Assembly (NCBI GenBank): GCA_964291655.2
Contig: OZ219802.1
Span: 800,001-864,000 of the forward strand
DNA from: Chloroflexota bacterium
Lineage (GTDB): Bacteria; Chloroflexota; UBA11872; VXOZ01
DNA: 64,000 bases
Direction: 5' to 3'
In this document: positions 1 through 64,000 of the stretch, in pieces
Numbering within the stretch: the stretch's first letter is position 1
How the letters are laid out: the number at the start of each line of letters is the position of its first letter
Notes under the pieces: model-generated
What the model was told of the DNA's origin: nothing
The model's input: the letters and a program-made list of their open reading frames with translations, nothing else
Databases searched by the model: none
Program-made: the position numbers and the translations under genes

Positions 1-973
1 GGAAATCGTGCTGTGGCGCATAATTCACCCGCGACTTCGCCGCACTGTTATCCGCCCAGTACTGCCAGCAGGCCGGCGCTTCCCAATCTAGTACCGGCAG
101 GCCCAATAGATCGCTTAACACCGGCGTCGCTTCACTGAATGGAATGGCGTACGGCCCGTGCATGTTCAGGGTCGCGCCGACCCCGCCGTCCTCTTCGAGC
201 GCCTGCACAATGCCGTGCACGACGTCGCGGGCGTCGGTGCGCTGCCAGAGCCAGGGGTTGCCGTCACGGTCGTGGTAGTTGACCAGCAGCTTGCTGGGAT
301 CGTCCGTGCGCTGCTTCACCGCCTCATCCAGCTTGGCCACATTTTCCGCCATCTCAGGATGCCACAGCGGGCCGCGCTGCGCTTGGCTCGCCTCGCGGTA
401 CTGGCTTGCAGCAATGCCCGACGTCCAGCCGTTGAAGATTTCTTCCCCAGCTAGGATTGCGCCCGGTCGAATAATCGTCGTCTTAAGCCCGTATTCCCGC
501 CGGTAGTGTTCCACCATCTCCTCATTCAGCACCTTGATCATGCCGTACTCTTTGACCGGCAGGCGTGGATGTTGCTCGTCTACCGGAGCATAGAGCAGCG
601 ACGGCATGGGATAGACCGTGTCGCTGCTGATGTGCACAAACCGGTGCAGCGCATCGCCCTGCTCAGCCACCGCCTGCAACAAGCGCATGGTGCCGGTGGT
701 GTTGATGTCATAGTACGTGAACTTCTCCATGGAGGGCGGCCGGGACATGACACACGCCGTGTGGACCACGGCATCCACTCCCACCGCCGCCTTGGCGATG
801 CCCTCGGTGTCATCCAGCCCCACGTTTGCGATCTCAACATCAAAGGCATCGAGCTTGTCCGCCTTCGGGTCGCCCGGAAAGACCATGCCTCGCACCTGAT
901 GACCCCGCGCGAGCAACTCTTTCGTTAGGTTCGTACCCACGCGTCCCGATGCACCTGAGAGCAGTATTCTCAC
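1..973 (-). CDS. NAD-dependent epimerase/dehydratase (extended SDR), 3' end runs off the window
   Basis: Manual translation from GTG at 973 (AAGGAG RBS upstream): RILLSGASGRVG Rossmann motif, FVHISSDTVY, YGMIK (YxxxK). The frame stays open to base 1, so it is absent from the ORF track. Confidence 0.85.
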   Translation of the reverse strand, partial: MRILLSGASGRVGTNLTKELLARGHQVRGMVFPGDPKADKLDAFDVEIANVGLDDTEGIAKAAVGVDAVVHTACVMSRPPSMEKFTYYDINTTGTMRLLQAVAEQGDALHRFVHISSDTVYPMPSLLYAPVDEQHPRLPVKEYGMIKVLNEEMVEHYRREYGLKTTIIRPGAILAGEEIFNGWTSGIAASQYREASQAQRGPLWHPEMAENVAKLDEAVKQRTDDPSKLLVNYHDRDGNPWLWQRTDARDVVHGIVQALEEDGGVGATLNMHGPYAIPFSEATPVLSDLLGLPVLDWEAPACWQYWADNSAAKSRVNYAPQHDF

Positions 974-1061
974 CGGCCTAGCTCCTTAGTTTCTTGCTTG
1001 TTTCTGGGTCGATAATACGCAAGCCGCGAACTGGACGCAAAGCGACGGCATACAGAGTTGA

Positions 1062-1097
1062 GCCGCCCCTTGCGCCTAATGGCGCGTTTGGGGCGGC
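1062..1097. terminator. GC-rich hairpin downstream of the solute-binding protein gene
   Basis: gccgcccc...gcgcc-taat-ggcgc...ggggcggc; no strong U-tract. Confidence 0.4.
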
Positions 1098-1143
1098 CCA
1101 TAACGGTCACAATCCAGTGCGGTTCGTATCCTACATGCGAACT

Positions 1144-2547
1144 TTACTGAAGCACCGAGTTCGCCAACGATTCGTTCAGCACTTCCTGAGCCAACTGATC
1201 GGCCTCTTTAAGCGCCTCTTGGATGGTCGTTTCCTTCTTGAAGATGGTCTGTGCCATGGTGTTGTGAATGCCGATCAGGCCGATGCCGCCCGGCGCTCCA
1301 ACGACGAAACCGGCAACCGCCATCGAGTCCACGGCCTCCTTGCGCAACGGATCGCCCTGGATGAAGTCCTCGCTGTTGGCTACGGACTTGCGCATGGGCA
1401 ACCGGCTCTTACCCAAAGCGTGGCGGAGGTCTTGCGGCGCCTCGAAGAGCCACTCGATGAACTTAAAGGCCTGCTCCGGATTCTTGGAGCCGTTGGGGAT
1501 GATGTTGTCGCCGCAGCCGCTATACGTCACGGTATTGCCACCCGGCGGCAAAGGCGCTGGAGCTGCGCTGTATTCGAGCTTGTCGAAGCCCGCTTTGTAG
1601 TTGGGCTGGTGCGGCGTGTCATAGATCGTATAGATCATGCTGGCGCCGCGGTCGGTGAAGACAATCCGGGGATCGACATCGCCTCGGAATTCATCTGCCG
1701 CCAGAAAACCATCCTGCAAATCATAGATGCGGAGCATATGCTCGAATGCGGCCACCGTTGTCTCATTGTCGAGCGTCGAGGTGCTGTCGTCCGCACTAAT
1801 AATGGCGCCGCCCAACTGCCAGACCGCCACCATCCAGCACGCGAAGATACTGCCGGGGCCCCAGTGCGGGACGTAGCCAAGCTGGGAGAGTTTCGCGCCG
1901 TCTTTCTTCACCAGCCTGCCGATGGCTGAGTAGAGGTCATCCCACGTGGCGGGCGGATTCTCCGGATCCAGACCGGCCTCGATCAGGTTTTCGTGGCCGA
2001 TGAAGAGCGTGCGGGCGTCGGGCGTAAAGGGCATCCCAAACTGGCGCCCCTGCCACACGGCATCATTCAAAATCTCTTCCCACATATCGCCGGTATCTAT
2101 GGTGGCAGAGGCCTTGACCATTTCGGTCATCTCCGATGCCAGGCCACCATGGGCAAGGGTCTTGATGGTGAAACGCGGCGCGAATGACATATCGGGCGCG
2201 GCGTCGGCCGCCACCGCAGCGGGCAGTTTCTCAAACGTCTCGCTCCACGGCGTAGGCATGGTGTTGATGAAGATTGCGTCCTGCATCGAGTTGAACTCGT
2301 CGCGCAGTTCCAGTCCCACACCTTCAGTGAACGACGCCCAGAAACCATTGAGCGACCAGAAGTCAACCTGCACGGTCTCCATCTTGGGCGCTTCCGCCTC
2401 GGCTTCCTTCTCTTCCATCTCAGGTGCTTCTTCCACAGGCGCGGCTACCTGCCCACATGCGGCCAAGAGTCCCACACTTCCAAGCATGCCGGCGCCAATG
2501 CCAAGCATCCGCCGACGGGTCACGTTCACGTCCGTTGCCTTAGACAT
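1144..2547 (-). CDS. Extracellular solute-binding lipoprotein (ABC family 1, sugar type), Tat-like signal
   Basis: TRRRMLG...LLAACG signal/lipobox, Glu/Ala/Pro linker, 'AAVAADAAPD', 'PPATWDDL', 'AFKFIEWL'. Confidence 0.88.
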   Translation of the reverse strand: MSKATDVNVTRRRMLGIGAGMLGSVGLLAACGQVAAPVEEAPEMEEKEAEAEAPKMETVQVDFWSLNGFWASFTEGVGLELRDEFNSMQDAIFINTMPTPWSETFEKLPAAVAADAAPDMSFAPRFTIKTLAHGGLASEMTEMVKASATIDTGDMWEEILNDAVWQGRQFGMPFTPDARTLFIGHENLIEAGLDPENPPATWDDLYSAIGRLVKKDGAKLSQLGYVPHWGPGSIFACWMVAVWQLGGAIISADDSTSTLDNETTVAAFEHMLRIYDLQDGFLAADEFRGDVDPRIVFTDRGASMIYTIYDTPHQPNYKAGFDKLEYSAAPAPLPPGGNTVTYSGCGDNIIPNGSKNPEQAFKFIEWLFEAPQDLRHALGKSRLPMRKSVANSEDFIQGDPLRKEAVDSMAVAGFVVGAPGGIGLIGIHNTMAQTIFKKETTIQEALKEADQLAQEVLNESLANSVLQ

Positions 2548-2792
2548 TCTTTGTCTCCTTTAGCAGTTCTGGCTAAACACGCCTAAGCAGCGAGTTTGCT
2601 GTGAAGCGGCTGCACCAACGTCTTTGCTTTATTGAAGAAAGCTCCGCAAAGAATTGCCTGCCGCAATGAGCGTCTTCTTAGTCCCTCCTTCCTCGATAGT
2701 CCTTTACTTGCCCTGCATCATATCAATTGACTAGCAGCACGACAAGTGAGCAACGCGTCGGGATTACCCAACGAGTGAGTGCCGAAATTCGG

Positions 2793-3830
2793 CTAGGCAG
2801 CCGTGCCTTCGACGATACTCACCACGGCATGCGTGGGGACGACCCGGCTAAGGGAAAGGCCCGCCTGGGCAAAGAGTTCCACGTATTCTTCTTCCGTGCG
2901 TTCACGCCCGCCGGAGGTCAGCGCGAGCATCACCACGTCCCAGAGCTTGCTGTTCGACGGCTCATTGCCCGGCGGCATCACGCCTTCTATGACGAGCACC
3001 CGGCCACCCGCCGTCATGGCGTCGCGACAGTTCCGCAGGATCGCCGCAGACCGCTCATCGTCCCAGTCATGGATGATGTGCTTGAGGAGGTAGACATCGC
3101 CGCCCGAAGGAACACCGGCGAAGAAGTCGCCGCCATCAACTCGGCACCGCACGCCGATTGCCGAGGCTTCAAGCTCCGCTCTGGTAGCATCAACCACATT
3201 CGGCCGGTCATAGAGAATGCCGTCGAGCGCGGGATAGGCTGCGAGGACTTCGGTCAGCAGGCGACCGTGACCGCCCCCCACGTCCACCACCTTCTTGCAG
3301 TCCGAAAAGTCATAGGCAGCACAGACACCGGCGGCCTCGAAGCGCGAAAGCGCCGTCATTGAATTATTGAAGTCAGTTGCCGCGTCGGGGTTCTGTTCCA
3401 TGAAGTCAAAGAGCGAAAGCCCACAGGCAAGGTCAAATGCCGGCTCGTTCTTTTCGACACTGTAGAGCAGATGCGCCCACGCCCGGTTGTACCACTCGCT
3501 GCCGTGCACGATCGCGTAGTCGCGAAAGGAACAGGGCGCATCCGCTTGCAGCAGTTCCGCCATGGGGGTGAGCGCAAACTGCCGCGGCTCCAACTCCACA
3601 AACACATCCAAACTTGCCAAGAGACGCAAGACGCGATAGAGCGCCTCCGCGCTCGTCTCCGTCTCTGCGGCGAGTTCGTCCACAGTTTGCGGGCCGTCTG
3701 CCAACAGGTCGGCAATACCCAGTTTCGCGGCGACGAAGAGGCACTGCGTGGTGGCTTTGCCCCAAACCAACTGTTGCAGGCGGGGCACAAGCGCTGGGTC
3801 TGGAAATGATTCAGGCCATTCAGGCGTCAC
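2793..3830 (-). CDS. SAM-dependent O-methyltransferase (Methyltransf_2 with dimerisation domain)
   Basis: VVDVGGGHG, GGDFF, LKHIIHDWDD, GGRERT motifs. Confidence 0.92.
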   Translation of the reverse strand: MTPEWPESFPDPALVPRLQQLVWGKATTQCLFVAAKLGIADLLADGPQTVDELAAETETSAEALYRVLRLLASLDVFVELEPRQFALTPMAELLQADAPCSFRDYAIVHGSEWYNRAWAHLLYSVEKNEPAFDLACGLSLFDFMEQNPDAATDFNNSMTALSRFEAAGVCAAYDFSDCKKVVDVGGGHGRLLTEVLAAYPALDGILYDRPNVVDATRAELEASAIGVRCRVDGGDFFAGVPSGGDVYLLKHIIHDWDDERSAAILRNCRDAMTAGGRVLVIEGVMPPGNEPSNSKLWDVVMLALTSGGRERTEEEYVELFAQAGLSLSRVVPTHAVVSIVEGTAA

Positions 3831-3931
3831 GAATAGGCTCCAATCCTACAAATTGACTGGCGCGGAGACAGATTCTTCTAGCGTTTACTATGACAGTTGA
3901 AATCTGTCAGCGCTTGTCCCTCACATCCTCA

Positions 3932-3958
3932 AGAGCGGGGGACGAGCCCCCGCTCTAC
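3932..3958. repeat. GTAG-type REP-like palindrome (family GTAGCGCGGGGGCTTGTCCCCCGCT)
   Basis: Further copies at 24586-24698 (three), 57357-57381 and 61461-61491. Confidence 0.7.
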
Positions 3959-4011
3959 GCTAATCTCATTGATGGAGATGCGGTTCACATCGCGTGGGCT
4001 TAGGATTCCGC

Positions 4012-5766
4012 TTAGCGTCCCATGGCGTAGGGGACCATCGTCCGCGGAGATGCTCCACCTTCAATCAGACCGGAATCCGGATCGAAACGAACACCCGTAA
4101 CCTGACCGTGCCCCCAGTCTCCTCCTACGACGATCTCATGGCCACGGGCCTCGAGCGCGGCGCGTGTTTCTGCTGAAATGCGACCCTCCACCACCACTCT
4201 CTTGGGATAGGCGGCGCGGGGGTAGAATGAACTGGGGAAGTGCATGGTATGAAAAGACGGGGCCTCAATCGCTTCCTGAAGATTCATGCCAAAATCCACC
4301 ACGTTGAGGAAGAACTGTAGCGTCCATTGGTCCTGCATGTCGCCGCCGGGCGTGCCGAAGACCATATGCGGCCTGCCGTCTTTCATTGCCAGCGAAGGTG
4401 TCAAGGTCGTGCGGGGACGCTTCCCCGGCATGAGGGCATTGGGATGGTCCGGATCGAGAGAGAACATCTGCCCACGTGTGCCCAACGGGAAGCCGAGACC
4501 CTCAACAACCGGCGAGGACGGCAACCAACCTCCGCTCGGCGTGGCGGAAAACATGTTGCCTTCCGCATCGATGACGTCCAAATGGGTCGTATCAAAGGCG
4601 TAGAACGCCGGGTCGCCGGGCAGCGTTTCCAAGGTCTGCGGCGGCAGGCCGCCGGGCCGTAGTTCGGCGGAAGCCGCCGCCAGATCAATCAACGTGCTGC
4701 GCTCCGCGGCGTACTCTTTGCTCAAGAGCCGGTCAAACGGCACGTGCACAAATGCCGGATCGCCGTAGTACGTCTCGCGGTCTGCGAAGGCCAGCTTCGC
4801 CGCCTCGACCACGGTGTGGATATACTCAGGTGAATTGTGACCCAAGCCCGCCAGGTCGAATTGCTCCAGCAGTGTGAGTTGTTGTAAGAAGACGGGTCCT
4901 TGGCACCAGGGACCGCATTTATAGACGTCTATGCCTCGATAGTTGACCGTGACAGGAGGCTCAACCTTGGTGCGAAAAGCAGCGAAATCCTCTGCGGTAA
5001 TCAGACCCCGGTGCGTTTCGCCACTGGCGTCAAGAATCTCCGTGTTCGCTACAAAGTCAGCAGCCTTTGCGGCCACGTCGCCGCGATAGAAATAGTCGAG
5101 GGCAGCGCGCAACCCCGCTTCCCGCCCGCGATGCTGCTCTCGCATCTCCACGTCTATGGCTGCTTGAAAGGTGGCCGCCCAGGTCGGCTGCCGCCACAGC
5201 GAGCCAACTTCCGGTACCGCGCCGTTATCCAGAAATGCCTCGGCCGACGTCGGCCAGCGGGTGCGAAATTTCTCCGCGTGGGTTGCAAGTGAGCGGCTCA
5301 ATTCCGCATACATGGGAAAGCCGTCGCGGGCCATGTCCACCACCGGGCCCAGCGTCTCCTTGAGGCTCAGTCTCCCATACCGCAGCAGCGACGTGACCCA
5401 CGCGCCAAACGCGCCCGGCACCGTGGCCGGCAAGAGACCGTCACCTGGAATGAGGTCGATGTTTTGCGCGCGAAACCACTCGATGGTTGCTCGCTTTGGC
5501 GCCATGCCCTGGCCGTTAATGGCAACAGTCTGCGGGCCGTCAGCGGCGGCGCGGTGAATGAGAATTGGGCTCTCGCCGCCGATGCCGTTCGAATGGGGCT
5601 TCAGAAGATTGAGCGCAAAGCCGGCTGCCACACCGGCATCTATGGCATTCCCGCCGTTCTCCAGTACCCGCATTCCAATTGCCGTCGCCAGGTAATGCCC
5701 CGTCGTCACCACGCCGAACGTACCCGTGATGACGGGGCGTGTCGTAAACTCCGCCATTTCGCTCAT
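4012..5766 (-). CDS. ggt: Gamma-glutamyltransferase family protein
   Basis: GGNAIDAGVA, TVPG, KLAFADR, DTTHLDVID (nucleophilic Thr), PGKRPRTTLTP, GTPGGD. Confidence 0.92.
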   Translation of the reverse strand: MSEMAEFTTRPVITGTFGVVTTGHYLATAIGMRVLENGGNAIDAGVAAGFALNLLKPHSNGIGGESPILIHRAAADGPQTVAINGQGMAPKRATIEWFRAQNIDLIPGDGLLPATVPGAFGAWVTSLLRYGRLSLKETLGPVVDMARDGFPMYAELSRSLATHAEKFRTRWPTSAEAFLDNGAVPEVGSLWRQPTWAATFQAAIDVEMREQHRGREAGLRAALDYFYRGDVAAKAADFVANTEILDASGETHRGLITAEDFAAFRTKVEPPVTVNYRGIDVYKCGPWCQGPVFLQQLTLLEQFDLAGLGHNSPEYIHTVVEAAKLAFADRETYYGDPAFVHVPFDRLLSKEYAAERSTLIDLAAASAELRPGGLPPQTLETLPGDPAFYAFDTTHLDVIDAEGNMFSATPSGGWLPSSPVVEGLGFPLGTRGQMFSLDPDHPNALMPGKRPRTTLTPSLAMKDGRPHMVFGTPGGDMQDQWTLQFFLNVVDFGMNLQEAIEAPSFHTMHFPSSFYPRAAYPKRVVVEGRISAETRAALEARGHEIVVGGDWGHGQVTGVRFDPDSGLIEGGASPRTMVPYAMGR

Positions 5767-5982
5767 TCACTCCTTATACCGCCAAAGCGCTTCGTCGTAC
5801 GAGGAAAAGTCCCCCGGCGAACGCTCAGCGGGCTATCCAATTCAGGCATTGTCCATGAGTTATTGCAATGAACGTAGCATGCCACCCTCGAATCCGCAAA
5901 CACTGCCGCTTGTAGCAAGCCGGCTCTCCTCAGTGGTACGATTGGGCGAGCAACCTGCCAAGTAGTAGAGCAATCCGTACCC

Positions 5983-7341
5983 ATGAAGCCGACCAACGCC
6001 CCGCCATTGCCCCAGATGCCCATCGACCTAGAAGACAACCTGCGCCTGCGCCTTGCCATACCCGATGACTTCGACGCCTGGGTTGACTTCAACGAGCGCA
6101 TGCGCGAATACGATCCGTCCTCGAACCGCGTCGGTGTCTGGGCACATGAACTTATGTCAGGTCGGCATCCCACCACGAGAGCCAGCGACTTCACGGTGGT
6201 GGAAGACATGGGCACCGGCAAGATCGTCTCGTCCCTCTGCCTGATCCCACAGACCTGGTCGTATGGCGGCATCCCGTTCGGCTGCGGCCGCATCGAGCAG
6301 GTGGGCACCGACCCGCTCTACCGGCGGCGCGGCCTCATTCGCAAGCAAATGGACGTGATCCACGCGCTCAGTGCATCCAAAGGCGAGTTAATGCAGGCCA
6401 TCACGGGCATCCCGTGGTACTACCGCCAATTTGGGTACGAGTTTTCCCTCGATCTCTATCACGGCCGCGTGGTACGTGTGTCGCCCCCTTCTACAGAAAC
6501 CACTACCCAGTACCACGTGAGACCGTTGACCGAATCCGACCACTCCTTCGTTCGGACTGTGTACGCGCATGCCGAACAGCGGCAACCGTATAGCGTGGTG
6601 CGCTCAGACGAGCATTGGGAGTTTGAGTTTTCCGGCCGCAGCGTTGCAAGCGAGGTCTACAAGGAGTGGCTTGTTATCGTGGACAAGGAGCAACAGCCGG
6701 TTGGCTTCATCCACTACCACCCGCTCCCTAAGTCCCTAGAACCGAAACCGTGGCGTTTAGTTTTGCGCCAATGTGCGCTCGCGCCGGGCGTTAGTTACCT
6801 GAACGTCATGCCGGACCTGCTAACCGCAATCCCTGCCTATGTACAATCGCTGAACAATAACGGCGGAAGTGAAGCAGAACCGCAACCCGGCGAGATAGTG
6901 TTCATGCTGGGTCGCGAGAATCCCGCCTACGGTATGTTGCCACACCTGGCAACATCCTCGCTCCAGGGATACGCCTGGTACATCCGCGTACCGGATCTGG
7001 CTGCATTCCTGCGCCAGGTGCGGCCGGCGCTCGAGAGTAACTTACCGGGCACACCCGCGGAGGGCTACACTGGCGCGCTTACGCTAAGCTTCTTCCGCAG
7101 CGGCTTGCGGCTAAGTTTCGATCAGGGCAGGATCACAGAAGTCGCCACTCTTGGCCATAAGGATGCCGAAACCTGTGACGCAAGCTTCCCTGATCTGACA
7201 TTCCTGCAATTGCTCGGCGGTCGCTGCACCTATGCCCACCTTAGTGAAAGCTATCCCGATTGCAGCGCCACACCCACAGCCCAAGCCCTGCTGGCGGCGC
7301 TCTTTCCGCCCTTTACCGGAAACCTCTGGCATTCGGATTAG
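5983..7341 (+). CDS. Eis-like GNAT family acetyltransferase
   Basis: VGTDPLYRRRGL acetyl-CoA motif, YYRQFGYE, C-terminal SCP2-like region. Confidence 0.8.
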   Translation: MKPTNAPPLPQMPIDLEDNLRLRLAIPDDFDAWVDFNERMREYDPSSNRVGVWAHELMSGRHPTTRASDFTVVEDMGTGKIVSSLCLIPQTWSYGGIPFGCGRIEQVGTDPLYRRRGLIRKQMDVIHALSASKGELMQAITGIPWYYRQFGYEFSLDLYHGRVVRVSPPSTETTTQYHVRPLTESDHSFVRTVYAHAEQRQPYSVVRSDEHWEFEFSGRSVASEVYKEWLVIVDKEQQPVGFIHYHPLPKSLEPKPWRLVLRQCALAPGVSYLNVMPDLLTAIPAYVQSLNNNGGSEAEPQPGEIVFMLGRENPAYGMLPHLATSSLQGYAWYIRVPDLAAFLRQVRPALESNLPGTPAEGYTGALTLSFFRSGLRLSFDQGRITEVATLGHKDAETCDASFPDLTFLQLLGGRCTYAHLSESYPDCSATPTAQALLAALFPPFTGNLWHSD

Positions 7342-7443
7342 CAATTCTTTGTTGGGGGGATTAGAACAGCTGAGCTGTGTTCGGCTGCGCTCAGCAATCC
7401 CCTAGAAGCAGCCGCCAGTTGGACAAACGCTGTCAAAGGGGAC

Positions 7444-8205
7444 TTACTGCGCCGTGTAGCCGCCGTCCACCGGCAACGCGGCTCCGGTCACGAACGATGC
7501 TGCATCGGAACAGAGCCACACCACCACTTCAGCAACTTCCTCCGGGCTGGCAAACCGGCCGTTCGGCTGCGAAGCCAACAGTCTATCGCCGACCTGAGGA
7601 TTGCGCGTTACCAACGTCTCCAACATGGGGCTGAAGACCGCGGCCGGGCAGACGCAGTTTACGCGGATGTCGTGGGGAGCGTATTGGAGCGCTGCCGTCT
7701 TCGTCAGTCCCACCACGCCGTGTTTGCTAGCGGCGTAAGCCGGACTGTGCTGGCTACCCACCAGGCCCGCCACTGAAGACACATTAACTATTGCCCCACC
7801 GCCCGACTGCATCATGGCGGGTATCTCGTACTTCATGCAGAGCCACACACCCTTGAGATTGACCCCCATCACGTCGTCCCAGTCGTCTTCCGTAAAGTCG
7901 ATCATTGCGGCTCCGCTGCCGAGCACGCCGGCATTGTTGAAGCCAAAGTCCAAGCGTCCGTAGGTCTGCGTGGCGACCGACACAACATTCTCCACGTCGG
8001 TGGACGTACTCACGTCTGCCTTGAGGAATGCGGCCTCCCCACCACTCTTCGTAACCAGTTGTGCCGCTTCCTCCCCGCCCTGCACGTCAACATCCGCAAG
8101 CACCACACGGGCGCCTTCACGCGCAAACGCCAAGGCGGCGGCGCGGCCAATCCCGGATGCCGCGCCTGTGACCAACGCGACCTTGTTTGTAAATGGTCGT
8201 TCCAC
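7444..8205 (-). CDS. Classical short-chain dehydrogenase/reductase
   Basis: TGAASGIG, NNAG, YAASK, VDGG. Start placed at GTG 8205 behind AAGGA. Confidence 0.93.
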   Translation of the reverse strand: MERPFTNKVALVTGAASGIGRAAALAFAREGARVVLADVDVQGGEEAAQLVTKSGGEAAFLKADVSTSTDVENVVSVATQTYGRLDFGFNNAGVLGSGAAMIDFTEDDWDDVMGVNLKGVWLCMKYEIPAMMQSGGGAIVNVSSVAGLVGSQHSPAYAASKHGVVGLTKTAALQYAPHDIRVNCVCPAAVFSPMLETLVTRNPQVGDRLLASQPNGRFASPEEVAEVVVWLCSDAASFVTGAALPVDGGYTAQ

Positions 8206-8682
8206 GCTAATGTTCCTTGCGCCGTCTGCTAATAGTCTTGCCTGCAATGCAATGCGATGAGAGCGCAGCCCTGACTGCCGTTCCTATGACAATAGAATGC
8301 CGAGTTCCGTCATTCCCGCGCAATGCCTGCCCTGTACCCCAACACGGGGCAGGAATCCATCTTCGCAATTTCAAGCACTCATCATCTACTTGGGAGTACC
8401 AACGCATCCACACGTGCTCCATGATCGCGTTCGAATGAACTTGTCGCGGGAGACAATTATGGAATTAGTAGATCCGGACTTGTCAGTGCAGATGCAAGAC
8501 GCCACGCATACCTTACCCAGATCGGCTCCTCGATCTGTCACTCTGAGGAGCGCAGCGACGAAGAATTTAGAGTGCAGAGATTCTAGATTCCGCGAACCCT
8601 GTTCGACGTTGCACTCGGAATTGCATGTGTTGAGTAATTCGTTGACAAAGACTTCCACTCACTGGACTGTGTCGAACGCACA

Positions 8683-8956
8683 TGTCATTCCTGTAAGTGT
8701 TGAGTAAATCGTTGACAGAATCCGCTTTCCATTCTGAGGAGTTGACGGTGCATGTCATTCCGAGCGGAGCGTCGAACGATGTTCGCGGAATCTAGGGTCC
8801 CTGCTCAACGCACTCTAACAGCTTCAGCACACTAGATTCCTCTCTTCGCTGCGCTTCGTTCGGAATGACATGTGTGCTAGTCATGTCTAAAACCGCGAAA
8901 GGTTGCTTTTGTACTCAAATCTGTCAACGAATTACCTGACACTTACAGGAATGACA
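8683..8956. mobile_element. MITE-like nested inverted-repeat element
   Basis: 37-nt outer IRs (8683-8719 / 8920-8956, 33/37 match) enclosing inner IRs 8751-8771/8852-8872 and 8787-8795/8832-8840. Confidence 0.55.
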
Positions 8957-9093
8957 AGAAGCTAAGCCTTGCGAAAGTATCAAGTTTATATCTACTAATC
9001 CCGGATTACTTTACCCAGGACTGATTCCTCAACGTCACACACAAGGGATAAGCAGTCTAGCTTGCCGTCACTATGCCGCGACGGCTCTGGATT

Positions 9094-10026
9094 CTAATCT
9101 GTATTGCCGAACATCTCCCCAATTATAGGACGCACAAGCCCCCAGTTGGGCAGCAATACCTGCGCGCCGCCATCCGTTACATAATCGTAAACCAAGGGCG
9201 GCTCGATGACGCGGGCATTGATCGGTACGTCGTTTAGCAAATAGAGATCACGCATGAGAATGAGCTGCTCGGCAACCGTAAGATCGGTCTCAACTAATTC
9301 ATTGAACCGCTGGAGGAGCAGTGGGAATATGACGATCATTTCGTCCGTAAAGAGTCCGGCGCGCGCAGAAGTGATGATGTTCTGCTGACGGCCCATCCGT
9401 TTGAAGTCGTTGTCCGGATGCCGGGTGCGCGCATAGATTAGGGCGGTAGCGCCGTCCATGTGCTGTAAGCCCGCGGGAATGACAATGCGCGTGTATCCGT
9501 AATCAAACGTTGGATACAAGTTGTCGATCAGGGTCTTGGCAACCAAGACCTCAACACCGCCAAAACTATTGATAAGCGCCGTAAAGCCGGTAAAGTCAAT
9601 TGCTGCCACTGCATGCACGGGCACGTCGAAGACCGATTCAACCGTCTGGCGCGCCAACTCGGGGCCGTTTGACTCGTAGTACTCGCCGAGAAAGTACGAA
9701 GCGTTGATACGGTTCCATCCATAGCCGGGGATGGTAACCCATAAATCGCGGGGTATTGAGAGAAGGGAAAGCGTGCGGGAATTGCGCTCGATGCTGAGCA
9801 GCATGATGACGTCGCTGCGCGAATACTCATTCTGCTGCCTACGATCAAGACCAACCAGCAAGATCGTGAAGCGGTCTCCCGACCGCAAGTCAGGTCGGAC
9901 AGTCTCAGCCCGGGCAGTCTCCCCGGTGAAGGGACCAAGTGCGCTCAAAGTTACCAGCAACGCACAGAGCAAGACACGCCGCAGCGATGGAAGACGGCAA
10001 TGCCGACTGTTCCCGATGCCGATCAC
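9094..10026 (-). CDS. LCP (LytR-CpsA-Psr) family cell-wall glycopolymer transferase
   Basis: ILLVGLD, RSDVIML, SIPRDLWV, RINA, ALIYARTRH, DFKRMGRQQ; N-terminal hydrophobic anchor; start overlaps dnaE stop (GTGA). Confidence 0.92.
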   Translation of the reverse strand: MIGIGNSRHCRLPSLRRVLLCALLVTLSALGPFTGETARAETVRPDLRSGDRFTILLVGLDRRQQNEYSRSDVIMLLSIERNSRTLSLLSIPRDLWVTIPGYGWNRINASYFLGEYYESNGPELARQTVESVFDVPVHAVAAIDFTGFTALINSFGGVEVLVAKTLIDNLYPTFDYGYTRIVIPAGLQHMDGATALIYARTRHPDNDFKRMGRQQNIITSARAGLFTDEMIVIFPLLLQRFNELVETDLTVAEQLILMRDLYLLNDVPINARVIEPPLVYDYVTDGGAQVLLPNWGLVRPIIGEMFGNTD

Positions 10027-13000
10027 GGGACCGACTTCCGCATCGGCGCAGTGCCCAACAAAGCCTCGATCTCGTCCTCCACCTCCGGCGTTAGTGCAAT
10101 CCGATCATGAGTCTCCAGGCGCACGTGCGTACCGTTGAGAATAATCCGCAGCGCGACGCGCGTTTCACCGGGATTACGCATCACGACTCCGGCAAGCCGC
10201 TGCAATCGTCCTAAATCCTCCGCGTCATCCGGCGTGCGCTGGAGCACAAGCTCAACCTCCGGCCCCGTCCGATCCACCGGCTCTTCAGCGGGTTGGCTCA
10301 CCTGTTGTTCGGTCTCGTCATCGATCTCCTGCGTCGGGGTAACCGCCACAGGTGTCTCCGCAGCTTCCACTTCCACTTTCTCCGCAGCCTCAGTTTCAGC
10401 CGCTGCAGTTGAAGCTTCCGCAGAATCTGCGGCGCCGACCGGCACCCAATCGGGGAGACCGTCCTCCCGCGCGGATGAAGTATTTTCAACGTTCACGGAG
10501 ACCCTCACCGTCGGATCACCATTTTGCGCAATAGGCTGAGCGCCGTCCCGTTGCTCAGCGGTTGCTTCATCCAGCAGCTCTGCGCTCTCCGCCAGAATAC
10601 GCAGCACGTCGTCACGGCTATCTTGCTCCACGCGCCCTTTCACGACAACGAAGTTGCCGTTTTCAAGCAAGTTCGCGCGCCCTGCGTATAGCTTGGGAAA
10701 GACGGTTACGTCGATCTGGCCATTCTCGTCTTCTAGAGTAAGCATTGCCATATTCTGACCCTTACGGGTGAATATCTTGCGCACAGACCCAACGCGCCCT
10801 GCCAACGTGATTCGCTTGCCCTCACGCTCCTGCGTCACCTCCGCCGTAGTCATGTCGGCCACTGCGCGCATTCGTTCGATATGCGGTTTGAATGGGTTCT
10901 CTGAGAGGTAATCGCCGAGCAGTTCCTTCTCCCAGATGCCCTTTTCTTCCGGTGTAGCGGGCTCAGTTTCAGGGAGAGTGAAACTGGTGAGCATGGCTGC
11001 CTGCTCCTCGCCTAAGAACGTCTCGAAGAGCGTCGGACCCTGATTGCTAATGCTCTGTGCTTTCTGCGAGGATGCAAGCACGTCGTCCAAACTCGCCAGG
11101 AGGGCTGCCCGGTCACCCATGCTATCCAGCGCCCCAACTTTAATGAGGCTCTCCAAGGCGCGTCGGTTCACGACCCGTTGGTCGATACGTAGGCAAAAGT
11201 CGTAGAAATCTTGGTAGAGTTCCTCCGCCCGCTCAGCGGCAATTGCTTTGGCCGCAGCCGTTCCCACGTTCTTGACCGCGGCGAGGCCGAAAAAGATCGT
11301 ACCTTCCTTGACCGCAAAATTGGACTCGCTCCCGTTTACATCCGGCGGGGCTACCGCAACATCCAACCTGCTGCACTCGCGCACTGCTTCAATGATCTTG
11401 TCAGAATTCCCAAGCTCCGTACTCAAGACCGCCGTCATGTATTCGGCGGGGTAGTTTGCCTTGAGGTAGGCGGTCTGGTACGCAATCGTGCCATAGCACG
11501 TGGCGTGGGCTTGATTGAATCCGTACCGCGCAAAAGGTTCGAAGTCGTCGAAGATCGCCTCCGCGACATTCTTCGAGAGGCCGTTTGCCACGGCTCCGTT
11601 GACAAACCGCTCGCGATGCTCTTGCAATTCATGCGCAATTTTCTTGCGGACGGCGTAGCACAACTTATCCGCTTCCGCCAGCGTATAGCCGGCCACCGCC
11701 TGCGCTACGGCCATAACGTCCTCTTGGTAGACCATAATGCCGTACGTGCTCTCCAGCACTGCAGACATCAATGGATGCCGTGCCGTAGCCTGTTCGCGGC
11801 CGTGACGTCTGGCGACGTACTGCGGGATGTATGCCATGGGGCCTGGACGATACAGCGCCACCAGCGCCATGACGTCCTCGATGCGGTCCGGTTGCAGGTC
11901 TTTCACGTAGCGCCGCATGCCGTCGGACTCCAACTGGAAGACGCCGGTCGTCTCTCCCGAAGAGAGCAGTTCAAACGTCTTGCTATCGTCCAGCGGAATC
12001 TCTCTGAGACCTATGGTTTCACCTCGGGTCTCCGCAATGAATCGCACCGCGCGGTCCAGCACGGTGAGGTTGCGCAAGCCGAGAAAGTCCATCTTGAGCA
12101 ACCCGATCTTCTCGATAGCGTTCATTTCAAACTGGGTCATGACGCCATCGTCGCCGACGTTGCGCTGCAAGGGCACGTACTCGGTAAGCGGCTCCCGCGA
12201 AATCACCACGCCCGCCGCATGGGTGGACGCATGGCGTGCCACGCCTTCCAGGTTCTTGGCCAAGTCAAGCAGGCGCTGCACCTGCGGTTCTTCGTTCGCG
12301 ACGTGCTGCAGGTCCGGTGAGTCTCGCAGCGCGTCATCCACCGTGGACATGATGGGGACTAGCTTGGCAACGCGATCCACGTCGCCGTACGTCATGCCGA
12401 GCGCCCGACCCACGTCGCGGACGGCGGCCCGCGCCTTCATCGTGCCAAACGTAATGATTTGCGCCACGTGATCGGCGCCGTATTTCTCCGTCACGTATTC
12501 GATGACCTCGTCGCGGCGCACGTCCATGAGGTCTACGTCGATGTCCGGCATGGTGTAGCGCGAGGGGTTAAGAAAGCGCTCGAAGATAAGGCCGTAGTGC
12601 AAAGGATCGATGTCCGTAATGCCGGCGGTGTAGCAGACCAGACTGCCCGCTGCAGAACCCCGCACTGTAGTTGGAATCCCTTGCTCTTTGGCCCAATTGA
12701 CAAAGTCGGCGGCGATAAGAAGGTACGAGGAAAAGCCCATCTCCCCAATCACGTCCAGTTCGTACTTCAATCGCTCGTGGGCCGAGGCAGCGGCATCGGG
12801 ATAGAGCTTTTCTAGTCCTGCCGTGCAGACCTCTTTCAAATAGGAACGGGCGTCATGCCCCTCCGGCACTTCGAAATGGGGCAGGATGCGCTGATCGAGG
12901 GCCAGCTCAACATTGCACTGCTCCGCGATCTTCACGGTGTTCGTCAGGGCTTCGGGAAACTCCGCAAACCGCTCCCACATCTCGTCGGCGCTGCGTAGAT

Positions 13001-13730
13001 AAAACTCCTCGGTCTCCATGCGCATGCGGTTGGCATCGTTGACGTTGCTGTTGGTCTGGATGCACAGGAGCACGTCGTGGGCTTCAGCATCCTCACGGCG
13101 GGTGTAGTGCCCGTCGTTCGTGGCCACCAGCGGCAGTTCGAGGTCCCGCGCCAGCTCTACGAGCTTTGCGGTAACTTCCTGCTCCCACTCCATGCCATGG
13201 TCTTGTATCTCGATATAGAAGTTTTCCGCGCCAAAAACGTCGCGGTAATGGAGCGCCACATCCCGCGCCTTCTCCATATTTCCGTCACGGAGTGCACGCG
13301 GAATCTCCCCGGACGGACAACCGGATAGACAGATGAGGCCCTCGCTATATTGTTCCAGCAATTCGTGGTCCACGCGCGGCTTATAGTAAAAGCCCTCGAG
13401 CTGCGCCTGTGTTGCCAGCTTGACCAGATTGCTGTAGCCCTCATTGTTCTTCGCCAGCAGCGTGAGGTGGTACTGCCGGTCGTCCACCTTCGGCTCGCGG
13501 TCGAAGCGCGAGCGTGTCGCCACGTAGACCTCGCAACCCAAGATGGGCTTGATGCCCCGGCTGCGGGCCTCTTCATAGAACTCGATGGCGCCGTACAGCA
13601 CGCCGTGATCGGTGAGCGCGATGGCCTCAAAGCCCAATTCCTTGGCGCAATCCATCAACTCCGGCATGCGGCTCATGCCATCCAACAAGCTGTAATGCGT
13701 ATGCAGATGCAGGTGGGTGAATTGCTTCAT
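10023..13730 (-). CDS. dnaE: DNA polymerase III subunit alpha
   Basis: HLHLHTHYSLLDG PHP motif, FERFLNP, PDIDVD, GVFQLES, YGFNQAH, OB fold. Confidence 0.98.
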   Translation of the reverse strand: MKQFTHLHLHTHYSLLDGMSRMPELMDCAKELGFEAIALTDHGVLYGAIEFYEEARSRGIKPILGCEVYVATRSRFDREPKVDDRQYHLTLLAKNNEGYSNLVKLATQAQLEGFYYKPRVDHELLEQYSEGLICLSGCPSGEIPRALRDGNMEKARDVALHYRDVFGAENFYIEIQDHGMEWEQEVTAKLVELARDLELPLVATNDGHYTRREDAEAHDVLLCIQTNSNVNDANRMRMETEEFYLRSADEMWERFAEFPEALTNTVKIAEQCNVELALDQRILPHFEVPEGHDARSYLKEVCTAGLEKLYPDAAASAHERLKYELDVIGEMGFSSYLLIAADFVNWAKEQGIPTTVRGSAAGSLVCYTAGITDIDPLHYGLIFERFLNPSRYTMPDIDVDLMDVRRDEVIEYVTEKYGADHVAQIITFGTMKARAAVRDVGRALGMTYGDVDRVAKLVPIMSTVDDALRDSPDLQHVANEEPQVQRLLDLAKNLEGVARHASTHAAGVVISREPLTEYVPLQRNVGDDGVMTQFEMNAIEKIGLLKMDFLGLRNLTVLDRAVRFIAETRGETIGLREIPLDDSKTFELLSSGETTGVFQLESDGMRRYVKDLQPDRIEDVMALVALYRPGPMAYIPQYVARRHGREQATARHPLMSAVLESTYGIMVYQEDVMAVAQAVAGYTLAEADKLCYAVRKKIAHELQEHRERFVNGAVANGLSKNVAEAIFDDFEPFARYGFNQAHATCYGTIAYQTAYLKANYPAEYMTAVLSTELGNSDKIIEAVRECSRLDVAVAPPDVNGSESNFAVKEGTIFFGLAAVKNVGTAAAKAIAAERAEELYQDFYDFCLRIDQRVVNRRALESLIKVGALDSMGDRAALLASLDDVLASSQKAQSISNQGPTLFETFLGEEQAAMLTSFTLPETEPATPEEKGIWEKELLGDYLSENPFKPHIERMRAVADMTTAEVTQEREGKRITLAGRVGSVRKIFTRKGQNMAMLTLEDENGQIDVTVFPKLYAGRANLLENGNFVVVKGRVEQDSRDDVLRILAESAELLDEATAEQRDGAQPIAQNGDPTVRVSVNVENTSSAREDGLPDWVPVGAADSAEASTAAAETEAAEKVEVEAAETPVAVTPTQEIDDETEQQVSQPAEEPVDRTGPEVELVLQRTPDDAEDLGRLQRLAGVVMRNPGETRVALRIILNGTHVRLETHDRIALTPEVEDEIEALLGTAPMRKSVP

Positions 13731-14647
13731 GCGGGGACACGGCTCCCGGGACCGGCTCTACGTCAAGAGGGAAATTAACTCGGTTAAGAATACCTGGAAT
13801 GCGGAGAGAATGAAAGCGAATAACAGTCTTGACGGCTTGTGCTACCAGACCTACAATCCGCTCGATTCCGCTTGCCGTAAGGGTATCGCAAAGATGAGAC
13901 AAGCTTTCAAGAAAATGCCGGATCCGATTGATCTGCCTACAGCCAGATTCCACGGTCGCCAAGACTCAGAAGGCGCCAAAGTCTATCGATCCCACGAGTA
14001 TTATCTGTGTCTTATGCCATCATTGCCACAAGAGACCTGTCCCTTGCCGGATGCGAGCGAGAATCCATCCGGCACATACCCCAATTGCTCCCGGCCACGT
14101 CCATTTCGTCTAAGCGGCGACCTATGCACAAGCTTGGTCGCAGGCGCAGAATACGCTACACACGGAACCCCAGTGTTCGATGTGACTTCGCCTCTCCCTC
14201 GAGGAAACGCTCATGTATCACTGTTCATTGACGAGCGGTTTTCCTCCTCTGCCTGGGAGGCCGTCTCATAGGTCGACTCGATAAGCTAAATCGTGCTTCG
14301 ACAAGCCTGTACTGAGCTTGCCGAAGTGCTCAGCACGAACGGATCATTGCCTGTTACGTTCGCCCCCGTATCGAGTACGGGGCAGGCTCTGAGCCTGTCG
14401 AAGGGCAAGTCTAAACGGAGCGATGCGTTTATGAGACGGCCGACCGGGGAAGAGGGCCGGGGTGAGGGGTATTCTTCACCGTTCCCACCCACTCTCGCGC
14501 ACTCCTTTGGAAAGCGCCTTGGTCTCTACTGCAGGGCTGCCACCCTCACCCCCGTAGCATGATCGGGGCGATCTCTTACACTCTCCCGGCGGAGACCCTT
14601 GCGTTTCATATAACAAGGACGATCGGCTTACCCCTCTCCTCGGGGAG

Positions 14648-14935
14648 TGTATAGACCGGGGACATGGGTAACAGTTGTTCGGGCTCATAGGTAACACCAT
14701 AGAACGAGGGGGTTTTCGTAGTATGCGATGTCCTTGCCTTGAAAGTTAGATCCACTCAATATCCTTATGCACACTGTTTGTTTCTCTGGCACAAGCTGAC
14801 AGGCGGAAAGTGAGTGCACTGTGTCGCCAGTCTCTTATCAAACCCGGACCAACCCAATGCTCTCGTAGGTGTCAATCAGTAAAATGTGTAACCCATGTCC
14901 CCGAACAACTGTTACCTATGTCCCCGGTCTGTACA
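14648..14935. mobile_element. 288-bp non-autonomous MITE with IS481-family ends
   Basis: TGT...ACA termini with ~50-nt IRs closely matching the IS at 35518-36782; flanked by direct repeat GGGAG (14643-14647 / 14936-14940); no transposase. Confidence 0.85.
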
Positions 14936-15041
14936 GGGAGAGGGCCGGGGTGAGGGGCATTCTTCACCGTTCTCACCCATTCTCGCGCACTCCTTTGGGA
15001 AGCGCCATGGTCTCCGTGCGAGTGCTCACTCGCGGGAAGTC

Positions 15042-16043
15042 TTACTGCTCGCACACAACCCCATCACCGTCACCGTCGCGCGGCGGGTCGGCAATGATCT
15101 CTATTGGGAAGCCGCGGCCGTCGCCATTACTTCCCTGCACGCGCTCTACCCCCGCCGCCTCAGCCGCCGCACAGCTTGCATACACCGTTGGGGTAGCAGT
15201 AGGCGTCGGCGTTGCGGTGGACGTAGGAGTAGGCGTGGGCGTGGGTGTCGCTGTTGGGGTGGGTGTCGCTGTTGGCGTTGGAGTCGGGGTTGGCGTCGGC
15301 GTAGGAGTAGGGAGTACTATTTCCGGTGTCTCGTCGCACTTCTCTAACATCGTGCCCAGCGCTGCGACCTCGGCATCATCCGCGCTGAGCTCCCAGAACA
15401 CTTTGACCGCAATCCAATCTTGCGCATATTGACACCACGCCGATTCTGCAGGCGGCTTCCATACTGCCGGATCTCGCGCGCCCTTCGAGCGGTTGCTCGA
15501 AGCCGACACCGCAGTCAAAGTCTGCGACAAGATCAGATCGTTTGCGTATGCGTAGCGCCGCGCATAAGACCACCGCCATCCCCCCGACTCGTGTACTTCT
15601 GCCAGCGGCACCATGTGATCGATGTCTATGCCAGATGCCTCCGTGATCGTCGTCCCGTCATACCATGACAACCACGTACCGTCGGGCACGCAGGACTCAT
15701 CCTCCGTTTCAAGCGTTTGCGCTTCGGCTACCAGGACCTCCTCGCGTGTGTTACAGCCATCGTCATCGACGTCGTCCCAGCCGCCTTGCTCGTACATCCA
15801 GCGACCGTAGTCTATGCCTCCGTCGGATTCCGGAGCAGTCTTGAGCTGTAGCCCCGCAATCTCCGTCGTAGTTGGCGTAGCCCGCTCCGGCACGCAATTG
15901 TCCTCGTAAAACTGGTCTACTCCCAGCCAACCCGCGACTTTTAGACTCTCCCGCACGGTATTGAGTTGCGTACAAAGCTCCGTCGTAGGACCCGAATCGA
16001 TAGTAATAGCAAACCATACTGACGCTAAGATTAGCGCAAACAT
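15042..16043 (-). CDS. Secreted DUF1524/HNH-type nuclease with Pro-Thr linker and C-terminal Excalibur Ca-binding domain
   Basis: N-terminal hydrophobic segment; CNTREEVL, DIDHMVPL, YAND, SNRSKG, WCQYA; (PT)n linker; YASCAAA...RDGDGDGVVCE. Confidence 0.82.
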   Translation of the reverse strand: MFALILASVWFAITIDSGPTTELCTQLNTVRESLKVAGWLGVDQFYEDNCVPERATPTTTEIAGLQLKTAPESDGGIDYGRWMYEQGGWDDVDDDGCNTREEVLVAEAQTLETEDESCVPDGTWLSWYDGTTITEASGIDIDHMVPLAEVHESGGWRWSYARRYAYANDLILSQTLTAVSASSNRSKGARDPAVWKPPAESAWCQYAQDWIAVKVFWELSADDAEVAALGTMLEKCDETPEIVLPTPTPTPTPTPTPTATPTPTATPTPTPTPTSTATPTPTATPTVYASCAAAEAAGVERVQGSNGDGRGFPIEIIADPPRDGDGDGVVCEQ

Positions 16044-16228
16044 ATTCCACCCTTTTTGTATCCACTAGCACGTCCGCTCCCAAACGGACGCACAAGTACC
16101 CACTATCCCCGCGCTTCATTAGAAGCGCGCTCTTGCAAACCACCCACAACAAGCAGAGTGGCCTCTCCTTGCTGCATTCTCGATCCCACTCTTTGGGGTT
16201 GTCTCGGTTACCACCACACGAGACAGGT

Positions 16229-17653
16229 CTATTCGTCTGCGGGACCTCCTACTGCCCATCGTTCAGCAAGCCTGTAGAGTCCCATGCCGTGTGACCCCTT
16301 AATCAACACGACGTCTTGCGGGTTCACCTCCGCTGCCAAGAGCGACTCCGCAGATTTCAAGGCAGCTTCCAGTGCATCATCGTCAACATGATTCGCCGCA
16401 AACTCTGAGATTTGGGCCGGGTCCATGCCTGCCGCACGGGCGCCCGCCGCAGTTTCGGAACTGTCGTCGCCGATCGTTATCAAGCGATCAGCAAGACGCC
16501 CTGCAGCCTGACCCAAGAGACGATGCTCTTCAGCCGTAAATTCCCCTAACTCCAACATGTCACCGAATACCGCGATGCTCTTGCCTTGCCCACCTAGCTG
16601 CGCAAGCGATTCCAGGGCAAGCGTGGCGGAGACGCGGTTGGCGTTGTAGGCATCATCGAGCAACACCGATCCATTGCGTCCCTGCCGCACCTGCAGGCGG
16701 CCCGGCGCAGGAGTGACTTTCGCCAGCCCTTGCGCTATCTCGTCCAACGTCAAACCAAACTCACGTCCCACGGCTGTCGCGGCGAGTGCGGCGTAAACTC
16801 CGGCTTGGCCCAGCACTCGCGTTTTCATTTGTCTCTTTTCAGATCCGGTACTCACGTCAAACTGCGTCCAGCCATCAGGCAAAGTATTCACGTTCTGAGC
16901 CGTAAAGTCCGTCCCTCCCTCAATTCCATAGGTAATGACATCTGAGCTTGTATTGGCGGACATTTGCCTTACGCGCGGATCGTCCCCGTTGAGTACAGCC
17001 GTGCCGCGCGCCGGCAGAGCTTGAACCAACTCAGACTTGGCATGCTGCACGCGGTCAAGCGATCCAAAAAGTTCAAGATGAACGGGACCCACCGCCGTTA
17101 CCACGCCGACGTGGGGACGGATTTTGCGGCAGTAGCCGGCAATTTCACCGCGCCATTGGGCTCCCATCTCCAACACCAGTACTTCGTCCTCCGGCCTGCA
17201 ACGCACGACCGTCCGCGGGATCCCAATCTCGTTATTCTCAGTTCCAAGTGCACTGCATACTGCAAAGCGTTCTGCCAATACGCTCGCTATTGCTTCTTTC
17301 GTCGTCGTCTTGCCGTAACTGCCCGTTACCGCCACAATGCGCAGGCCGGGCCGCTGCCGCACCAAATAGGAGGCGAGCTTCCACGCGGCATCGTTTGGGT
17401 TCCTCACCCGGATCTGTGGTATGTCAACATCAGAACGCGGCCGTTGGCAGAGAACCGCAGCCGCACCCTTCTGCGCTGCATTGGGAATGAATTCATGTCC
17501 GTCACGCTGATCCGTGCGCAACGCGAGAAAGACCTCGCCCGGCTGCAGAATGCGGGAATCATGGCATAGACCCGTACAGGGTAAGCGCGCCGCCTCCAGA
17601 CCACGGGGCGGTTCGCGGCGTAGCGCTCGGTAGAGGTCGGCCAAGTAGAACAA
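16229..17653 (-). CDS. murF: UDP-N-acetylmuramoyl-tripeptide--D-alanyl-D-alanine ligase
   Basis: DSR, DGHEFI, VTGSYGKTTTKE, NNEIG, EMG, DDAYNAN, GDMLELG, LIKGS. Confidence 0.93.
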   Translation of the reverse strand: MFYLADLYRALRREPPRGLEAARLPCTGLCHDSRILQPGEVFLALRTDQRDGHEFIPNAAQKGAAAVLCQRPRSDVDIPQIRVRNPNDAAWKLASYLVRQRPGLRIVAVTGSYGKTTTKEAIASVLAERFAVCSALGTENNEIGIPRTVVRCRPEDEVLVLEMGAQWRGEIAGYCRKIRPHVGVVTAVGPVHLELFGSLDRVQHAKSELVQALPARGTAVLNGDDPRVRQMSANTSSDVITYGIEGGTDFTAQNVNTLPDGWTQFDVSTGSEKRQMKTRVLGQAGVYAALAATAVGREFGLTLDEIAQGLAKVTPAPGRLQVRQGRNGSVLLDDAYNANRVSATLALESLAQLGGQGKSIAVFGDMLELGEFTAEEHRLLGQAAGRLADRLITIGDDSSETAAGARAAGMDPAQISEFAANHVDDDALEAALKSAESLLAAEVNPQDVVLIKGSHGMGLYRLAERWAVGGPADE

Positions 17654-17999
17654 GTGTGGCGTGCTCCCTCTAAGTTGAGTGCTGGCTATCGTTGGGCGGG
17701 GTGGGGATGACTTGCAAGTAGAATACCACTGTTGTAATAGTACTCACGACCGGCCCGCCGGTCTGCACAGTACCTGGTAACGGATTGGCGACAACCGGCT
17801 TCCCGAGGTGTTCGCAGTTCTCATGCCGGAATACCGCATGCAGACACCATGCGACGCCTCAGCTTCCATCCCAAATTACATAACGTCACGAGGGCCAAAA
17901 CGGCTCCCCAAGTCTCTATCCCCTTGTGCCACACACCGTTAACGTCAGAGCCCTGACGGCATGGCCCGATACCAATCCCTATGAGAGTCTACGCCAACC

Positions 18000-18008
18000 T
18001 GCTATAAT
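18000..18008 (+). promoter_or_regulatory. Extended -10 promoter (TGnTATAAT) for ddl
   Basis: TGCTATAAT about 50 nt upstream of the ddl ATG. Confidence 0.5.
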
Positions 18009-18058
18009 GATGCCACCTCACGTCAGCATAGCAAACGGACACCGGTGCTTCTTTCACT

Positions 18059-19168
18059 ATGAGCAACAAGCTCCGTGTCGGCCTGTTGTTTGGCGGCCGT
18101 TCAGCAGAACATGACGTATCGGTGATATCTGCCCGTTCGGTATTAGCAGCGCTCGACCCAAGCAAGTACGAGGTGGTGCCCATCGGTATCACACGCGAGG
18201 GGACTTGGCTGTTGAATGTTGATCCACAACGCGCTCTTGCGGACCAAATGGATCCTTCCACTGACGGCAATTCGTCACAACTTGCGTTCAGTCCTGACGC
18301 CGCCTTGGCACACCGCAGCTCGCCCCAGGATTCCAGCAGTCAATCCATCGCCCGCGCACTGGATGTCGTACTGCCAATACTTCACGGACCCAACGGCGAA
18401 GATGGCAGCATCCAGGGCTTCCTGCAGCTCGCCAAAGTCCCCTACGTGGGCTGCGACGTACTCAGTTCGGCCTTGGGCATGGACAAGATCGTACAAAAGA
18501 AGCTCTTTAGTCACGCCGGACTACCGATTGTTGACTTCCTGGCCCTGGCCCGGCGCCAATGGCGGTCCCGGCCTACGGATAGCTTGGAAGAGATAGAAGC
18601 AAGCCTTAGCTATCCGCTCTTTGTAAAGCCTGCTGCCCTCGGCTCGAGCGTAGGCATCTCGAAAGTCCATAATCGAGACGAAATCGGCCCTGCTCTCGAT
18701 ACCGCGGCGCGCTACGACCGCAGAATCATCGTCGAAGCTGCGGTTCCCCATGCCCGGGAAATCGAACTCTCCGTGCTTGGCAATCATGCGCCGATCGTCT
18801 CCGTGCCGGGCGAAATCGTGGCGGCCCACGAATTCTATGACTACGCGGCCAAGTACGAAGCCGACTCCGCTCTGCACGTGCCGGCGCCTATTGCTGAAGA
18901 ACTCACCACAGAGCTTCAGGACCTCTCAATTCGCGCCTTCCAGGCGCTTGAGTGTTGCGGCATGGCGCGCGTTGACTTTCTCATCAACGGTGAGACCGGG
19001 GCGGTATACGTGAATGAGATCAACACCATACCCGGGTTCACGCCGATTAGTATGTATCCCAAGCTCTGGGAAGCTTCAGGGTTATCATACCCGGACCTGC
19101 TGGACGAATTGATCAGGTTAGCGCAGGAGCGCTTTCAGGAAGTAAACGATCAGGAGACCGCGCGCTAA
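18059..19168 (+). CDS. ddl: D-alanine--D-alanine ligase
   Basis: GGRSAEHDVS, LHGPNGEDG, MDK, GSSVGISKV, FYDYAAKY, NEINTIPGFT. Confidence 0.97.
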   Translation: MSNKLRVGLLFGGRSAEHDVSVISARSVLAALDPSKYEVVPIGITREGTWLLNVDPQRALADQMDPSTDGNSSQLAFSPDAALAHRSSPQDSSSQSIARALDVVLPILHGPNGEDGSIQGFLQLAKVPYVGCDVLSSALGMDKIVQKKLFSHAGLPIVDFLALARRQWRSRPTDSLEEIEASLSYPLFVKPAALGSSVGISKVHNRDEIGPALDTAARYDRRIIVEAAVPHAREIELSVLGNHAPIVSVPGEIVAAHEFYDYAAKYEADSALHVPAPIAEELTTELQDLSIRAFQALECCGMARVDFLINGETGAVYVNEINTIPGFTPISMYPKLWEASGLSYPDLLDELIRLAQERFQEVNDQETAR

Positions 19169-19211
19169 GGCGCATAATGGGGGCAAAGGAACATGAGAAG
19201 GGGCAGCCGCA

Positions 19212-20162
19212 ATGGTTAATGGCGACATCAAGATATTCTCGGGTATGGCCAACAATCCATTGGCAGCCGAGATGGCCGACCTGCTCGGGACGGGTCTCGG
19301 TGAGGTCAACATTCAAGAGGCTCCGGACTCTGAGACGCTGGTAATGGTGAACGAAAGTGTGCGCGGCTGCGACGTATACGTCGTGCAACCAACCTCGGCG
19401 CCCGTGAATGACAACTTGATGCAACTCTTGCTCATTGTTGACGCGCTGCGCCGCGCTTCCGCCAAGCGCATAACCGCGGTGATACCCTACTTTGGCTATT
19501 CCCGCCAGGAACGGATGGCCCACGGGCGCGAGCCGATCAGCGCCAAGGTGGTGGCGGACATGCTCCAATCCGTTGGCGTGAACCGCATCATCCTCACCGA
19601 CATCCATGCACCTGCGATGCAGGGCTTCTTCAATATCCCGTTCGAAACCCTCTCGGCTGTACCCCTGATCATCGACTATTTGAAGCAACAAGACCTTTCG
19701 GATTCCGTCATTGTCGCGCCGGACGTCGGCCGCGCCAAGCTTGCCGAGCAGTACGCGGAACGCTTGGGGGTGCCCCTAGCCCTAATCCACAAGGCTCGCG
19801 AATCCGCCACCACGTCGCGGATCGTCGGCATGATAGGCGACCTAAAGGGTAAGTCGCCTATAATCATCGATGACATCATCACCACGGGCGGTACCATCGT
19901 CGAGACCGCCCACGCCGTCATCAACGCCGGCGCCAGACCTCGGTTGCGCTTGGCGGCAGTACACGGTCTGCTTGCCGGCACTGCTCCGGACCGGCTGAAT
20001 CTCGACTTCATCCAAGAGGTGATCCTCACCGATACTGTGCACATTCCGTCAGATAAGATTACGCCCAATATGACTATCCTCTCGGTGGCACAACTCTTCG
20101 CCGAAGCCATACACCGCGTGCACAATGAGACCTCGGTGAGCGGACTCTACCTCCTCACGTAA
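19212..20162 (+). CDS. prs: Ribose-phosphate pyrophosphokinase
   Basis: NESVRGCDV, VNDNLMQLL, PYFGYSRQ, DIHA, PRPP-binding IIDDIITTGGT. Confidence 0.95.
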   Translation: MVNGDIKIFSGMANNPLAAEMADLLGTGLGEVNIQEAPDSETLVMVNESVRGCDVYVVQPTSAPVNDNLMQLLLIVDALRRASAKRITAVIPYFGYSRQERMAHGREPISAKVVADMLQSVGVNRIILTDIHAPAMQGFFNIPFETLSAVPLIIDYLKQQDLSDSVIVAPDVGRAKLAEQYAERLGVPLALIHKARESATTSRIVGMIGDLKGKSPIIIDDIITTGGTIVETAHAVINAGARPRLRLAAVHGLLAGTAPDRLNLDFIQEVILTDTVHIPSDKITPNMTILSVAQLFAEAIHRVHNETSVSGLYLLT

Positions 20163-20323
20163 AGCCACCCACTGGCGTATCCGAGAGCGCAGATACGCAA
20201 ACTGCCAGACTGACTTTGGCAAAACCGTCCCAATTGTAGGCGCGGTTACAAAAAAACGTCTCTACTTTCGTTATACTGGGCATGGATAGGGGAGTAGTGC
20301 GTTGCGTGGTAAGGGCTTATCCT

Positions 20324-21079
20324 ATGCTTGTTGACGTTGGCATTGCATTTGGCGCCGGCATTCTCTCATTTTTATCGCCCTGTTTTCTCCCCCTGGTACC
20401 GGCATATCTTGTCTATCTCGGTGGCCGCCACGTCAACGCGGTCCGCCACGAAAAGTCTGCCCAACGGGCCGTCCTCATCAACGCGCTGGCCTTTATACTG
20501 GGCTTCGGCACCATCTTCGTCGCCCTCGGCATTGCTATCACGTTTGTTGGCCTTGCCTTTCAGCAAGGTCTTCCCACGATGCGGCTTGTCGGTGGCGCGC
20601 TTCTCGTCATCTTTGGGCTTAGCTTTCTGGGATTCCTGCGTATTCCGTGGCTCCAGCAGATTTTGCAACGGGAAGTCTCGCTCCGCAATACACCGCTGGG
20701 CCGCATAGACACGGAGAAAACCGGTCCGATCACATCTTTCCTGATCGGCCTGGTCTTTGGCACCGGCTGGACGCCGTGCGTGGGGCCGATTCTGGGCGCC
20801 ATTTTGCTCCAGGCATCCGGCGCTGACACGGTGGCCCGCGGCGGAATCTTGCTGGCAATCTACGCATTGGGAATGGGCATCCCGTTTCTCGCGATGGCCG
20901 CCGCCGTGGAGCGCGCTGCATCCCTCATGAACTGGCTCAAGTCCCACATGCTCGTAGTTGAGCGCACAAGCGGAGTCTTCTTGATCTTGATGGGAATTGC
21001 TGTGGCAACGAATTTCCTGGCGATGCTGTCTGGAGTTCTCGGCTTTTTCTCATTAGAAATCTTGGCATTTGAGCGTTAG
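20324..21079 (+). CDS. ccdA: CcdA-type transmembrane thiol-disulfide electron transporter
   Basis: SFLSPCFLPLVPAY and GWTPCVGPILGAIL (both redox Cys intact), ~6 TM helices; alternative start at 20282. Confidence 0.93.
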   Translation: MLVDVGIAFGAGILSFLSPCFLPLVPAYLVYLGGRHVNAVRHEKSAQRAVLINALAFILGFGTIFVALGIAITFVGLAFQQGLPTMRLVGGALLVIFGLSFLGFLRIPWLQQILQREVSLRNTPLGRIDTEKTGPITSFLIGLVFGTGWTPCVGPILGAILLQASGADTVARGGILLAIYALGMGIPFLAMAAAVERAASLMNWLKSHMLVVERTSGVFLILMGIAVATNFLAMLSGVLGFFSLEILAFER

Positions 21080-21318
21080 CATGAGTGATGGCGACAGGAA
21101 GATTGTTACACTCGATCCTTGGGGCTCGCCTTATGCTTCGAAGTGCGAGCACGGGTTGCGGCAAAGCATCCGATCCAACGCCGTCGCCGCAGCTCATGGC
21201 AGCGCCGAAAACGAAGGCCGTCTCGCGATGACGGCGAGTTGAAGCAGGCAGATTCCCAAGCATTTCGGTTTTTGCGGGGATAGTATTCGGGGATAGTACC
21301 AGCAAAGGGAGGAGACCT

Positions 21319-21984
21319 ATGCGACGACGTTCTGTATGCGCATTGCTGTTCAGCGGCGCGTCCGTAGCCGCGCTCGCGGCGTGCGGCGGCGGCTCAACGC
21401 TGCTCGATACGCAAGAGGAGCCCGCGCCGGCGAAGGAAGAGGCCAAGGCCGAGCCGACCGCTGCTCCGAAGGAAGCTGAGGCAACGGCTGAGCCCGAAGC
21501 GAAGGCGGAGCCTGAGCCGACGGCAGCGCCCGAACTCGACCTGCCCAACCTTGGCAAGGCGCCGGAGATTACGCTCACGCAATGGCTCAATTCCGATGCC
21601 ATTACGTTGTCCAGCTTGGAAGGCAAGGCCTCTGCCTTGATTGTCTTCTGGACCTACACCTGACCGGTGTGCCGCGGCGAAATCCCCAGTTGGGTGGATA
21701 TCCAGAACACGCTCGTTGACGACAGTTTCAAGCTCATCAGCATCCACTTCCCGGCCTTGGGCGCATCCACGGACGTGAGCGTCATTGCCGAGAAGTCCGC
21801 GGAGCTCAATGTCAATTTCCCGGTCGCAATCGATAATGACCTGTCAGCCTGGAACGACTACGGCAACAATGCCTGGCCGGTTGCCTACGCAGTCGATAAG
21901 CAAGGTGACATTCGCTTCAAGCAGGTTGGCGCCGGTATCGACTCAATCCTTGAAGTGATTGAAAAGATGAAGGCTGCGGGCTAG
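21319..21984 (+). CDS. Putative selenoprotein: lipoprotein TlpA/DipZ-like redoxin with UxxC active site (TGA 21661-21663 read as Sec), 221 aa
   Basis: Track ORFs 21319-21663 and 21667-21984 are in frame, joined by TGA-CCG. Read-through gives FWTYT-U-PVC-RGEIP, ISIHFP, FPVAIDND, YGNNAWP, VDKQGDIRF. MRRRS...LAAC signal; GGGAGG RBS. Confidence 0.85.
21679..21702 (+). promoter_or_regulatory. Candidate bacterial SECIS hairpin
   Basis: GAAAUCCCC-AGUUG-GG-U-GGAUAUC: AUCC/GGAU plus CC/GG stem, bulged U, apical GU 25 nt after UGA; conserved in the paralogue. Confidence 0.6.
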
Positions 21985-22020
21985 CGTACCTGCTGATTCT
22001 TAGACATCGGTCGAAACAAG

Positions 22021-22065
22021 CAAGCCGTCTGCGGTGTGCTCATCACACCGCAGACGGCTTGTTTT
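22021..22065. terminator. Intrinsic (probably bidirectional) terminator between the convergent redoxin genes
   Basis: Perfect 18-bp stem caagccgtctgcggtgtg/cacaccgcagacggcttg, 5-nt loop, followed by TTTT. Confidence 0.8.
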
Positions 22066-22174
22066 AAGTGTGCGGCAAGCCCACATGCCGAATTCTTGCC
22101 GCTGCCTCTTAAAAGCAGTGACCTGCGCCTGCAATGTGCGTCCTCGAACGACCGAGGAGCTTCTGCTTCAATAG

Positions 22175-22214
22175 ATACAGTACCCAGTGTTCATGTGAAC
22201 ACTGGGTACTGTAT
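22175..22214. repeat. Perfect palindrome with 19-bp arms (terminator or protein-binding site)
   Basis: atacagtacccagtgttca-tg-tgaacactgggtactgtat. Confidence 0.7.
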
Positions 22215-22272
22215 TCGTGTCTCTGCGACAGCTTTGCCGGAATCTAGAACAAGCGGATAGCGACACTGCCGC

Positions 22273-22944
22273 TTAGCCCAACTCCTTGAGTTGCTTCACG
22301 GCATCAACCACCAGTTCGAAGTTGCCGCCGCCGAACTTTGCAAAGCGTATATTGCCCTGCCGATCAATGCCGTAGAATGCCGGCCACGTGCGGGTGCCAT
22401 AGGCGTTCCAAAGCACCTCATCGTTGTCGACAACCACCGGATAGTTGACGCCGAGGGCGTCGGCCCGCTCCTTAATGCCGCTGATGTCTCGGGAAGAACC
22501 GGCGTGCGGAAAGTGCACGGAGATCAGCTTGAAGCGGTCATCGTGGTAGGTATTGAAGAGATCCACCAAACTGGGGATTTCGCTGCGGCAGACCGGTCAG
22601 GTGTACGTCCAAAACACAATCATGGCAGCGGCCTTGCCTTCCAAACTTGCCATGGTGATGGGCTCGGAGTTGAACCAGCCGGTGAGCGTAATTTCCGGCG
22701 CCTTGCCAAGATTGGGCATATCGAGCGTGGGTGCTGCGGTGGCGGCCGGCTGTGCCTCCGTTTTGCTATCAGCCTTTGCTTCTTCTTGCGCCGGAGCGGC
22801 TGTTGGCTGCGCCGCGGAATCTTGCGCAGAGCTTGCGGGTGCCTCGTCCTCGGTATCCAGCAATGAAGACCCACCGCCACATGCTGCGAGCGCGGCTGCG
22901 GACGTGCTGCTTAACAGTAGAGAGCAAACTGAACGTCGTCGCAT
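22273..22944 (-). CDS. Putative selenoprotein paralogue: lipoprotein TlpA/DipZ-like redoxin with UxxC (TGA at 22599-22597), 223 aa
   Basis: Track ORFs 22597-23031 and 22273-22569 are in frame. Read-through gives FWTYT-U-PVC-RSEIP, ISVHFP, YPVVVDND, YGTRTWP, IDRQGNIRF. MRRRS...LAAC start at 22944. Confidence 0.85.
22558..22581 (-). promoter_or_regulatory. Candidate bacterial SECIS hairpin (second copy)
   Basis: GAAAUCCCCA-GUU-UGG-U-GGAUCUC at identical spacing from UGA. Confidence 0.6.
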
Positions 22945-23198
22945 GCCTATCCTCACCTTTCTCTTTCGTGTAGGTTTGCTGCCGCAATTCCTCGACGCAC
23001 CTCGTACCGGAAAACTGCTCTGCCGGCACAATCGCGCTTGGCGTTGCGACTATCGCTCTTCGCTTACTTCTATCCTAAACGAGTACAAGATGGAACTTCC
23101 ACCCCCACTCCCCCCCTACACCTTGACGACAAACAATTGCGAATTACCTGTGATAGTCTTGTCCAAATAGCAAGCGTAGCGTCCAGGAGTCCCGCACA

Positions 23199-24497
23199 AT
23201 GGACAACACCACTCTCCCCCAACCGGAACCGACGCCCGGCAATACCGCCTGGTGGACCCATGACCGCTTCGGCCTCTTCATCCACTGGGGCATCTATGCT
23301 ATGGCCGCGCGCCACGAATGGGTGAAGAAATACGAGCAGATCAGCGACGCGGACTACCAGCCCTATTTCGACCACTTCGACCCCGATCTCTACGATCCCA
23401 AGGCCTGGGCGCGAACCGCGCGAGAGGCCGGCATGCGCTACGTCGTCCTTACCAGTAAGCACCACGACGGCTTCTGCCTGTGGGACAGCCAACTCACCGA
23501 CTACAAGGCTACAAACACCCCCGCCGGTCGTGACCTCCTGAAGCCGTACGTCGAGGCCTTCCGCGCCGAGGGACTCAAGGTCGGCTTCTACTATTCGCTG
23601 ATCGACTGGCACCATCCCGAATTTCCCGTGGACGGCGTGCATCCCCAGGCGAACGATCTTGCCTTTCGAGAGGCGACCAAAGACCGCGACGTGCGCAAGT
23701 ACGCGAAATACCTCCACGGCCAAGTGCGCGAGATCCTTACGATGTTCGGCACCATCGAACTCCTCTGGCTCGACTTCTCTTATTCACAGCAAGACTACGG
23801 CTGGAGCAAGGGAAAGGGCAAAGACGACTGGCAGAGCGAGGAACTCATCCGCATGGTGCGGGAGATTAATCCCGACATCATCATCAACAACCGCAGCGAA
23901 ATCGAGCAAGACTTCCATACGCCGGAGCAATTCATCCCGCCGAGCTGGCTGCACGTGGACGGCAAGCCCGTCAACTGGGAAGCCTGCCAGACCCTCAACG
24001 GCTCCTGGGGTTACCACCGCGACAACCTGGACTGGAAGTCGCCGCAACTGCTGGTGGAGATGCTTATCGATTGCGTTTCCAAGGGCGGCAACATGCTTAT
24101 GAACGTCGGCCCTACCGGCCGCGGTGAGTTCGATCCGCGCGCGCAGGCGACGCTGGCGGAAATTGGCGCGTGGATGCGACAGCACGGGCGCGCGATCTAC
24201 GGCTGCACGCAAGCGCCGTTCACGCCGCCACGGGACTGCCGCTATACGTACAATCCCAAAACGAACCGGCTGTACCTGCACGTCTTTGCCTGGCCGCTCA
24301 AGTACCTGCACCTGCCGGGGCTGCGCAACCGCGTGCGCTACGCCCAACTCCTGAACGACGGCTCCGAGGTCAAGACCTTCGACTTCACCCAGCACCACCG
24401 CTACCCCAGCGGGGGCGAAGACCTGCTTACGTTGGAATTGCCCATCCAGAAGCCGAGCGTGCATACGCCGGTAGTTGAACTTTTCCTAGCTGATTGA
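23199..24497 (+). CDS. Alpha-L-fucosidase (GH29)
   Basis: RFGLFIHWG, TSKHHDGFCLW, YYSLIDWHHP, LWLD, SWGY, VSKGGNMLMNVGP. Confidence 0.95.
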   Translation: MDNTTLPQPEPTPGNTAWWTHDRFGLFIHWGIYAMAARHEWVKKYEQISDADYQPYFDHFDPDLYDPKAWARTAREAGMRYVVLTSKHHDGFCLWDSQLTDYKATNTPAGRDLLKPYVEAFRAEGLKVGFYYSLIDWHHPEFPVDGVHPQANDLAFREATKDRDVRKYAKYLHGQVREILTMFGTIELLWLDFSYSQQDYGWSKGKGKDDWQSEELIRMVREINPDIIINNRSEIEQDFHTPEQFIPPSWLHVDGKPVNWEACQTLNGSWGYHRDNLDWKSPQLLVEMLIDCVSKGGNMLMNVGPTGRGEFDPRAQATLAEIGAWMRQHGRAIYGCTQAPFTPPRDCRYTYNPKTNRLYLHVFAWPLKYLHLPGLRNRVRYAQLLNDGSEVKTFDFTQHHRYPSGGEDLLTLELPIQKPSVHTPVVELFLAD

Positions 24498-24808
24498 TAG
24501 ACTATGCGCATCGGCAGTCTAAGCATCTTGACGTGAACAGTGTGCCCTTGCCGGCGCCGGATTTTAGTCGCGTTAAGAGCTGCGGCACAGGGGGGCTCCC
24601 CCCCCCCCCGACTGTTGTCAATGCGTTGCGCGGGGGCTAGTCCCCCCGCTCCGTGGCACTGTTGGCACCGTGTAGCGCGGGGGGCTTGTCCCCCGCTCCG
24701 TGGTGCAAAGCGCGGCACATATTCACGCAAGGTGCCTAGTGTCCAGTCAAGTGCCGATAGTGTATGGTTCGACATAGTTTGCGCACTGCGCAAGAAGGGG
24801 GTTCCAAT

Positions 24809-26221
24809 ATGGACGCTCGGAATATAGCCGTATGCGGTCTACGTCGCCGCGACCTTTTGCAGTATTCAGTCATTTCCGCGGGAGCGATCGGACTCGCCGC
24901 CTGCGGCACGGTGACCACTGCTCCCGCTTCAGCGCCGGAACAAGCCGCCGAAGCAGAGGAGCCAGCAAAGGCCGAGGAAGCGCCCAAAGAGGCGGAACCG
25001 GTCACCATCCAGTACTACACGGCGCTCAACGACCGCCAGCAGGAGCTCTATCCCACGATGGTCGTGGATGAGTTTCAAGCCGCGTTCCCCGGCATTCAGG
25101 TCGAGACGGTCCTACGCGAGGGGCCCTTTTACGACAAGCTCCACGCGCTCGTTGCCGCCGGTGAGCCGCCGGACACTTCATGGTTTTCCTATCCTGAGGC
25201 GTACTTGCGCGGCGTCTTCACCCACGTAACCGATTATGTAAAGCGAGACAACTACGATATCAGCGTCTTTCCCGCAGGCGCCATGAAGACCCTCGCCATG
25301 TGGCAGGGCGACGTGCTCGGTCTGCCCAACCAGTCGGGCGGCTCATGGCCGGTGATGCCGTATAACAAGGAAATTCTGGCCAGTGAAGGCATCAGCGATC
25401 CACCACTCACGTGGACGGATGATAGCTGGAACGCCGAAGCCTGGCTGGAAGCCTTGCAGAAGGTCGCGAAGTGGGAAGGCGACAACCCCACGCGCTTTGG
25501 CATCAACGGCATTGGCGCGGGCGTGATGGTCTACTGGGGCCCCATGTGGGCCGGCAGTTGGGTGAGTGAAGACCTCAAGTCGGTCACGTGCGATAGCGAG
25601 GAGATGATCGCCGGCATCCAGTACATTACGGATCTCGTGGCGCGCTATCGCGTCATGGACAAGCCCGGCCAACTCAATGAGGTCTTCGGCACCGGCAACG
25701 CCCGCGACCTCTTCTTCGACGGCAAGCTGGCCTTCTTCCGCACCTCAGGCGGCCAGACCTTTGCCGTGGCCGAGGCCGTGAAGGACGGCAAGCCCTACGG
25801 ATTCGCGCCCATTCCCAAATTTGGCATTGTCGGTTCGGGTCAAGCCGTCGACCCCAACGGCATCATTAACGGCGCCAAGCACCCCGACGAGGGCTGGGAA
25901 TTCATCAAGTGGCAAGCCGATACGCCCAACTGGGCGATTACGCGCGGCAATGCGCCTTCACGCCAAGACCACTTCGATGCCTGGGGCGAGGCGGTGTACG
26001 GCGGTTTTGCGGAGGAAGCTCGGGTTGAAGTGTACCGCGAATCCCTGGCGCACGCGGTTACCATCGATCCCGTCTTCTCCTTGCCCAACTGGCGTATCCC
26101 CATCTGGCGGGATATGGTCGGCCCGGCCATGACCAAGCTCTACAACGGCGAAGGCGACGTGAAGGAGACCTTGGAACAGCTCAAGGTCCAGATCGAAGGC
26201 GAGATGCCGGAGGTCGAGTAG
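24809..26221 (+). CDS. Extracellular solute-binding lipoprotein (family 1), Tat-like signal
   Basis: LRRRDLL...LAACG, acidic linker, LVAAGEPPD, YNKEIL, EGWEFIKW. Confidence 0.87.
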   Translation: MDARNIAVCGLRRRDLLQYSVISAGAIGLAACGTVTTAPASAPEQAAEAEEPAKAEEAPKEAEPVTIQYYTALNDRQQELYPTMVVDEFQAAFPGIQVETVLREGPFYDKLHALVAAGEPPDTSWFSYPEAYLRGVFTHVTDYVKRDNYDISVFPAGAMKTLAMWQGDVLGLPNQSGGSWPVMPYNKEILASEGISDPPLTWTDDSWNAEAWLEALQKVAKWEGDNPTRFGINGIGAGVMVYWGPMWAGSWVSEDLKSVTCDSEEMIAGIQYITDLVARYRVMDKPGQLNEVFGTGNARDLFFDGKLAFFRTSGGQTFAVAEAVKDGKPYGFAPIPKFGIVGSGQAVDPNGIINGAKHPDEGWEFIKWQADTPNWAITRGNAPSRQDHFDAWGEAVYGGFAEEARVEVYRESLAHAVTIDPVFSLPNWRIPIWRDMVGPAMTKLYNGEGDVKETLEQLKVQIEGEMPEVE

Positions 26222-26270
26222 CTACGTATTCGCACTTGCCAGACCTAGCTGCCGGCAAATGAATCGCAGA

Positions 26271-26390
26271 CTAGTGGTCCAACACGATTGTATTGATGGG
26301 TGGCGTAGTCCCTTCGACAAGCTCAGGACACGTTTGTAACCAGTGCTACTGGCGCTCCTACCCATCAATACAAAAGTGTCGAACCTCTAG
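26271..26390. mobile_element. 120-bp CTAG-bounded MITE-like element
   Basis: Imperfect ~30-nt terminal IRs (ctagtggtccaacac..tgtattgatggg / cccatcaataca..gtgtcgaacctctag); relative in opposite orientation at 46768-47044. Confidence 0.6.
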
Positions 26391-26566
26391 CTAAGACGGC
26401 AAATCCGTCAAACACATAGGAGCGTCGCTGAGGATAGGGATGCGCTTGCATCCCTATCCCAGCACCGAAAACTGCCAGTCTTGACTGAGAAAGGAGGCAT
26501 GCAAAGCAAGAGCGACGGCTGCAAGAAGAGCGTTGTCTGATTCTTGACTCTTGGAGGTTAGATGTC

Positions 26567-27979
26567 ATGACGAAACGCAATCTCCAACACGCCACACTAT
26601 TGCGCCGCGACCTGCTCAGGGGTTTCGGCGGCCTCGGCGCCGCCGGAATCCTCGCCGCTTGCGGCACTGTCGCAACGGCCCCGGCCGCGCAGCCGGAACA
26701 AGCCGCCGAAGAAGAAGCCCCCGCTAAGACCGAAGAAGCGCCAGCGCCGGCGGAACGCGTGACGGTTAGTCACTACGTGGCCCTCAATGCGCGACATCTC
26801 GAACTCTATCCCACCCTCATCGAAGAACCCTTCGAGAATGACCATCCAAACATCGACCTCGAGACCATCCTCAGAGAAGGGCCATACTACGATAAATTCA
26901 ACACTCTGGTGGCTGCCGGTGAGCCGCCTGACGTGCTCTGGCTCTCACAGACCGAAGTCTTCAACCAAGGCCATACCATTGACGTAGGGCCGCTGATCAA
27001 GCGCGACAACTATGATCTCAGCATCTACCCGCAGCAACTCTTCCGCGACGGCGTCATGTACGAGGAAAACGTCTTGGGTCTGCCGAACCAATCGGGCGGC
27101 AACTGGCCGGTGATGCCGTACAACAAAGAAATCCTGGCAAACGCGGGTGTTTCTGATCCGCCGGTGGAATGGGGCGACCCAAGCTGGAACGCGGAGACGT
27201 TCTTGGAAGCCCTGGTGAAGACCACCCAGCGCGAGGGCGAGAATCCGCTCCACTTCGGCATCGGCAACATCGGCCGCGGCGTGATTGCGGCGAACTGGGG
27301 GCCGTTCTGGGGCGCCCGCTGGGTCGCGGAAGACTTCAAGACCGTGGTCTGTGATTCGCCTGAGATGATCGACGCCATCCGTTACCTCACCGATCTGTCG
27401 TCAAAGCACCGCGTGATGCCTGTGCCAGGCGAACTCAACGACACCTTCGGCACCGGCAACACCCGCAATAACTTCCTCAACGGCAAACTCGCGTTCTTGC
27501 AGACCTCCGGCGGCGGCACGTTTGCCATCGCCCAAGGCGTGCAGGAAGGCAAGCCGTTTGCCTATGCGCCGCTGCCTACGTTCATGCACGCCGCCTCGGC
27601 GCAGGCGCTCGACTCCAACGGCCTGATTGGCGCGAGCAAGGTGCAGGACGAGGGCTGGGAACTCATCAAGTGGCATGCCACGCATCCCAACTGGGCCATC
27701 GGCCGCGGCAATGCGCCGGCGCGTCTCGATCACTTTGAAGTGTGGGCCCGCGAACTCTACGGCGGCGACGTGGCCGAGAAGATTCGCGTAGAAGCCTATG
27801 CCAACTCGCTGGCAAACGCGAGCCGATACGACGGCTTGCGGGTGCTGCCCAACTGGCGTAATCCCATCTTCGATCAGATCATCACACCCGCTCTGGACGC
27901 GCTCTATCGCGGCCAAGGCGACGTGGTGGAGACGATGAACGCCTTGCGGCAGCAGATTCAGGCTGAGATTCCCGAGTAG
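26567..27979 (+). CDS. Extracellular solute-binding lipoprotein, tandem paralogue of 24809-26221
   Basis: Shared blocks LREGP.YDK, VLGLPNQSGG.WPVMPYNKEILA, FGTGN, RGNAP, LPNWR. Confidence 0.87.
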   Translation: MTKRNLQHATLLRRDLLRGFGGLGAAGILAACGTVATAPAAQPEQAAEEEAPAKTEEAPAPAERVTVSHYVALNARHLELYPTLIEEPFENDHPNIDLETILREGPYYDKFNTLVAAGEPPDVLWLSQTEVFNQGHTIDVGPLIKRDNYDLSIYPQQLFRDGVMYEENVLGLPNQSGGNWPVMPYNKEILANAGVSDPPVEWGDPSWNAETFLEALVKTTQREGENPLHFGIGNIGRGVIAANWGPFWGARWVAEDFKTVVCDSPEMIDAIRYLTDLSSKHRVMPVPGELNDTFGTGNTRNNFLNGKLAFLQTSGGGTFAIAQGVQEGKPFAYAPLPTFMHAASAQALDSNGLIGASKVQDEGWELIKWHATHPNWAIGRGNAPARLDHFEVWARELYGGDVAEKIRVEAYANSLANASRYDGLRVLPNWRNPIFDQIITPALDALYRGQGDVVETMNALRQQIQAEIPE

Positions 27980-28137
27980 CCTAGCTGTCCGATGTGTCGA
28001 CATTCGTGGCGACTGACGCATCTGCTCTTCTAGAGAGCGGGGAGCATCGCCGCAGGCGACCGACAGTAGTTCGTTTGCTAAGAGAATAGGAGGGGTACGG
28101 GGTGCCGTGCCCCTCCGTCGTAGAAAGGCGGCGCCGC

Positions 28138-29400
28138 ATGTCTGTGTCCGTAGATCAACTAGCCGTCGCTGGCGGGACGCCGGTGCGTAATACCAAAGAG
28201 CGCCCATGGCCTTCCTGGCCTCTGGCTACCGAGGAGGATATCGCCGCTGTGGCCGCCGTGCTGCGCAGCGGCAAGTGGAACCGCTGGCGCAGCGATCGCG
28301 TTGAGGCGCTGGAAGAAGCGCTTAGGGAATTTACCGGCGCGGACCATGTGGTGGCGTTGGCGAGCGGCACGGCGGGATTGGAGGTCGCACTCAAGGCGGC
28401 GGGCGTGCGGCCCGGCGACGAGGTCATTCTGCCCGCCTATACCTACATAGCTACGGCCACGGCAGTGCTGCAAGTGGGCGGTGTGCCGGTCTTTGCCGAC
28501 ATCATCCCGGAAACGGAAAACGTCGACCCCGCCTCGATGGAATCTCTCATCACCGACCGGACCCGCACGCTGCTGCCAGTGCATGTTTCCGGCTTGCCCT
28601 GCGATATGACGGCCATCACTGCGCTCGCGGCACACCACGGTTTCCGCGTCATTGAAGACACCGCCCAGGGCATCGGCGGGACGTGGAACGGGCGCCGTCT
28701 CGGCACGATTGGGGACGCGGGCGCGTATTCGTTCCAAGCCAGCAAGAACCTGCCCGGCGGCGAGGGCGGCGCCGTGATCACCAACGACCCGGAACTCGCC
28801 GAAAAGGCGTTCAAGCTCATGCACATCAACTATGAGGTGCTGGGCTGGAACTACCGGCTTACGGCCATGACAGCAGCGTTGATTCTGTCGCAACTGGAGC
28901 GCTTTCCTGACCTCCAAGCCCGCCGCCAGGCGAATGCCGACTTCCTGCGCGAGTCCTTGGCGGAGATTCCGGGCATCGCGCCCACACGCGTAGACCCGTA
29001 TGTGACCGCTGACGGTCTGCACGGACTGGGCGTGCGCTACATCAGCGTGGAGTTCAGTGATGGCGCTGCCGTGCCGCGCGGCGCTTTCATCAAGGCTCTC
29101 CACGCGGAAGGCATTCCCTGCGCTCTGGGGTACGGCGATCCGGTTCACAAGTCGCCGCTCTTTCAAGAGGCGCACACGCGATTGCGCGACCACTGTCCCG
29201 CTGCCTGCGACCATCCTGCAATGGAGCGCATGGACTATACTAAAGTCCAACTGCCGAACGTGGAACGCCTCTGCGCCAAAGAGGCCCTGCGCTTCAACCA
29301 ACCGCTCCTGCTCGGCACGCGTGCGGACATGCAGGACATCGTGGACGCCGTGGTTAAGATACACGCGAACCAAGAAAACCTCGCCACTATAGCAAACTAA
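28138..29400 (+). CDS. DegT/DnrJ/EryC1/StrS family PLP aminotransferase
   Basis: SGTAGL, GDEVILPAYTYIAT, IEDTAQ, SFQASKNLPGGEGG. Confidence 0.92.
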   Translation: MSVSVDQLAVAGGTPVRNTKERPWPSWPLATEEDIAAVAAVLRSGKWNRWRSDRVEALEEALREFTGADHVVALASGTAGLEVALKAAGVRPGDEVILPAYTYIATATAVLQVGGVPVFADIIPETENVDPASMESLITDRTRTLLPVHVSGLPCDMTAITALAAHHGFRVIEDTAQGIGGTWNGRRLGTIGDAGAYSFQASKNLPGGEGGAVITNDPELAEKAFKLMHINYEVLGWNYRLTAMTAALILSQLERFPDLQARRQANADFLRESLAEIPGIAPTRVDPYVTADGLHGLGVRYISVEFSDGAAVPRGAFIKALHAEGIPCALGYGDPVHKSPLFQEAHTRLRDHCPAACDHPAMERMDYTKVQLPNVERLCAKEALRFNQPLLLGTRADMQDIVDAVVKIHANQENLATIAN

Positions 29401-29570
29401 GTCTCTTGCCGCGGAGCAATCATTCGCTACGCCCTGCCCTTCGACAGGCTCAGGGCGAACGGAGAGAGCCGCCAATTTCCAACTGCAAGTTGGCGTTTTC
29501 TCCAAAACTGAGTTTCGCCCTTCCTGAGAACGGTAGCAGGTGGATGCACAGAATAGTATCGGCAGTCATC

Positions 29571-29933
29571 CCGTTCGTGCTGAGCCTATCGAAGCGCAAC
29601 CCATAGCCCGTTCGCGCTGAGCCTGTCGAAGCGCAACTCATAGCCCGTTCGCGCTGAGCCTGTCGAAGCGCAACTCAATAGGCCGTTCGCGCTGAGCCTG
29701 TCAAAGCGCAACCCATAGCCCGTCCGCGCTGAGCCTGTCGATGCGCAACCCATAGGCCATTCGCGCTGAGCCTGTCGAAGCGCAACCCATAGGCCGTTCG
29801 CGCTGAACCTGTCGAAGCGCAACCCATAGGCCATTCGCGCTGAGCCTGTCGAAGCGCAACTCAATAGCCCGTTCGTGCTGAGCCTGTCGAAGCGCGACCC
29901 ATAACCCCGTTCGCGCTGAGCCTGTCGAAGCGC
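29571..29933. repeat. Tandem array of 10 x 37-38-nt units (CCGTTCGCGCTGAGCCTGTCGAAGCGCAACCCATAG)
   Basis: Ten units counted directly; inverted single copy at 29437-29462. Confidence 0.92.
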
Positions 29934-30015
29934 TCTGCAGCGCGTCTCGACGCAACTTGACCTATTCTGCAAACTAGCCGCTCTTACCAGAATCCCATCG
30001 GAGGAAGGAAAAAAC

Positions 30016-31461
30016 GTGCTCCACGCCGGTGTCGGACGCACTACACTCACACCCCCGCTTGGCACGCCGCTCATTGGTTACGGCGGACGCGAGCGCGGCG
30101 CGGACGCCATCCGTGACGACATCTACGCCACGTCATTGGTGCTCTCAGATGGCAACACGACGGTAGCTCTCATCACCTGCGACCTCTGCGCGCTGCCCAT
30201 GCAGCAGGTGTGCTACGTGCAGCGACTGATCCAGGAGCGCACCGGCATCCCGCCCGAACATGTAATGCTCAACACTTCTCACGCCCATGCGGGACCGCTC
30301 ACAACGTACAACGAGAAAACTCCTGAGAGCCTGCGACGGGTCGTGTTGACGCTGCTCGACGCGATTGCAGAGTCAGTTGTCCAAGCAGCGGCAGCTCTTG
30401 TGCCGTGCTGGATTGCGGTTGGCAAGGGATCTGTGCAGGCGAGCATTAACCGGCGCGCTCGCAACGGCTACAGCGATGCCGTCACGCCGGAGTACCCCGA
30501 GGGCACGGTGGACCCGGCCCTCGACATAGTACGCATTGATGGGGTTGACGGTACGCCGCTGGCCGTCCTCACGAGTTACGCCTGCCACCCGGTGGCGCTG
30601 CGCCCGCCGAGCCATGCCATTTCGGCGGACTTCGTCTGCGCCCTGCGGGAGACCGTTGAGCCGGGGGTCAGCGTGCCTTTGCTCTTCGCCCAAGGCGCTG
30701 CCGGCAACCTGGTGCCTATCGGCCCTGACATGGAGATGGAAAAGCGGCTCAATCTAACCGGGCAAATGCTCGGCGCGGAAGCCCTGCGGGTGTACGCATC
30801 GCTTGGCGCGGAAGCCAATCACAATCTCGAATCACCTGCAGCGCCCGGCGCGGACACTCCAAGTTCTCACGAACCCTGCGCAGCGCCCGGCGGGGAAGCA
30901 GTCCAGGCAAACGAATCAACCACTTCGCCAGGCGCGGAAGCACATCGGCCCAACAGTTCGCGTAGCGCGAGTTCCCTCGGCGTGTCCGAACTGTCTGCAT
31001 CTACCGGCGGCAAATTGAACCCACTGCCGCGTCCGGCGCTCGCCGCCGCGTCCGAGGTCCTCTTACTCGATCTCTGGACGGACCAGCCACCCCTTGAAGA
31101 CGCAGCAAGGTCTCACCAGACGTTCCCGTACCTCGCCCCGCCGCTCGTCGACGGCAAGGTGGAATGCGCCGTGCAAACCCTGCGCATCGGCGACGTGGCG
31201 ATCGTAGGTGTTGCCGGCGAAGCCTTCGTCGAGATTGGCCTCGCCGTGAAAGCGCGCTCACCCGTCCCCCACACCGTCTTCCTGGGCTACACCAACGGCT
31301 GTCTGGGCTATATACCCATCGCCGCCGCTTACGAACCCGGCGGCTACGAGGTCCACCGCGCCCACGCCGTCTACCGCCTACCCCACACCATCGCCCCAGA
31401 CAGCGCAGACAGAGTCATCACCGTCAGCCTTGAACTCTTGGCAAGGATCTATCGAGAATAA
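30016..31461 (+). CDS. Neutral/alkaline ceramidase-like hydrolase
   Basis: AGVGR..LTP, GYGGR, DDIYA, SHAHAGP, YACHP, ISADF, QGAAGN, GEAF, GYTNG..GYIP, GGYE. Confidence 0.8.
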   Translation: MLHAGVGRTTLTPPLGTPLIGYGGRERGADAIRDDIYATSLVLSDGNTTVALITCDLCALPMQQVCYVQRLIQERTGIPPEHVMLNTSHAHAGPLTTYNEKTPESLRRVVLTLLDAIAESVVQAAAALVPCWIAVGKGSVQASINRRARNGYSDAVTPEYPEGTVDPALDIVRIDGVDGTPLAVLTSYACHPVALRPPSHAISADFVCALRETVEPGVSVPLLFAQGAAGNLVPIGPDMEMEKRLNLTGQMLGAEALRVYASLGAEANHNLESPAAPGADTPSSHEPCAAPGGEAVQANESTTSPGAEAHRPNSSRSASSLGVSELSASTGGKLNPLPRPALAAASEVLLLDLWTDQPPLEDAARSHQTFPYLAPPLVDGKVECAVQTLRIGDVAIVGVAGEAFVEIGLAVKARSPVPHTVFLGYTNGCLGYIPIAAAYEPGGYEVHRAHAVYRLPHTIAPDSADRVITVSLELLARIYRE

Positions 31462-31559
31462 GACTAGTTGGCTAGCTAGATCTGCTTCTTCACAAATGAC
31501 TTTGAAGAGTGTGCTGTATACACCCAATGGAACAACGATCTGCATCGCAGAGTCTGGTG

Positions 31560-31727
31560 CTAGTTCGATTGAGAGGGTCTGCTCGACTTTGAGGAGCTGG
31601 GCTTTGGACTAGGGGGAGTATTGCCGCCCGGAGGCTTGGGTGGAGGTTGATACCCAGAAGGTAATTGCTTTGGCCCCCTACCCTTCTTTATTACAACTCT
31701 CTGCTTGTTTTCACGTTTGCCTTCCAT
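31560..31727 (-). CDS. Small 55-aa basic Pro/Ser-rich hypothetical peptide
   Basis: AAGGAG RBS before ATG at 31727; follows 31753-32397 on the same strand. Confidence 0.45.
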   Translation of the reverse strand: MEGKRENKQRVVIKKGRGPKQLPSGYQPPPKPPGGNTPPSPKPSSSKSSRPSQSN

Positions 31728-31752
31728 CGCGCACTCCTTGGGCAGTTTCTCT

Positions 31753-32397
31753 TCAATACGTCTCAATTATATCAAGCACTGTTGTGGCACCCCACCCCTC
31801 AGCCGCCCGATCACCTCGCGAATGGACTGAATTATAGAAATATGTGTATATCATGACTGATTCAACCTCTTCTGAGACAAGGAACTCGATTGTCTCTGGA
31901 TGCATTTCACCGGGCTCCACTATCAGTTCACTCTCATGCCACTCGCGCTGTATGTTATGTAGAATTGGCCACTGGATGTCGTCAACCTCCATTTGCAGGA
32001 ATACACCAGCATATAGGGCCTCTACATCCTCATCCGATGTCGGGGACACCTTCTGCAAAACGAAGAATCCATCACGGAGCTCTACTTGGACCCTGGAGTT
32101 ATTCCGTAGGGTGGCGGTCACAGCGATGTGTACATAACTCTCACCGACTCGCCGGTAAGACACGTCGTGCATTATCGTCAAGTGCGGCTCGGACTCTCGG
32201 AATACCTGCCACTTGTAAGCGGCAAAGAGCCCACCGGCGACAATGGCAAGAATCGTGACAGAAGACTGGATAGCCCTTAGCACATCCCCAGGCGCAACCG
32301 TGTCGGGAGCAATAGCGAGTGCCACAAGAATAACCCCGCACAACACCGCCAAGCCCGCCACAACTGTTATTGCAAGTCCTTTGTCTACCTTGCCCAT
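31753..32397 (-). CDS. Hypothetical membrane protein (2 N-terminal TM helices and a soluble beta-rich domain)
   Basis: Long ORF in a lower-GC patch with hydrophobic segments; no recognised motif. Confidence 0.65.
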   Translation of the reverse strand: MGKVDKGLAITVVAGLAVLCGVILVALAIAPDTVAPGDVLRAIQSSVTILAIVAGGLFAAYKWQVFRESEPHLTIMHDVSYRRVGESYVHIAVTATLRNNSRVQVELRDGFFVLQKVSPTSDEDVEALYAGVFLQMEVDDIQWPILHNIQREWHESELIVEPGEMHPETIEFLVSEEVESVMIYTYFYNSVHSRGDRAAEGWGATTVLDIIETY

Positions 32398-32540
32398 GCA
32401 GTCTCTTTTCCCGCATCGTAGTTCCAATACAGCATGTTCCCATACACTGTATTATACTGCTCCTCCAAACTATCACAATCGCTGGACATTCAGGCCCATT
32501 GATGCAAGTAGCCATCGCCATTCCTATCTAACTCTTTGGT

Positions 32541-33329
32541 CTAGCTGCTCGCACTGGAGTACTTGGTCAGCGCCAGGCGCCAGAAGAGGTGAGAGAGGAC
32601 CAAGAGCCCGGCGGTCATGGCGACGGCAGCGAGGGCGAAGATGGGGCTGAGGAGGCCCATGAGGGCTTGGCTGGGGACCATGGCTATGAAGGCCACCGGC
32701 AGCACGAACGTCAAGCCGATGCGGAGCGCGCCGCGAAAGACGTCGGTGGGTACGCGGGAGGCCTCGATGAGGTTGTAATAGAGGTGTCCCACGTTGTTGA
32801 GGCGCCCCACGAAGAACGTCACCGAAATGATGATGAACCAGAGCGAATAAGCAATCAGGCACGCACACACCACCATCCCGAGATAGAGCAGCGCCCCGAT
32901 CCACGTCACCGGCTGCGCGAGCAGGCTGATCGCGTACCACAACACACCGCCGCCGATCACCACCTGCACCAGCGGGTCCCAATCGAACTTGCGGGTGGAG
33001 ACATAGAAGCGCGTATTCACCGGCTTGCTCAGCACGAAGTCCAATTCGCCGCGATTGATCAACCCGGAGAGCGCGTTCATGTTTTCGCCAAAGATCGACT
33101 CCACAACGCCGTCCACGATCATCACCGTAGCCGCCAGCACGAGCATCTGCTCCACGCGCCAGCCGCCGATGGTCTGCACGTGGCCGAAGATGATTTGGAT
33201 TGAGGACACGTAGACCACCGCATAGCAAATGGTCGCGATGCTCCAAACCGTGAAACTCAGCCGGTATTCCAGCGCATTCAGGAATGAGTTCTTGGCAAAG
33301 GCCAGATAGAGGCGCCCGTAGCGCTGCAT
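32541..33329 (-). CDS. ABC-2 family (DUF990-type) permease
   Basis: LEYR, IGGW, GELDFVLSKPVN, FVLPVAFIAMVP. Confidence 0.9.
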   Translation of the reverse strand: MQRYGRLYLAFAKNSFLNALEYRLSFTVWSIATICYAVVYVSSIQIIFGHVQTIGGWRVEQMLVLAATVMIVDGVVESIFGENMNALSGLINRGELDFVLSKPVNTRFYVSTRKFDWDPLVQVVIGGGVLWYAISLLAQPVTWIGALLYLGMVVCACLIAYSLWFIIISVTFFVGRLNNVGHLYYNLIEASRVPTDVFRGALRIGLTFVLPVAFIAMVPSQALMGLLSPIFALAAVAMTAGLLVLSHLFWRLALTKYSSASS

Positions 33330-33332
33330 AGC

Positions 33333-34145
33333 CTAACCTCCGTACGCGCCGTAGCGGCGCACCCCGGCGGCAAACACCCACTGCACGAACAGATAGCACA
33401 CCAGCAGCCATCCCGCTTGTATGGCAAGCGCACTCAGCGCCGATAGAAAGTCAAGGCGGCCCTGCAGCAACTGCACCGGAAAGAAGTACAAGTAGCGGAA
33501 CGGCAGGAAGTGCGTTACGCGCTCCACCCCCGCCGGCATGAGGTCCAAGGGAATGATGCTCCCAGCCAGAAACATAGTAACTACCGCGTATGATTCGATA
33601 ATGCCCGCCGTCTGGCCCACCCAGAACGCCAAGAGGCCCAGGGTCAGCTTAAGGCAATAATTCAGCAAGAACGAAAAAACCATGCTTGCCAGCAGTATCG
33701 GCGCAATCTCCCACCTGAGCGCGAAGCCGCCGAGCACCTCCTGCCCAAACAGCAAAAAGAAGAGCAGCAGCATCGGCACGAGAAAGACCACCCGCACGCC
33801 CTTGAACGCGACCTCAACCGCAAGCTGCCACAGTTGGTAGGGGAACGGGCGGACAAGGTGCGCGGAAAAGGCGCCGCTGCGGATCCAATCGCCCGTATTC
33901 CACTCCAGATGCGGCGTCAGCAGGTTGCTCAATATCAAGAACATGACGTAGTAGTTCACCATGTCCTGCACGGTGTATTCACCGATACGGTCTACGGTGC
34001 GGTACGCCGCCAGCCAGAGGGCGATCATGATGAGCGGTATAATCGCCTCGCCGATGAACCAGACGAGACTCTCGGCGCGATATATCAAGGACTCTTGCCA
34101 GGAGGCCAGGAAGACCGCGCGTAGCTTACGAAGCGACTTCAGCAT
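33333..34145 (-). CDS. ABC-2 family (DUF990-type) permease
   Basis: IYRAE, IRSGAFSAHLVRP, LAGSIIPLDLMP, LPFRYLYFFP; start at ATG 34145 overlapping the ATPase 3' end. Confidence 0.9.
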   Translation of the reverse strand: MLKSLRKLRAVFLASWQESLIYRAESLVWFIGEAIIPLIMIALWLAAYRTVDRIGEYTVQDMVNYYVMFLILSNLLTPHLEWNTGDWIRSGAFSAHLVRPFPYQLWQLAVEVAFKGVRVVFLVPMLLLFFLLFGQEVLGGFALRWEIAPILLASMVFSFLLNYCLKLTLGLLAFWVGQTAGIIESYAVVTMFLAGSIIPLDLMPAGVERVTHFLPFRYLYFFPVQLLQGRLDFLSALSALAIQAGWLLVCYLFVQWVFAAGVRRYGAYGG

Positions 34146-35127
34146 GCGCGGGCTTTCCGCCGGAAAAGAGCTGGCGCACCACATCGTCGACTTCGGGTTC
34201 GACGATGTTGAGATCGAGGACAGGGTAGTCCTGCAAGAGTTGCGCGGAGACCTGCGGCACGGCATCGCGGGCGATACGCAACGTGGTAGTGCGCGGACGG
34301 TGCCGCAGCACATCGCCAAAGCCTGATAGTTCGGCTTCCGTTACCGGTGTTTCAAACGTCACGGTCATGAACTTGTAGTCGGCGTAGCGGCGCACCACCG
34401 TTTCCAGATCGCCGTCGAAAACGAGGTGGCCGTGGTCGATGATGAGCACCCGGTCACAGAGCGCCTCCACGTCGCGCATGTAGTGGCTCGTGAGGATGAC
34501 CGTCGCGCCGTAGCGCGCGTTGTACTCGCGCACGAAGTTACGGATATTCTGCTGCATCACCACGTCGAGGCCGATGGTCGGCTCGTCCAGGAAAAGCACC
34601 TGCGGCCGGTGGAGCAAGGCAGCCAGCAACTCGCATTTCATCCGCTCGCCCAGCGAGAGCTTCCGCGCCTGCACGTTGATGACCTGCTCGAGTTCCAAGA
34701 TCTTCACGAGCTCATCCAGCGTTTCCCGGAATTGCGCGTCCGGTACCTCGTAAATCTCCTTATTGATAAGGAAGGTTTCCATGGGTGGCAGGTCCCACCA
34801 GACCTGGTTCTTCTGTCCCATCACCAAGGCAAAGCGCCGTTGAAAGTCGGCCTGGCGCTGCCACGGTGTGTAGCCCAGCACGGAAACCTCGCCGCCGGTG
34901 GGATAGAGCAGACCGGAAAGCACCTTCAGGGTCGTCGTCTTGCCCGCGCCGTTGGGCCCCAGAAAGCCGACCAGTTCACCGCTCTCGATTGAGAACGAGA
35001 TGTCATCCACCGCCTTCACGTCGTAGGTCTTGCGCAGCACAAACGACTTCAGCGAGCCCACCAGTCCCGGCTCTTTCTGGTGGACCTGATAGTATTTGGA
35101 AAGATTCTGCACGGATATTGCGGTCAC
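34126..35127 (-). CDS. ABC transporter ATP-binding protein
   Basis: GPNGAGKTT, LSLGERMK, LFLDEPTIGLD, TSH. Confidence 0.95.
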   Translation of the reverse strand: MTAISVQNLSKYYQVHQKEPGLVGSLKSFVLRKTYDVKAVDDISFSIESGELVGFLGPNGAGKTTTLKVLSGLLYPTGGEVSVLGYTPWQRQADFQRRFALVMGQKNQVWWDLPPMETFLINKEIYEVPDAQFRETLDELVKILELEQVINVQARKLSLGERMKCELLAALLHRPQVLFLDEPTIGLDVVMQQNIRNFVREYNARYGATVILTSHYMRDVEALCDRVLIIDHGHLVFDGDLETVVRRYADYKFMTVTFETPVTEAELSGFGDVLRHRPRTTTLRIARDAVPQVSAQLLQDYPVLDLNIVEPEVDDVVRQLFSGGKPAHAEVAS

Positions 35128-35517
35128 AATGGCGAAGTTTGTCTCTCTTGATGCAGTGAATCAATGTGGGGTTAGCGGCGATGCACACCGTACCGATCCA
35201 GTTTTCCATTGTGTAGAAAAGTGGGAAGGCGCACCGCAGTCACTAAGATATCCGCCGCTCAATACACCCAGGCGGACTCACATATGCTATTCTAGCACGT
35301 ACCTTAAGCACTTCTAGGGTGAAAGGCAGCGGCTCTCCACCCCGCTGATCTCAGTCTTAGAGACGAACTTACAATAGCTAGGCTGCCAAGTCCATTTGGA
35401 ATGCGGCTGTTTATGGTTCGATGCTTCGACAGGCTCAGCACGAACGGAAGGTGCGCCTTCCCAAATGAGACCTTTGCATAGCCCCACTTTCAACCAGGGG
35501 CACTCCCTCTCCTGGGA

Positions 35518-36782
35518 TGTACAGACCGGGGACATAGGTAACAGATGTTCGGGTAGATAGGTTACACATTTTGTGCTCTGAGGTCTATGGTTTTTACTCT
35601 TTGGATCGAGAAGTACACGTCCCAGACACCGTCCGTTCGGGTGGGTCGCAGGGCGACTTGCTTGTGCGTGAAGGCCCTGCCCACACGGAGCCGTCTGCCT
35701 TGGAAGGAGATGCGGCCGGAGACATCGACGCTGCGTACGCGGTCGTCGGGAGCGTAGGCGAGGGCAGGCAAGGTCTCTGGGAAAGGGCGAGGACTAGGCG
35801 TGTATCTGGTAATGGGAGTGTCGAGATCGAGGGCATGGTGTGGGCGTTCCAAGTTGTAGAAGTGGCGCCAGGTGTCAAAGGCGCGCTGGCAATGGTCCAG
35901 GTCGGTAAAGGTGGTCCCTGCCAGCAGTTCGCTCTTGAGGGAGCGGTGGAAGCGTTCCAGCTTGCCGAGTGTCTGGGGATGGTAGGGTCGGCTGTGCAGG
36001 ACGTTGATGCCCAGCTGCATGAGCCAGACGGTGAGGGGCGTGAAGGGCTGGGCACTGTCGTTACCCCAGGGAGAGCCGTTGTCCATGAGCATGGCCTGGG
36101 GCAAGCCGTAGCGGCGAAAGACAGCGGTGAGGCGGTCTTGGACCGTCTCTCCCCGCTCGTTGGCACAGGCCTGTAACCCGAGGTTGAAGCGGGAGTGATC
36201 GTCTAGGAGGGTGAGAGGATGACAGCGGTTCTGCTGCATGACGAAATGTCCCTTGAAGTCCATCTGCCACAGCTCGTTGGGCTGGGGTCGTTCGAAGCGC
36301 ACATGGGGCGTGTGCTTGGCGCTCTGGGCTGGATCGATGAGCCCATGGCGTTTGAGAATGGCATTGATGGTGCTCTTGGCCGGCACGTCGGTGACCCCCT
36401 GGTCCTGCAGCATCCGGCGCAGCACGTGTGCGCCTTTCTTCGGATGCGCCAGGCGCAAGGCGATGATGCGCTCCTCCAGCGCCGGGCGCGTGCGGTGCGG
36501 ACACGTGTGCGGCCGCCGCGACCGGTCGTGCAAACCGTCTTCGCCAGCTTTCGCATACCGCTCCAGCGTCTTGTACGCCGTCTTGCGACTGATCTCCAGA
36601 CGGCGACACAGCTCGCTGATGTTGGCCCCTTCCATCAGTGCCAGTGCAATGAACTCCTTGCGTTCAGACACAACCGTACTCTCCTTCCAAGGCATGGCGC
36701 TCCTCCATCTGTAAGAATCTCCATGCCTTAAGGTGTAACCTATGTGCCCGAACATGTGTAACCCATGTACCCGGTCTATACA
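35518..36782 (-). mobile_element. IS481-family insertion sequence (1265 bp)
   Basis: TGT...ACA ends, ~50-nt imperfect IRs with internally repeated GTAAC motifs, single transposase ORF. Confidence 0.93.
35562..36695 (-). CDS. IS481-family DDE transposase
   Basis: MPWKE start, HTH, RSRRPH, PNELWQMDFKG, LDDHSR, MDNGSPW, HPQTLGKLERFH, YNLERPH. Confidence 0.95.
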   Translation of the reverse strand: MPWKESTVVSERKEFIALALMEGANISELCRRLEISRKTAYKTLERYAKAGEDGLHDRSRRPHTCPHRTRPALEERIIALRLAHPKKGAHVLRRMLQDQGVTDVPAKSTINAILKRHGLIDPAQSAKHTPHVRFERPQPNELWQMDFKGHFVMQQNRCHPLTLLDDHSRFNLGLQACANERGETVQDRLTAVFRRYGLPQAMLMDNGSPWGNDSAQPFTPLTVWLMQLGINVLHSRPYHPQTLGKLERFHRSLKSELLAGTTFTDLDHCQRAFDTWRHFYNLERPHHALDLDTPITRYTPSPRPFPETLPALAYAPDDRVRSVDVSGRISFQGRRLRVGRAFTHKQVALRPTRTDGVWDVYFSIQRVKTIDLRAQNV

Positions 36783-37085
36783 GGGGAGAGGGTTGGGGTG
36801 AGGGGGTGTATTTGCTACGATGGCCCTTTACGCTGGGCAGTGTCAAGACGTATCAGGGCGGACTTGGTGTGCATATGGAGAGATTTCAGGATATCCACCC
36901 TCACCCTAGCCCTCTCCCGTCGAGGGAGAGGGAGCTATTTCGCTACCGCTTGAGTTGCGCAAAGGTCTCCGCGTCGAGGGAGAGGGGACATCCGCGCTGT
37001 GGCGAGGGTTATGCAAAGGTCTCAAAATGGAGAGACCGGCCGACACGTAGTACGTGTGCAAAGAGAGTTAGCAAGAAGGTCTCAG

Positions 37086-37718
37086 GTGAATACGAAGCCA
37101 CAATCGGAAGGGTTTGCAGCCACGCCGCCGCTCGAAAATATCGTTGGCGAGAAAGTTGCTTTGGGCCCGCAGGGCAAAGATCTGAGCCCGCTCTTCGCAC
37201 GCTGGTATAACGACTTTCGCACCCTGAGCAGGCTGGGAGTTCCAGTCCAACCGTGGACCGCAGATCAGGAAGCGCAGCGGAATGAGCGTTTGACCGCGCC
37301 CAATGAGGCGGAAATTGACTTTGCGATATATGAGCGGTCTAGCGGACGCCCCATCGGCGTTACCGGTATAGGCGTTGACTATCGCAACCGCACTGCCGAA
37401 TTCGGCATCATCATTGGCGAGCCGGACGCCCGCGGCAAAGGCTATGGCACGGAGACGGCGCAACTAATGCTCGATTATGCGTTCACCGCACTCGGCTTAC
37501 ATAGCGTGAAGCTCACCGTCCACGCTTACAACGTGGCCGGTATCCGTGCCTACACGAAAGCCGGCTTCAAGCAGTATGGGCGCCGTCGCGAGAAGATATC
37601 CATGGGCGGCAAGCGCTGGGACGAGATTCACATGGAGTGCCTGTCAACAGAGTGGGGGCCAAGCCCCGTGCTGGCCGAGGTCTTCCAGCCGGACGAACCG
37701 CGCCCGAGGCCCTGGTAG
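37086..37718 (+). CDS. RimJ/RimL/SpeG-like GNAT acetyltransferase, copy 1
   Basis: NIVGEKVALGP, RTAEFGIIIGEPDARGKGYGTE, YTKAGF. Confidence 0.9.
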   Translation: MNTKPQSEGFAATPPLENIVGEKVALGPQGKDLSPLFARWYNDFRTLSRLGVPVQPWTADQEAQRNERLTAPNEAEIDFAIYERSSGRPIGVTGIGVDYRNRTAEFGIIIGEPDARGKGYGTETAQLMLDYAFTALGLHSVKLTVHAYNVAGIRAYTKAGFKQYGRRREKISMGGKRWDEIHMECLSTEWGPSPVLAEVFQPDEPRPRPW

Positions 37719-37911
37719 TGGTTTCCGTTCGCCCGGAGCTTGTCGAAGGGTCGAAGGGCAATTCGTAAAATAGTTAAGCGCCCTGCTCACTCACAGCCGT
37801 TCACGCGTATGTACTTCGGCAGGCTCAATACGAACGAGGTGGTCGGAGGAGCCTGAGGAGCGCAATGATACCAGACTGGAATTGCAGCTACGTGGGTCTC
37901 AAGTGAAAACG

Positions 37912-38538
37912 ATGCCACAAGCAGAACCACAGGAAGTAACGCCGGTCTTGAACCTGGTGGGTGAGAAGGTCGCGCTGGGGCCATTGCGCAAGGACCTGGT
38001 GCCAACCTACACCCGGTGGTACAACAGCTTCTACACACTGCGCACGCTCGGCGCGACGCCGCTGCCGCTTACCTTGGAGCAGGATGAACGGCAGCATGAA
38101 CGCCTGATAGCGAATGCCAAGACCGATATCTCATTCACGATTTACGAGCGATGCGGCTCCCGTCCTATCGGCAATGCGGGCCTCCTCGACGTTGACTATC
38201 GCAACCGCACGGCTGAGCTCGCCCTCGCCATTGCAGAACCGGACGCCCGCGGCAAGGGCTATGGCACGGAAACCACCCAACTCGTGGTTGACTATGCGTT
38301 TACGGCACTGGGCTTGCACAACGTGATGCTCACGGTGTTTGAGTACAATCTTGCCGGCATCCGTGTTTACAATAAGACCGGCTTCAAGGAGTTTGGCCGC
38401 CGACGCGAGAGTGTCTTCATGGGCGGCAAGCTCTGGGACATGATTCTCATGGACTGCTTGTCATCTGAGTGGGGACCGAGCCCCGTGCTGGCACAGGTCT
38501 TCAAGCCGGACAAGCCGCGACCGTCTCGCGAGGAATAA
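37912..38538 (+). CDS. RimJ/RimL/SpeG-like GNAT acetyltransferase, copy 2
   Basis: Same motifs; start may be GTG 37903. Confidence 0.9.
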   Translation: MPQAEPQEVTPVLNLVGEKVALGPLRKDLVPTYTRWYNSFYTLRTLGATPLPLTLEQDERQHERLIANAKTDISFTIYERCGSRPIGNAGLLDVDYRNRTAELALAIAEPDARGKGYGTETTQLVVDYAFTALGLHNVMLTVFEYNLAGIRVYNKTGFKEFGRRRESVFMGGKLWDMILMDCLSSEWGPSPVLAQVFKPDKPRPSREE

Positions 38539-38789
38539 GCCTCCGTTCGCCTCCGTAGCGTGTAGATACGCCGTATCGAGCACGGGGCAGGCCCTGAGCG
38601 TGCCTGTCCTGGTCGAAGGGCGAAACACGGCAACCTGCAAATCTCAGAGCGCTCTTGGCCGATCAAAAAACGGAGATTAGACCTACACTAAGCAAGCAGA
38701 CTTAGTCCTCGCGGCACTTTCTGGCCCACAGTAAGAAGACGGTGCCGCCCAATGCGACCGGTCATTTCAAGCACACAGGAAAATTACCT

Positions 38790-39419
38790 ATGAGCACAAG
38801 TCCACAGAGTGAGTCGTCCAAAGCCACATCGCCAATCTACAACATCGTGGGCGACAAAGTGGCGCTCGGCCCGCAGCGCAAAGACCTGGTCCCCACCTAT
38901 CTGCGCTGGTTCAACGACTTTCACACTCTGCGCACGATGGGCGCCATGCCGGTGCCGCTGACGTTGGAGCAGGAAGATAAGTGGTACGAGCGCGCGATCA
39001 CGCGTAGCGATACCGACATATTCTTCACAATCTATGAAAGGACTGCTAAGCGTCCCATCGGCAACGTCGAACTCCGTGACATCGATCACCGTAATCGTAC
39101 GTCCCTCTTCGGTATTGCCATCGGCGAACCGGACGCCCGTGGCAAGGGCTACGGCACCGAAGCGACCCAACTTATGCTCGACTTCGCCTTCACGGTGCAA
39201 GGTCTGCACAACGTGATGCTTCACGTCCACGAGTACAACCTCGCCGGCATCCGCGCGTACACGAAAGCCGGGTTTAAAGAGTTCGGCCGCCGTCGCGAAA
39301 GCCACTTCATGGGCGGCAAATTCTGGGACGTGATTCACATGGAATGCCTGGCCACAGAGTGGGGACCCAGTCCGGTGCTGGCCGAGGTCTTCAAACCCGA
39401 CGAACCGCGACAGTCCTAG
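38790..39419 (+). CDS. RimJ/RimL/SpeG-like GNAT acetyltransferase, copy 3
   Basis: Same motifs; AGGA RBS. Confidence 0.9.
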   Translation: MSTSPQSESSKATSPIYNIVGDKVALGPQRKDLVPTYLRWFNDFHTLRTMGAMPVPLTLEQEDKWYERAITRSDTDIFFTIYERTAKRPIGNVELRDIDHRNRTSLFGIAIGEPDARGKGYGTEATQLMLDFAFTVQGLHNVMLHVHEYNLAGIRAYTKAGFKEFGRRRESHFMGGKFWDVIHMECLATEWGPSPVLAEVFKPDEPRQS

Positions 39420-39476
39420 GCGAGCTGATTTCCGTTCGCCCTGAGCCTGTCGAAGGGCTATCCGCATAGATCACAA

Positions 39477-40112
39477 ATGAATACTCAGTCAAAGGCAGAG
39501 CCACCAGCAGTACCGACTCTCGTCAACATCGTGGGCGAGAAAATAGTGCTCGGTCCCATGGGCAGGGACCTGATCCCTGCCTACGCGCGTTGGTATAACG
39601 ATCTGCATATGCTGCGCGCGCTTGGCGACATTCCTCGTCCGCAGACCCCGGCACAGAAAGCGCAGTGGTACGAAAACGCGAATACAGGTAGTGGCTCGAA
39701 CATCACTTTCACGATATGCGAGCACGACTCCGCGCGCCCAATTGGGATAGTCGGCCTCTACGGCGTCGACTTTCGCAACCGCACCGCCGAATTCGCAATC
39801 ACGATCGCTGAACCGGACGCGCGGAGCAAGGGCTACGGCACGGAAGCGACGCGACTGATGCTCGACTATGCGTTCACCGCATTGGACCTGCACAACGTGA
39901 TGCTGCGGGTCTTCGCATTCAACGTCGCCGGCATTCGTACGTACACAAAAGCCGGGTTCAAAGAGTTTGGCCGCCGCCGTGAATGCTACTCGATGGGCGG
40001 CACGAATTGGGACGTGATCTATATGGAATGCCTGGCTACGGAATGGGGGCCAAGCCCGGTGCTCGCCGAGGTCTTCAAGCCGGACCAGCCACACCAAAAC
40101 CGTAAGTGTTGA
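39477..40112 (+). CDS. RimJ/RimL/SpeG-like GNAT acetyltransferase, copy 4
   Basis: Same motifs, shared C-terminal EWGPSPVLAEVFKPD. Confidence 0.9.
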   Translation: MNTQSKAEPPAVPTLVNIVGEKIVLGPMGRDLIPAYARWYNDLHMLRALGDIPRPQTPAQKAQWYENANTGSGSNITFTICEHDSARPIGIVGLYGVDFRNRTAEFAITIAEPDARSKGYGTEATRLMLDYAFTALDLHNVMLRVFAFNVAGIRTYTKAGFKEFGRRRECYSMGGTNWDVIYMECLATEWGPSPVLAEVFKPDQPHQNRKC

Positions 40113-40442
40113 CGAAGACCACAGACTACGGTCGGCGGAAACCACCTCTTCCTCGAGGAGACCTTCCCACAACTCAGGCCGGTAAGTGAAAAGATCCCCT
40201 CACCCTAACCCTCTCCCCCAGGAGAGGGAACCGGAGCCGCTCCATACTTGCTCGGATTCGAACTCTGCACTCTCGCTTCCCGGGGAGAGGTGCTGAGACA
40301 TTTCCCTCAGAATCTAGTCTCGCAAGGGTCTCCCCAGGAGAGGGCCGGGGTGAGGGTGTTTCCTAATACTTCAACGTCATCGCATGGCTGAATGGGCATT
40401 TTATCGCACATAGTTTGGGAAGTGGTGGCTCATGCCATGCCA

Positions 40443-41228
40443 TTACGCCATGCCCAGACGTCTTTCCAAGAACTCCCGGTTATACACCGCCGACGCATGG
40501 GCGTCATCGCCGGTGGAAGTCTCCAGCACCAGCCAACCGTCGTAGCCGATAGCATCAATTGCCGTAAAGATGGCGTCCCAGTCCAGCGGGCCGGTGCCCA
40601 TGAGGGGGATACTGTCAGGTTCCTTCGTGTGGATCTGGCTGACAAGGTCGCCAAGTGCCCGCAGATCCTCAGCGGGGTCAAACCCCTGCGTATGGGCGTT
40701 GCCGACATCGAAATAGACGCCGATTTGCGGTGAATCGATGGCGGCAACCAGGCGGCGAAAACGTTCCACCGACTGTGGATGCGTACGACCCACGCTCTCC
40801 GGCGCCATTGTGACGCCGGCGCGTTCCGCCGCGGGCATGATCTCGCTGAAACCGTCCACCCAGCGGTCGAACGACTCGTCGTAGGGCTGCTCGGGGGGTG
40901 CGTCCATGGCGCAGAGGATCAGCCGGGAATCGAGTGCCGCAGCAGCCGCAATGGCGTTCGTCGCCACCTGAATGCCCTGCCGGCGGGCGTCGCTATCCCC
41001 CGTCAACATCACTCCAAGATTGCCGACGCACAGCGAGCAGACCGCTACGCCCGTCTCGGCCGACTGGCGTTTCAGCACATCCCAGCCGGACTGCTGCGCA
41101 AGTATGTTTCCCACCGGGTCGCGGGCGCTGATGGAGAACTCCAGCCCCGCAAAGCCCAGTGCCGCGGCTACCGGCAGGGCGTCCTCTCCTTCAGCGCCAA
41201 TCGAGCCCGTACGTGTGCCGATTTTCAT
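40443..41228 (-). CDS. Sugar phosphate isomerase/epimerase (xylose-isomerase-like TIM barrel)
   Basis: GFAGLE, MAPES, YFDVGN, IHTKE, GYDGWLVLE. Confidence 0.87.
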   Translation of the reverse strand: MKIGTRTGSIGAEGEDALPVAAALGFAGLEFSISARDPVGNILAQQSGWDVLKRQSAETGVAVCSLCVGNLGVMLTGDSDARRQGIQVATNAIAAAAALDSRLILCAMDAPPEQPYDESFDRWVDGFSEIMPAAERAGVTMAPESVGRTHPQSVERFRRLVAAIDSPQIGVYFDVGNAHTQGFDPAEDLRALGDLVSQIHTKEPDSIPLMGTGPLDWDAIFTAIDAIGYDGWLVLETSTGDDAHASAVYNREFLERRLGMA

Positions 41229-42262
41229 TGCGCTACCACCTCAAGGTCATCGGTGATCCGCACTTCGCGCCGCAACTCCGCCGACTTCTGCGCGGCGTAG
41301 GTGAAGGCAAATGACCGCAGCGAATCGGAGTAGGGCGATAGAATACCGTCCTGTGTGTTATTGGCAACCGCGTTGACAAACGCCTGGTTGAGCAAGAGAT
41401 TTGAGTCCTGATCGGACGTGATAGTCTCCGGCTGCTCGCCAGGACGCCAGTACGTCGTGCTATCGAATCCTGCCGTCACCGTGAGGTCTTTGGCGAGAAT
41501 GTGCAGCACATTGGTGACGTTCGGCGGAATGCCCGCATGGGCCGCAGGCGAGTTGCCGATCATGCCCACCGCGCGATTCTTGAAACGCACGGTGGCCGCA
41601 TTGACGTCGAAGATGTTCAGATTCGGCGTATCCGTGAGCAGCACCGTGTCGCCAGCGGCGTAAATGGTATCCGGCTCGCCCACGAAATAGCGCACCAGGT
41701 CTATGCCGTGCGTATGCTGCTCGATGAGCATGCCACCCGACTGCTCCTGCACCCGCCACCACGGCGTACCCGGCAAGCCGCCCCAGCGCACGGCAATGAC
41801 CATGCCAATCGGCACACCATCCAGCAGCGCGCGGGTCTGCCCGACGGATGGCGCATACCGCATCTGATAGCCGACCGAGTTCACTATCCCTTTTTCGGCA
41901 ATGTGGGCCGCTATCTCCTTAGCTACGGAAAGCTCGAGAGCGATGGGCTTTTCGATCAATACCGCCTTACCGGCCGCGATCACGTCGTGGTCAATCTGGC
42001 CGTGCGCAAAGGTGGGCAATGAAATGTAGACCGCATCCAACTCCACCGCGTCCAGCATGGCCCGATGATCGGAAAAAATGCCCGGTTGTATGGGTCCGGC
42101 GCCCTCGGGCAAGGAGCCATTGATTGACTCTACAGCTCCCGCGCACCGCGGCTCATCGATGTCGCACAAGCCCACAATCTCCGCATCAGGTATCCGAATC
42201 AGATCGTGCATTTCGCGCACGGACCGCCCGCCAACGCCAATGATGCCTATTCTCACTGCCAC
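41225..42262 (-). CDS. Gfo/Idh/MocA family oxidoreductase
   Basis: RIGIIGVG, IEKP, GYQMRY, SGGMLIEQHTHGID. Confidence 0.92.
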   Translation of the reverse strand: MAVRIGIIGVGGRSVREMHDLIRIPDAEIVGLCDIDEPRCAGAVESINGSLPEGAGPIQPGIFSDHRAMLDAVELDAVYISLPTFAHGQIDHDVIAAGKAVLIEKPIALELSVAKEIAAHIAEKGIVNSVGYQMRYAPSVGQTRALLDGVPIGMVIAVRWGGLPGTPWWRVQEQSGGMLIEQHTHGIDLVRYFVGEPDTIYAAGDTVLLTDTPNLNIFDVNAATVRFKNRAVGMIGNSPAAHAGIPPNVTNVLHILAKDLTVTAGFDSTTYWRPGEQPETITSDQDSNLLLNQAFVNAVANNTQDGILSPYSDSLRSFAFTYAAQKSAELRREVRITDDLEVVAQ

Positions 42263-42803
42263 GGCACTTTGCTCCCTTCATGTGTGCGCTCGCTTCGCTC
42301 GCGCGGATGAGCCGACGCCGCTCGCGCCGGCCGCTTCTCAGCCTATTGTACGTGGCGCCGGATGAAACACAAAATCGCCACACATGTTAGGAAGCGAGTT
42401 GCTTCGAGCCTCCCCAGCAAGAGAGGCTGTGCTTTGCCCGAGGAGACTTTTGCGCCATTTCGGCCAGCGGCGCAAAATCTACATCCTCTCCTGGGGGAGA
42501 GGGCCGGGGTGAGGGGATTGCATGTTGTGCTGTCCTCATTTACCTCTAAGACCTATACAAAGACGGGTAAGACTGGCGAAAGTCACCCGAACTGCAGGGG
42601 ATTCCCCCTCACCACCGTATCGTGTCGATACGCTGTATCGAGTACGGGGCAGGCTCTAACCCTCTCCCTGGGGAGAGGGGGACTCTCTCGCTGTGGAATA
42701 GATTATCCAAGAGTCTCACAAGATAGAAGCACGACTTTGTCTGCCGGTCTCACGCGGTCTATACTGAGCCGTGAATACTCCCTTGTGTACAGGAGACCGC
42801 GCC

Positions 42804-43730
42804 ATGCAATTGACTGGCATCTATCCACCGCTTGCCACGCCTTTCGTGGATCAAGAACTCGCGTTGGACCTCCTTGCGGAGAACGTCAGGCAACTCGCGC
42901 CCACGGGTCTAATGGGCTTTGTTGCGCTTGGTTCCAACGGCGAATTGCCCGCGCTTACGGAATGCGAAAAGCTGCACGTGCTTGAGACCGTAGTCTCGAG
43001 TGCCCATGGGGACTCCCAAGTAATCGTTGGCGTGGGTTACGAGTCGACAAAGCAAGCGTTGGCCTTCATAACTGCGGCGGCTGCGCGCGGCGCCCACGCC
43101 GCTTTGGTGCTGCCGCCTTCCTACTATAAGTCTGCGCTGACTCCGGACGTATTGCGCGACTATTACGCAACGCTGGCGGACCGCGCCGACCTGCCGCTTC
43201 TGATCTACAACATGCCCGCCAATACCGGCATCAACCTTGGCCCCGATGTGGTCGTGCCCCTGGCGCAGCATCCGCGCATCATCGGCTTGAAGGACAGCTC
43301 CGGCAACATCGTGCAGATCACCGAGATCATCCGGCAGACACGAGACGAGGAATTCGCGGTCATGGCAGGATCAGCGAGCTTTCTTTTCACGTCACTTTGT
43401 GTGGGCGCCGCCGGCGGCGTGGCCGCGCTGGCGAACCTGGCGCCGCGCGAGTGCGTGCAGATCTTCAATCACTTCCAGCACGGCGAGGTCGATGAGGCGC
43501 GCGCACTTCAATTCCGGCTCATGTCGCCGAACGCCGCGGTTACGACCCGCTTTGGCGTTGCCGGCCTTAAAGCGGCGATGACCCTCTGCGGCTACTACGG
43601 CGGCGAACCACGCCACCCCCTCATGCCGTTGCCGAACGAAGCGCATGAAGCAGTGCGCGCCATCCTTGCAGAGGCTTACTTGCTGCCCAAAGACGAGTCG
43701 CGGTACGCGGATACAGCTGCGTCTGCTTGA
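42804..43730 (+). CDS. DHDPS-family aldolase, 4-hydroxy-2-oxoglutarate aldolase-like
   Basis: GIYPPLATPF, GSNGE (HOGA-type rather than GTTGE), IYNMPANTG, GLKDSSG. Confidence 0.85.
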   Translation: MQLTGIYPPLATPFVDQELALDLLAENVRQLAPTGLMGFVALGSNGELPALTECEKLHVLETVVSSAHGDSQVIVGVGYESTKQALAFITAAAARGAHAALVLPPSYYKSALTPDVLRDYYATLADRADLPLLIYNMPANTGINLGPDVVVPLAQHPRIIGLKDSSGNIVQITEIIRQTRDEEFAVMAGSASFLFTSLCVGAAGGVAALANLAPRECVQIFNHFQHGEVDEARALQFRLMSPNAAVTTRFGVAGLKAAMTLCGYYGGEPRHPLMPLPNEAHEAVRAILAEAYLLPKDESRYADTAASA

Positions 43731-43963
43731 CAGCTTGCCAAGTCTGTCGAAGAGAGTCGCCTGTGTTAGCCTCGCGCCAATGGAATTGCTCATGTACAGG
43801 CTTTCCGCCAGGTGAGGCTTCTTCAATCCAAGGGGCCTTCACTAAGTGATGGCTTGCGCCCGCTCTTGCATTGATCGCCCCCGCGATTTCTTTATCTCCG
43901 AGTTACCATACTCAGGCGATTCACAAAACTGTCGAAAAAGTGCTATTTTCTTCTTTAACATAC

Positions 43964-43993
43964 TTGACTAATTCCCCCAAAGAGTTTTACAAT
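43964..43993 (+). promoter_or_regulatory. Sigma70-type promoter upstream of the PspC-domain gene
   Basis: TTGACT-N18-TACAAT in an AT-rich stretch; GAGGAGG RBS follows. Confidence 0.55.
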
Positions 43994-44037
43994 CCTAAAG
44001 AGCATGTTTAGACTTGACTAGTGAGGAGGAGAGAGCG

Positions 44038-45198
44038 ATGGCAGAAAATGTAGAACCCGCCGTGCGGCGCCTCATGCGAAGCCGGGCCGATCGCACCTGC
44101 GCCGGCGTTTGTGGAGGCTTGGCAGAATACATCTATTGGGATCCCACCATCGTTCGACTGCTCTGGATATTTGCGATCTTTCTCTCCGGCGGTATGGCAC
44201 TGTTCGCATATCTCGCCTTCTGGATAGTCATGCCGGAAGCGCCGGCATACACAGGTGCGGGCGCAGGCTTTGCCCACGCGAAGCGCCTCACGCGCAGCCG
44301 CAACGAGCGCATGCTCGCCGGTGTGTGCGGCGGTCTGGCCGAGTATCTGGGCATGGATACCACTCTCATGCGCGTGCTCTGGGTCGTCGCAACCCTCATA
44401 AGCGGTGGCGTCACGCTGGTCGCTTACCCCATCTTCTGGCTGGTCATGCCGGAAAGCGGTCGGTTCACGTCGGCTGCCGACGATACATTTAAGGATGTGG
44501 CAGAGCGCGTAGACCCAATGGTAGAGCGCATAGGCGACCGGGTGCGGGAAACATTCAACAGGGAGCCGCGCCCTACCGATCCTGCAACTGCCAGGCGAGC
44601 CCAAGAGCAGGAGCTAGAAAACGAGATTCTCGGTATTAGCGAGGAAGACTTGCAGGGAGAGCAGCGCCCAGCGACCGCCGCACCTAAGGCGAAGGCAAAA
44701 AAGCGCTGGCTGCCCTTGTTTGGCGCGGGTTTGATCACTGTCGGCCTCATAGTGCTCGCCGAAAACGTGGACTTTCTGTGGTTCTCACCGGAATCGCTCG
44801 TGGTACTCGTTATTGGCGCTCTCTTGCTCTTCTATCGCAGCGATGATAGTCCTCGCCCAGCATGGCGCACCTGGGTCGGCGGTGGCTTGGTCCTCCTTAG
44901 CCTCCTGACTCTACTGGACAGTTTGAACGTCTTTTGGTTCTCGGATGGTATTGTTGGCGTATTCCTCATGATTGGAATCGGCCTCGTGATGCTGGTTCAT
45001 AGAAATCGGGCAATACCCCGACCGGCGTGGCGTACCTGGGTCGGCGGCGGTTTGGTAGCATTCGGGGGACTCATTGTCATCGATCAAATGCTCCCCTCTT
45101 TTGTTTCCAACTTCACCTGGCCGATGGCCTTGATCGGGTTTGGCGCATTCCTGTTGTGGCATTGGAGCCGCAGCAGAGCGGCAAGCAACGGCCATTGA
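44038..45198 (+). CDS. Envelope-stress membrane protein with two PspC domains and a repeated C-terminal TM region
   Basis: Two copies of RL.RSR..R..AGVCGGLAEY...D.T..R.LW; two RPAWRTWVGGGLV repeats. Confidence 0.87.
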   Translation: MAENVEPAVRRLMRSRADRTCAGVCGGLAEYIYWDPTIVRLLWIFAIFLSGGMALFAYLAFWIVMPEAPAYTGAGAGFAHAKRLTRSRNERMLAGVCGGLAEYLGMDTTLMRVLWVVATLISGGVTLVAYPIFWLVMPESGRFTSAADDTFKDVAERVDPMVERIGDRVRETFNREPRPTDPATARRAQEQELENEILGISEEDLQGEQRPATAAPKAKAKKRWLPLFGAGLITVGLIVLAENVDFLWFSPESLVVLVIGALLLFYRSDDSPRPAWRTWVGGGLVLLSLLTLLDSLNVFWFSDGIVGVFLMIGIGLVMLVHRNRAIPRPAWRTWVGGGLVAFGGLIVIDQMLPSFVSNFTWPMALIGFGAFLLWHWSRSRAASNGH

Positions 45199-45221
45199 CG
45201 CCTTGCCGACCGAATAGTGAG

Positions 45222-45260
45222 AGGGGGGTGTGCACCAAGACAATGCACACCCCCTTTGCT
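45222..45260 (+). terminator. Intrinsic terminator
   Basis: gggggtgtgca...tgcacacccc(c) stem followed by TTTGCTTT. Confidence 0.75.
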
Positions 45261-45418
45261 TTCTGCATTGCCAATCGCCATTACGCGCAATGCCTTCTTG
45301 CGTATGTCGGACCGCGCAAGTAAGTGTGTTGAACAGCCGTCTATCTAGTGCATGACAAATAAACGGGCATAGGCAATTGTTGTTGTCAAAGCGATCAAGC
45401 CACATTGGGAGGCTACGC

Positions 45419-46717
45419 ATGGCAAAGACACTAAGCGCCCCGGCAACATTGGCACTAGATGGCGGACCAAAGGCCGTGACCGCTCCGATTGACGACCGCT
45501 GGGAGCGTGTGACCGACCTGGAAAAGGAGTATGTGCTCCGCGTAATGGACAGCTTCGGCGACGCTTACGCCGAGTTAGACCTCTTTGAAAGAGAGTGGAG
45601 AGAGTTTATCGGCACCAAGCACGCGCTGGCCATGTGCAACGGCACCGCTACGCTGCATTCCGCGATCTTTGCGGCAGGCGCCCACGCCGGAAAAGAGGTG
45701 ATCGTGCTTTCCGTGACGTGGCATGCGAGCATCAGCCCCATCCTGCATTGCGGCGCGACGCCGGTGTTCTGCGATGCGGACCCGGAGACCTTCTGCGCCG
45801 ATCCGGCAGACGTCAGGCGCAAGAACACCGACCGCACCTGCACCATCGTCGTCACCCATGTCTACGGCAATCCGGCAGACCTCGACGCCTTCCGCGAAAT
45901 CGTGGACGGTACCGACATCGTCCTCATCGAGGACGCTTCACACGCCCACGGCGCGACCTGGGACGGGAAGCCGGTGGGCTCATTCGGCCACATCGGTTGC
46001 TTCAGCCTGCAGAAGGGCAAGGCCATGACGGGCATCGAGGCCGGTGTTGCCGTTACCGATGACGACGCGCTCTACGACCGCATGCTGGCGCTGGGGCAGT
46101 ACGGCCGCTGCGGCGAGCTCTGGTCCACTGCCGAGTTCGCGGACCTGCGTGACATGGGTCTTGGCGTGAAGTATCGCGCCAATCCACTTGCCATTGGCAT
46201 GGTGCGCGCGCAGTTCCGGCGGCTACCGGAGATGAACGAGAAACGCCGGGCATGGATTGACCGGCTCGACTCCTTGCTGAGCGCCATCCCGGGTGTACGT
46301 CCCCAGCAGGTCTATCCCAAGGCAGTACGGGGCGGCTTGGTGCACTACGCCGGGGCGCTCGACACGGAGGCTATTGGCGTGCCCGCCAATTCCATGCTGA
46401 GAGCGTTGGTCGCTGAAGGCGTACAGACAAAGTCGGAGATTACGCCGTTCGGCTACGGCGTGATGCACCTTGAGCCGCTGTTCAACGATTACGCCCTCGA
46501 TGGCGTAGGCGGTCCCTGGAAAGACCTTCCGTCAGATTCGCGCGTGCGCAGGCAGCGCGGCCATTTGCCCGCGAGCGAACGCATCCACGGCTCGGCCTTC
46601 TGGATCAAGACTCCCATCGACCCGAATCCGGAATGGGTGGAGCAATTCGGCGCAGCCTTCCGCAAGGTGATCGCCAATGCCGACCGTCTGTCCGAGGTTG
46701 CGCCCGTAGATGTCTAG
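45419..46717 (+). CDS. DegT/DnrJ/EryC1/StrS family PLP aminotransferase
   Basis: NGTATL, THVYG, IEDASHAHGA, SLQKGKAMTGIEAG. Confidence 0.9.
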   Translation: MAKTLSAPATLALDGGPKAVTAPIDDRWERVTDLEKEYVLRVMDSFGDAYAELDLFEREWREFIGTKHALAMCNGTATLHSAIFAAGAHAGKEVIVLSVTWHASISPILHCGATPVFCDADPETFCADPADVRRKNTDRTCTIVVTHVYGNPADLDAFREIVDGTDIVLIEDASHAHGATWDGKPVGSFGHIGCFSLQKGKAMTGIEAGVAVTDDDALYDRMLALGQYGRCGELWSTAEFADLRDMGLGVKYRANPLAIGMVRAQFRRLPEMNEKRRAWIDRLDSLLSAIPGVRPQQVYPKAVRGGLVHYAGALDTEAIGVPANSMLRALVAEGVQTKSEITPFGYGVMHLEPLFNDYALDGVGGPWKDLPSDSRVRRQRGHLPASERIHGSAFWIKTPIDPNPEWVEQFGAAFRKVIANADRLSEVAPVDV

Positions 46718-46767
46718 AGTTGACCCCTGTCGCACTGCCCTACCTGAGTCGCAGAGTTGTTAGGCTA

Positions 46768-47044
46768 CTAGTGGTTCGACATCTTTGCAGTGATGGGTAG
46801 GAGTGCCGGGGGATGAGTAGGAGCTCCGGTAGCACAGGTTTGTAACCTGTGCCCGGCCCCTCGGTTTGGTGTGCTCGCTCCACGCTACGGCAAGATGGCG
46901 CAGAGCCTGCCCCGTGCGTGATACGGGGTTGCAAACGTGTCCTGAGCACTTCGGCAGGCCTGTGCTGAGCCTGTCGAAGCGCTCAGTACAGGCTCTGTTG
47001 AAGGGACTACGCTACCTATCAATACAATCGTGTCGAACCACTAG
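46768..47044. mobile_element. 277-bp CTAG-bounded MITE-like element (expanded relative of 26271-26390)
   Basis: ctagtggttcgaca / tgtcgaaccactag termini; internal REP modules. Confidence 0.6.
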
Positions 47045-47062
47045 GTTGGGCTGGCTACGTTT

Positions 47063-47090
47063 GCGCTGAGGCAATGTATTGCCTCAGCGC
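47063..47090. promoter_or_regulatory. Perfect palindrome with 13-bp arms upstream of the MarR gene
   Basis: gcgctgaggcaat-gt-attgcctcagcgc. Confidence 0.4.
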
Positions 47091-47382
47091 CTTCAAGCAG
47101 CTAGTATGAATTTAGAGTAGCCTTAGTAGAACTCAACTCATAAATACCTCCTCTGTGCAAATGTGCTCTTCGACCCTTCGACAGAGCCAGTCCCGTACTC
47201 GACACAAGATATCGACACGATACGGGGGCAAACGGAAAAGGTAAGAATCCGTTCGTGCTGAGGGCTGCGCGAAGTCTGCTGCGCGAAGCCCTCGCCTGTC
47301 TGGAGCTTGACGAAGGGTCGAAGCACGAAACGGCATGACGAATCTATTTATGAGATATCCTCTAGATACAGGAAGGAGCACA

Positions 47383-47943
47383 GTGGAAGAGAGTCAGTAT
47401 GAAGAGGGATGGGTGGCGATTCCGGAGGATCTTGGGGGTTATGTAGCGGGCTTGAAGAACGCGGTGGAAAAAGGCGTCGAGGCGCAGCTTGCCCCCTTTG
47501 CCATCACCTCACAGGAATACGCCATCTTAATCATCTGCCAGGCCAAAGGGACGACTACGGTCTCGGAACTAGCGCAGTACATACCGGTTGACGCAGGACG
47601 CATCAGCCGCATTGTGAACAATCTCCACCAGCGCAGACTGCTGGCGCGGCGGCGCTTGAAAGAGGATCGGCGCGTGGTGAAGCTGTGGCTGACCGAGGAT
47701 GGGCAGCGTTTGGCGCCGGAACTCGTGGAGCGGGTGATGGTGTACAACGAGATGCTGGCGGAGGGGGTTACGCGTGAAGAGAGGGATGCGTTCGTCTCCG
47801 CGTACAACAAGGTCATGCGCAACTACGCGCGCTATCGGGACCGTCAGACTGAGGTAGAAAAGGCAGAACGAGAGGCGATGGCCACGCGCCGGCGGGAGCC
47901 CCAAGTCACCGCGAACCGCCCAGTCCTCGGCGAAGACGAATAA
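47383..47943 (+). CDS. MarR family transcriptional regulator
   Basis: ITSQEYAIL, VSELA, ISRIVNNL, EDRRVVKLWLTEDG; GGAAGGAG RBS before GTG 47383. Confidence 0.92.
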   Translation: MEESQYEEGWVAIPEDLGGYVAGLKNAVEKGVEAQLAPFAITSQEYAILIICQAKGTTTVSELAQYIPVDAGRISRIVNNLHQRRLLARRRLKEDRRVVKLWLTEDGQRLAPELVERVMVYNEMLAEGVTREERDAFVSAYNKVMRNYARYRDRQTEVEKAEREAMATRRREPQVTANRPVLGEDE

Positions 47944-48073
47944 GCGCAGACGCGCGGATTGCGCGATCCTGGCGCGTCACGGCGCGTTCATGCCAAGCGT
48001 AGAGAACTACGAGAGACTTGGGGAGATTCTTCGGCGTTTGCGGGTACGCAACGCGACGGCTCCCGTGCGAACG

Positions 48074-49813
48074 CTAGCCGTTTTCCCCATTACCAGCGCC
48101 AGCAACGCCGCGGCAAAATGCCGTCGCCTCCCGGTCAAGCTCGCCATCAGGCGTTACTACGACCCCGTAGACTTCGCGGGCGCGTTCATGCGATACCTTC
48201 TCGTTGCGCACGTCCTCCAGTACCAATTGGGGATCCCGCTCCAGCGGATCGCCCCAGCCGCCGGCCCCGGAAACCATGTGCCGGAACAGATCGTTTTCAT
48301 AGATCGTCTCGGTCGCCTTGCTCGTTAGTACGCGAGCCTCCGTATCCGGATTGAGGATGTTCTTTGAAGGCGCGCCGTCATGACCGCCGGCCAGCCCGTA
48401 GGCGTGGTTTTTATGTCGATCCGAACGCAATTGCAACGTGGCGCGCCGCTCGCGCAGGCGATAGTCGCGTACGAGCGCCAGGCCGCCGCGAAACTTACCG
48501 GCGCCTTCGGAGTCCGGCACGTAGCCGTAGCGCTCGATGCGCAAGGGCAATTCCGCCTCCACCACTTCTACGGGGTTATTCGAGAAGTTTACGACGATGC
48601 TTGCCATGGCGTCAGTGCCGTCGCTCCAGGGCTTGCCTCCCCACGAGCCAAAGAGGAACTCCAGGTAGACAAACGGATTGCCGTCGTCGTCATAGCCGCC
48701 GATGCTTACGCCGGTATCGCCGCCAACTTCACACGCCGGTATGCGCTCCGGCGCCAGCTTGGCCAGCGCGCCCATCACGGCGTTAGCGGTCCGGTAGCCG
48801 GTGAGGCCCCGCGCCGCCACCGGCGCGGGCATGCTGGGATTGATGACCGAGCTCTTCGGCGCAATTACCTCGATGGGACGGAAGTACCCCTCATTATTTG
48901 GGATCTCTTCTCCCATTAAGCTGCGGACACAAGCATAGACCGCCGAGCGCGTAAACGGTATCGGCGAGTTGATGCCGCCGCGGACCTGGGGCGACGTACC
49001 GGCAAAGTCCACCGTCATCGAGTCGCCATGCACCTTCACGGTGACGGCGATGGGGATCGGACCTGGATCGAAGCCGTCGTCATCAATGTAGTCGGTGAAC
49101 GCGTATTCGCCGTCCGGCATATCGGCAATGGCCTGGCGCGCCAGCCTTTCCGTGTAGTCGAGCAGCGCGGAAAACCGCGCCTGGAGATCGTCGTGTCCGT
49201 AGCGCGCAAAGAGCGTCTCCACACGCCGCTCTCCCACGTGACAGGCGGAGAGTTGGGCGCGAAGATCGCCGAGCACCAGCCGCGGCACGCGCACGTTTGC
49301 CCGCATCAACTCAAAGACTGCATCGTTCGGTTCGCCGGCGGCATAAAGTTTGAGCGGTGGAATGCGGATGCCTTCCTGGAAGATCTCGGTGGCGTCGCAG
49401 CCGTTGCCGCCTGCCACCATGCCGCCTACGTCCGCGTGGTGGGCGATGGAAACCAGGTAACAGGCAAGCACGCCATCCAGGAATACCGGCTTGAAAATAT
49501 AGATGTCCGGCAGGTGCGTACCTCCGGCATAGGGATCGTTGAGCATGTACACGTCGCCGGGCTGCACGTCATCGCCAAACGTCGCAAAGACGCTCTCAAT
49601 CGCATGGGGCACAGACCCAAGGTGCAGGGGAAGTGTTAAACCCTGGGCGATAAGCTCCCCGCTGGGCTGGCAGAGCGCGGTCGAAAAGTCCATGCTGTTC
49701 TTGAGATTATTCGAATACGCCGTGCGCAGTACTGTCATCGCCATCTCATCAACGAGCGATTCCAACGCGTTCTTGAGGATTTCCGTTTCTACCGGGTCGA
49801 ATTCTCGGCTCAC
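48074..49813 (-). CDS. Hydantoinase B/oxoprolinase family subunit
   Basis: LRTAYS, MDFSTAL, LHLGS, NDPYAGGTHLPD, HHADVGG, QEGIRIPP, GAGGWGDP. Confidence 0.93.
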   Translation of the reverse strand: MSREFDPVETEILKNALESLVDEMAMTVLRTAYSNNLKNSMDFSTALCQPSGELIAQGLTLPLHLGSVPHAIESVFATFGDDVQPGDVYMLNDPYAGGTHLPDIYIFKPVFLDGVLACYLVSIAHHADVGGMVAGGNGCDATEIFQEGIRIPPLKLYAAGEPNDAVFELMRANVRVPRLVLGDLRAQLSACHVGERRVETLFARYGHDDLQARFSALLDYTERLARQAIADMPDGEYAFTDYIDDDGFDPGPIPIAVTVKVHGDSMTVDFAGTSPQVRGGINSPIPFTRSAVYACVRSLMGEEIPNNEGYFRPIEVIAPKSSVINPSMPAPVAARGLTGYRTANAVMGALAKLAPERIPACEVGGDTGVSIGGYDDDGNPFVYLEFLFGSWGGKPWSDGTDAMASIVVNFSNNPVEVVEAELPLRIERYGYVPDSEGAGKFRGGLALVRDYRLRERRATLQLRSDRHKNHAYGLAGGHDGAPSKNILNPDTEARVLTSKATETIYENDLFRHMVSGAGGWGDPLERDPQLVLEDVRNEKVSHERAREVYGVVVTPDGELDREATAFCRGVAGAGNGENG

Positions 49814-51903
49814 GGCTGCTCCTCTCCTAAAGTAATCACCACGTTATCCCACGCATCTCGCTTTACGGTGCAGTGGGGTGGCACCAGCACGGTGGTGTCG
49901 TATTCCTCGATGATCAAAGGTCCCGGTTGATCCTCTGTGCCAATATCCTCGCGTGCGAGCAACGGCACAGTCCGCATGCCAATTGCAGCGCCAAAGTATG
50001 CTGAACGCTCTTTGGGGCCGTCGAGAGATCTCTTTCCGGTCGATGACCCTCCCCACTGGTGCGCTCCCTCGCGCGGCAGCGTTGCTTCTACCCGTAAATT
50101 GACAAGCTCCACGGGATCATCCGGGGCCTTGTGCCCGTATGTGCGCTCGTGTTCACGCTCAAACGCCTCCCGCATCAGCGCTGGAATTGACTCCTGCAGT
50201 GGGATGGTGAGTTCGAATGACTGGCCCGCATACCGTAGGTCCGCGAAGCGTTGCCACTCGCCATCTTGCCGCGCACCGCTGCCCTCACCAAGCTCGGCGG
50301 CCAATCGAGACTCAAGCGCGAGATATTGCCGGTCGATCTCGTCCTGGCTCACCGCATCAAGCGGCAGCAGCACGGTCTGCACGGCGTGCTGGGAAACATC
50401 AACGCACAAGAGGCCTAATGAGCTAAATAGTCCCGGAAACGGCGGCACTACAACCTGCTGTACTCCGAGCTCCCGTGCCATTTCAACGGCATGTAGCGGG
50501 CCGCTGCCGCCAAAGGCAAACAGTATGAAGTCAGCGGGAGAGCGTCCGCGTTCTACGGTCACCGCACGTACGGCACGGCTCATGTGAGAGACCGCAATAC
50601 GGTGGATGCCATGCGCCGAATCTTCCACACTCAGGCCCAGTGGCTCCGCCAGCCGCTTCTCGAGTACAGAGCGTGCGCGGGATGCATCAATCGGCAGTTC
50701 GCCACCCAGAAAGTGCGTAGGGTTTAAGAAACCAAGCGCAACATTGGCGTCCGTGAGTGTTGGTTCTTCTCCGCCAAGGGAGTAACACACGGGGCCTGGT
50801 TCGGCGCCCGCGCTGTGCGGGCCGACGCGGAGCCCGCCGGCCGGGTCTATCCACGCGATACTGCCGCCGCCGGCGCCGACTTCCGCAATGTCTATGGCCG
50901 GCACCCGCAGTGCATAGCCCGCACCGCGTTGCAGGCGCGCGCTCAGGCTAATGCCGCCGCCGACCTCGTAGTCGTTCGTGCGAGTGATACGTCCGTCCTC
51001 AATCACTGAGGCCTTGGCCGTCGTGCCGCCCATGTCGAGGGTGATTGCGTTGGCGGCACCCATTGCGTTCGCGAGCGAGAGCGCGCCCATCACTCCGGCA
51101 GCGGGACCGGACTCGATCACGTGAATTGGCTGCTCCGCAGCCTTGGCGGCGCCCATCATGCCCCCCGCGGACTGCATCATGTAAACCGGCGCAGTGATGC
51201 GCCGTTCATCGAGAGACTCATGGAGGCGATTGAGATACGAGCGCATGACGGGAGCAATGTACGCGTTGATTACCGTCGTGCTGGTCCGCTCATACTCGCG
51301 AATTTCCGGGAGGACATGCGACGAAAGAGAAACGAACACGTCGGGAGCCGCAGCGTGGAGCAGCGCGCCGATGCGTTCTTCGTGTGCCGGATTGCGGTAG
51401 GCATTGATGAGGCACACCGCAATCGAACGCACACCAGCCTTCAGCAAGTGTGCTATCGCGGCGTGGACACTATCTTCGTCGAGTTCTTGCACCACGTTGC
51501 CCAGCGTGTCCAAGCGCTCGATGACTTCCCGGCGCAGCGCGCGCGGTACCAGCGGCTGCGGCGGTTCCCAGTGCAGGTCGTAGAGACGGGGCATGCGCAA
51601 GCGCCGGATCTCCAGCACGTCGCGAAAGCCCGCAGTGGTAATGAGACCTGTGAGCGCGCCTTTGCCCTCCAGAATGGCATTGGTTGCCACCGTCGTAGCG
51701 TGGATGACCTCGGCAATGTCGGCGCTCTCGGCATTCGTATCGTGAATGAGCGAATCAAGTCCCCGGACTATGCCTTGCGCAAAGTCGTCGGCGGTGGATG
51801 ATACCTTAGTCCATGCCCGCAGCCCCTGCGAGTCCATGAAGACAAGGTCGGTGAAGGTACCCCCAATGTCTACACCGACACGCAAAGATGAGTCCACAAG
51901 CAT
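49810..51903 (-). CDS. Hydantoinase A/oxoprolinase family subunit
   Basis: [51 protein letters not shown]. Confidence 0.94.
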
Positions 51904-51906
51904 CGC

Positions 51907-52650
51907 CTAGATGGTCACAGGCACAGGCTGCGCCGCGGGGGAAAGCTCGAAAAGCTTGCCGTAGCCGGGTATCGCCGCAGTATGGCCCAACGCACGCAGG
52001 CACTGCCAGTACGTCGCCTGGTTGCTCGTTACAACCGGAATGCCCAGGTCTTCTTCAAGGGCCTGGATGACGTCCATGGTACGGAGATTGGTACAACTAA
52101 TGAAAAGCGCGTCGGCACTCTCTGCCACGTGATCGCGGGCAAAGCGGTAGGTTTCCTCCAGGGGAACAACGCCGATGTCGAACGCCGTCAGAATGCTCAT
52201 GCCGGACTGGCTGACCACGTCGAAGCCCCAATCCTGCAGGAACTTGACCTCAAGGTCATTCAATTCAGGAATGTACGGAGTGACCATGGCAACGCGCTGT
52301 GCGTCTAGAGCGCGCAGGGCCCCCGCGACCGCGCCGGCAGTAGTCACTGCCTCGATATTGCTGCCGCCCCGCAACCGTTCGCGCAATGCCTCTTCACCGT
52401 CAGCGCCCTCGAAGAAACTGCCTGCGGTGCAGGCAAACGCGATTGCGTCGACGTTCGCGCTGAGCAACTCATCAACGCCGCGATCGACGTGCGCGCACAT
52501 CTGCGCCATGTCGTCCGCATCCGAGCGGGAATTGCGCATGCGAGTGGCATAAACGGCAAAGCCGTCAGGCAGCAATGCGCAACCTTCCGGCTCCACCACC
52601 GTGTTTACCGACGGTACAAGCAGACCGATGCGTCCACGCCATCCAAACAT
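51907..52650 (-). CDS. Maleate cis-trans isomerase / arylmalonate decarboxylase (Asp/Glu racemase superfamily)
   Basis: RIGLLVPSVN, FACTAGS, VTPY, ISCTNL, VTSNQA (both catalytic Cys). Confidence 0.88.
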   Translation of the reverse strand: MFGWRGRIGLLVPSVNTVVEPEGCALLPDGFAVYATRMRNSRSDADDMAQMCAHVDRGVDELLSANVDAIAFACTAGSFFEGADGEEALRERLRGGSNIEAVTTAGAVAGALRALDAQRVAMVTPYIPELNDLEVKFLQDWGFDVVSQSGMSILTAFDIGVVPLEETYRFARDHVAESADALFISCTNLRTMDVIQALEEDLGIPVVTSNQATYWQCLRALGHTAAIPGYGKLFELSPAAQPVPVTI

Positions 52651-53122
52651 GCCAACTCCTCCATTCAATTGGTTCTTTGACGCCTTCAAAGGCTAAGAAC
52701 TCGCGTTAGACTCAGTTCATTGAAGCAAGAAAAAGCGTGTGCACGACATGCCACTCACCAGGAATGCTGTTTGAGCATCATCTACCGCACTCCGCCTGTC
52801 TTTCGCTCTCCCTGAGCGCATTTGCTACACCGATGATAGCGCAGCAAACTTGCCAAAACAACCTGTGTTGCTAAGCTTCGGTTGTCGCTAGCTTTCATGC
52901 ACCATACAATACGTAACGGATGCCAGGCTGTGGACGCGTGCTAACAGGCCACGCAGACGCGTAAGAGTACGGCCGCACTCTCCTGGCACCCATGCTGCTT
53001 TGGGCGAATCTTCTCCTTCTCCTTGGGGAGAGGGCCGGAGTGAGGGGGACGTTTACTGAGTCCCGGCCAAACTCCTCCAGCCAAACTCACTTTTGCAAGG
53101 GAAACTAAAGGATAGAATCCGG

Positions 53123-54187
53123 ATGCAGATTGGCATAGTTGGGTTGCCGTTCTCCGGCAAGACCACAGTTTTCACTGCCCTTGCCGGCGATGCGTCGGAA
53201 CAGAGCCACCAGTCCCACGGCTTGGAACCAACCCTCGCCACCGTGCGCCTGCCCGATGCCCGCCTCGAGGCGCTCTGTACCCTGTTCGCAACTGAACTGT
53301 GCATCCCCACTGAGGTGCAGTACCTGGATTTTCCCGGCGCCGGATTCGGCAGGCAAGAAAAGGATGCCGCCTGGGTAGGCACGCTCCGCACCGTAGATGC
53401 CCTGCTCATTGTCATTGGCGCCTTCAGCGGCACCCAAGACCCCAGCGACGAACTTGAGAGCATTCATCTCGATCTCGTCTTGCCTGACCTGCAAATCGTG
53501 GAAAGCCGACTGGAGCGGCTCGCGTTGCAATGGCGCACGGCCCCCGCAGCCGAACGCCTCCAACTTGAGCGCGAACAGAGTCTCTTGGAACGCATACAAA
53601 GCGCGCTGGAGCAGGGCGTGCCGGTACGGGCACTGGAACTCTCCGCTGACGAAATACAAGCTATCCGAGGGTACCAGCTCCTCACCATGAAGCCCACTCT
53701 CGTCGTCCTCAATCTCTCTGAGGAACAGATGGCGCAGGCTGAAGAATTGGCCACGAACGTACGCGCCACTTACGCCCACGCGCAGACGACAGTGTTAGGC
53801 CTCTGCGCGCAACTGGAAATGGAAATCGCGCAACTGCCGCCGGCAGAGGCCGAGCTTTTTCGCGAGGACTTAGACCTCGCAGAAGCGGGCGCGGCACGGG
53901 TCGTGCGCGAGTCGCATGCGCTCTTGGGCCTGATCCATTTCTTCACCATGAACGAACAAGAGGTGCGCGCGTGGGCGATTCCGCAAGGCACTAGAGCGCA
54001 AGACGCCGCCGGCAAGATCCACACCGACATGGCGCGGGGTTTCGTCCGAGCGGAAGTGATTCCCTGGGACCAGTTGGTCGAGAACAACGGGTACGGCGAT
54101 GCGCGCAAGCACGGGCTCGTGCGCCAGGAAGGCCGGGATTACGTCGTTCAAGACGGCGACGTGCTCTATATACTCTTCACGCGGTAA
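53123..54187 (+). CDS. ychF: YchF/Obg-like P-loop ATPase (divergent)
   Basis: GIVGLPFSGKTT, VRLPDARL, FFT...EVRAW, AGKIHTDMARGFVRAEV, EGRDYVVQDGD. Confidence 0.85.
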   Translation: MQIGIVGLPFSGKTTVFTALAGDASEQSHQSHGLEPTLATVRLPDARLEALCTLFATELCIPTEVQYLDFPGAGFGRQEKDAAWVGTLRTVDALLIVIGAFSGTQDPSDELESIHLDLVLPDLQIVESRLERLALQWRTAPAAERLQLEREQSLLERIQSALEQGVPVRALELSADEIQAIRGYQLLTMKPTLVVLNLSEEQMAQAEELATNVRATYAHAQTTVLGLCAQLEMEIAQLPPAEAELFREDLDLAEAGAARVVRESHALLGLIHFFTMNEQEVRAWAIPQGTRAQDAAGKIHTDMARGFVRAEVIPWDQLVENNGYGDARKHGLVRQEGRDYVVQDGDVLYILFTR

Positions 54188-54418
54188 GGTGGCTAAAACC
54201 TGACCGTTCGCGCTGAGCTTTGCCTGTCCTGAGCTTGCCGAAGGATCACAGCGTGGCTGAACACTTGGCCGTTCGCGCTGAGCTTGTCGAAGCGTGGACC
54301 TCATTCCAAACGCGCAAGTAAGACACTTGGATTGGCAAGTCGTTGTAGATGCTGGCCAGTGTTTATATAATCATCTTGAGTTCTCTTCCTTCTCTTAGCA
54401 TCTGGAGGCAATCCGCTC

Positions 54419-55582
54419 GTGGCACCCCCAAGCTCCGCGCAGGCAGTAGCCAACCGAATATTGGAATTGACCCCATCCCCTACCATGGCCATGGATGCCA
54501 AGGCCAAAGCCATGGTGCGGTCTGGCATTGATGTCATCAATCTCTCTGTGGGCGAACCGGATTTTGATACGCCGGAACACATCAAAGCGGCTGCCATAGC
54601 CGCGATCCAGGATGGATTCAACAAATACACCCCGGCCGGCGGCATCCCTGAACTCAAAGAGGCCATTGCCGAGAAGCTCTCCCGGGAAAACGGTGTTGAC
54701 TATAGCCCAAGTGAGGTGGTTGCCTGCGTCGGCGGCAAGCAGGCCGTGTGCAACGTCTTTCTCGCGATCTGCGATCCCGGCGATGAGGTTATCGTGCACG
54801 CGCCGACCTGGCCGACCTTCCTCGAGCAAGTCAAACTGGCGCAAGGTGAGCCGGTCACCGTGCCGCTTCATTCGCCCTTCTCGATTACGGCGGACCCACT
54901 GCTCGAGCGCATCACCCCCAAGACCCGGGCCATTCTCCTCAACTCGCCGTGCAACCCCACCGGCGAGGTAGCTGATCCTGCGGAGATCCGCAAACTGGCC
55001 GAAGCATGCGTGGAACGGGGCATCTACTTCATCGCGGACGAGACCTACGAGCACTTTCTCTACGGCGATACTGAGCACCTGTCGCCCGCCTCAATGGGAC
55101 CGGACGAGAAAGCCCACGTAATCACCGTAAATACCGTATCGAAGACGTACGCCATGACCGGCTGGCGCTTGGGCTACGTGGCCGGGCCGGAACCGGTGGT
55201 CAAGGCGATCAACGACCTGATGACACAGATCACGAGTAATCCGACGGCTGCCGCCCAAAAGGCCGCCATTGCCGCCCTCACCGGACCGCAAGACTGCGTG
55301 CGGGAGATGGTCGCTGAGTTTAGCGCCCGTCGCACATTGCTTGTAGAAGGGCTGCGCTCAATTGGCTATACCTGCTCGCTGCCGGGCGGCGCATTCTACG
55401 CTTTCCCGCAAGTCAGAGGGGATGAAGAAGACATGGCGGTTGCCGACCGCCTCTTGGAAGAAGCCCACGTCGCCACCGTGCCGGGGTCGTCGTTCCTCGC
55501 CGACGGCCACCTGCGCATGTCGTACGCCACCAGCCGCGAGAAGCTGCAGGAAGCCCTCGAACGGCTGCGAAAGCTAATGTAA
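54419..55582 (+). CDS. Class I/II PLP aminotransferase (aspartate aminotransferase-like)
   Basis: GEPDF, YTPAGGIPELK, NSPCNPTG, DETY, SKTYAMTGWRLGY. Confidence 0.93.
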   Translation: MAPPSSAQAVANRILELTPSPTMAMDAKAKAMVRSGIDVINLSVGEPDFDTPEHIKAAAIAAIQDGFNKYTPAGGIPELKEAIAEKLSRENGVDYSPSEVVACVGGKQAVCNVFLAICDPGDEVIVHAPTWPTFLEQVKLAQGEPVTVPLHSPFSITADPLLERITPKTRAILLNSPCNPTGEVADPAEIRKLAEACVERGIYFIADETYEHFLYGDTEHLSPASMGPDEKAHVITVNTVSKTYAMTGWRLGYVAGPEPVVKAINDLMTQITSNPTAAAQKAAIAALTGPQDCVREMVAEFSARRTLLVEGLRSIGYTCSLPGGAFYAFPQVRGDEEDMAVADRLLEEAHVATVPGSSFLADGHLRMSYATSREKLQEALERLRKLM

Positions 55583-55599
55583 GCGAATGGCATAGCGAG

Positions 55600-55855
55600 C
55601 AATGCTCCTGCGTCCCAAGGATTGCGGTCGGTCGCTTGGACAGCTTCAAGATCAGGTGCTCCCGTGCTGATGGCGGCTTATCGGCCGAATAGCGCACGAG
55701 CAAATGGAAGAGCTTCCAGGCGGATGTTGGCTCGGGAGACGAGACTGCGGACGTCGGTCATGTGGCCGTGAGGGAGCTGCCCACCTTGGAGGAGGACGCT
55801 AGTCAACCATTCAGGAGTGGTCTGCTCCGGGATGGTGAGTAGTTGGGAGATCGTA
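55600..55855 (-). pseudogene. Possible frameshifted N-terminal remnant of an APH/choline-kinase-like phosphotransferase
   Basis: Fragments 'IPEQTTPEWLTSVLLQGGQLPHGHMTDV' and, in another frame, 'HLLVRYSADKPPSAREHLILKLSK' resemble such N-termini; recalled similarity only. Confidence 0.35.
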
Positions 55856-56427
55856 GCTGTTTCCCCCCGGAAGGTCGTCGTAGCGCCTCAGTACATGAGG
55901 TGCCGCCCCACCTGGTGGCTCTCAGCGGAGCATTCGTCCTGGGGGCCGAGTTGCCACAGAGCGCACAGCGAGGGGGCTGTCAGCATCAGGGGGATGCAGG
56001 ATGGGAGGATGAGCAGTATAGTGGAGATACCATCACGGCGGCGGAAGCCAAAGTCCAGGGGGCCGGGGCACGCTTCACCACACCCCGACACAAAAACCTA
56101 CCTCGCCATTCCCGCGCACGCAGGAATCCAGCGCCGTAGGGGTGTCTCTTGTGGGCGCCCTGGCTGCGGCCGGGGTCTGGGTCAATCACCTGGGTTGCCC
56201 CTGCAGCGGCGACACCTATCCGATGGAGGTGGCCGGGGAAGAGCACCGCTAGGCGAGAATGCACGTAGCACTTCAATTGACAGCAGCAAGGATGGTGCGT
56301 ACATTTTATGCCGCCCCGGAATGAGGTGTTTGCCTAGACATAGGGACATGTTTTCCGAGGAATGGGAGCAAGCCTTGATAGTAGGAGAGGAGCTCTGTCA
56401 TCTGCTTGCTGTGGCGCAGAAACCCGT

Positions 56428-57360
56428 ATGACTGATCCGGCAATCATTCGTGCCGCTTTGACTGCATATGGCCTTGATGGCGCCTCAATCGAGTTGCTGC
56501 AAGACTTCGTCAATGCGTCCTTTCGCGTCGCGGTTGGTGACCAGGCTTACTCTCTGCGCGTCTACGCACCGGATCGCCGTGAGCTCCCGGAAGTGGAGTC
56601 GGAAATGCGTTGGCTGGCAGCGGTTGCCGCGGACAGCGTGATTCCATGCCCCCGACCACTGCGTCTGGCGGATGGTCACTACGCTTGGGAAGCTCCCGGC
56701 GTATGCTTCGTGACCGTGGCCTCCTGGGTTGAAGGCGGCCTGATCCCCAATGCCGAACGGACACCGGCACACTTCGGGCTTGTCGGAGCAATGCTTGCAA
56801 AGCTCCACCTCTTCTCCGAGCGGTGGCAGGCGCCGGTCGGATTCACGCGACCACGCTGTGACGCCGACGGTATCTTCGCCGGGGATCGTCAGGAGCTCGA
56901 TGCCACGCTGAGGTGTGATCTGGCGCGAGCCCAGCAAGAACTGCGGCAGGCGGAGGATGCAATCGGCCGAGACGCCGCAGCTTACGGCCTCGTTCACGGC
57001 GATCCGAGCTTCAGCAACATCCTGTTCGACGTCGACCGGCCGGCCCTCATTGACTTTGACGACTGCGGTTTCGGACACTACGCCTTCGACCTCGCGGTGG
57101 TGCTGGCAGGGGCGTGGGGCAAGCCGAGGTACGCTGTAAATCGAGTCGCGCTTCTCGACGGTTACCAGGAGATCCGCAGACTATCGGAAGTGGAGCGCGC
57201 GGCTCTCCCCGCTCTGATGGCCGCGCGTGCAGCGTCCCTCATCTTCTGGGCCGCCGCCCAGTCAACACCTGAACACAACTGGATATCCGCCCAGTGGGAG
57301 CGGCTACGGGAGTACTTGGAAGGCGCGGCTCCAATGCCGCTCAATCCCCATCAGGAGTAG
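56428..57360 (+). CDS. APH-family phosphotransferase (homoserine kinase type II-like)
   Basis: LRVY, SEMRWL, LAKLH, GLVHGDPSFSNIL, IDFDDCGFG. Confidence 0.9.
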   Translation: MTDPAIIRAALTAYGLDGASIELLQDFVNASFRVAVGDQAYSLRVYAPDRRELPEVESEMRWLAAVAADSVIPCPRPLRLADGHYAWEAPGVCFVTVASWVEGGLIPNAERTPAHFGLVGAMLAKLHLFSERWQAPVGFTRPRCDADGIFAGDRQELDATLRCDLARAQQELRQAEDAIGRDAAAYGLVHGDPSFSNILFDVDRPALIDFDDCGFGHYAFDLAVVLAGAWGKPRYAVNRVALLDGYQEIRRLSEVERAALPALMAARAASLIFWAAAQSTPEHNWISAQWERLREYLEGAAPMPLNPHQE

Positions 57361-57454
57361 CGCGGGGGCTTGTCCCCCACCTCCTGGCATGAGAGGCTAT
57401 GTCCGAAACCGCCTGTTTCTTTAAGCATAAACACGCTGGAAGTGGAGGCAAACC

Positions 57455-58594
57455 ATGAAGATCAGCGACGTCCAAACCCATATTGTAAGTGGCGGCACGC
57501 GCAACTACACATTCGTCACCGTCACCGAGGAGAACGGCCTCTACGGCATTGGCGAGTCCGGCTGCTCCGGCAAGGACAAGGCCGTGGCGGCGGCCGTGGA
57601 GCACTACCGGCCGCTGCTCATCGGCCAGGACCCCGCGCGCATCGAGCACATCTGGCAGGACCACTTTCGCGGCAACTTCTGGCGGGCGGGCCCGGTGCTC
57701 ACAGCGGCCATTTCGGCCCTCGACATCGCCCTCTGGGACTTGCTTGGCAAGGCCCTCGAGGTGCCAACCTACCAACTGCTCGGCGGCAAGACCCGCGACA
57801 AAGTGCGTTGTTACGCCCATTTTGGCGGCGGGACCGACAGCCCGGAGTCTTTTGCGCAGTCCGCGCAAGCGCGCGTGGATGAAGGCTTCGAAGTGGTGCG
57901 GTTCGGCCTGCCGACCGATCCGGGCGACATTCTGGAACCGGCGCGGGCAGTGTGCAATGCGGTGGAAGCCTTCCAAGCCGTGCGTGAGACCGTGGGGCAT
58001 GAGATTGAAATCGCCCTCGACGTGCATACGCGCCTCAACCCGACGTGGGCAATCCAGTTATGTAAACGACTTGAGCCGCTCCGTCCCTTCTTCATCGAAG
58101 ACCCCATTCGCTCGGAGAACCCGCAATCATTCGCTAATTTGCGCCACCACACCAGCGTGCCCATCGCCACCGGCGAGCAGCTTATCACCAAGTGGCAGTT
58201 CCGCGAGCTCATCGAGAACGAACTGATCGACTACATGCGCGCCGACCTCGGTCTTGTCGGTGGAATCACTGAAGGCAAGAAGATCGCCGCTATGAGCGAG
58301 GTGCACTACATCGACTCGGCTCTGCACAATCCGCTGGGCCCTGTGAACACCGCCGCCAGCGTGCAGCTTGATATGTGCATTCCCAACTTCGGCATTCAGG
58401 AACTTTCCATGGTTCCACCGGCCATGACCGACATCTTCCCCACCCAGTGCCGTGTGGAGGCCGGACACCTCTATCCCGCCGACGTGCCTGGGATTGGCAT
58501 CGAGTTCAACGCCGAGGCAGCAAAACAGTACCCGTATCAGTACTGGGAACACGCCCGGCTACACCGGGACGACGGTTCACTCACAGACTGGTAA
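57455..58594 (+). CDS. Mandelate racemase/MLE family acid-sugar dehydratase (galactonate dehydratase-like)
   Basis: GIGE, AISALDIALWDL.GK, LLGG, LDVH, FIEDP, ATGEQ, HNPLGP. Confidence 0.9.
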   Translation: MKISDVQTHIVSGGTRNYTFVTVTEENGLYGIGESGCSGKDKAVAAAVEHYRPLLIGQDPARIEHIWQDHFRGNFWRAGPVLTAAISALDIALWDLLGKALEVPTYQLLGGKTRDKVRCYAHFGGGTDSPESFAQSAQARVDEGFEVVRFGLPTDPGDILEPARAVCNAVEAFQAVRETVGHEIEIALDVHTRLNPTWAIQLCKRLEPLRPFFIEDPIRSENPQSFANLRHHTSVPIATGEQLITKWQFRELIENELIDYMRADLGLVGGITEGKKIAAMSEVHYIDSALHNPLGPVNTAASVQLDMCIPNFGIQELSMVPPAMTDIFPTQCRVEAGHLYPADVPGIGIEFNAEAAKQYPYQYWEHARLHRDDGSLTDW

Positions 58595-58648
58595 AGCAAG
58601 GGAGCGAACGTACGCAGCCTATCTCGGAAGAACAGCCGATAAGGACCG

Positions 58649-59668
58649 CTATCCGTTGGCTACTACGATTTCAGCGCCTGCACGTACATGGCACGTGAAG
58701 CGCACACGCCCTTCACCGGCCGCAGTGACATTTGCAATGCCATCCGGCCCTTGAATGTGCACGGGTCCAGGATCTTCAGCAAAGGAGACGAGAAACGTCA
58801 GCTCACCCTTCTCAATCTGCAGCGGCAGTTGCGGGAAATCCAGCGTGATGGTGGCATGGGTATCCGAATCCTGCGTGACCGCTGGCGCGCAGTGGCGCCG
58901 CAGGTAGGCATAGCGCACGACGTCGTCCGGATTCGCGGCCCACATGTTGGCGCCAAAATGCGTCCGCATTTGGTCGAAACGCCCCTCCAGCGCGTAGGGC
59001 GAGATGCACTTGTGTCCCTGCGGCGTCTTGTACATGACCAGGTGCGTGACATCCACCAGCCACTTGCCCTGCACGCGCTCCGGTTCGAACCCGCCGCGCG
59101 AGAGCCACGGAGGCAGGTATGCTATGGCGTCGTCCTCGCACAGGCGGTTGCGCCAGATGCTGAACGGATCGAAGTCCGGCTGGTTTACATGTTCCGCGTC
59201 GTTGGAGGCGCGTGTCAGACCGAGATAGCCCGGCACGCGTTGCACCCACGCCCGCACCGTGTCGTAGACCTCGAAGCTATTCCACGATGAGAAGATCGGC
59301 GCCGGCTGTCCCAGCGCCTGTTCCAGGATGCGGTAGGACTCCACGATCTCCTGTGCAAAATCGATGCTGTCCGGTTCGCGCAACGGCGGATGGCAATAGC
59401 TGTGGTTGCTGATGCTCCAACCCTGCGACAGAAGAAACTTGAGGTGGTCCGGCCCCATGTGGAAAAAGTCGTTGAGGGAACTGCGCTCGACGTGGCGCTT
59501 TTCTCCCAGTTGCCCGGCCACCACCGCCACGTCGCCGGGAATGTCGTACTGCTGCGCGAGGGGAAACGCGTTGGCCAAACAGTCGATGGTGCCCTCGTCA
59601 AAGACCACCGAGTAGACGAAGCTGGCGTCGTCTTTCCAGGGGGCCACCTCTACGGACGAAATCCTCAT
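58649..59668 (-). CDS. Polysaccharide deacetylase (NodB)-like protein with C-terminal beta domain
   Basis: SVVFDEG (cf. TFDDG), GWSISNHSYCHP; start ATG 59668 behind AGGAG. Confidence 0.7.
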   Translation of the reverse strand: MRISSVEVAPWKDDASFVYSVVFDEGTIDCLANAFPLAQQYDIPGDVAVVAGQLGEKRHVERSSLNDFFHMGPDHLKFLLSQGWSISNHSYCHPPLREPDSIDFAQEIVESYRILEQALGQPAPIFSSWNSFEVYDTVRAWVQRVPGYLGLTRASNDAEHVNQPDFDPFSIWRNRLCEDDAIAYLPPWLSRGGFEPERVQGKWLVDVTHLVMYKTPQGHKCISPYALEGRFDQMRTHFGANMWAANPDDVVRYAYLRRHCAPAVTQDSDTHATITLDFPQLPLQIEKGELTFLVSFAEDPGPVHIQGPDGIANVTAAGEGRVRFTCHVRAGAEIVVANG

Positions 59669-59923
59669 CGCAACTCCTTCTCGCCATGAACTTCGTGGCT
59701 CTGACGGCATACAGCGAGCGTGGGCTCAGCACAGCTTGCTGTCACTACTATGAGAGTAGCCGCTACAGACGGTCTTGTTCCGGTAGCGTAGGTTTGCAAC
59801 CTGCGCTCGCTGCCCAAATGCCGGAAGTATACTAACTCTTACCCGAACCCGCTTTGGGACGGAATTCACTGCTACCCACGCTGCCTGGACTCCGGCTTTC
59901 GCCGTCCTACGCGTCTTCCAAGA

Positions 59924-61264
59924 CTAAGATATCCGCGCCGAGTCGTAGACGCCCGCCATGCCCAGATCCAGCGGGTTTACCTGCACCCAGACCTCTTCCG
60001 GCTGCGCGTCGTCTTTCAACTCCAGCGAGACCGAGACCCGCTCCAGACCAGGCACCGGCGCAATGCAATGCCCAATTTGCCGCCGGATCAGGATGTTCGA
60101 CTCCTCGCGGGTGGCATCGGCGTCGGCAGCAGTTTTCGGGTCGCCGTTGAATGCCACTGCAAGCATCCGAGTGACATCGAATGCGCCGGTATTCTCCACT
60201 ACGATATCAGCTAGCAGCCGTCCATCTTCCCGGCGTACGCGTGATGCCTCCGTGTCAATGCGCAATCCCGCCGAAAGCTCGCCTGGTGTGAGCGAGACCG
60301 CCCGGTAGGCATCGAAGATGCCATGTCCAAGCAACGGTTCCCAGCCGGATCCCTGCGACGTATTGCGCAGAATCTGTCGAATCTCCACGTTGGAAAGGTG
60401 CGGATAGCGCGAGAACGCCAGCGCCGCGACGCCGCCGCCAAAGGCGGACGCCATGCACCCGCCCTCGAAGGGAATGTAGTCGAGGTCGCCGCCGGTTCCC
60501 CAAACTGACTCGGTGGGGTCGTCCGTATAGCGTTCGCCGCCGGGTGTGGCCGCCTCCACGTAATCCGCCGATGCCGCGATGTTCGCTGCTTGACCGTGCC
60601 GGTTCGTCGAACCGACGGCAAAGACGCTGTCAATGCCAGCATTCACGGTTGCTACCCGCCTACCGCGGTTGTCGGCCGTACCTTTGAAAACCAGGCAGCC
60701 CGATTGGTAGGCGTAGTCCAGCGCCTCGATCAGGCCGATATTGTCGTAGGGATAGCTGAAGTCGATGCCCTTGTAGAACAACGGGACGCCGTCCGTGTGG
60801 TCCATAGTGATGTAGCCATGGGGCATCACGAGCACCTTGGCGCCGTGATCGACCGCATAGCGTACGGCGCGTGGCCAGCTCTTCTGGTGATGCGGCTCGT
60901 AGCCCACGCGCAACACCATGATCGGGCACTTGGGCGCCGTCGCGGCTACTTCGCCCACGACAAACGCGTGGTGACCGCGATGATACATCGTGTCAGAGCG
61001 CGACCCCTCATATTCAAGCGTGGCGTCTTCCTCGGCAAAGTCCCAGCCGTGCACGTCGCCCCGCGTGGGCCGTGGATTGACCCACAGGTGACCCTCATGA
61101 TCGGGATGATAACGATAGCCCAGGTCTATCACCGCCACGATTACGTCAGGACTGCCCTGTGTGATGGCATGTGCTTCCGTCACACGCATCTGATCGAGCG
61201 CCCAGTCGTACGGCTCTCGCACGCCCTCCGGCAGCACGCCGCTCTGCTTCTCGGCTATGGCCAT
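59924..61264 (-). CDS. S8 subtilisin-fold protein with Cys at the nucleophile position
   Basis: VAVIDLG (Asp), RGHHAFVVGEV (His), TADN (oxyanion Asn), AVGS, PGG, EGGCMASAFGGGVAAL, LGHGIFDAYRAV; start ATG 61264 behind AGGAG. Confidence 0.85.
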   Translation of the reverse strand: MAIAEKQSGVLPEGVREPYDWALDQMRVTEAHAITQGSPDVIVAVIDLGYRYHPDHEGHLWVNPRPTRGDVHGWDFAEEDATLEYEGSRSDTMYHRGHHAFVVGEVAATAPKCPIMVLRVGYEPHHQKSWPRAVRYAVDHGAKVLVMPHGYITMDHTDGVPLFYKGIDFSYPYDNIGLIEALDYAYQSGCLVFKGTADNRGRRVATVNAGIDSVFAVGSTNRHGQAANIAASADYVEAATPGGERYTDDPTESVWGTGGDLDYIPFEGGCMASAFGGGVAALAFSRYPHLSNVEIRQILRNTSQGSGWEPLLGHGIFDAYRAVSLTPGELSAGLRIDTEASRVRREDGRLLADIVVENTGAFDVTRMLAVAFNGDPKTAADADATREESNILIRRQIGHCIAPVPGLERVSVSLELKDDAQPEEVWVQVNPLDLGMAGVYDSARIS

Positions 61265-61340
61265 GTGACTCTCCTTTTGCGTCTGTAGAACATCAAACAA
61301 GCACGTGTTCTTGGTGAATCCGATAGTGTCGCCATTGTCC

Positions 61341-61788
61341 GTCATTCCGGCGAAAGCCGGAATCCAGTCTTCACCGCGCACACCCGAGATACCGCCCCGC
61401 GATCAACGTTGCAAAGCCAAGCAATTCGCGGGAAGGGCGTATTGAGGTGATCTTCTCCTTGTAGCGCGGGGGCTTGTCCCCCGCTCTTGAGATTGAGCAC
61501 AAGGGCTGAAGACTCGGTGGTAAAGTGTGGTTGTAAGCAGGAGAAGATGGATTCCCGCTTTCGCGGGAATGACGGACGGCGCGCCCCTCATGTTGCCCTC
61601 TCACCTCCGCTCATCTATAGGCCATCTTCAACGTACATATGTCGGATGATGCCCCTCTCCCTGTCCTCTCTCCCTCACTTGTAGCCCTTTTTCAAACACT
61701 CAAAAAACGGTTAGAGAGCCGACCACACTTCGCATTCCTAACTCTGCCCAAACCAAGACCATGGTCATTCCGACTTTCGCCGGAATCC
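61341..61788. repeat. Cluster of GTCATTCC(C/G)GCGAAAGC(G/C)GGAATCC palindromic repeats
   Basis: Copies at 61341-61365, 61549-61573 (inverted) and 61764-61788; relatives at 8309-8358 and 56107-56129. Confidence 0.75.
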
Positions 61789-61799
61789 AGTCTTCTTGC

Positions 61800-62909
61800 T
61801 CACACAATAGCCACTTCCTGCGGGATCGTCCCCAACCGCTCGAATCCATCTTCCCTAAGCACGTACATGTCCTCCTCGAGCCACGAGGACTCCAGCGAAA
61901 CGACGTTGTTCTCCGCAAACAAGATTTCCGGCCGCACGTCAACGGCGGACGGCAGCAAGCTGCCGATCAACGGTTCTTCATGTTTATCCATGCCCACGCC
62001 GTGAATCCACCAGGCATATTCATCAATGCCCCTAAACTCACGCTGGCAAGCGTCAAAGACCTCTCGCTTAGTCTTGCCGGGCCGTACGAAGTCTTCCATA
62101 AAGAGCTGCCGCTCGCGGTGCTCCCGCCAGACCGCCAAGCTTTCCTTGCGCGGCGTGCCGACGCAGAAGTTGAACTTCTGGTCGGAAAAATAGCCGGCAG
62201 AGACTGCAGCAAGGTCGACACGGTAAACCAGACCCGCTTCAACGACACCGGGGCTACGAATCACGGCGGCGTTCGGTTGCTCCCGCGAGCTCGTACCGCC
62301 GTGGGGCAGCATCCACGAGACCGGCGACGTGTTGATGGGCAAGGCCCCGTTATCCAGCACCGCTTTGGCCCATACGGTCACGAGGTCTTGAAAGGACATG
62401 CCCTCGCGAACTTCCTGCAGCATCTCGCGATAACCGGCCTCCGAGGCGGCAATTGCCTTACGGAGCCACCGAATCTCCTCCGGCGTCTTGCACGCCCGCG
62501 CCTCGGCGAGCAACAAGTCGGCGGAAACAAACGTGGCCCCCGGCAGCAATTCCTCAAGCCTTCGCAGATCGCTCACCGCGGCAAATTCCATATCCAGACC
62601 GATGCGCGCCCGCGCCAGCCCCCGCTGGTGCATTTGACTTGCGAGTTCCGCCAGCCGCGCCGCACGGGCATGGTCGGGCCCTAAGCTGTCAACCGGCAAA
62701 TCTGAATTCCTAAGCCGACCGCCAAACGTAAACGACCGGCCGGGGGGAATGAGACACGTCATCCACGGCGCCAACCCCTGCGGCTCATTGAGCCACGGCC
62801 CTTCGCTGACCGCGCCCGCCAGGTACGCGCAGTTGCGCATGCCCAGCGTGACCAGCGCATCGAGCCGCTGCTCCGCCATTGACCTCGTTATGCCCGCAAT
62901 ATCAGCCAC
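61800..62909 (-). CDS. M24 family (Xaa-Pro peptidase/creatinase-like) metallopeptidase
   Basis: RACKTPEEI, VDL...GYFSD, HGVGMDKHEEP, SLE, EED. Confidence 0.85.
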   Translation of the reverse strand: MADIAGITRSMAEQRLDALVTLGMRNCAYLAGAVSEGPWLNEPQGLAPWMTCLIPPGRSFTFGGRLRNSDLPVDSLGPDHARAARLAELASQMHQRGLARARIGLDMEFAAVSDLRRLEELLPGATFVSADLLLAEARACKTPEEIRWLRKAIAASEAGYREMLQEVREGMSFQDLVTVWAKAVLDNGALPINTSPVSWMLPHGGTSSREQPNAAVIRSPGVVEAGLVYRVDLAAVSAGYFSDQKFNFCVGTPRKESLAVWREHRERQLFMEDFVRPGKTKREVFDACQREFRGIDEYAWWIHGVGMDKHEEPLIGSLLPSAVDVRPEILFAENNVVSLESSWLEEDMYVLREDGFERLGTIPQEVAIV

Positions 62910-63004
62910 ACAATTCCTATCTGATGAACGCTAGACTGCGTAAACTCACCCTTCGACAAGCTCAGGGCGAACGGATCGGCCCTTCATTGCTTGAATGCCC
63001 TTCT

Positions 63005-63176
63005 CATTCGCGCCCAGCCTGTCAAGAATTCACTCGTGCTAAGCCTGTCAGAAACCGTTCGTGCTGAGCCTGCCCACTTCCGTTCGTGCTGAGCCTGCCC
63101 ACTTCCGTTCGTGCTGAGCCTGCCCAATTCCGTTCGTGCTGAGGGCTGCGCGAAGCCCCTGTCGAAGCATGAACGG
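63005..63176. repeat. Tandem array of 25-nt units (CCGTTCGTGCTGAGCCTGCCCACTT)
   Basis: Units at 63055, 63080, 63105 and 63130, plus two degenerate upstream units; inverted REP at ~62949-62974. Confidence 0.85.
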
Positions 63177-63192
63177 AAGTCCTTTGCCACAG

Positions 63193-64000
63193 CTAATTCA
63201 AGGTCTCCAACCAAATTGGGCTCGTCCACGCGCGATTGCCGTCCTGCTGCCGCACGCGCAGGTAGCAGTAGTGGACATCCATCGGTGAGTACCGCAGCGG
63301 CACCTCGTCCTCCAATTGCACGTGTTGCCGGCTGGGTGTGTAGCTTCTGACCGTGTCGCCATTCACAACCAGGTCGATCTGTTCGATGTCCGCCGTACCC
63401 ACCACGTCCGCCGTAAACGTGAATTGGCCTCCTTGCACCGTGGAACCTATCCAATTGTCGTTCACGCGAAAGTCAACGATCATGCGCACGCCGCTTGTCG
63501 CGTAGCAGCGCCGGTTGAAGAGCGCGTCGAAGATTGACGGCTTGTCTAACCGTTCCGCCCAGACGCCGGTGAGCCCGGCCACACCGGTCAGCGGCCCCGG
63601 TTCCTTGTAGGGATTGGCAGGCCGGCTGTCGTGGGTATCGCTTCCGCTCACGAAGCCGAGCTTCACGCCTTGCATCAGGTACTGATTAATCTTCTCCTCT
63701 TCCACCTCGCCGTCCGTTCTCTGCTTCTGAAATATCTCCGCCAGGTGTTCCTGGACGTAGAAGTGCGTATGGAAGTGACCGTGCATTAGCGCGCCCCGGC
63801 GCTTCATCTCGCGATAGAACTCTTGATAGTCGTTGCAGAAGACCGTATCCGGGTGAAAGCGCGCCTGGAGTTTCGGATCGTGTGCCGCGGGACGATCTTC
63901 GCAGAACACCGGCGGCTGTCCCACAATCTCCGGAAAGAAGGCATGGCGGTGGCTACCGTCGGGAGTGGTGCCGAATTCCGCCGAAGGCAGCGCGACGAAC
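63193..64000 (-). CDS. DUF3604/PHP-like metallohydrolase, 5' end outside the window
   Basis: GFVSGSDTH, GLTGVWAE, IFDAL..RRCYATSG, AWTSPIW; frame open to the window edge. Confidence 0.8.
   Translation of the reverse strand, partial: FVALPSAEFGTTPDGSHRHAFFPEIVGQPPVFCEDRPAAHDPKLQARFHPDTVFCNDYQEFYREMKRRGALMHGHFHTHFYVQEHLAEIFQKQRTDGEVEEEKINQYLMQGVKLGFVSGSDTHDSRPANPYKEPGPLTGVAGLTGVWAERLDKPSIFDALFNRRCYATSGVRMIVDFRVNDNWIGSTVQGGQFTFTADVVGTADIEQIDLVVNGDTVRSYTPSRQHVQLEDEVPLRYSPMDVHYCYLRVRQQDGNRAWTSPIWLETLN

Follow-up and report, generated by a model that had tools for sequence, protein, structure and literature searches.

We analysed a 64,000-nucleotide stretch of Chloroflexota DNA (hereafter the window; coordinates refer to it unless another contig is named), and found that a ccdA gene is followed by two paralogous redoxin genes, A and B, each interrupted by an in-frame TGA at its active site. 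We give a probability of roughly 70% to the reading that A and B genuinely contain selenocysteine (Sec) and are lipid-anchored thiol-disulfide oxidoreductases that face outward and belong to the DipZ/TlpA branch; in this reading, a hairpin would guide decoding of the UGA and CcdA would re-reduce the protein. The features of the locus are as follows.

20282..21079, plus strand: ccdA, intact ORF of 265 aa, six-helix CcdA/DsbD-type thiol-disulfide electron transporter
21319..21984, plus strand: redoxin A, 221 aa with TGA read through, predicted lipoprotein selenoprotein with UPVC active site
21319..21384, plus strand: predicted signal peptide of A, lipobox LAAC (Cys22), motif AALAACGG kept in orthologues
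21661..21663, plus strand: UGA codon, putative Sec115 of A, column occupied by Cys in relatives
21679..21702, plus strand: SECIS-like hairpin of A, core stem 21682-21699 (AUCC-CC / GG-(U bulge)-GGAU), apical loop AGUUG
22018..22064, no strand given: 21-bp inverted repeat with T run between convergent A and B, likely terminator
22175..22214, no strand given: perfect 19-bp inverted repeat downstream of B, possible terminator
22273..22944, minus strand: redoxin B, 223 aa with TGA read through, predicted lipoprotein selenoprotein with UPVC active site
22558..22581, minus strand: SECIS-like hairpin of B, core 22561-22578, apical loop AGUUU
22597..22599, minus strand: UGA codon, putative Sec116 of B in the read-through translation
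22879..22944, minus strand: predicted signal peptide of B, lipobox LAAC (Cys22), kept in orthologues

Organization of the ccdA-redoxin locus

The layout of ccdA (+) followed by the convergent genes A (+) and B (-), which a preliminary description made from the sequence had proposed, was confirmed by the ORF map and by Pfam. PF02683 (DsbD_TM) matched CcdA with 69 bits, covering positions 4-216 of the 219 in the profile, and the two conserved Cys motifs (SPCFLP and WTPCVGP) were present with one Cys per repeat half. The frame given earlier for ccdA was correct, but position 20324, where the gene had been started, is an internal Met in that frame and a possible alternative start; the ORF opens at 20282. 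Gene A is preceded by a Shine-Dalgarno sequence, GGGAGG, 6 nt upstream of its ATG. The minus strand has no T run after the inverted repeat downstream of B.

Along the full length of the proteins, A and B share 58% identity. Both N-termini read MRRRSVC...AALAAC-GGGS, with L-A-A-C at residues 19-22, and the general lipobox pattern is [LVI][ASTVI][GAS]C. A stretch of about 50 residues rich in Ala, Glu, Pro and Thr separates the lipobox from the redoxin domain. The AhpC-TSA/Redoxin domain spans the TGA in both proteins (A residues 80-207, B residues 81-205; Pfam, over cut-offs), and the TGA is the first position of CxxC in the active-site motif FWTYTUPVC that both proteins carry. So the RRR..LAAC signal and lipobox, the Ala/Glu/Pro linker and the TGA-broken redoxin domain described before were all found in each paralogue. 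With this lipobox, and with lgt (170 bits) and lspA (104 bits) both in the genome, A and B are predicted lipoproteins that would be lipidated after export. The full-length form of A or B was absent from the public protein collection, which holds pieces of 97-115 aa for these genes as separate short ORFs, just the fragments that gene callers had been expected to report. Among public sequencing runs, the DNA is present in four from one study, and no RNA run was listed.

Conservation of the in-frame TGA

The genome search found the complete Sec machinery whose presence had been named as a check: selA (562 bits), selB (357 bits), selD (383 bits) and tRNA-Sec (67 bits) all scored above curated cut-offs, ARAGORN called a tRNA-SeC with anticodon TCA, and selD itself has an in-frame TGA. 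Of the 1884 open frames in the genome with 300 codons or more, 601 end in TGA, which means that it is an ordinary stop and the genetic code is not reassigned. In 30 of 30 A/B copies, which come from 16 genomes in the genus and have protein identities as low as 57%, the TGA was kept at the same column, so its in-frame position is more than chance. A third paralogue, C, which is not linked to the locus, carried TGA at this column in all of its 17 copies. All 13 orthologues of A had 106 codons after the TGA without indels (dN/dS downstream of TGA 0.157), and 16 of 17 B-type copies had 107 codons (dN/dS 0.141), while synonymous sites across the A/B copies were near saturation (dS 0.66-0.70). The frame downstream of the TGA is under purifying selection, with dN/dS about 0.15.

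We give very little credence to the view that the TGAs are true stops, which would make A and B pseudogenes or lipoproteins of about 115 aa, or leave the codon to near-cognate (Trp/Cys) reading without selenium. The public gene calls do treat A and B as separate short ORFs, and in one congener the B copy carries another TGA in addition, replacing a Trp codon, which could be a sign of decay in that species. The TGA was nevertheless retained in every copy in spite of the near-saturated synonymous sites, the downstream frame shows constraint and fixed length, and the Sec machinery is complete; the compensatory changes in the hairpin and the presence of Cys, not Trp, at the TGA column of relatives (both below) also argue against true stops.

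A SECIS-like hairpin downstream of the UGA

In both genes a SECIS-like hairpin begins 21 nt downstream of the UGA, within the coding sequence; its stem consists of 6 bp and a single bulged U, with two further pairs below. The core helix was paired in 144 of 144 cells of the comparison, with pair types AU:24, GC:8, CG:4 and CG:33, UA:3, and the outer pair of the hairpin covaries between A-U, G-C and C-G. None of 500 shuffles reached the observed score of the core helix. By a loose criterion, which asked for a hairpin at this place with 6 bp or more and a GU in the loop, 36 of 38 distinct Sec windows were positive versus 20 of 84 Cys windows. At the protein level the covariation appears as a codon switch between Ile and Val that is matched by a synonymous change at Asp, a compact example of RNA structure constraining protein sequence. 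If the whole genus has moved this module onto selenium (see below), the peptide beside the active site (E-I/V-P-S-x-V-D) would be shaped by the SECIS RNA that is encoded there.

The bSECIS model, as quoted in a figure legend (Fig. 2) of the source cited here, has an apical loop of 3-9 nt, an upper stem of 4-16 bp, G in the first two loop positions with 16-37 nt from UGA to loop, and MFE <= -7.5 kcal/mol (PMC13188914). In both genes the 5-nt loop, its G at position 2 with U next to it, and the spacing of 24 nt lie within these limits, and the MFE in a 33-nt window was -6.9 kcal/mol for A and -7.7 kcal/mol for B. Thus three of the four criteria fit both genes, and the energy limit is reached by B only, with A just short of it. 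Folds of the whole 60 or 101 nt after the UGA were no better than shuffles (z -0.71 to +1.01), and the fold signal is confined to the short local hairpin and the cross-sequence comparison. A permissive Rfam scan of 20000-23500 found no SECIS or other credible family; its sole matches were weak ones of miRNA models to the palindrome at 22175-22214.

Cys/Sec alternation in relatives

The alternation of Cys and TGA that the preliminary description had asked about occurs in relatives at exactly the TGA column, where FWTY[GST]CINC is found versus FWTY[GT]UINC. Relatives from the same class also have Cys there. For distant relatives, 80 loci gave 77 motif matches (76 Cys and 1 Sec) and five loci had no match; this set excluded the source genus, and one of the two search patterns was back-translated with Cys, so it returned almost only Cys forms. 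TGA-type relatives also occur elsewhere in the phylum, in four or more other families, and public sets hold these too only as paired fragments. A Cys copy of the A/B/C branch was not found in the 16-17 genomes of the genus that were searched. As to a single origin of Sec in the family, a quick tree needs at least six changes between Sec and Cys, but its well-supported branches force only one.

Taken together, the Sec machinery, the retention of TGA, the purifying selection, the hairpin and the Cys in relatives mean that A and B are very probably real selenoproteins into which Sec would be inserted at the UGA. We see an even chance that the whole genus has moved a DipZ-type envelope reductase module onto selenium, with A, B and the unlinked C all being Sec-only lipoproteins in a CcdA-fed pathway. 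If so, the genus would have an extracytoplasmic redox pathway that is fed by CcdA and depends on selenium, and the bond that CcdA must reduce from across the membrane would be a selenenylsulfide. For annotation, it matters that three genes per genome in the genus appear publicly only as paired fragments, which a model of FWTY-x-U-x-x-C plus the hairpin would correct.

Linkage of the redoxin genes to ccdA

The conserved ccdA linkage that had been suggested as a further check was evident: ccdA adjoins the redoxin genes in 16 of 16 loci of the genus and, among relatives from the class, in 10 of 13. In the single-copy genomes of the genus (n=2), ccdA is co-directional and directly upstream. Of 80 distant Cys relatives, 31 carried CcdA in one open frame with the redoxin and a further 7 had it as an adjacent gene, and one fused representative had the Pfam architecture DsbD_TM+Redoxin+Thioredoxin_10. 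These Cys-type relatives fused or adjacent to CcdA are built-in comparators for the locus. Frames of 400-480 aa that had been taken for a fused CcdA-redoxin in the same class turned out to be redoxin plus Thioredoxin_10, with ccdA as the next gene.

Outside the genus, ccdA was found in 0 of 14 loci with TGA-containing homologues, within the flanks examined, so there is no general coupling between the use of Sec and linkage to ccdA. From gene adjacency, we infer that CcdA may pass electrons to A and B, which may act as two specialised acceptors. A second ccdA is located elsewhere in the genome (C1:410714), and it could be the electron donor to A and B instead of the neighbouring one.

Proposed mechanism

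During translation, SelB with Sec-tRNA(Sec) would read the UGA, guided by the short hairpin in the coding sequence, 21 nt after the UGA, with G-U in its apical loop. The products would be exported and acylated at Cys22, and the flexible linker of about 50 residues would hold the redoxin on the outward side of the membrane. There the attacking selenolate of U-P-V-C would reduce a disulfide in a substrate, or perhaps a sulfenate or a peroxide, these being the putative substrates of A and B. A selenenylsulfide would then form with the resolving Cys, and the neighbouring CcdA would re-reduce it with electrons from cytoplasmic thioredoxin. The locus offers a clean natural case for asking what an exported reductase with the thioredoxin fold gains from Sec as its attacking residue, and whether a selenenylsulfide can be recycled by CcdA.

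Comparison with known systems

The nearest solved relatives of A and B are DipZ, YkuV and ResA, and the best one in a HMMER search against PDB was Mycobacterium tuberculosis DipZ (2HYX, E=1e-26, residues 74-219 of B), in whose alignment U falls on the first Cys of CINC. The Trp-cisPro pair W107-P108 is invariant in our alignment (A1). By homology, A and B are predicted to adopt the thioredoxin fold, in which helix 1 opens with C/UxxC, and to have the conserved cis-Pro loop. With DipZ (Rv2874; C-terminal domain structures 2HYX and 5CYY) they have in common the FW(T/A)Y-x-C-x-x-C context and the Trp-cisPro, and in both cases the redoxin is tied to a CcdA-type membrane domain, by fusion in DipZ and by gene adjacency in A/B. 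DipZ, however, is one chain with a Thioredoxin_10 (PF17991) C-terminal domain, whereas A and B are separate from ccdA, duplicated, predicted to be lipid-anchored, and end after the redoxin without a PF17991 match; Sec replaces the first Cys of DipZ, and P-V stands for I-N between the redox residues. On domain content the locus is a split, shortened DipZ relative, not a DipZ protein. The DipZ likeness noted earlier held for the best solved relative and for the adjacency or fusion to CcdA, with the caveat that A and B lack Thioredoxin_10.

Sec at the attacking position is typical of peroxidases, and the best Pfam match of A and B is AhpC/TSA, both of which would suit the alternative that the same selenoproteins are mainly extracytoplasmic peroxidases or sulfenate reductases, a selenium-based envelope antioxidant that CcdA only recycles. 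In the same direction, the genome has better DsbE/CcmG-like Cys proteins elsewhere (87.6 and 70.4 bits), so cytochrome c maturation probably has no need for A/B, and two surveys file UxxC selenoproteins with the AhpC/TSA domain as 'Prx-like' (PMC1088965, PMC9312934). We consider this alternative unlikely: the motif is a thioredoxin-type UxxC and not the TxxU/TxxC of peroxiredoxins, and the closest solved relatives DipZ, YkuV and ResA are disulfide oxidoreductases.

Still less probable is the idea that A or B supplies the CcmG/TlpA-type reductant that is missing, whether for cytochrome c maturation or for the Sco copper chaperone. The P-x dipeptide of UPVC recalls the active sites of CcmG and TlpA, and the System I cluster (CcmF, CcmH, CcmA, CcmB, CcmC) with a nearby SCO1/SenC has no thioredoxin-like CcmG among the scanned ORFs of at least 90 aa. 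But the DsbE model fits the two other Cys proteins far better than A (20 bits), B has no match to TIGR00385, and neither gene is near the ccm genes; paralogue C and the out-of-genus Sec homologues also had no ccm link in the loci examined.

The thiol-disulfide oxidoreductase reading that we prefer places A and B among proteins of a known kind. Catalogues list 'Prx-like thiol:disulfide oxidoreductase' (PF00578, UxxC/UxxU) and 'Redoxin family protein' (PF08534, UxxC) selenoproteins (PMC13188914, PMC9312934), which by their descriptions, the basis of this comparison, have Pfam domains and Sec placement in common with A/B. UxxC redoxin selenoproteins are thus already known, A and B are new, unannotated members, and earlier selenoproteome surveys may already list these or close sequences under the two names above. 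Because PMC13188914 and PMC1088965 already catalogue UxxC Prx-like and redoxin selenoproteins, novelty had been rated too high. The A/B locus opens no new class of system. Within the literature searched, we found no report of ccdA linkage, lipoprotein anchoring or DipZ affinity of UxxC redoxins, and no NCBIfam selenoprotein model reached its cut-off on A, B or C.

CcdA beside membrane-anchored thioredoxin-fold acceptors of the ResA, CcmG, TlpA or Etrx type is a textbook arrangement. Here CcdA keeps both essential Cys, and the acceptors A and B differ in using Sec instead. ResB was not found in the genome, which is 97.6% complete. The ResA-like WAxxUGC selenoproteins (NF041054) and the UGC-containing TlpA family have the TlpA/ResA-type fold and an active-site Sec in common with A/B. 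Against NF041054, however, A scored 33 bits and B 27 bits (cut-off 300), their motif FWTYTUPVC is U-x-x-C and not U-G-C, and they have no TPR tail, unlike the members of that family. The same genome also holds an NF041054-family relative at C1:187833-188267, which scored 160 bits against the same cut-off of 300.

Two TGA-interrupted redoxin genes beside ccdA

The region reads as the preliminary description laid it out, with ccdA followed by two convergent paralogous redoxin lipoprotein genes (A and B), each interrupted by exactly one TGA:

20282-21079, + strand: ccdA, intact ORF of 265 codons
21319-21984, + strand: A, TGA at 21661-21663, 221 aa read through
22273-22944, - strand: B, TGA at 22599-22597, 223 aa read through
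22018-22064: strong inverted repeat between the convergent stop codons of A and B
22175-22214: strong inverted repeat between the same stop codons, downstream of B

The frame of ccdA is indeed intact, but the start first given for it (20324) is an internal Met of the 20282-21079 frame, and the longer version may be correct, since the alignment with a congener begins at residue 2. A and B are 58% identical end to end. They share the N-terminus MRRRSVC...AALAAC-GGGS, a lipobox with Cys22, after which come about 50 residues rich in Ala, Glu, Pro and Thr, and the C-terminal part of each is an AhpC-TSA/Redoxin domain with the TGA inside it and the motif FWTYT-U-PVC (U, selenocysteine or Sec, read at the in-frame TGA). 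The 22175-22214 repeat is a perfect 19-bp palindrome with a 2-nt spacer and without a T run on the minus strand; weak miRNA-model matches to it were the only Rfam matches in the region.

Sec machinery and conservation of the downstream frame

In this genome (3.47 Mb, two contigs, 97.6% complete) TGA is not reassigned: it terminates 601 of the 1884 open frames with 300 codons or more. Genome search found selA (562 bits), selB (357 bits), selD (383 bits) and tRNA-Sec (67 bits, anticodon TCA), all above curated cut-offs. The selD gene (G000:C2:2457313-2458242, locus L013) has one in-frame TGA of its own, as do the genes for Sec-containing SelD elsewhere among bacteria.

The search was extended to 16 congeneric species, and the ccdA-linked locus was present in 15 of them; in the sixteenth (G014, 69% complete) only C, a third and unlinked paralogue, was seen. 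With the window's genome counted, 14 genomes have genes at both positions and two (G010 and G011) have one gene. The TGA stands in the same column in all 30 A/B copies. It is followed by 106 codons in 13/13 copies of A and by 107 codons in 16/17 B-type copies (108 in the remaining one), and dN/dS after the TGA (Nei-Gojobori, all pairs) was 0.157 for A (dS 0.66) and 0.141 for B (dS 0.70). Such constant length and low dN/dS are not the pattern expected of a dead or truncated gene, and the post-TGA frame of both genes is under selection. We put the probability that A and B are Sec proteins at about 90%.

Two irregular copies were seen. The B orthologue of G004 (locus L040, minus strand) has another in-frame TGA where LTGWFNSEP has its Trp; a sequencing error, decay of this copy in the one species and a further recoding event are all candidate explanations. 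G016 (locus L047) has two B-like copies linked to ccdA, perhaps as a result of gene conversion or of an independent duplication.

A short hairpin downstream of the UGA

Long windows after the UGA folded no better than shuffles, and neither a SECIS nor any other credible Rfam family matched in the region. A short hairpin begins 21 nt after the U of UGA in every Sec copy (loop in brackets):

21682-21699: A hairpin, AUCC-CC [AGUUG] GG-U-GGAU
22578-22561: B hairpin, AUCC-CC [AGUUU] GG-U-GGAU

Each stem continues, below a 1x1 mismatch, with two more pairs. In both paralogue lineages of the genus, and without exception, A-U at the outer pair gives way to G-C as an Ile codon (ATC) becomes Val (GTC) and an Asp codon changes from GAT to GAC. 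Sec homologues in other families of the phylum have, in the corresponding position, hairpins built on other stems (AUCCCG/CGGGAU, CUUCCCC/GGGGAAG, CUCCCUC/GGGGGAG and, with the register shifted by one base, AUUCCUUC/GAAGGAAU) and again GUU in the loop.

The hairpin alignment held 39 of 43 windows; L065-L068, whose helix has another register or shape, were omitted, and the result was independent of one of the 39 rows, L073, which comes from the unpublished genome G191. All 144 cells of the four-pair core were paired (pair types AU:24/GC:8/CG:4 and CG:33/UA:3), the covariation score was reached by 0/500 shuffles, and slid controls had 14-56% of cells paired. As a control, windows were scanned for a hairpin with a stem of 6 bp or more whose loop contains GU and begins between +28 and +37; 36/38 distinct Sec windows versus 20/84 distinct Cys windows had one, and mean MFE was -8.9 versus -6.6 kcal/mol, with G+C lower in the Sec windows. 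The published bacterial SECIS model, as given in the Fig. 2 legend of PMC13188914, has an energy limit of -7.5 kcal/mol. A and B agree with the model in that form in loop size, in having G-U at loop positions 2 and 3, and in their spacing of 24 nt; in a 33-nt window the MFE of B (-7.7 kcal/mol) is within the limit and that of A (-6.9 kcal/mol) falls narrowly short.

Relatives of A and B

The proposed likeness to DipZ, the M. tuberculosis fusion of CcdA to a redoxin, was borne out. Its C-terminal part (2HYX and 5CYY) was the best solved relative by sequence (E=1e-26, residues 74-219 of B), with the first Cys of CINC aligned to U, and weaker matches followed to YkuV (3e-18), SOQ1, NHLRC2 and ResA. 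However, A and B have P-V in place of the I-N between the redox residues of DipZ, and unlike DipZ and most Cys relatives they have no Thioredoxin_10 domain after the redoxin. The motif is FWTY[GST]CINC in Cys homologues and FWTY[GT]UINC or similar in the Sec homologues of four further families in the phylum, so Cys and TGA alternate at this column as anticipated.

Two further TGA-containing genes lie elsewhere in the genome:

G000:C2:1286743-1287195 (locus L029 about 1390-1962), + strand: C, third Sec paralogue, FWTYGUINC, own lipobox LSAC
G000:C1:187833-188267 (locus L031 1459-2577), + strand: ResA-like gene, WASWUGC motif, TPR tail

C is not near ccdA and is flanked by the end of a long ORF (leuS by eye) and an RRM-type RNA-binding gene. 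In 17/17 genomes of the genus C retains the TGA; the hairpin loop of C is GGUCU. Upstream of C (locus L029 about 1000-1330) are short repeated units, one frame of which gives ...PFDKLRANG... and ...LRQAQGER... several times, a pattern suggestive of a dispersed or tandem repeat element. The ResA-like gene had WAxxUGC_long as best NCBIfam match (160 bits, under the cut-off of 300).

A quick ML tree placed A and B together (SH-aLRT 99) and C next to them (99), all in a single clade, outside which Sec and Cys forms were interleaved. At least six Sec/Cys changes are needed on this tree and well-supported branches force only one, so it does not fix the number of Sec origins. Four loci of family f19 of the phylum (L069, L071, L075 and the unpublished L073) encode, within long open frames, redoxin domains with Sec in the motif FWT[FY]GUINC, and have a well-formed 7-bp hairpin (loop AGUU) at the same offset; L075, the one scanned by Pfam, has NHL repeats in an NHLRC2/SOQ1-like architecture.

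Link to CcdA and possible function

The linkage to ccdA is conserved: it adjoins the redoxin gene(s) in 16/16 genus loci and is the next gene in 10/13 Cys-type loci of the same class, the other three all belonging to family f4. In the single-copy genomes G010 and G011 (loci L045/L044) ccdA lies directly upstream of the redoxin gene on the same strand, so a ccdA-redoxin operon with later duplication and inversion is a reasonable history. Of the top 80 Cys relatives, which span many phyla, 31 had a CcdA-like domain in the same open frame, 7 had it adjacent, and 42 had no CcdA within 2.5 kb or no motif match; one fusion scanned by Pfam was DsbD_TM + Redoxin + Thioredoxin_10. Mainly because of this fusion-plus-synteny pattern, the CcdA encoded beside A and B is probably their reductant. 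Against the link, none of the 14 out-of-genus loci with TGA-bearing homologues had ccdA within the flank examined, and some of these loci encode Trx-NHL proteins; a second ccdA in the genome also counts against the neighbouring CcdA as donor.

The main functional rival is that A and B act as peroxidase or sulfenate reductase. Service as CcmG would fit the System I cytochrome c maturation cluster at G000:C2:2386000-2403000 (locus L082: CcmF, CcmH, a BNR-repeat protein, CcmA, CcmB and CcmC, with a SCO1/SenC gene nearby), whose ORFs of 90 aa or longer include no thioredoxin-like or CcmG-like gene, but such a role is unlikely because two Cys proteins elsewhere in the genome match the DsbE model at 87.6 and 70.4 bits, far above A or B. 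ResB was not found in the 97.6% complete genome.

Relation to known selenoproteins

The selenoproteome literature, consulted in PMC13188914, PMC9312934, PMC1088965 and PMC1794560, already lists a 'Prx-like thiol:disulfide oxidoreductase' (PF00578, UxxC/UxxU) and a 'Redoxin family protein' (PF08534, UxxC). Full-text searches brought up no description of the present arrangement: for DipZ with selenocysteine the one match concerned an unrelated glycosidase family, and for CcdA with selenoprotein none of the papers listed dealt with it, judging by title or abstract. Survey supplementary tables may list such sequences. Overall, the interpretation as a selenium-using split DipZ-like module is supported, and A and B are very probably real, unannotated selenoproteins of an already known kind in a tidy split-DipZ arrangement. 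No NCBIfam selenoprotein model matched A, B or C at its cut-off. A full-length form of these genes was not found in the public protein collection, which holds only 97-115 aa fragments, as had been predicted for standard gene callers; these are unlabelled or labelled 'hypothetical protein', and one row has an unrelated enzyme name.

Follow-up and report, generated by a model that had tools for sequence, protein, structure and literature searches.

We found that two convergent genes in the window, by which we mean the whole 64,000-nucleotide stretch of DNA analysed here, are very probably real selenoprotein genes, whose UGA codons would be decoded through SelB and a small hairpin and whose products would be exported, lipid-anchored reductases of the TlpA/DipZ type, fed with electrons by CcdA.

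Copy 1 occupies 21319..21984 on the plus strand and comprises 221 residues and a TAG stop (21982-21984); its ATG at 21319 is preceded, at a distance of 4 nt, by the Shine-Dalgarno-like GGGAGGAG (21307..21314, plus strand, read directly). The signal peptide with its lipobox, MRRRSVCALLFSGASVAALAAC (21319..21384, plus strand), has Cys22 as the predicted lipidation site and leads into a linker rich in Ala, Glu, Pro and Lys that extends to about residue 72, after which comes a thioredoxin-fold domain (residues 73-221; 21535..21981, plus strand), supported by AlphaFold2, Foldseek, and phmmer. The TGA is read directly at 21661..21663 as codon 115, where the U-P-V-C redox motif (21661-21672) begins, in the local sequence TTC TGG ACC TAC ACC TGA CCG GTG TGC, with the final TGC at 21670-21672. 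With the TGA read as U, the motif is F-W-T-Y-T-U-P-V-C, and the 106 further sense codons that an earlier note had reported after the TGA are all present in the frame. The same note held that selenocysteine (Sec) replaces the N-terminal Cys of a CxxC motif; this agrees with the Cys homologues, which align Cys with the TGA (FWTYGCINC vs. FWTYGUINC), and with a conserved, covarying SECIS-type hairpin and complete Sec machinery in the genome. The identification of the copy 1 TGA as a selenocysteine codon is, at the level of sequence comparison, supported.

Copy 2, a paralogous gene on the minus strand (22273..22944), is convergent to copy 1 and encodes 223 residues followed by a TAA stop, with AAGGTGAGGA situated 6 nt 5' of its ATG and the Sec116 UGA read directly at 22597..22599 (minus strand). 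Copies 1 and 2 share both the lipobox and the W-T-Y-T-U-P-V-C motif. The identity of copy 2 to copy 1 is 58-59%; compared over the whole gene the copies are 84% identical, and the ~45 nt after the TGA are almost identical. Upstream of copy 1, separated by 240 nt, a separate gene on the plus strand (20282..21079) encodes a CcdA-like membrane electron transporter (Pfam DsbD_TM, 69.1 bits, E 4.4e-19) that retains both conserved Cys residues (FLSPC... and GWTPC...). A ccdA homologue adjoins the Sec gene or genes in 16 of 16 genus loci, in alignments that start at query residues 1-15. The initial 8-14 codons of the ccdA frame (window 20282-20323) find no match at 13 of the other 15 genus loci, and translation may really begin ~14 codons further in, at the Met of codon 15. 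The remaining neighbours of the gene pair are housekeeping or sugar-use genes.

TGA serves as an ordinary terminator elsewhere in the window, where dnaE and the fucosidase gene both stop at a TGA, as do nine of the 36 open frames of at least 300 codons, in keeping with the earlier view that global recoding is unlikely. No in-frame TGA was seen among nine other Pfam-supported window genes examined. The stretch is contained wholly or partly in 23 public runs from 11 studies, three of the runs being labelled sponge metagenome, and the contig of one independent public run, which spans 21526-22019, differs from the window at 19 positions, none of them at 21661-21663; at contig level, therefore, the TGA is kept and is not replaced by TGC or TGT. 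Among the differences listed for copy 2, and for the runs X5 and X20, none falls at the TGA. That the TGA arose through an error of sequencing or assembly, or marks a recent pseudogene, is so improbable as to be nearly negligible: the same TGA recurs in both window genes, in a third paralogue, in 16 other genus genomes and in other families, the independent contig preserves it, and dN/dS is low on either side of it.

The conservation of the TGA was followed in a genus-level homologue search of 61 genomes including that of the window, 38 of which matched at a cut-off of E ≤ 1e-10. Every one of the 17 genus genomes was matched, with three homologues each and two in G014 (69% complete). The TGA occurs at the same codon in all 47 in-genus matches that cover the motif, at identities to copy 1 of 43% to 100%; the copy 2 gene of genome G004 has two TGAs within its open frame. 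Three in-genus rows are without a TGA, namely a 43-residue N-terminal fragment in G014 and matches in G010 and G011; the latter two, 29-30% identical, look like a fourth relative, of Cys type. A motif scan of 33 loci recovered 47 genes, all with F-W-T-Y-[TGS]-U-x-x-C, which divide into 13 copy 1-like genes, 17 copy 2-like genes, and 17 genes of a third, U-I-N-C type. In the window's genome, this third Sec paralogue lies outside the window (contig C2, 1286635-1287207; locus L080, 5636-6208) and encodes 190 residues with a lipobox LSAC and the motif FWTYGUINC. It has a GGUCU SECIS loop, is situated downstream of leuS without an adjoining ccdA, and is found in all 17 genus genomes.

A wider search covered 401 genomes of the phylum, of which 144 matched at E ≤ 1e-15, a tally that includes the unpublished G303, G216, G191, G264, and G095, which enter into no other statement made here. 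Of 23 out-of-genus rows marked as having one TGA, 20 were fetched (omitting G191, G264, and the second G257 copy), and U stands at the same position in all 20 of these TGA-bearing homologues from other Chloroflexota families, as UINC or UYNC. Thirteen loci from other families of the class were compared, with open frames of ~400-1140 codons, and all 13 align Cys with U, as in FWTYGCINC; the database homologues and M. tuberculosis DipZ do likewise. In the loci L103-L115, from other Chloroflexota families, long open frames of 428-1133 codons (stop to stop) contain the same domain, here with a Cys-Sec dipeptide in the motif FWTF-C-U-INC and with a 7-bp stem capped by an AGUU tetraloop as the SECIS. 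In a midpoint-rooted tree of 69 distinct domain sequences, with identical ones collapsed and the out-of-genus rows chosen by their TGA, the genus forms one clade (support 100/99), within which copies 1 and 2 group together (100/100) as neighbours of the U-I-N-C type, which indicates that the Sec gene was duplicated along with its SECIS.

The reading frame after the TGA is under purifying selection, with Nei-Gojobori dN/dS values of 0.157 (78 pairs), 0.145 (136 pairs), and 0.127 (136 pairs) in the three groups of paralogues, so the downstream half is translated; relaxed selection after the TGA, which would have spoken against the Sec reading put forward in the earlier note, is not what the sequences record. 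The corresponding values in the 40 codons upstream are 0.038, 0.066, and 0.145. These values bear on a further alternative, in which the UGA would be decoded without selenium, either yielding a 114-residue lipoprotein stub or being read through with Cys or Trp supplied by a near-cognate tRNA. The shortness of the hairpin would be in its favour, but a stub would break off partway through the thioredoxin fold, yet the 106 downstream codons are under purifying selection; TGA is retained in 67 of 67 examined genes even though a single base change would give Cys; and the hairpin covaries in a genome that keeps the full Sec machinery, including a Sec-containing SelD. We consider decoding without selenium very unlikely.

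The SECIS hairpin of copy 1 (21682..21699, plus strand) has the form AUCC-CC, an AGUUG loop, and GG-(U bulge)-GGAU according to RNAalifold, and may have a weaker extension to 21679-21702, while that of copy 2 (22561..22578, minus strand) reads AUCCCC AGUUU GG U GGAU. The copy 1 hairpin spans nt +22 to +39 from the U of the UGA and begins 18 nt after the UGA. In E. coli fdhF, the hairpin begins 11 nt after the UGA, a shorter spacing than the 18 nt here. In the 84-nt alignment of the 47 genus genes, the hairpin at +22 to +39 was the sole consensus structure found by RNAalifold, with the consensus (A/G)UCC-CC, a 5-nt loop, GG, a bulged U, and GGA(U/C). The six pairs are intact in all 47 sequences; 38 of these close the stem with A-U and nine with G-C, and no one-sided changes occur. 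In the same 47 genes, the Ile, Pro, Ser/Gly, Leu, and Val codons within the hairpin have invariant third positions, and the synonymous sites outside it vary. In the phylum comparison of 40 distinct sequences, 97% of the cells pair, compared with 32-63% in slid controls, and double changes are seen in four of the five pairs, amounting to 46 double-change cells vs. 13.4 in shuffles, a number reached by none of 500 shuffles. The stem variants across the phylum are CCCC/GGGG, CCGC/GCGG, CCCG/CGGG, and CCUU/AAGG. A G-U in the loop, starting at +28 to +30, is present in 66 of 67 genes (47 genus and 20 out-of-genus), the exception being the out-of-genus homologue L102, whose hairpin loop is without G-U. 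The element is a stem-loop soon after the UGA with G-U in the apical loop, as expected of a SECIS, and the locus provides a clean, covariation-supported SECIS for Chloroflexota.

The window hairpins are small, with 6 bp and a bulged U, and have folding energies of -6.9 and -7.7 kcal/mol. Single-sequence minimum free energy folds of the 60-91 nt after each TGA were no stabler than those of shuffles (z -0.34 to +0.90) and gave unlike structures for copies 1 and 2. A larger copy 2 stem (nt +6 to +40) was considered and rejected, with several of its pairs broken in copy 1. A loose version of the hairpin motif has five matches genome-wide, three of which are the Sec paralogues, with the TGA 22 nt upstream, and two of which have no nearby TGA; the hairpins of selD and of a further selenoprotein candidate with the motif WASWUGC are different, with GUA and GGU loops. 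The motif is thus specific to this family and is not a general SECIS of the genome.

The genome of the window (3.47 Mb in two contigs, C1 and C2, 97.55% complete) contains a tRNA-Sec (67.1 bits, cut-off 47) with the anticodon tca according to ARAGORN, together with selB (356.8 bits), selA (562.1 bits), and selD (383.3 bits), all above curated cut-offs; selA, selB, selC, and selD, the genes by which a genome qualifies for selenoprotein decoding, are all present. The selD gene (C2, 2457313-2458242, minus strand) contains one in-frame TGA in the context SCAGUAGK, and, since selD also has an in-frame TGA, at least five genes of this genome decode Sec. The WASWUGC gene (C1, 187872-188699; locus L116, 573-1400; TGA at C1 187974) is a candidate thioredoxin-fold selenoprotein with a C-terminal TPR-like region; it scores 161.8 bits against the NCBIfam model NF041054, 'ResA-like WAxxUGC' (cut-off 300), and its hairpin, GUUGCCA-GGU-UGGCAAC, begins 14 nt after the UGA.

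The earlier assignment of copy 1 to the thioredoxin fold (Redoxin/AhpC-TSA) is confirmed by Pfam, with both window genes scoring above the gathering cut-offs for AhpC-TSA (42.7 bits for copy 1 and 55.2 bits for copy 2, cut-off 26) and for Redoxin (38.5 and 39.8 bits, cut-off 26.6); the third paralogue also exceeds the gathering cut-offs of both families. An AlphaFold2 model of copy 1 residues 73-221, built from a 37-sequence alignment, has a mean pLDDT of 95.8. In the modelled domain, a strand at 33-39 is followed by U43 and a helix at 44-59, so that U directly precedes helix 1 and the C/UxxC motif is located at the N-terminus of helix 1 of a thioredoxin fold, as both AlphaFold2 and Foldseek indicate. 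The best Foldseek matches are the C-terminal domains of M. tuberculosis DipZ (TM 0.88, rmsd 1.8), followed by SOQ1, ResA, Etrx2 (4hqz, 2yp6; a pneumococcal lipoprotein thioredoxin), and CcmG; the TM scores to DipZ, ResA, CcmG, and Etrx2 range from 0.78 to 0.89. No NCBIfam model reached its cut-off for the Sec paralogues. The best was ResA (NF002854), with 44-51 bits against a cut-off of 170 (44 and 50 bits for copies 1 and 2), which places the pair outside the System II ResA family as defined by that model. Because all NCBIfam models remain below cut-off, the function is to be read from the fold and the neighbourhood only.

The N-termini of the genus proteins have the pattern of lipoproteins. 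All 47 genus homologues show M-[RQK]-[RS]-R (two begin L-R-R) followed by L-[AS]-A-C, which conforms to the lipobox L-[AS]-[AG]-C; both are pattern matches made without a signal-peptide predictor. The Arg-rich start is mostly M-[RQ]-R-R, and, judged from this sequence, the paired signal arginines could direct export through the Tat system, of which TatC is present in the genome.

In comparison with known systems, UxxC selenoproteins of the Prx-like thiol:disulfide oxidoreductase kind (PF00578, UxxC/UxxU) are already catalogued in tables of PMC9312934 and PMC13188914, as are Redoxin family proteins (PF08534) and UGC-containing TlpA proteins (PMC9312934, PMC13188914, PMC1088965, PMC2398784). The same Prx-like family appears as 'Prx-like 1' in the ocean metagenome surveys, whose abundance figures are in PMC1088965 and PMC2398784. 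By description, the window genes match this family in having the same Pfam domains and a UxxC motif in which Sec takes the position of the first Cys, and copies 1 and 2 fall under its definition of PF00578 plus UxxC, as given in PMC9312934; they differ in being lipoproteins beside ccdA, with three Sec paralogues per genome. Because UxxC selenoproteins with the AhpC-TSA/Redoxin fold are already catalogued, the gene pair is an unannotated addition to a known selenoprotein class and leaves the current understanding of selenoproteins unchanged. The UGC-containing TlpA family (NF041054, WAxxUGC_long) resembles the pair in its TlpA/ResA-like fold and active-site Sec, and a relative is found elsewhere in the genome; however, copies 1 and 2 have the motif WTYTUPVC instead of WAxxUGC, and the Sec paralogues score 27-33 bits against its cut-off of 300 (33.4 and 27.4 bits for copies 1 and 2), outside the family. 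Among the literature matches listed, there were no Sec-containing lipoproteins linked to DipZ or CcdA and no selenoproteins of sponge-associated Chloroflexota.

A search of a database of 5.8 billion proteins returned 10 matches, the best full-length ones being 28-34% identical, with one 121-residue fragment at 58%; no full-length match in this search exceeded 34% identity. Gene callers split such genes at the TGA, which leaves a conserved redox module out of the annotations of this uncultured Chloroflexota lineage.

M. tuberculosis DipZ (PDB 2hyx, 5cyy), in which a CcdA-like membrane domain, a TlpA-like thioredoxin domain, and a C-terminal domain are fused, is the closest solved relative both by sequence (phmmer vs. 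2hyx, E 1.5e-20) and by fold. Its motif FWAYSCINC aligns with FWTYTUPVC, so that Sec115 lies opposite the first Cys of C-I-N-C, and in DipZ, as probably also in the gene pair, CcdA and thioredoxin modules are functionally linked. Unlike DipZ, which uses Cys, the window genes have Sec, a separate ccdA gene, and a thioredoxin module that is predicted to be lipid-anchored, and the DipZ C-terminal domain is absent; copy 1 ends after the thioredoxin domain, and the three modules are not joined in one polypeptide. The motifs UPVC, UINC, and CINC form a natural Sec/Cys series within a single fold, which offers a route to the contribution of selenium in an extracytoplasmic reductase. In S. pneumoniae, the surface lipoprotein thioredoxins Etrx1 and Etrx2 are reported to act with CcdA1, CcdA2, and MsrAB2 (PMC3914529). 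The likeness lies in a lipoprotein thioredoxin-fold protein paired with CcdA, Etrx2 itself being among the structural matches, and the differences are that Etrx uses Cys, not Sec, and that the gene pair here has no adjoining msr gene. By analogy, we take the gene set to be a split, Sec-using counterpart of DipZ that resembles the pneumococcal pair of CcdA and an Etrx lipoprotein.

We infer the insertion of selenium, the export route, the lipidation, the electron flow from CcdA, and the substrates in the following scheme. SelB, carrying Sec-tRNA(Sec), would bind the small hairpin that begins 18 nt after the UGA and presents G-U in its apical loop, so that selenocysteine would be inserted at codon 115 of copy 1 or codon 116 of copy 2. 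Each product would then be exported and lipid-anchored at Cys22, with an acidic, Ala/Pro-rich linker of ~50 residues tethering the TlpA/DipZ-type thioredoxin domain. The U-P-V-C redox centre would form a selenenylsulfide on oxidation, and the adjoining CcdA would most likely relay electrons to it from cytoplasmic thioredoxin, allowing the lipoprotein to reduce disulfides or sulfenic acids of proteins outside the cytoplasmic membrane. We infer that an extracytoplasmic reductase fed by CcdA is the likely function.

The proteins might instead be real selenoproteins with another task, namely an apocytochrome c reductase of the CcmG/ResA type, a thiol peroxidase, or an oxidase/isomerase, and not general CcdA-fed reductases; we regard this as unlikely, though less so than decoding without selenium. 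ResA is the best NCBIfam match, CcmG and ResA are among the structural matches, and the genome contains CcmF and CcmC, all of which would suit a role in cytochrome c maturation. Against this, the ResA scores are far below the model's cut-off and ResB was not found in the 97.55%-complete genome, which also encodes one Sco-like protein and three Cys-type membrane-anchored TlpA-like proteins. The latter three could serve the Ccm system, and with them in place it is not obvious that cytochrome c maturation would call for the Sec lipoproteins; a dedicated role in that process is possible but not favoured. A peroxidase role would accord with the top Pfam family, AhpC-TSA, which also includes peroxiredoxins, but the UxxC is located at the N-terminus of helix 1 as in thioredoxins, in contrast with the TxxU of peroxiredoxins in the tables of PMC9312934 and PMC13188914. 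As for an oxidase/isomerase or other roles, the adjacency of ccdA points to a reductive pathway. A CcdA-fed reductase remains our preferred reading. A second ccdA/DsbD_TM gene (63 bits) is present in the genome at C1, 410714-411358, with a long opposite-strand open frame downstream.

A wider reading is offered tentatively, since as a whole we judge it somewhat more apt to fail than to hold. In it, CcdA and the three Sec lipoprotein thioredoxins would constitute a selenium-dependent extracytoplasmic reducing pathway that arose by duplication of a Sec gene with its SECIS. The pathway would belong to a large, mostly unannotated clade of DipZ-like selenoproteins with U-I-N-C, distributed across the Chloroflexota both as short lipoproteins and within open frames of 428-1133 codons (stop to stop), all with a common SECIS type whose AGUU-like loop lies at +28 to +30. 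The RR signal peptides would make these proteins Tat-exported selenoproteins without a metal cofactor.

Several minor features were observed in and around these loci. Between the convergent genes, an 18-bp G+C-rich hairpin with T-runs on either side (22021..22061), located by consensus scan only, is probably a bidirectional terminator. A perfect 19-bp inverted repeat at window 22175-22214 (ATACAGTACCCAGTGTTCA, TG, and the reverse complement) lies 59 nt past the copy 2 stop and is without a subsequent T-run. Rfam, applied to the window at its gathering thresholds, matched nothing, and ARAGORN found no tRNAs in the window. Upstream of the third paralogue, at ~4200-5600 of locus L080, there is repeated DNA whose translations repeat strings like PFDKLRANG and LRQAQGERNG in several frames, and this looks like an intergenic repeat family.

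Follow-up and report, generated by a model that had tools for sequence, protein, structure and literature searches.

The in-frame TGA of a thioredoxin-fold lipoprotein gene in this uncultivated Chloroflexota bacterium almost certainly encodes selenocysteine (Sec). The gene (copy 2, 22944..22273 on the minus strand) lies in a window of 64,000 nt, the whole stretch of DNA that we analysed, together with a diverged paralogue (copy 1, 21319..21984 on the plus strand) that carries a TGA of its own. We put the probability at about 0.9 that the TGA at 22597–22599 is decoded as Sec through SelB and a SECIS element, that the product is a UPVC lipoprotein, and that three Sec-containing paralogues in this genome go back to a single Sec-bearing ancestor. 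In the mechanism that we propose, Sec-tRNA(Sec) and SelB would decode the codon, guided by a SECIS hairpin starting 19 nt downstream. The product would be a 223-residue lipoprotein with U-P-V-C where relatives have CxxC, so that Sec would take the nucleophilic first Cys position. All three paralogues would have kept TGA and SECIS from their common ancestor, held by purifying selection.

Two convergent genes with in-frame TGA codons

Read with TGA as U, copy 2 spans 223 codons and ends in a TAA stop, while copy 1 spans 221 codons, has its TGA at 21661–21663 and ends in TAG. Both share one architecture, in which a lipoprotein signal is followed by an Ala/Pro/Glu-rich linker of about 50 residues and a thioredoxin-fold domain, with FWTYT-U-PVC as the active-site stretch of copy 2. 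The common N-terminus, MRRRSVC...AALAAC, is a lipoprotein-type signal whose L-A-A-C we take to be the lipobox, and this motif is kept in orthologues. In copy 2 the signal peptide occupies 22879..22944 of the minus strand (MRRRSVCSLLLSSTSAAALAAC) and the lipobox Cys is residue 22. Purine-rich ribosome-binding sites precede both ATG codons (AAGGTGAGGA in copy 2, GGGAGGAG in copy 1).

The minus strand of copy 2 reads ATT GTG TTT TGG ACG TAC ACC TGA CCG GTC TGC CGC, with the TGA at 22599–22597 and the TGC at 22590–22588. The sequence-only reading had given this codon context correctly from TTT to TGC, and the redox motif at 22588..22599 (TGA CCG GTC TGC) corresponds to U116-P-V-C119. Copy 1 reads TTC TGG ACC TAC ACC TGA CCG GTG TGC on the plus strand, and the three synonymous differences that had been pointed out between the copies (TTC/TTT, ACC/ACG and GTG/GTC) are all present. 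A degenerate search of the 64 kb for W-T-Y-T-TGA-P-V-C returned two sites only, that of copy 2 and that of copy 1 (21649–21672, plus strand), against a chance expectation of 0.00 from 100 shuffles. Over their full length the copies are 58% identical and 76% similar. The linker (residues ~26–75) and the C-terminal parts are the most diverged regions, in agreement with the earlier description, and both frames are open over 223 and 221 aa with one TGA each.

The two genes converge on a spacer of 288 nt. Within it, a 21-nt inverted repeat (22018..22064, 95% complementary) resembles a terminator usable from either side, and on the minus strand it appears as a terminator-like site of 18 pairs. The same spacer holds a perfect 19-nt palindrome (22175..22214, 100% complementary). 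When contigs of four sequencing runs were compared with the window, none of the rows listed fell at 21661–21663, and the comparison is uninformative on the TGA positions. One run, X5, gave no cover over 22554–23000, and another, X2, is nearly identical to the window and may be where this DNA came from.

The sequence-only reading had proposed comparing dN/dS between the paralogues on either side of the TGA. By the Nei–Gojobori method, dN/dS between copy 1 and copy 2 was 0.25 upstream and 0.27 downstream (106 codons; dS 1.5, dN 0.40), and 0.18 downstream once the first 13 codons were set aside. These values are far below 1, as read-through predicts. Because dS between the paralogues is near saturation, we turned to orthologues from 17 genomes of the genus for a second test. 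They were collected by searching the window's genome and 40 relatives in six frames; the genus is represented there by 17 genomes including this one. Motif-based extraction yielded 47 genes (13 copy-1-like, 17 copy-2-like and 17 of a third paralogue), which were sorted into groups A, B and C; the grouping is crude, and it placed the second copy of one genome (G016) and a doubly stopped gene of another (G004) in group B. In every one of the 47 genes the TGA stands at the same codon and is followed by an open frame of 106–108 codons. Pooled pN/pS downstream of the TGA was 0.24 in group A, 0.22 in group B and 0.18 in group C.

These values also bear on the view that the TGA terminates translation, leaving either a 115-residue N-terminal lipoprotein fragment or two halves made from separate starts. 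Such a view can point to the reading under the standard code (table 11), which breaks the copy 2 frame into ORFs of 114 aa and 98 aa and offers a TTG at 22569. It can also point to the lack of a close full-length form among 5.8 billion protein clusters, where the best hit of 122–391 aa is 39% identical. However, the six codons from the TGA to the hairpin described below contain no potential start (ATG, GTG or TTG), none occurring before the TTG at 22569, and they already behave as coding sequence: their third positions vary synonymously while P-[VI]-C-R-[SG]-E is kept. No GGAGG-like ribosome-binding site precedes the TTG/GTG near 22569, and the TTG itself falls within the hairpin. A C-terminal half made alone would have no signal peptide, and in the structural model of copy 2 a single thioredoxin fold spans the TGA. 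Thus, neither of the two findings that had been named as damaging to read-through, a downstream ratio near 1 and separately started C-terminal halves, was obtained, and we regard termination as highly improbable.

A nonsense mutation or sequencing error, which would make the two genes a pseudogene pair, is barely credible. Errors or decay do occur in the gene set, since the copy-2 orthologue of G004 has two in-frame TGAs, the second of which replaces a conserved Trp; in that genome copy 2 may be non-functional or not needed, or an assembly error may be the cause. Yet 47 of 47 genes, drawn from 17 genomes, have the TGA at one and the same codon, and the frames downstream are open and under purifying selection. 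The inference that the sequence-only reading had drawn, against an error or nonsense mutation and for purifying selection, is therefore borne out by the gene counts and by the downstream pN/pS. Its argument, which takes the retained TGA of a diverged paralogue as evidence, holds, although the retention reflects common descent together with selection that has continued since. That reading did not mention the SECIS hairpin, the Sec machinery, the Cys-bearing homologues or the third paralogue, each of which adds weight to its conclusion.

The candidate SECIS element and the Sec machinery

A short hairpin begins 19 nt past the TGA, inside the coding sequence, and consists of a 6-bp stem with one bulged U, closed by a loop of 5 nt. 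In copy 2 it lies at 22558..22581 on the minus strand, where two weaker lower pairs extend the core at 22561–22578 (AUCCCC / AGUUU / GG-u-GGAU); in copy 1 it lies at 21679..21702 on the plus strand, with its core at 21682–21699 (AUCCCC / AGUUG / GG-u-GGAU). It is kept in 47/47 genes across the 17 congeneric genomes. In a gap-free alignment of the 54 nt from the TGA on, covering the 47 genes, RNAalifold placed the hairpin at columns 22–39, counted from the U of UGA. Its consensus is (A/G)UCCCC, a loop of AGUUG, AGUUU or GGUCU, and GG-U-GGA(U/C), and G29-U30 of the loop is invariant throughout.

The closing pair 22:39 is A-U in 38 genes, G-C in the other nine and broken in none. The other five pairs are invariant and, as they never vary, are informative neither for nor against the hairpin. 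At the closing pair, the change from A to G replaces Ile with Val and the partner change from GAT to GAC is synonymous; this is seen in groups A and B. Across 39 distinct rows, the named structure (six core and two lower pairs) was 96.5% paired, as compared to 38–54% with a slid partner. Its covariation score was reached by none of 500 shuffles of these rows, a figure inflated by the relatedness of the sequences.

Synonymous sites over the hairpin are quiet. Among orthologues, pS in the 13 codons after the TGA was 0.11–0.27, two to four times lower than the 0.38–0.55 of the flanks, and dS between the paralogues was 0.12 in these codons as compared to 2.5 further downstream. Folded as single sequences, stretches of 70 nt and 111 nt after the TGA were not more stable than their shuffles (z of +1.3, -0.1, +1.7 and +0.2), so the case for the hairpin rests on conservation together with one covarying pair. 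An Rfam scan of the whole window at the gathering threshold matched no family. A bacterial SECIS element has been described as a stem-loop that follows the UGA directly inside the coding region and has a G in its small apical loop (PMC1088965). The 6-bp hairpin at +22 to +39, with its 5-nt loop and invariant G29-U30, agrees with that description, and these observations support its reading as a putative SECIS element directing Sec insertion.

The genome also encodes what such an element would need. Matches to selB (357 bits; cut-off 242), selA (562; 268), selD (383; 125) and tRNA-Sec (67; 47) all exceeded their curated cut-offs, and ARAGORN identified a tRNA-SeC with anticodon tca. The selD gene has one in-frame TGA itself, with U in ...SCAG-U-AGK, and a protein with the WAxxUGC motif is encoded elsewhere in the genome (C1:187866, MWASW-U-GC).

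This complete selA/selB/selC/selD set speaks against the view that the UGA is read by an ordinary tRNA (a Cys, Trp or Arg near-cognate), or that Sec and Cys are interchangeable, so that the protein would mostly be a normal CxxC or WxxC form. It may be said for such a reading that the hairpin is small, with no unusual stability when folded alone, and that Sec has here been read from sequence rather than by chemistry. Nevertheless, a hairpin with a GU loop is conserved at a fixed distance, and the codon is TGA, never TGC or TGT, in all 47 genes, which is hard to explain if Cys were intended. We consider decoding by an ordinary tRNA very unlikely, and Sec insertion remains our preferred reading.

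It is of negligible probability that TGA has been reassigned throughout the genome, to Trp or Gly for instance, and we found no support for this in our data. TGA serves as an ordinary stop in this genome, ending 9 of the 36 stop-to-stop frames of at least 300 codons in the window. The long housekeeping frames of DnaE (1235 aa) and LeuRS (908 aa) are open under table 11, and the in-frame TGAs of the genome occur at redox-motif positions only.

Distribution in the genus and across the phylum

Of the other genomes of the genus, 16 in number, 14 have the convergent pair with a TGA in each gene (G001–G009, G012, G013, G015 and G016). In G010 and G011 the locus holds only one gene, and in G014, which is 69% complete, only a fragment is seen there. 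The third paralogue, with the motif FWTYG-U-INC, one TGA and about 48% identity, is present in all 17 genomes. Its surroundings include leuS upstream and no ccdA nearby, and thus offer no functional clue.

We built a maximum-likelihood tree of the thioredoxin domains from 50 rows, the 47 Sec genes and three Cys outgroups, with midpoint rooting only. A branch with support of 100/100 parts all Sec genes from the Cys outgroup. Groups A and B join in one clade (100/100), within which group A (100/97) and group B (97/92) are each recovered. Group B also takes in the single genes of G010 and G011, and that of G010 directly follows ccdA on the same strand. On this evidence, TGA and SECIS would most simply have been inherited through two duplications rather than gained repeatedly.

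Beyond the genus, we searched a phylum sample of 251 genomes, this one included, at E <= 1e-22. Homologues were found in 45 genomes, and those outside the genus are mostly stop-free and longer (one stop-free row comes from an unpublished genome, G199). In this sample, three short homologues with one TGA each were found in two other genera (G058 and G217; G126), and the Sec form therefore extends beyond this genus. All three encode lipoproteins whose motif is MWTF[GS]-U-INC, and their hairpin of 8 bp, AUUCCUUC-GUU-GAAGGAAU, has a GUU loop and is unlike that of the genus, while starting at the same +22 position. Other families of the same class encode relatives of about 400 aa that carry FWTYSCINC, FWTFACINC or WTFGCYNC and have no stop. 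In the protein clusters mentioned above, the best matches are 36–39% identical and have FWTYTC at the aligned position. The Sec/Cys column was invariant in an alignment of 40 sequences, and the UGA aligns with the redox Cys of both the phylum homologues and the DipZ protein discussed below.

Family membership, ccdA linkage and possible function

Both copies match PF00578 (AhpC-TSA) above its cut-off of 26, at 55.2 bits for copy 2 and 42.7 bits for copy 1, and both match Redoxin as well, copy 2 exceeding the cut-off of PF08534 with 39.8 bits. Matches to the ResA, StoA, TlpA and WAxxUGC models of NCBIfam were all sub-threshold. Among solved structures, the C-terminal domain of DipZ was the first sequence match (E 1e-26), followed by B. 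subtilis YkuV, and the FWAYS-C-INC of DipZ aligns with FWTYT-U-PVC. An AF2 model of copy 2, built from the 40-sequence alignment, has pLDDT >90 over residues 75–223 and places U116 between a strand (106–112) and a helix (117–133), which is the canonical CxxC position. Foldseek again ranked DipZ first (rmsd 1.5 A over 150 columns, 35% identity, E 4e-15), ahead of YkuV, ResA and pneumococcal Etrx2.

M. tuberculosis DipZ (Rv2874; PDB 2hyx, 5cyy) thus provides the best match in both sequence and fold, with a thioredoxin-like domain of the same type. Its Cys stands where the proteins described here have Sec. As at this locus, a CcdA-type module is tied to a thioredoxin module, but in DipZ the CcdA-like domain is fused into one chain, whereas here ccdA is a separate gene lying 240 nt upstream of copy 1. 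The best Cys homologues have a C-terminal PF17991 domain that finds no match here, the thioredoxin domain being the last part of the protein, up to residue 223. With neither a CcdA fusion nor PF17991, the copies are not DipZ proper.

Prokaryotic selenoprotein families have been defined by domain and Sec motif, and the catalogues predict with high confidence a 'Prx-like thiol:disulfide oxidoreductase' (PF00578; UxxC/UxxU; example protein WP_010940744.1), next to a 'Thiol-disulfide isomerase-like' (cd02966; UxxC) and a 'Redoxin family' (UxxC) entry (PMC13188914, PMC9312934). A Prx-like family with a UXXC motif appears in the Sargasso Sea study (PMC1088965), and the family had been counted in bacterial genomes by 2006 (PMC1794560). 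Our proteins match PF00578 as described above and have Sec first in UxxC (U-P-V-C in copies 1 and 2, U-I-N-C in copy 3). The copies are therefore members of this known class as judged by domain and motif. They are distinctive in being lipoproteins with a long Ala/Pro/Glu linker, in being closest to the DipZ/YkuV branch, and in having three paralogues, two of them beside ccdA. Their exact subfamily may already be present in the supplementary tables of the selenoproteome papers.

Two further candidate families did not fit. The model for ResA-like WAxxUGC proteins (NF041054) also describes a TlpA/ResA-like thioredoxin fold with an active-site Sec, but it has 354 positions and a U-G-C motif, as compared to 223 aa and W-T-Y-T-U-P-V-C here, and the copies scored 27.4 and 33.4 bits against a cut-off of 300. 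Membership of the ResA/CcmG reductases of cytochrome c maturation was likewise not borne out by the scores (NF002854, 50 bits against 170; TIGR00385, 20 against 123), nor was ResB found in the genome.

The ccdA gene, encoding a membrane electron transporter of the DsbD_TM family (20324..21079, plus strand; PF02683, 69.1 bits), immediately precedes copy 1 and has the same orientation. Its ORF opens at 20282, and the start at 20324 is taken from the beginning of the orthologue alignment. The protein has two Cys, in S-P-C and T-P-C motifs, and in 12 of 12 related loci the gene is a neighbour of the pair. Proteins of the CcdA type take electrons from thioredoxin in the cytoplasm and hand them to thioredoxin-fold proteins on the far side of the membrane. 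Given the gene order and the analogy with DipZ, the copies are probably CcdA-reduced reductases outside the cytoplasm, with Sec in place of the attacking Cys. The mature proteins would sit on the outer side of the membrane, where CcdA would reduce them with cytoplasmic electrons and they in turn would reduce disulfides or oxidised targets; the arrangement would then be a split, selenium-containing version of DipZ.

A comparable system is known from S. pneumoniae, in which CcdA1 and CcdA2 feed the paralogous surface thioredoxin lipoproteins Etrx1 and Etrx2, with MsrAB2 as a partner (PMC3914529). Two paralogous thioredoxin-fold lipoproteins work there with CcdA, as we propose for the present pair, and Etrx2 is among our fold matches, but the Etrx proteins use Cys rather than Sec, and MsrAB2 has no detectable counterpart here. 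We found no ResB, MsrA or MsrB (PF01625, PF01641) in this genome, which is 97.6% complete, and the textbook targets of CcdA are thus not evident. Genes resembling CcmF and CcmC lie 1.57 Mb away, and since the CcmF-like gene has a different redoxin gene at a distance of 3.4 kb, a CcmG role for the copies is unlikely.

As far as their sequences can tell, the two copies are real selenoprotein genes of a long-catalogued kind, an ordinary example that leaves knowledge of Sec decoding unchanged. The consequences for annotation are more direct. Given the split under the standard code and the lack of a close full-length form, gene calls for these uncultivated Chloroflexota probably lack or truncate three redox lipoproteins in each genome, and the present pair is probably un-annotated. 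This genome would appear to invest selenium in several thioredoxin-fold proteins outside the cytoplasm, namely the three paralogues and the WAxxUGC-motif protein, and SelD would be a selenoprotein as well. The locus is also a clean teaching case, in which the paralogue and orthologue comparisons, the quiet synonymous sites over the SECIS and the one covarying pair agree. Its useful additions are this clean SECIS evidence, the ccdA linkage, the expansion to three paralogues and the occurrence of the Sec lipoprotein type in other Chloroflexota genera.

We tentatively suggest, as a possibility that we would not yet favour, that these proteins form a distinct Chloroflexota-wide subfamily of short, surface-anchored DipZ-type Sec lipoproteins (W-T-[YF]-x-U-x-x-C), with a SECIS at +22, a separate CcdA, and targets that are neither of the ResB nor of the Msr kind. 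Such a subfamily would so far be without a curated model, while having three paralogues in this genus. Together with its separate CcdA it would constitute a selenium-dependent reducing system outside the cytoplasm, and its targets, belonging neither to the ResB-type cytochrome c pathway nor to the methionine sulfoxide reductases, may be new.

Gene pair in the window and its possible rearranged forms

The spacer between the convergent copy 1 and copy 2, the paired selenocysteine (Sec) thioredoxin-like lipoprotein genes, holds a perfect 19-nt palindrome with a 2-nt spacer (window 22175-22214), adjoined by a terminator-like 21-nt inverted repeat (window 22018-22064). The conserved neighbour on the far side of copy 2 is an alpha-L-fucosidase gene on the plus strand (window 23199-24497; PF01120, 295 bits), which is without relation to the redox genes and is followed by a gene for a solute-binding protein. 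In contigs from two sequencing runs (X7 and X12), the 5' parts of copy 1 and copy 2 are joined, with the two lying on opposite strands (window 21398 and 22737). In related strains, the two inverted paralogues may have undergone recombination or inversion with each other, which would yield such junctions; alternatively, the junctions may be assembly artefacts arising at similar signal-peptide sequences.

Variation of the locus within the genus and homologues across the phylum

Among genomes of the same genus, the minus-strand orthologue of copy 2 in G004 (L035) contains a second in-frame TGA, 25 codons 5' of the Sec codon, where LTGWFNSEP otherwise has its conserved Trp. It reflects either decay of copy 2 in that species through a nonsense mutation or a mistake in the assembly. 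Two further congeners, G010 (L074) and G011 (L039), have only a single gene at the locus; that of G010 groups by sequence with copy 2 and lies directly 3' of ccdA on the same strand. The history of the locus may have involved an inverted duplication, or else a loss combined with an inversion.

Short lipoprotein homologues with MWTF[GS]-U-INC were also found in two other Chloroflexota genera (L081, L082 and L083, from G058, G126 and G217), and all three carry an 8-bp hairpin with a GUU loop that begins at +22, counted from the U of UGA, as in the window genes. A thioredoxin-NHL-repeat protein with TFC-U-INC, in which a Cys immediately precedes Sec at the CxxC position, is encoded in G037 (L077, 151-1680, minus strand), and comparable frames of ~500-600 aa are present in other families of the class.

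Other selenoprotein and redox genes of the genome

The window's genome (G000) has a fourth redoxin-fold gene with Sec (C1:187866-188216), encoding MWASW-U-GC followed by a TPR-like tail, with a long AGGU-loop hairpin 3' of the TGA; it shares its motif with the catalogued 'WAxxUGC' ResA-like selenoproteins. Its selD (C2:2457313-2458242) is itself a selenoprotein gene (...SCAG-U-AGK), the TGA being followed by two hairpins. No match to MsrA (PF01625), MsrB (PF01641) or ResB (PF05140) was found in the whole genome (completeness 97.6%). The genome carries a second ccdA at C1:410714, and a redoxin gene without an in-frame stop (C2:615329-615742) is located just upstream of selA (C2:617421).

In the region 5' of the third paralogue, a further Sec gene away from the pair, intergenic units occur in repeated copies (L076, about 5000-5600; C2:1286000-1286600). 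Several copies, in several frames, translate as ...FDKLRANG... or ...LRQAQGER..., and the units look like a dispersed repeat.

Follow-up and report, generated by a model that had tools for sequence, protein, structure and literature searches.

To our knowledge, clan SB (S8/S53) is regarded as purely serine-nucleophile, and exchanging the serine of subtilisin for cysteine is a textbook route to near-loss of activity unless P225A makes space. The intracellular subtilisins (ISPs) of Bacillus are cytoplasmic general proteases that keep the serine, carry a short N-terminal extension and lack a classical prodomain. Siezen and colleagues reportedly described, in Proteins in 2007, a Glu-His-Ser subtilase subfamily, the acid of the S8 triad being said to be variable; we know of no Cys variant of that subfamily. 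The closest described systems with cysteine in the nucleophile position are subtiligase, peptiligase and omniligase, engineered forms of subtilisin BPN′ that combine S221C with P225A or another small residue. One account has small residues at 225 giving space for the bulkier Cys, and describes chemically made thiol-subtilisin as having drastically lower activity (PMC7921005); a Cys nucleophile is therefore not automatically a good amidase.

The window (the whole stretch of DNA that was analysed, 64,000 nucleotides) contains one gene whose product, P0001, we consider against this background. Several lines of comparison support P0001 as a natural subtilase-fold protein with a predicted Asp-His-Cys triad and oxyanion-hole Asn, conserved throughout a clade. 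The features of the gene are:

61271..61276, minus strand: AAGGAG, Shine–Dalgarno-like, 6 nt 5′ of the P0001 ATG
59924..61264, minus strand: gene of the putative Cys-nucleophile S8 protein P0001, 446 aa, stop codon included (ATG at 61264, stop at 59924-59926; open reading frame and Pfam match)
61124..61126, minus strand: Asp47 codon GAC, in VIDLG; catalytic Asp equivalent (alignment and hhalign pairing)
60971..60973, minus strand: His98 codon CAC, in GHHAF; catalytic His equivalent, paired with the first His of HGTH
60746..60817, minus strand: family-specific insertion of about 20 residues (residues 150-173) right after PHG, a gap in the Ser-subtilase profile
60668..60670, minus strand: Asn199 codon AAC; oxyanion-hole Asn by alignment, followed by the Arg-rich loop R200-G-R202-R203
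60455..60457, minus strand: Cys270 codon TGC, in GGCM; catalytic-Ser position (alignment and hhalign pairing)
60443..60445, minus strand: Ala274 codon GCC; equivalent of BPN′ Pro225, paired with the conserved Pro by hhalign
59927..60265, minus strand: C-terminal beta-sandwich domain (residues 334-446; AF2 models)

Between positions 58500 and 62000 a scan found no promoter-like site, and its 4 terminator-like sites compare with 2.9 expected.

P0001 belongs to S8 by both sequence and fold. Peptidase_S8 (PF00082) matches residues 40-315 over profile positions 3-288 of 288 (E 5.2e-14; 52.7 bits, cut-off 21.8), and the same profile matched 62/62 family members scanned. Among solved structures the sequence is matched best by serine subtilases (thermitase, 1THM, E 5.1e-11; MycP1, E ~1e-9), and none is closer to P0001 than thermitase. 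The AF2 model (pLDDT 94.6, pTM 0.93) has as its top Foldseek matches Bacillus lentus subtilisin (TMt 0.84, E 4e-19) and crystal structures of the peptiligase/omniligase variants, the set spanning TMt 0.82-0.84 at 21-23% identity. Like serine subtilases and mycosins, P0001 has the order Asp-His-Asn-nucleophile; unlike them, it has Cys in place of Ser, so that the GTSxA motif is missing, and it lacks signal peptide, prodomain and membrane anchor. It is thus an S8 homologue without being a serine peptidase. No NCBIfam model covers this Cys-S8 family: the best is the mycosin model TIGR03921, whose 99.2 bits fall so far below the equivalog cut-off of 278.75 that P0001 is not a mycosin. A role as an anti-phage defence protease was also considered and rejected, 0 PADLOC families matching P0001 at E <= 0.01.

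The residue equivalences come from two alignments. With phmmer, 'feggCmasa' of P0001 falls on 'lsgtSmatp' of thermitase, which places Cys270 over the catalytic Ser. Because the phmmer alignment could not be trusted near the His, the family alignment (117 sequences) was compared with 22 canonical Ser subtilases by hhalign (probability 100, E 7e-53). In this comparison the catalytic Asp, the first His of HGTH, the oxyanion Asn and the catalytic Ser line up with D47, H98, N199 and C270 respectively; the conserved Pro falls opposite residue 274, and SLG (125-127) opposite PHG148-150. In the AF2 model a strand ends at D47 and the helix 270-286 begins with C270, as it does with Ser221; H98 lies within a helix drawn from residue 93, away from the first turn of that helix. 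These pairings bear out a preliminary description of the sequence that had put Cys in the catalytic-Ser column, had held the Asp, His and oxyanion Asn to be retained and had named MPHG as the counterpart of SLG. The motifs it quoted, YIPFEGGCMASAFGGGVAAL, VIDLG, RGHHAF, TADN and MPHG, all occur in the translation, and it had placed the Cys codon TGC (60457-60455) and the Ala codon GCC (60445-60443) correctly.

Conservation was followed first through proteins and then through genomes. Searching 5.8 billion proteins gave 174 matches at E <= 1e-3, the best 120 of which, at 47-87% identity to P0001, were listed and aligned with it by MAFFT. Among these 121 sequences, position 270 is Cys in 121/121 and position 199 Asn in 121/121, position 98 is His in 119/121 and position 47 is Asp in 119/121, the remaining two being gaps there. 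G268, G269, C270 and M271 are invariant in the family, so the exchange of Thr220 for Gly to which the preliminary description had pointed is conserved as well. Its parallel with the Pro225-to-Ala exchange holds in part: residue 274 is Ala in P0001 and small in 120/121 sequences, but the family consensus is Gly (104), with Ala in 11, Ser in 5 and Glu in 1. In species-representative genomes, 348 stretches encode relatives; the best 80 of these were kept, giving 79 loci, a biased sample in that it was gathered partly by the GGCMA pattern. The clade conserving that motif, which the preliminary description had proposed looking for, was found: GGCM occurs in 48/48 loci at >=44% identity within the best 80 of 348 stretches. 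One locus at 33% identity reads GGCMATPH, and 23/23 aligned loci at 25-30% identity carry GTS or an equivalent Ser motif. Of 49 open reading frames, 38 encode Cys270 by TGC and 11 by TGT; with both codons in use, Cys has been maintained through synonymous change. Database names on the listed family members are confined to 'S8 family serine peptidase', 'subtilisin family serine protease' and 'hypothetical protein', and the pipeline name 'S8 family serine peptidase' gives the wrong catalytic residue for this family.

The substrate cleft departs from that of serine subtilases on both sides. The loop at residues 100-104 is about three residues shorter in the family than in Ser subtilases by hhalign, and the insertion after PHG, with F163, G166, T167, D168 and F169 conserved, adds about 20 residues; together they alter both peptide-pairing strands of the cleft. 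After N199 comes the Arg loop (N199-R-G-R-R), in which R202 is invariant and R200 and R203 are conserved in >=90%, and the S1 region of the family is predicted from these residues to be strongly basic. With subtiligase the family shares the subtilisin fold, a Cys where the nucleophile sits and, four residues further on, a small side chain. It differs in being natural, in its distance (21-23% identity in structural alignment), in having a Gly consensus at 274 instead of Ala, and in its Gly for Thr220, rebuilt cleft walls, Arg-rich loop, extra C-terminal beta-sandwich and catabolic-looking operon.

The N terminus of the family starts about 17 residues ahead of the canonical mature start, with no prodomain, and a hydrophobic leader is missing from 113/121 members, P0001 among them, in line with the preliminary description, which had noted neither signal peptide nor prodomain. 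P0001 is thus predicted to be cytoplasmic and to fold without a prodomain; signal-peptide-like N termini in 8/121 members mean that the family is not uniformly cytoplasmic. In this it resembles the ISPs, likewise S8 proteins of the cytoplasm with a short N-terminal extension and no classical prodomain, from which it differs by its Cys, by an LPEG-like N-terminal motif in place of the ISP motif, and by lying in sugar/amine operons. At the other end, Q396, H399 and G406 of the beta-sandwich (334-446) are invariant. Modelled alone, this domain reaches pLDDT 88.3 and finds only generic Fn3/Ig-like fold matches (TMq 0.4-0.6), and a Pfam domain was detected in the C-terminal region of 0/62 members. 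CARDB, proposed for this domain from ESM-Atlas neighbour clusters alone (15% and 86% of members), was rejected, being found in 0/62 members at E <= 0.01 and the domain-only model being generic Fn3/Ig-like.

Cysteine extends beyond the family. When 1.84 billion cluster representatives were searched exhaustively with HMMER, 5994 matched at E <= 1e-3, of which 346 reached 1e-10 and 30 reached 1e-30. Among the 150 matches listed of these 5994, all 12 full-length sequences just beyond the family (30-37% identity) have Cys:

P0134, P0138, P0139, P0142, P0143, P0147, P0148, P0155, P0156, P0165, P0171 and P0216: sister Cys sequences

Most of them have Pro four residues after the Cys, and in four the catalytic Asp is replaced by Glu. 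Since these sister lineages retain Pro, Cys does not need its loss. Two further relatives, P0137 and P0146, lie inside the Cys clade with degenerate triads. In a quick maximum-likelihood tree built from 57 catalytic domains (346 columns, nucleophile column included, unrooted, SH-aLRT support), the P0001 family makes up a single group (14 rows, support 100), which joins nine sister Cys rows, these being the ones full-length enough to enter, and the two degenerate rows in a group of 25 rows (support 99), apart from all 32 Ser rows. The tree is consistent with a single origin of Cys across the clade, without proving one. Long forms of the sister sequences carry ConA-like lectin domains, along with weak pectate-lyase and GH127 matches; a search for fused or longer forms of the family itself found none at E <= 1e-30 in the range of 782-2230 aa, though this counts as weak evidence.

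The same genome encodes, on another contig, a second Cys subtilase, 32% identical to P0001 and with a Glu-His-Asn-Cys pattern. Its relatives at >=42% identity have Cys in 27/27, of which 25 have Glu and the other two are fragments, and 90 more distant matches have Ser wherever the column is covered. It shares Glu at the acid position with the Glu-His-Ser subfamily, which keeps Ser. Its neighbours are genes for two solute-binding proteins and M14-like, glutamine-synthetase-like, DAO and GCV_T genes; the M14-like gene shares 30% identity (E 5e-41) with its counterpart next to a family member in locus L017.

No natural Cys-nucleophile S8 enzyme was found in the full-text literature searched, with MEROPS and most subscription journals outside its scope. 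The P0001 family is a widespread, unnamed bacterial family carrying a change previously encountered mainly in laboratory-engineered peptide ligases. A whole natural clade carries Cys and, in the P0001 family, a small 225-equivalent, so that evolution arrived at the two-residue solution of protein engineers. With this clade one can study how a Ser-protease scaffold is adapted to thiol catalysis, and it supplies dozens of divergent natural starting points for peptide-ligase or thioester chemistry.

The family is widely but patchily distributed. Its carriers include Verrucomicrobiota, Planctomycetota, Armatimonadota, Kiritimatiellia and sponge-associated Chloroflexota; of 301 genomes sampled from the phylum to which P0001 belongs, only 9 carry it, all from the genus of P0001 itself (1 of 171 genera). 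In the window its surroundings are:

58649..59710, minus strand: CE4-like polysaccharide-deacetylase-family gene (PF01522, E 1.2e-9), 213 nt downstream of P0001
61800..62909, minus strand: M24 / creatinase-N family gene, upstream of P0001 with a 535-nt spacer
63193..63999, minus strand: DUF3604 / CehA-McbA-type metallohydrolase gene, upstream and running past the window end

Of the partners that recur elsewhere, this locus has only the CE4-like and DUF3604 genes; GFO, DegT and URO-D genes are absent nearby, the DegT-like genes of the window being >=14 kb from P0001. Neighbours within 6 kb were counted at 31 non-redundant loci under at least nine phylum-level labels, adjacency meaning the same strand:

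GFO/IDH/MocA oxidoreductase: 16/31 loci, directly adjacent in 5
CE4-like deacetylase: 14/31 loci, directly adjacent in 12, the commonest direct neighbour
DegT/DnrJ/EryC1 aminotransferase: 11/31 loci, directly adjacent in 1
URO-D-like (MtaA/CmuA-like): 10/31 loci, directly adjacent in 8
AraC regulator: 8/31 loci
DUF3604: 7/31 loci, directly adjacent in 0
BNR/sialidase-like: 4/31 loci, directly adjacent in 3
DAO: 3/31 loci, directly adjacent in 1
M14-like: 3/31 loci, directly adjacent in 3

The usual order is AraC, then DegT, GFO, the Cys-S8 gene, CE4 and URO-D, and stop and start codons often overlap. Outside this module the flanks differ between loci, and even the commonest partner reaches 16/31 at most. 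P0001 and its relatives supply an unannotated enzyme to a conserved operon across several bacterial phyla, and the genomic context points to catabolic amide hydrolysis rather than peptide ligation.

We therefore favour, at a probability of roughly 55%, a thiol-dependent amidohydrolase, a thiol-subtilase acting in the catabolism of amino sugars or other nitrogen compounds. Cys270 would be the nucleophile, working with His98 and Asp47, and Asn199 would form the oxyanion hole; that these four residues are invariant together speaks for covalent catalysis, which would run through a thioester acyl-enzyme. The rebuilt cleft walls and the Arg loop make a general endopeptidase unlikely and favour a small anionic substrate, from which an acyl or aminoacyl group would be cleaved or, less probably, transferred. 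The recurrent operon partners suggest an N-substituted amino sugar or related amine, and by guilt by association the substrate may be an N-acylated amino sugar, an aminocyclitol or a glycopeptide-like compound under catabolism. In such a pathway the Cys subtilase and the CE4-like enzyme would first take off N-acyl groups, after which the DegT/GFO pair might convert the freed amine to a ketone and then to a hydroxyl.

Three other functions were weighed against this thiol amidohydrolase. An ordinary intracellular protease for which both Cys and the gene neighbours are incidental, serving general or regulatory turnover as in the Bacillus intracellular subtilisins, would suit the S8 fold, the full triad with oxyanion Asn, the missing signal peptide and prodomain, and the M24- or M14-like peptidase genes that adjoin at some loci. 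It is unlikely, however, given that both peptide-binding walls are changed while the Arg-rich S1 region is conserved, that its tight linkage with sugar-modifying genes recurs from phylum to phylum, and that a patchy distribution (9 of the 301 genomes sampled) marks it as accessory.

A natural transacylase or ligase, in effect nature's subtiligase, would let an amine instead of water resolve the thioester, giving an amide bond; the adjacent GFO dehydrogenase and DegT aminotransferase could provide the acceptor in the form of an amino sugar. Such pairs, among them NtdC/NtdA and WbpB/WbpE, install an amine on a sugar, and the GFO and DegT genes present in many loci could do the same. The combination of Cys270 with a small residue at 274 speaks for this, as does one account in which thioester intermediates favour aminolysis (PMC7921005). 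If true, this would be the first natural amide-bond-forming subtilisin-fold enzyme with a Cys nucleophile and a ready scaffold for peptide-ligase engineering. We nevertheless regard it as quite improbable: the surroundings look catabolic (AraC, CE4 deacetylase, DUF3604/CehA-McbA hydrolase, DAO, M14- and M24-like peptidases), the 12-kb loci showed no genes of the glycosyltransferase, nucleotide-sugar or ATP-grasp/NRPS kinds, an activated ester donor is not evident, and the sister Cys lineages retain their Pro.

A site that does no hydrolysis at all could take the form of a metal centre (Cys270 with His98, His99 or His149), a redox or sensor thiol, or a pseudoenzyme scaffold for the CE4-like neighbour. 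The conserved His/Cys cluster at the active site lends itself to this, since His99, His149 and Cys270 could equally bind metal; P0137 and P0146 show that triads have degenerated within the Cys clade; and pseudo-subtilases are on record, CspA and CspC being examples (PMC7200643). Yet Asp47 and Asn199 are conserved like Cys270, as expected for covalent catalysis and needless for a metal site, and together with the unbroken G268-G269-C270-M271 this leaves the proposal very improbable. That Cys270 is a sequencing error or a private Ser-to-Cys mutation of this genome, a concern raised by TGC differing from AGC and TCC by one base, is refuted by Cys in all 121 sequences listed and 48 loci, by its two codons, and by independent contigs that carry the gene. 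The gene recurs unchanged over its full length in contigs from two runs of a single study, possibly the source sample, and at 95% identity in a contig of another study.

The genome that carries the window encodes, on another contig, a second Cys-subtilase:

G000:C1:407085-408488 (L083:8086-9489), minus strand, second Cys-subtilase gene

Its 467-amino-acid product is distinct from the window protein (P0001), with 32% identity between them, and has the residue pattern Glu-His-Asn-Cys, in the motifs VIEKG, DHGTH, GGNQ and GGCMAIGH. Among relatives of at least 42% identity, the Cys is present throughout (27 of 27) and the Glu in 25 of 27, the remaining two being fragments. Two SBP_bac_1 genes, one M14-like and one GS-like gene, DAO and two GCV_T genes lie around it.

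A second copy from within the family of the window protein (57–59% identity) is present in several genomes closely related to that of the window (loci L033–L038, from the same genomes as L003, L008, L013, L009 and L010). In this paralogue, the His that follows the catalytic His (His99) is replaced by Gly, giving HGAF or HGSF versus HHAF. The paralogue is absent from the genome of the window. Sister Cys-subtilases with the motif GGCMATPH form the N-terminal domain of proteins of 1,172–1,479 amino acids (L050/L051; P0138, P0139 and P0147), which also carry ConA-like/Laminin_G domains and have weak pectate-lyase and GH127 matches, linking thiol-subtilase domains to carbohydrate-active modules.

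Signal-peptide-like N termini occur in 8 of the 121 family members (P0074, P0075, P0089, P0103, P0115, P0117, P0118 and P0121), so some members are probably exported. These eight are apparently of Planctomycete type, and BNR/sialidase-like genes adjoin some of their genes. A conserved LPEG/LPAG motif follows this N-terminal segment in all eight; LPEG also occurs in the window protein (GVLPEG), ahead of the catalytic domain.

At a single Clostridia-type locus (L048), a B12-binding/pterin-binding (MetH-like) gene (L048:13-1197) lies near the URO-D-like (MtaA/CmuA-like) gene of the recurrent operon, hinting at a possible role of this operon partner as a corrinoid-dependent methyltransferase or demethylase.

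Elsewhere in the window, the neighbourhood of a hydantoinase run is rich in genes for amide and nitrogen-compound catabolism:

48074-52689, minus strand, hydantoinase B, hydantoinase A and an arylmalonate-decarboxylase/Asp-Glu-hydantoin-racemase-family gene, in a run
54419-58594, near this run, APH-family kinase, class I/II aminotransferase and galactonate/mannonate-dehydratase-family enolase genes

In the 535-nt spacer from the M24-like gene to the S8-Cys gene, a palindromic REP-like element (core ATTCCGGCGAAAGCCGGAAT) occurs three times, where none would be expected by chance:

61341-61372, copy 1, about 30 nt
61548-61577, copy 2, about 30 nt
61764-61795, copy 3, about 30 nt

These copies account for the odd ‘IPAFAGMT’-type pseudo-ORFs in the window.
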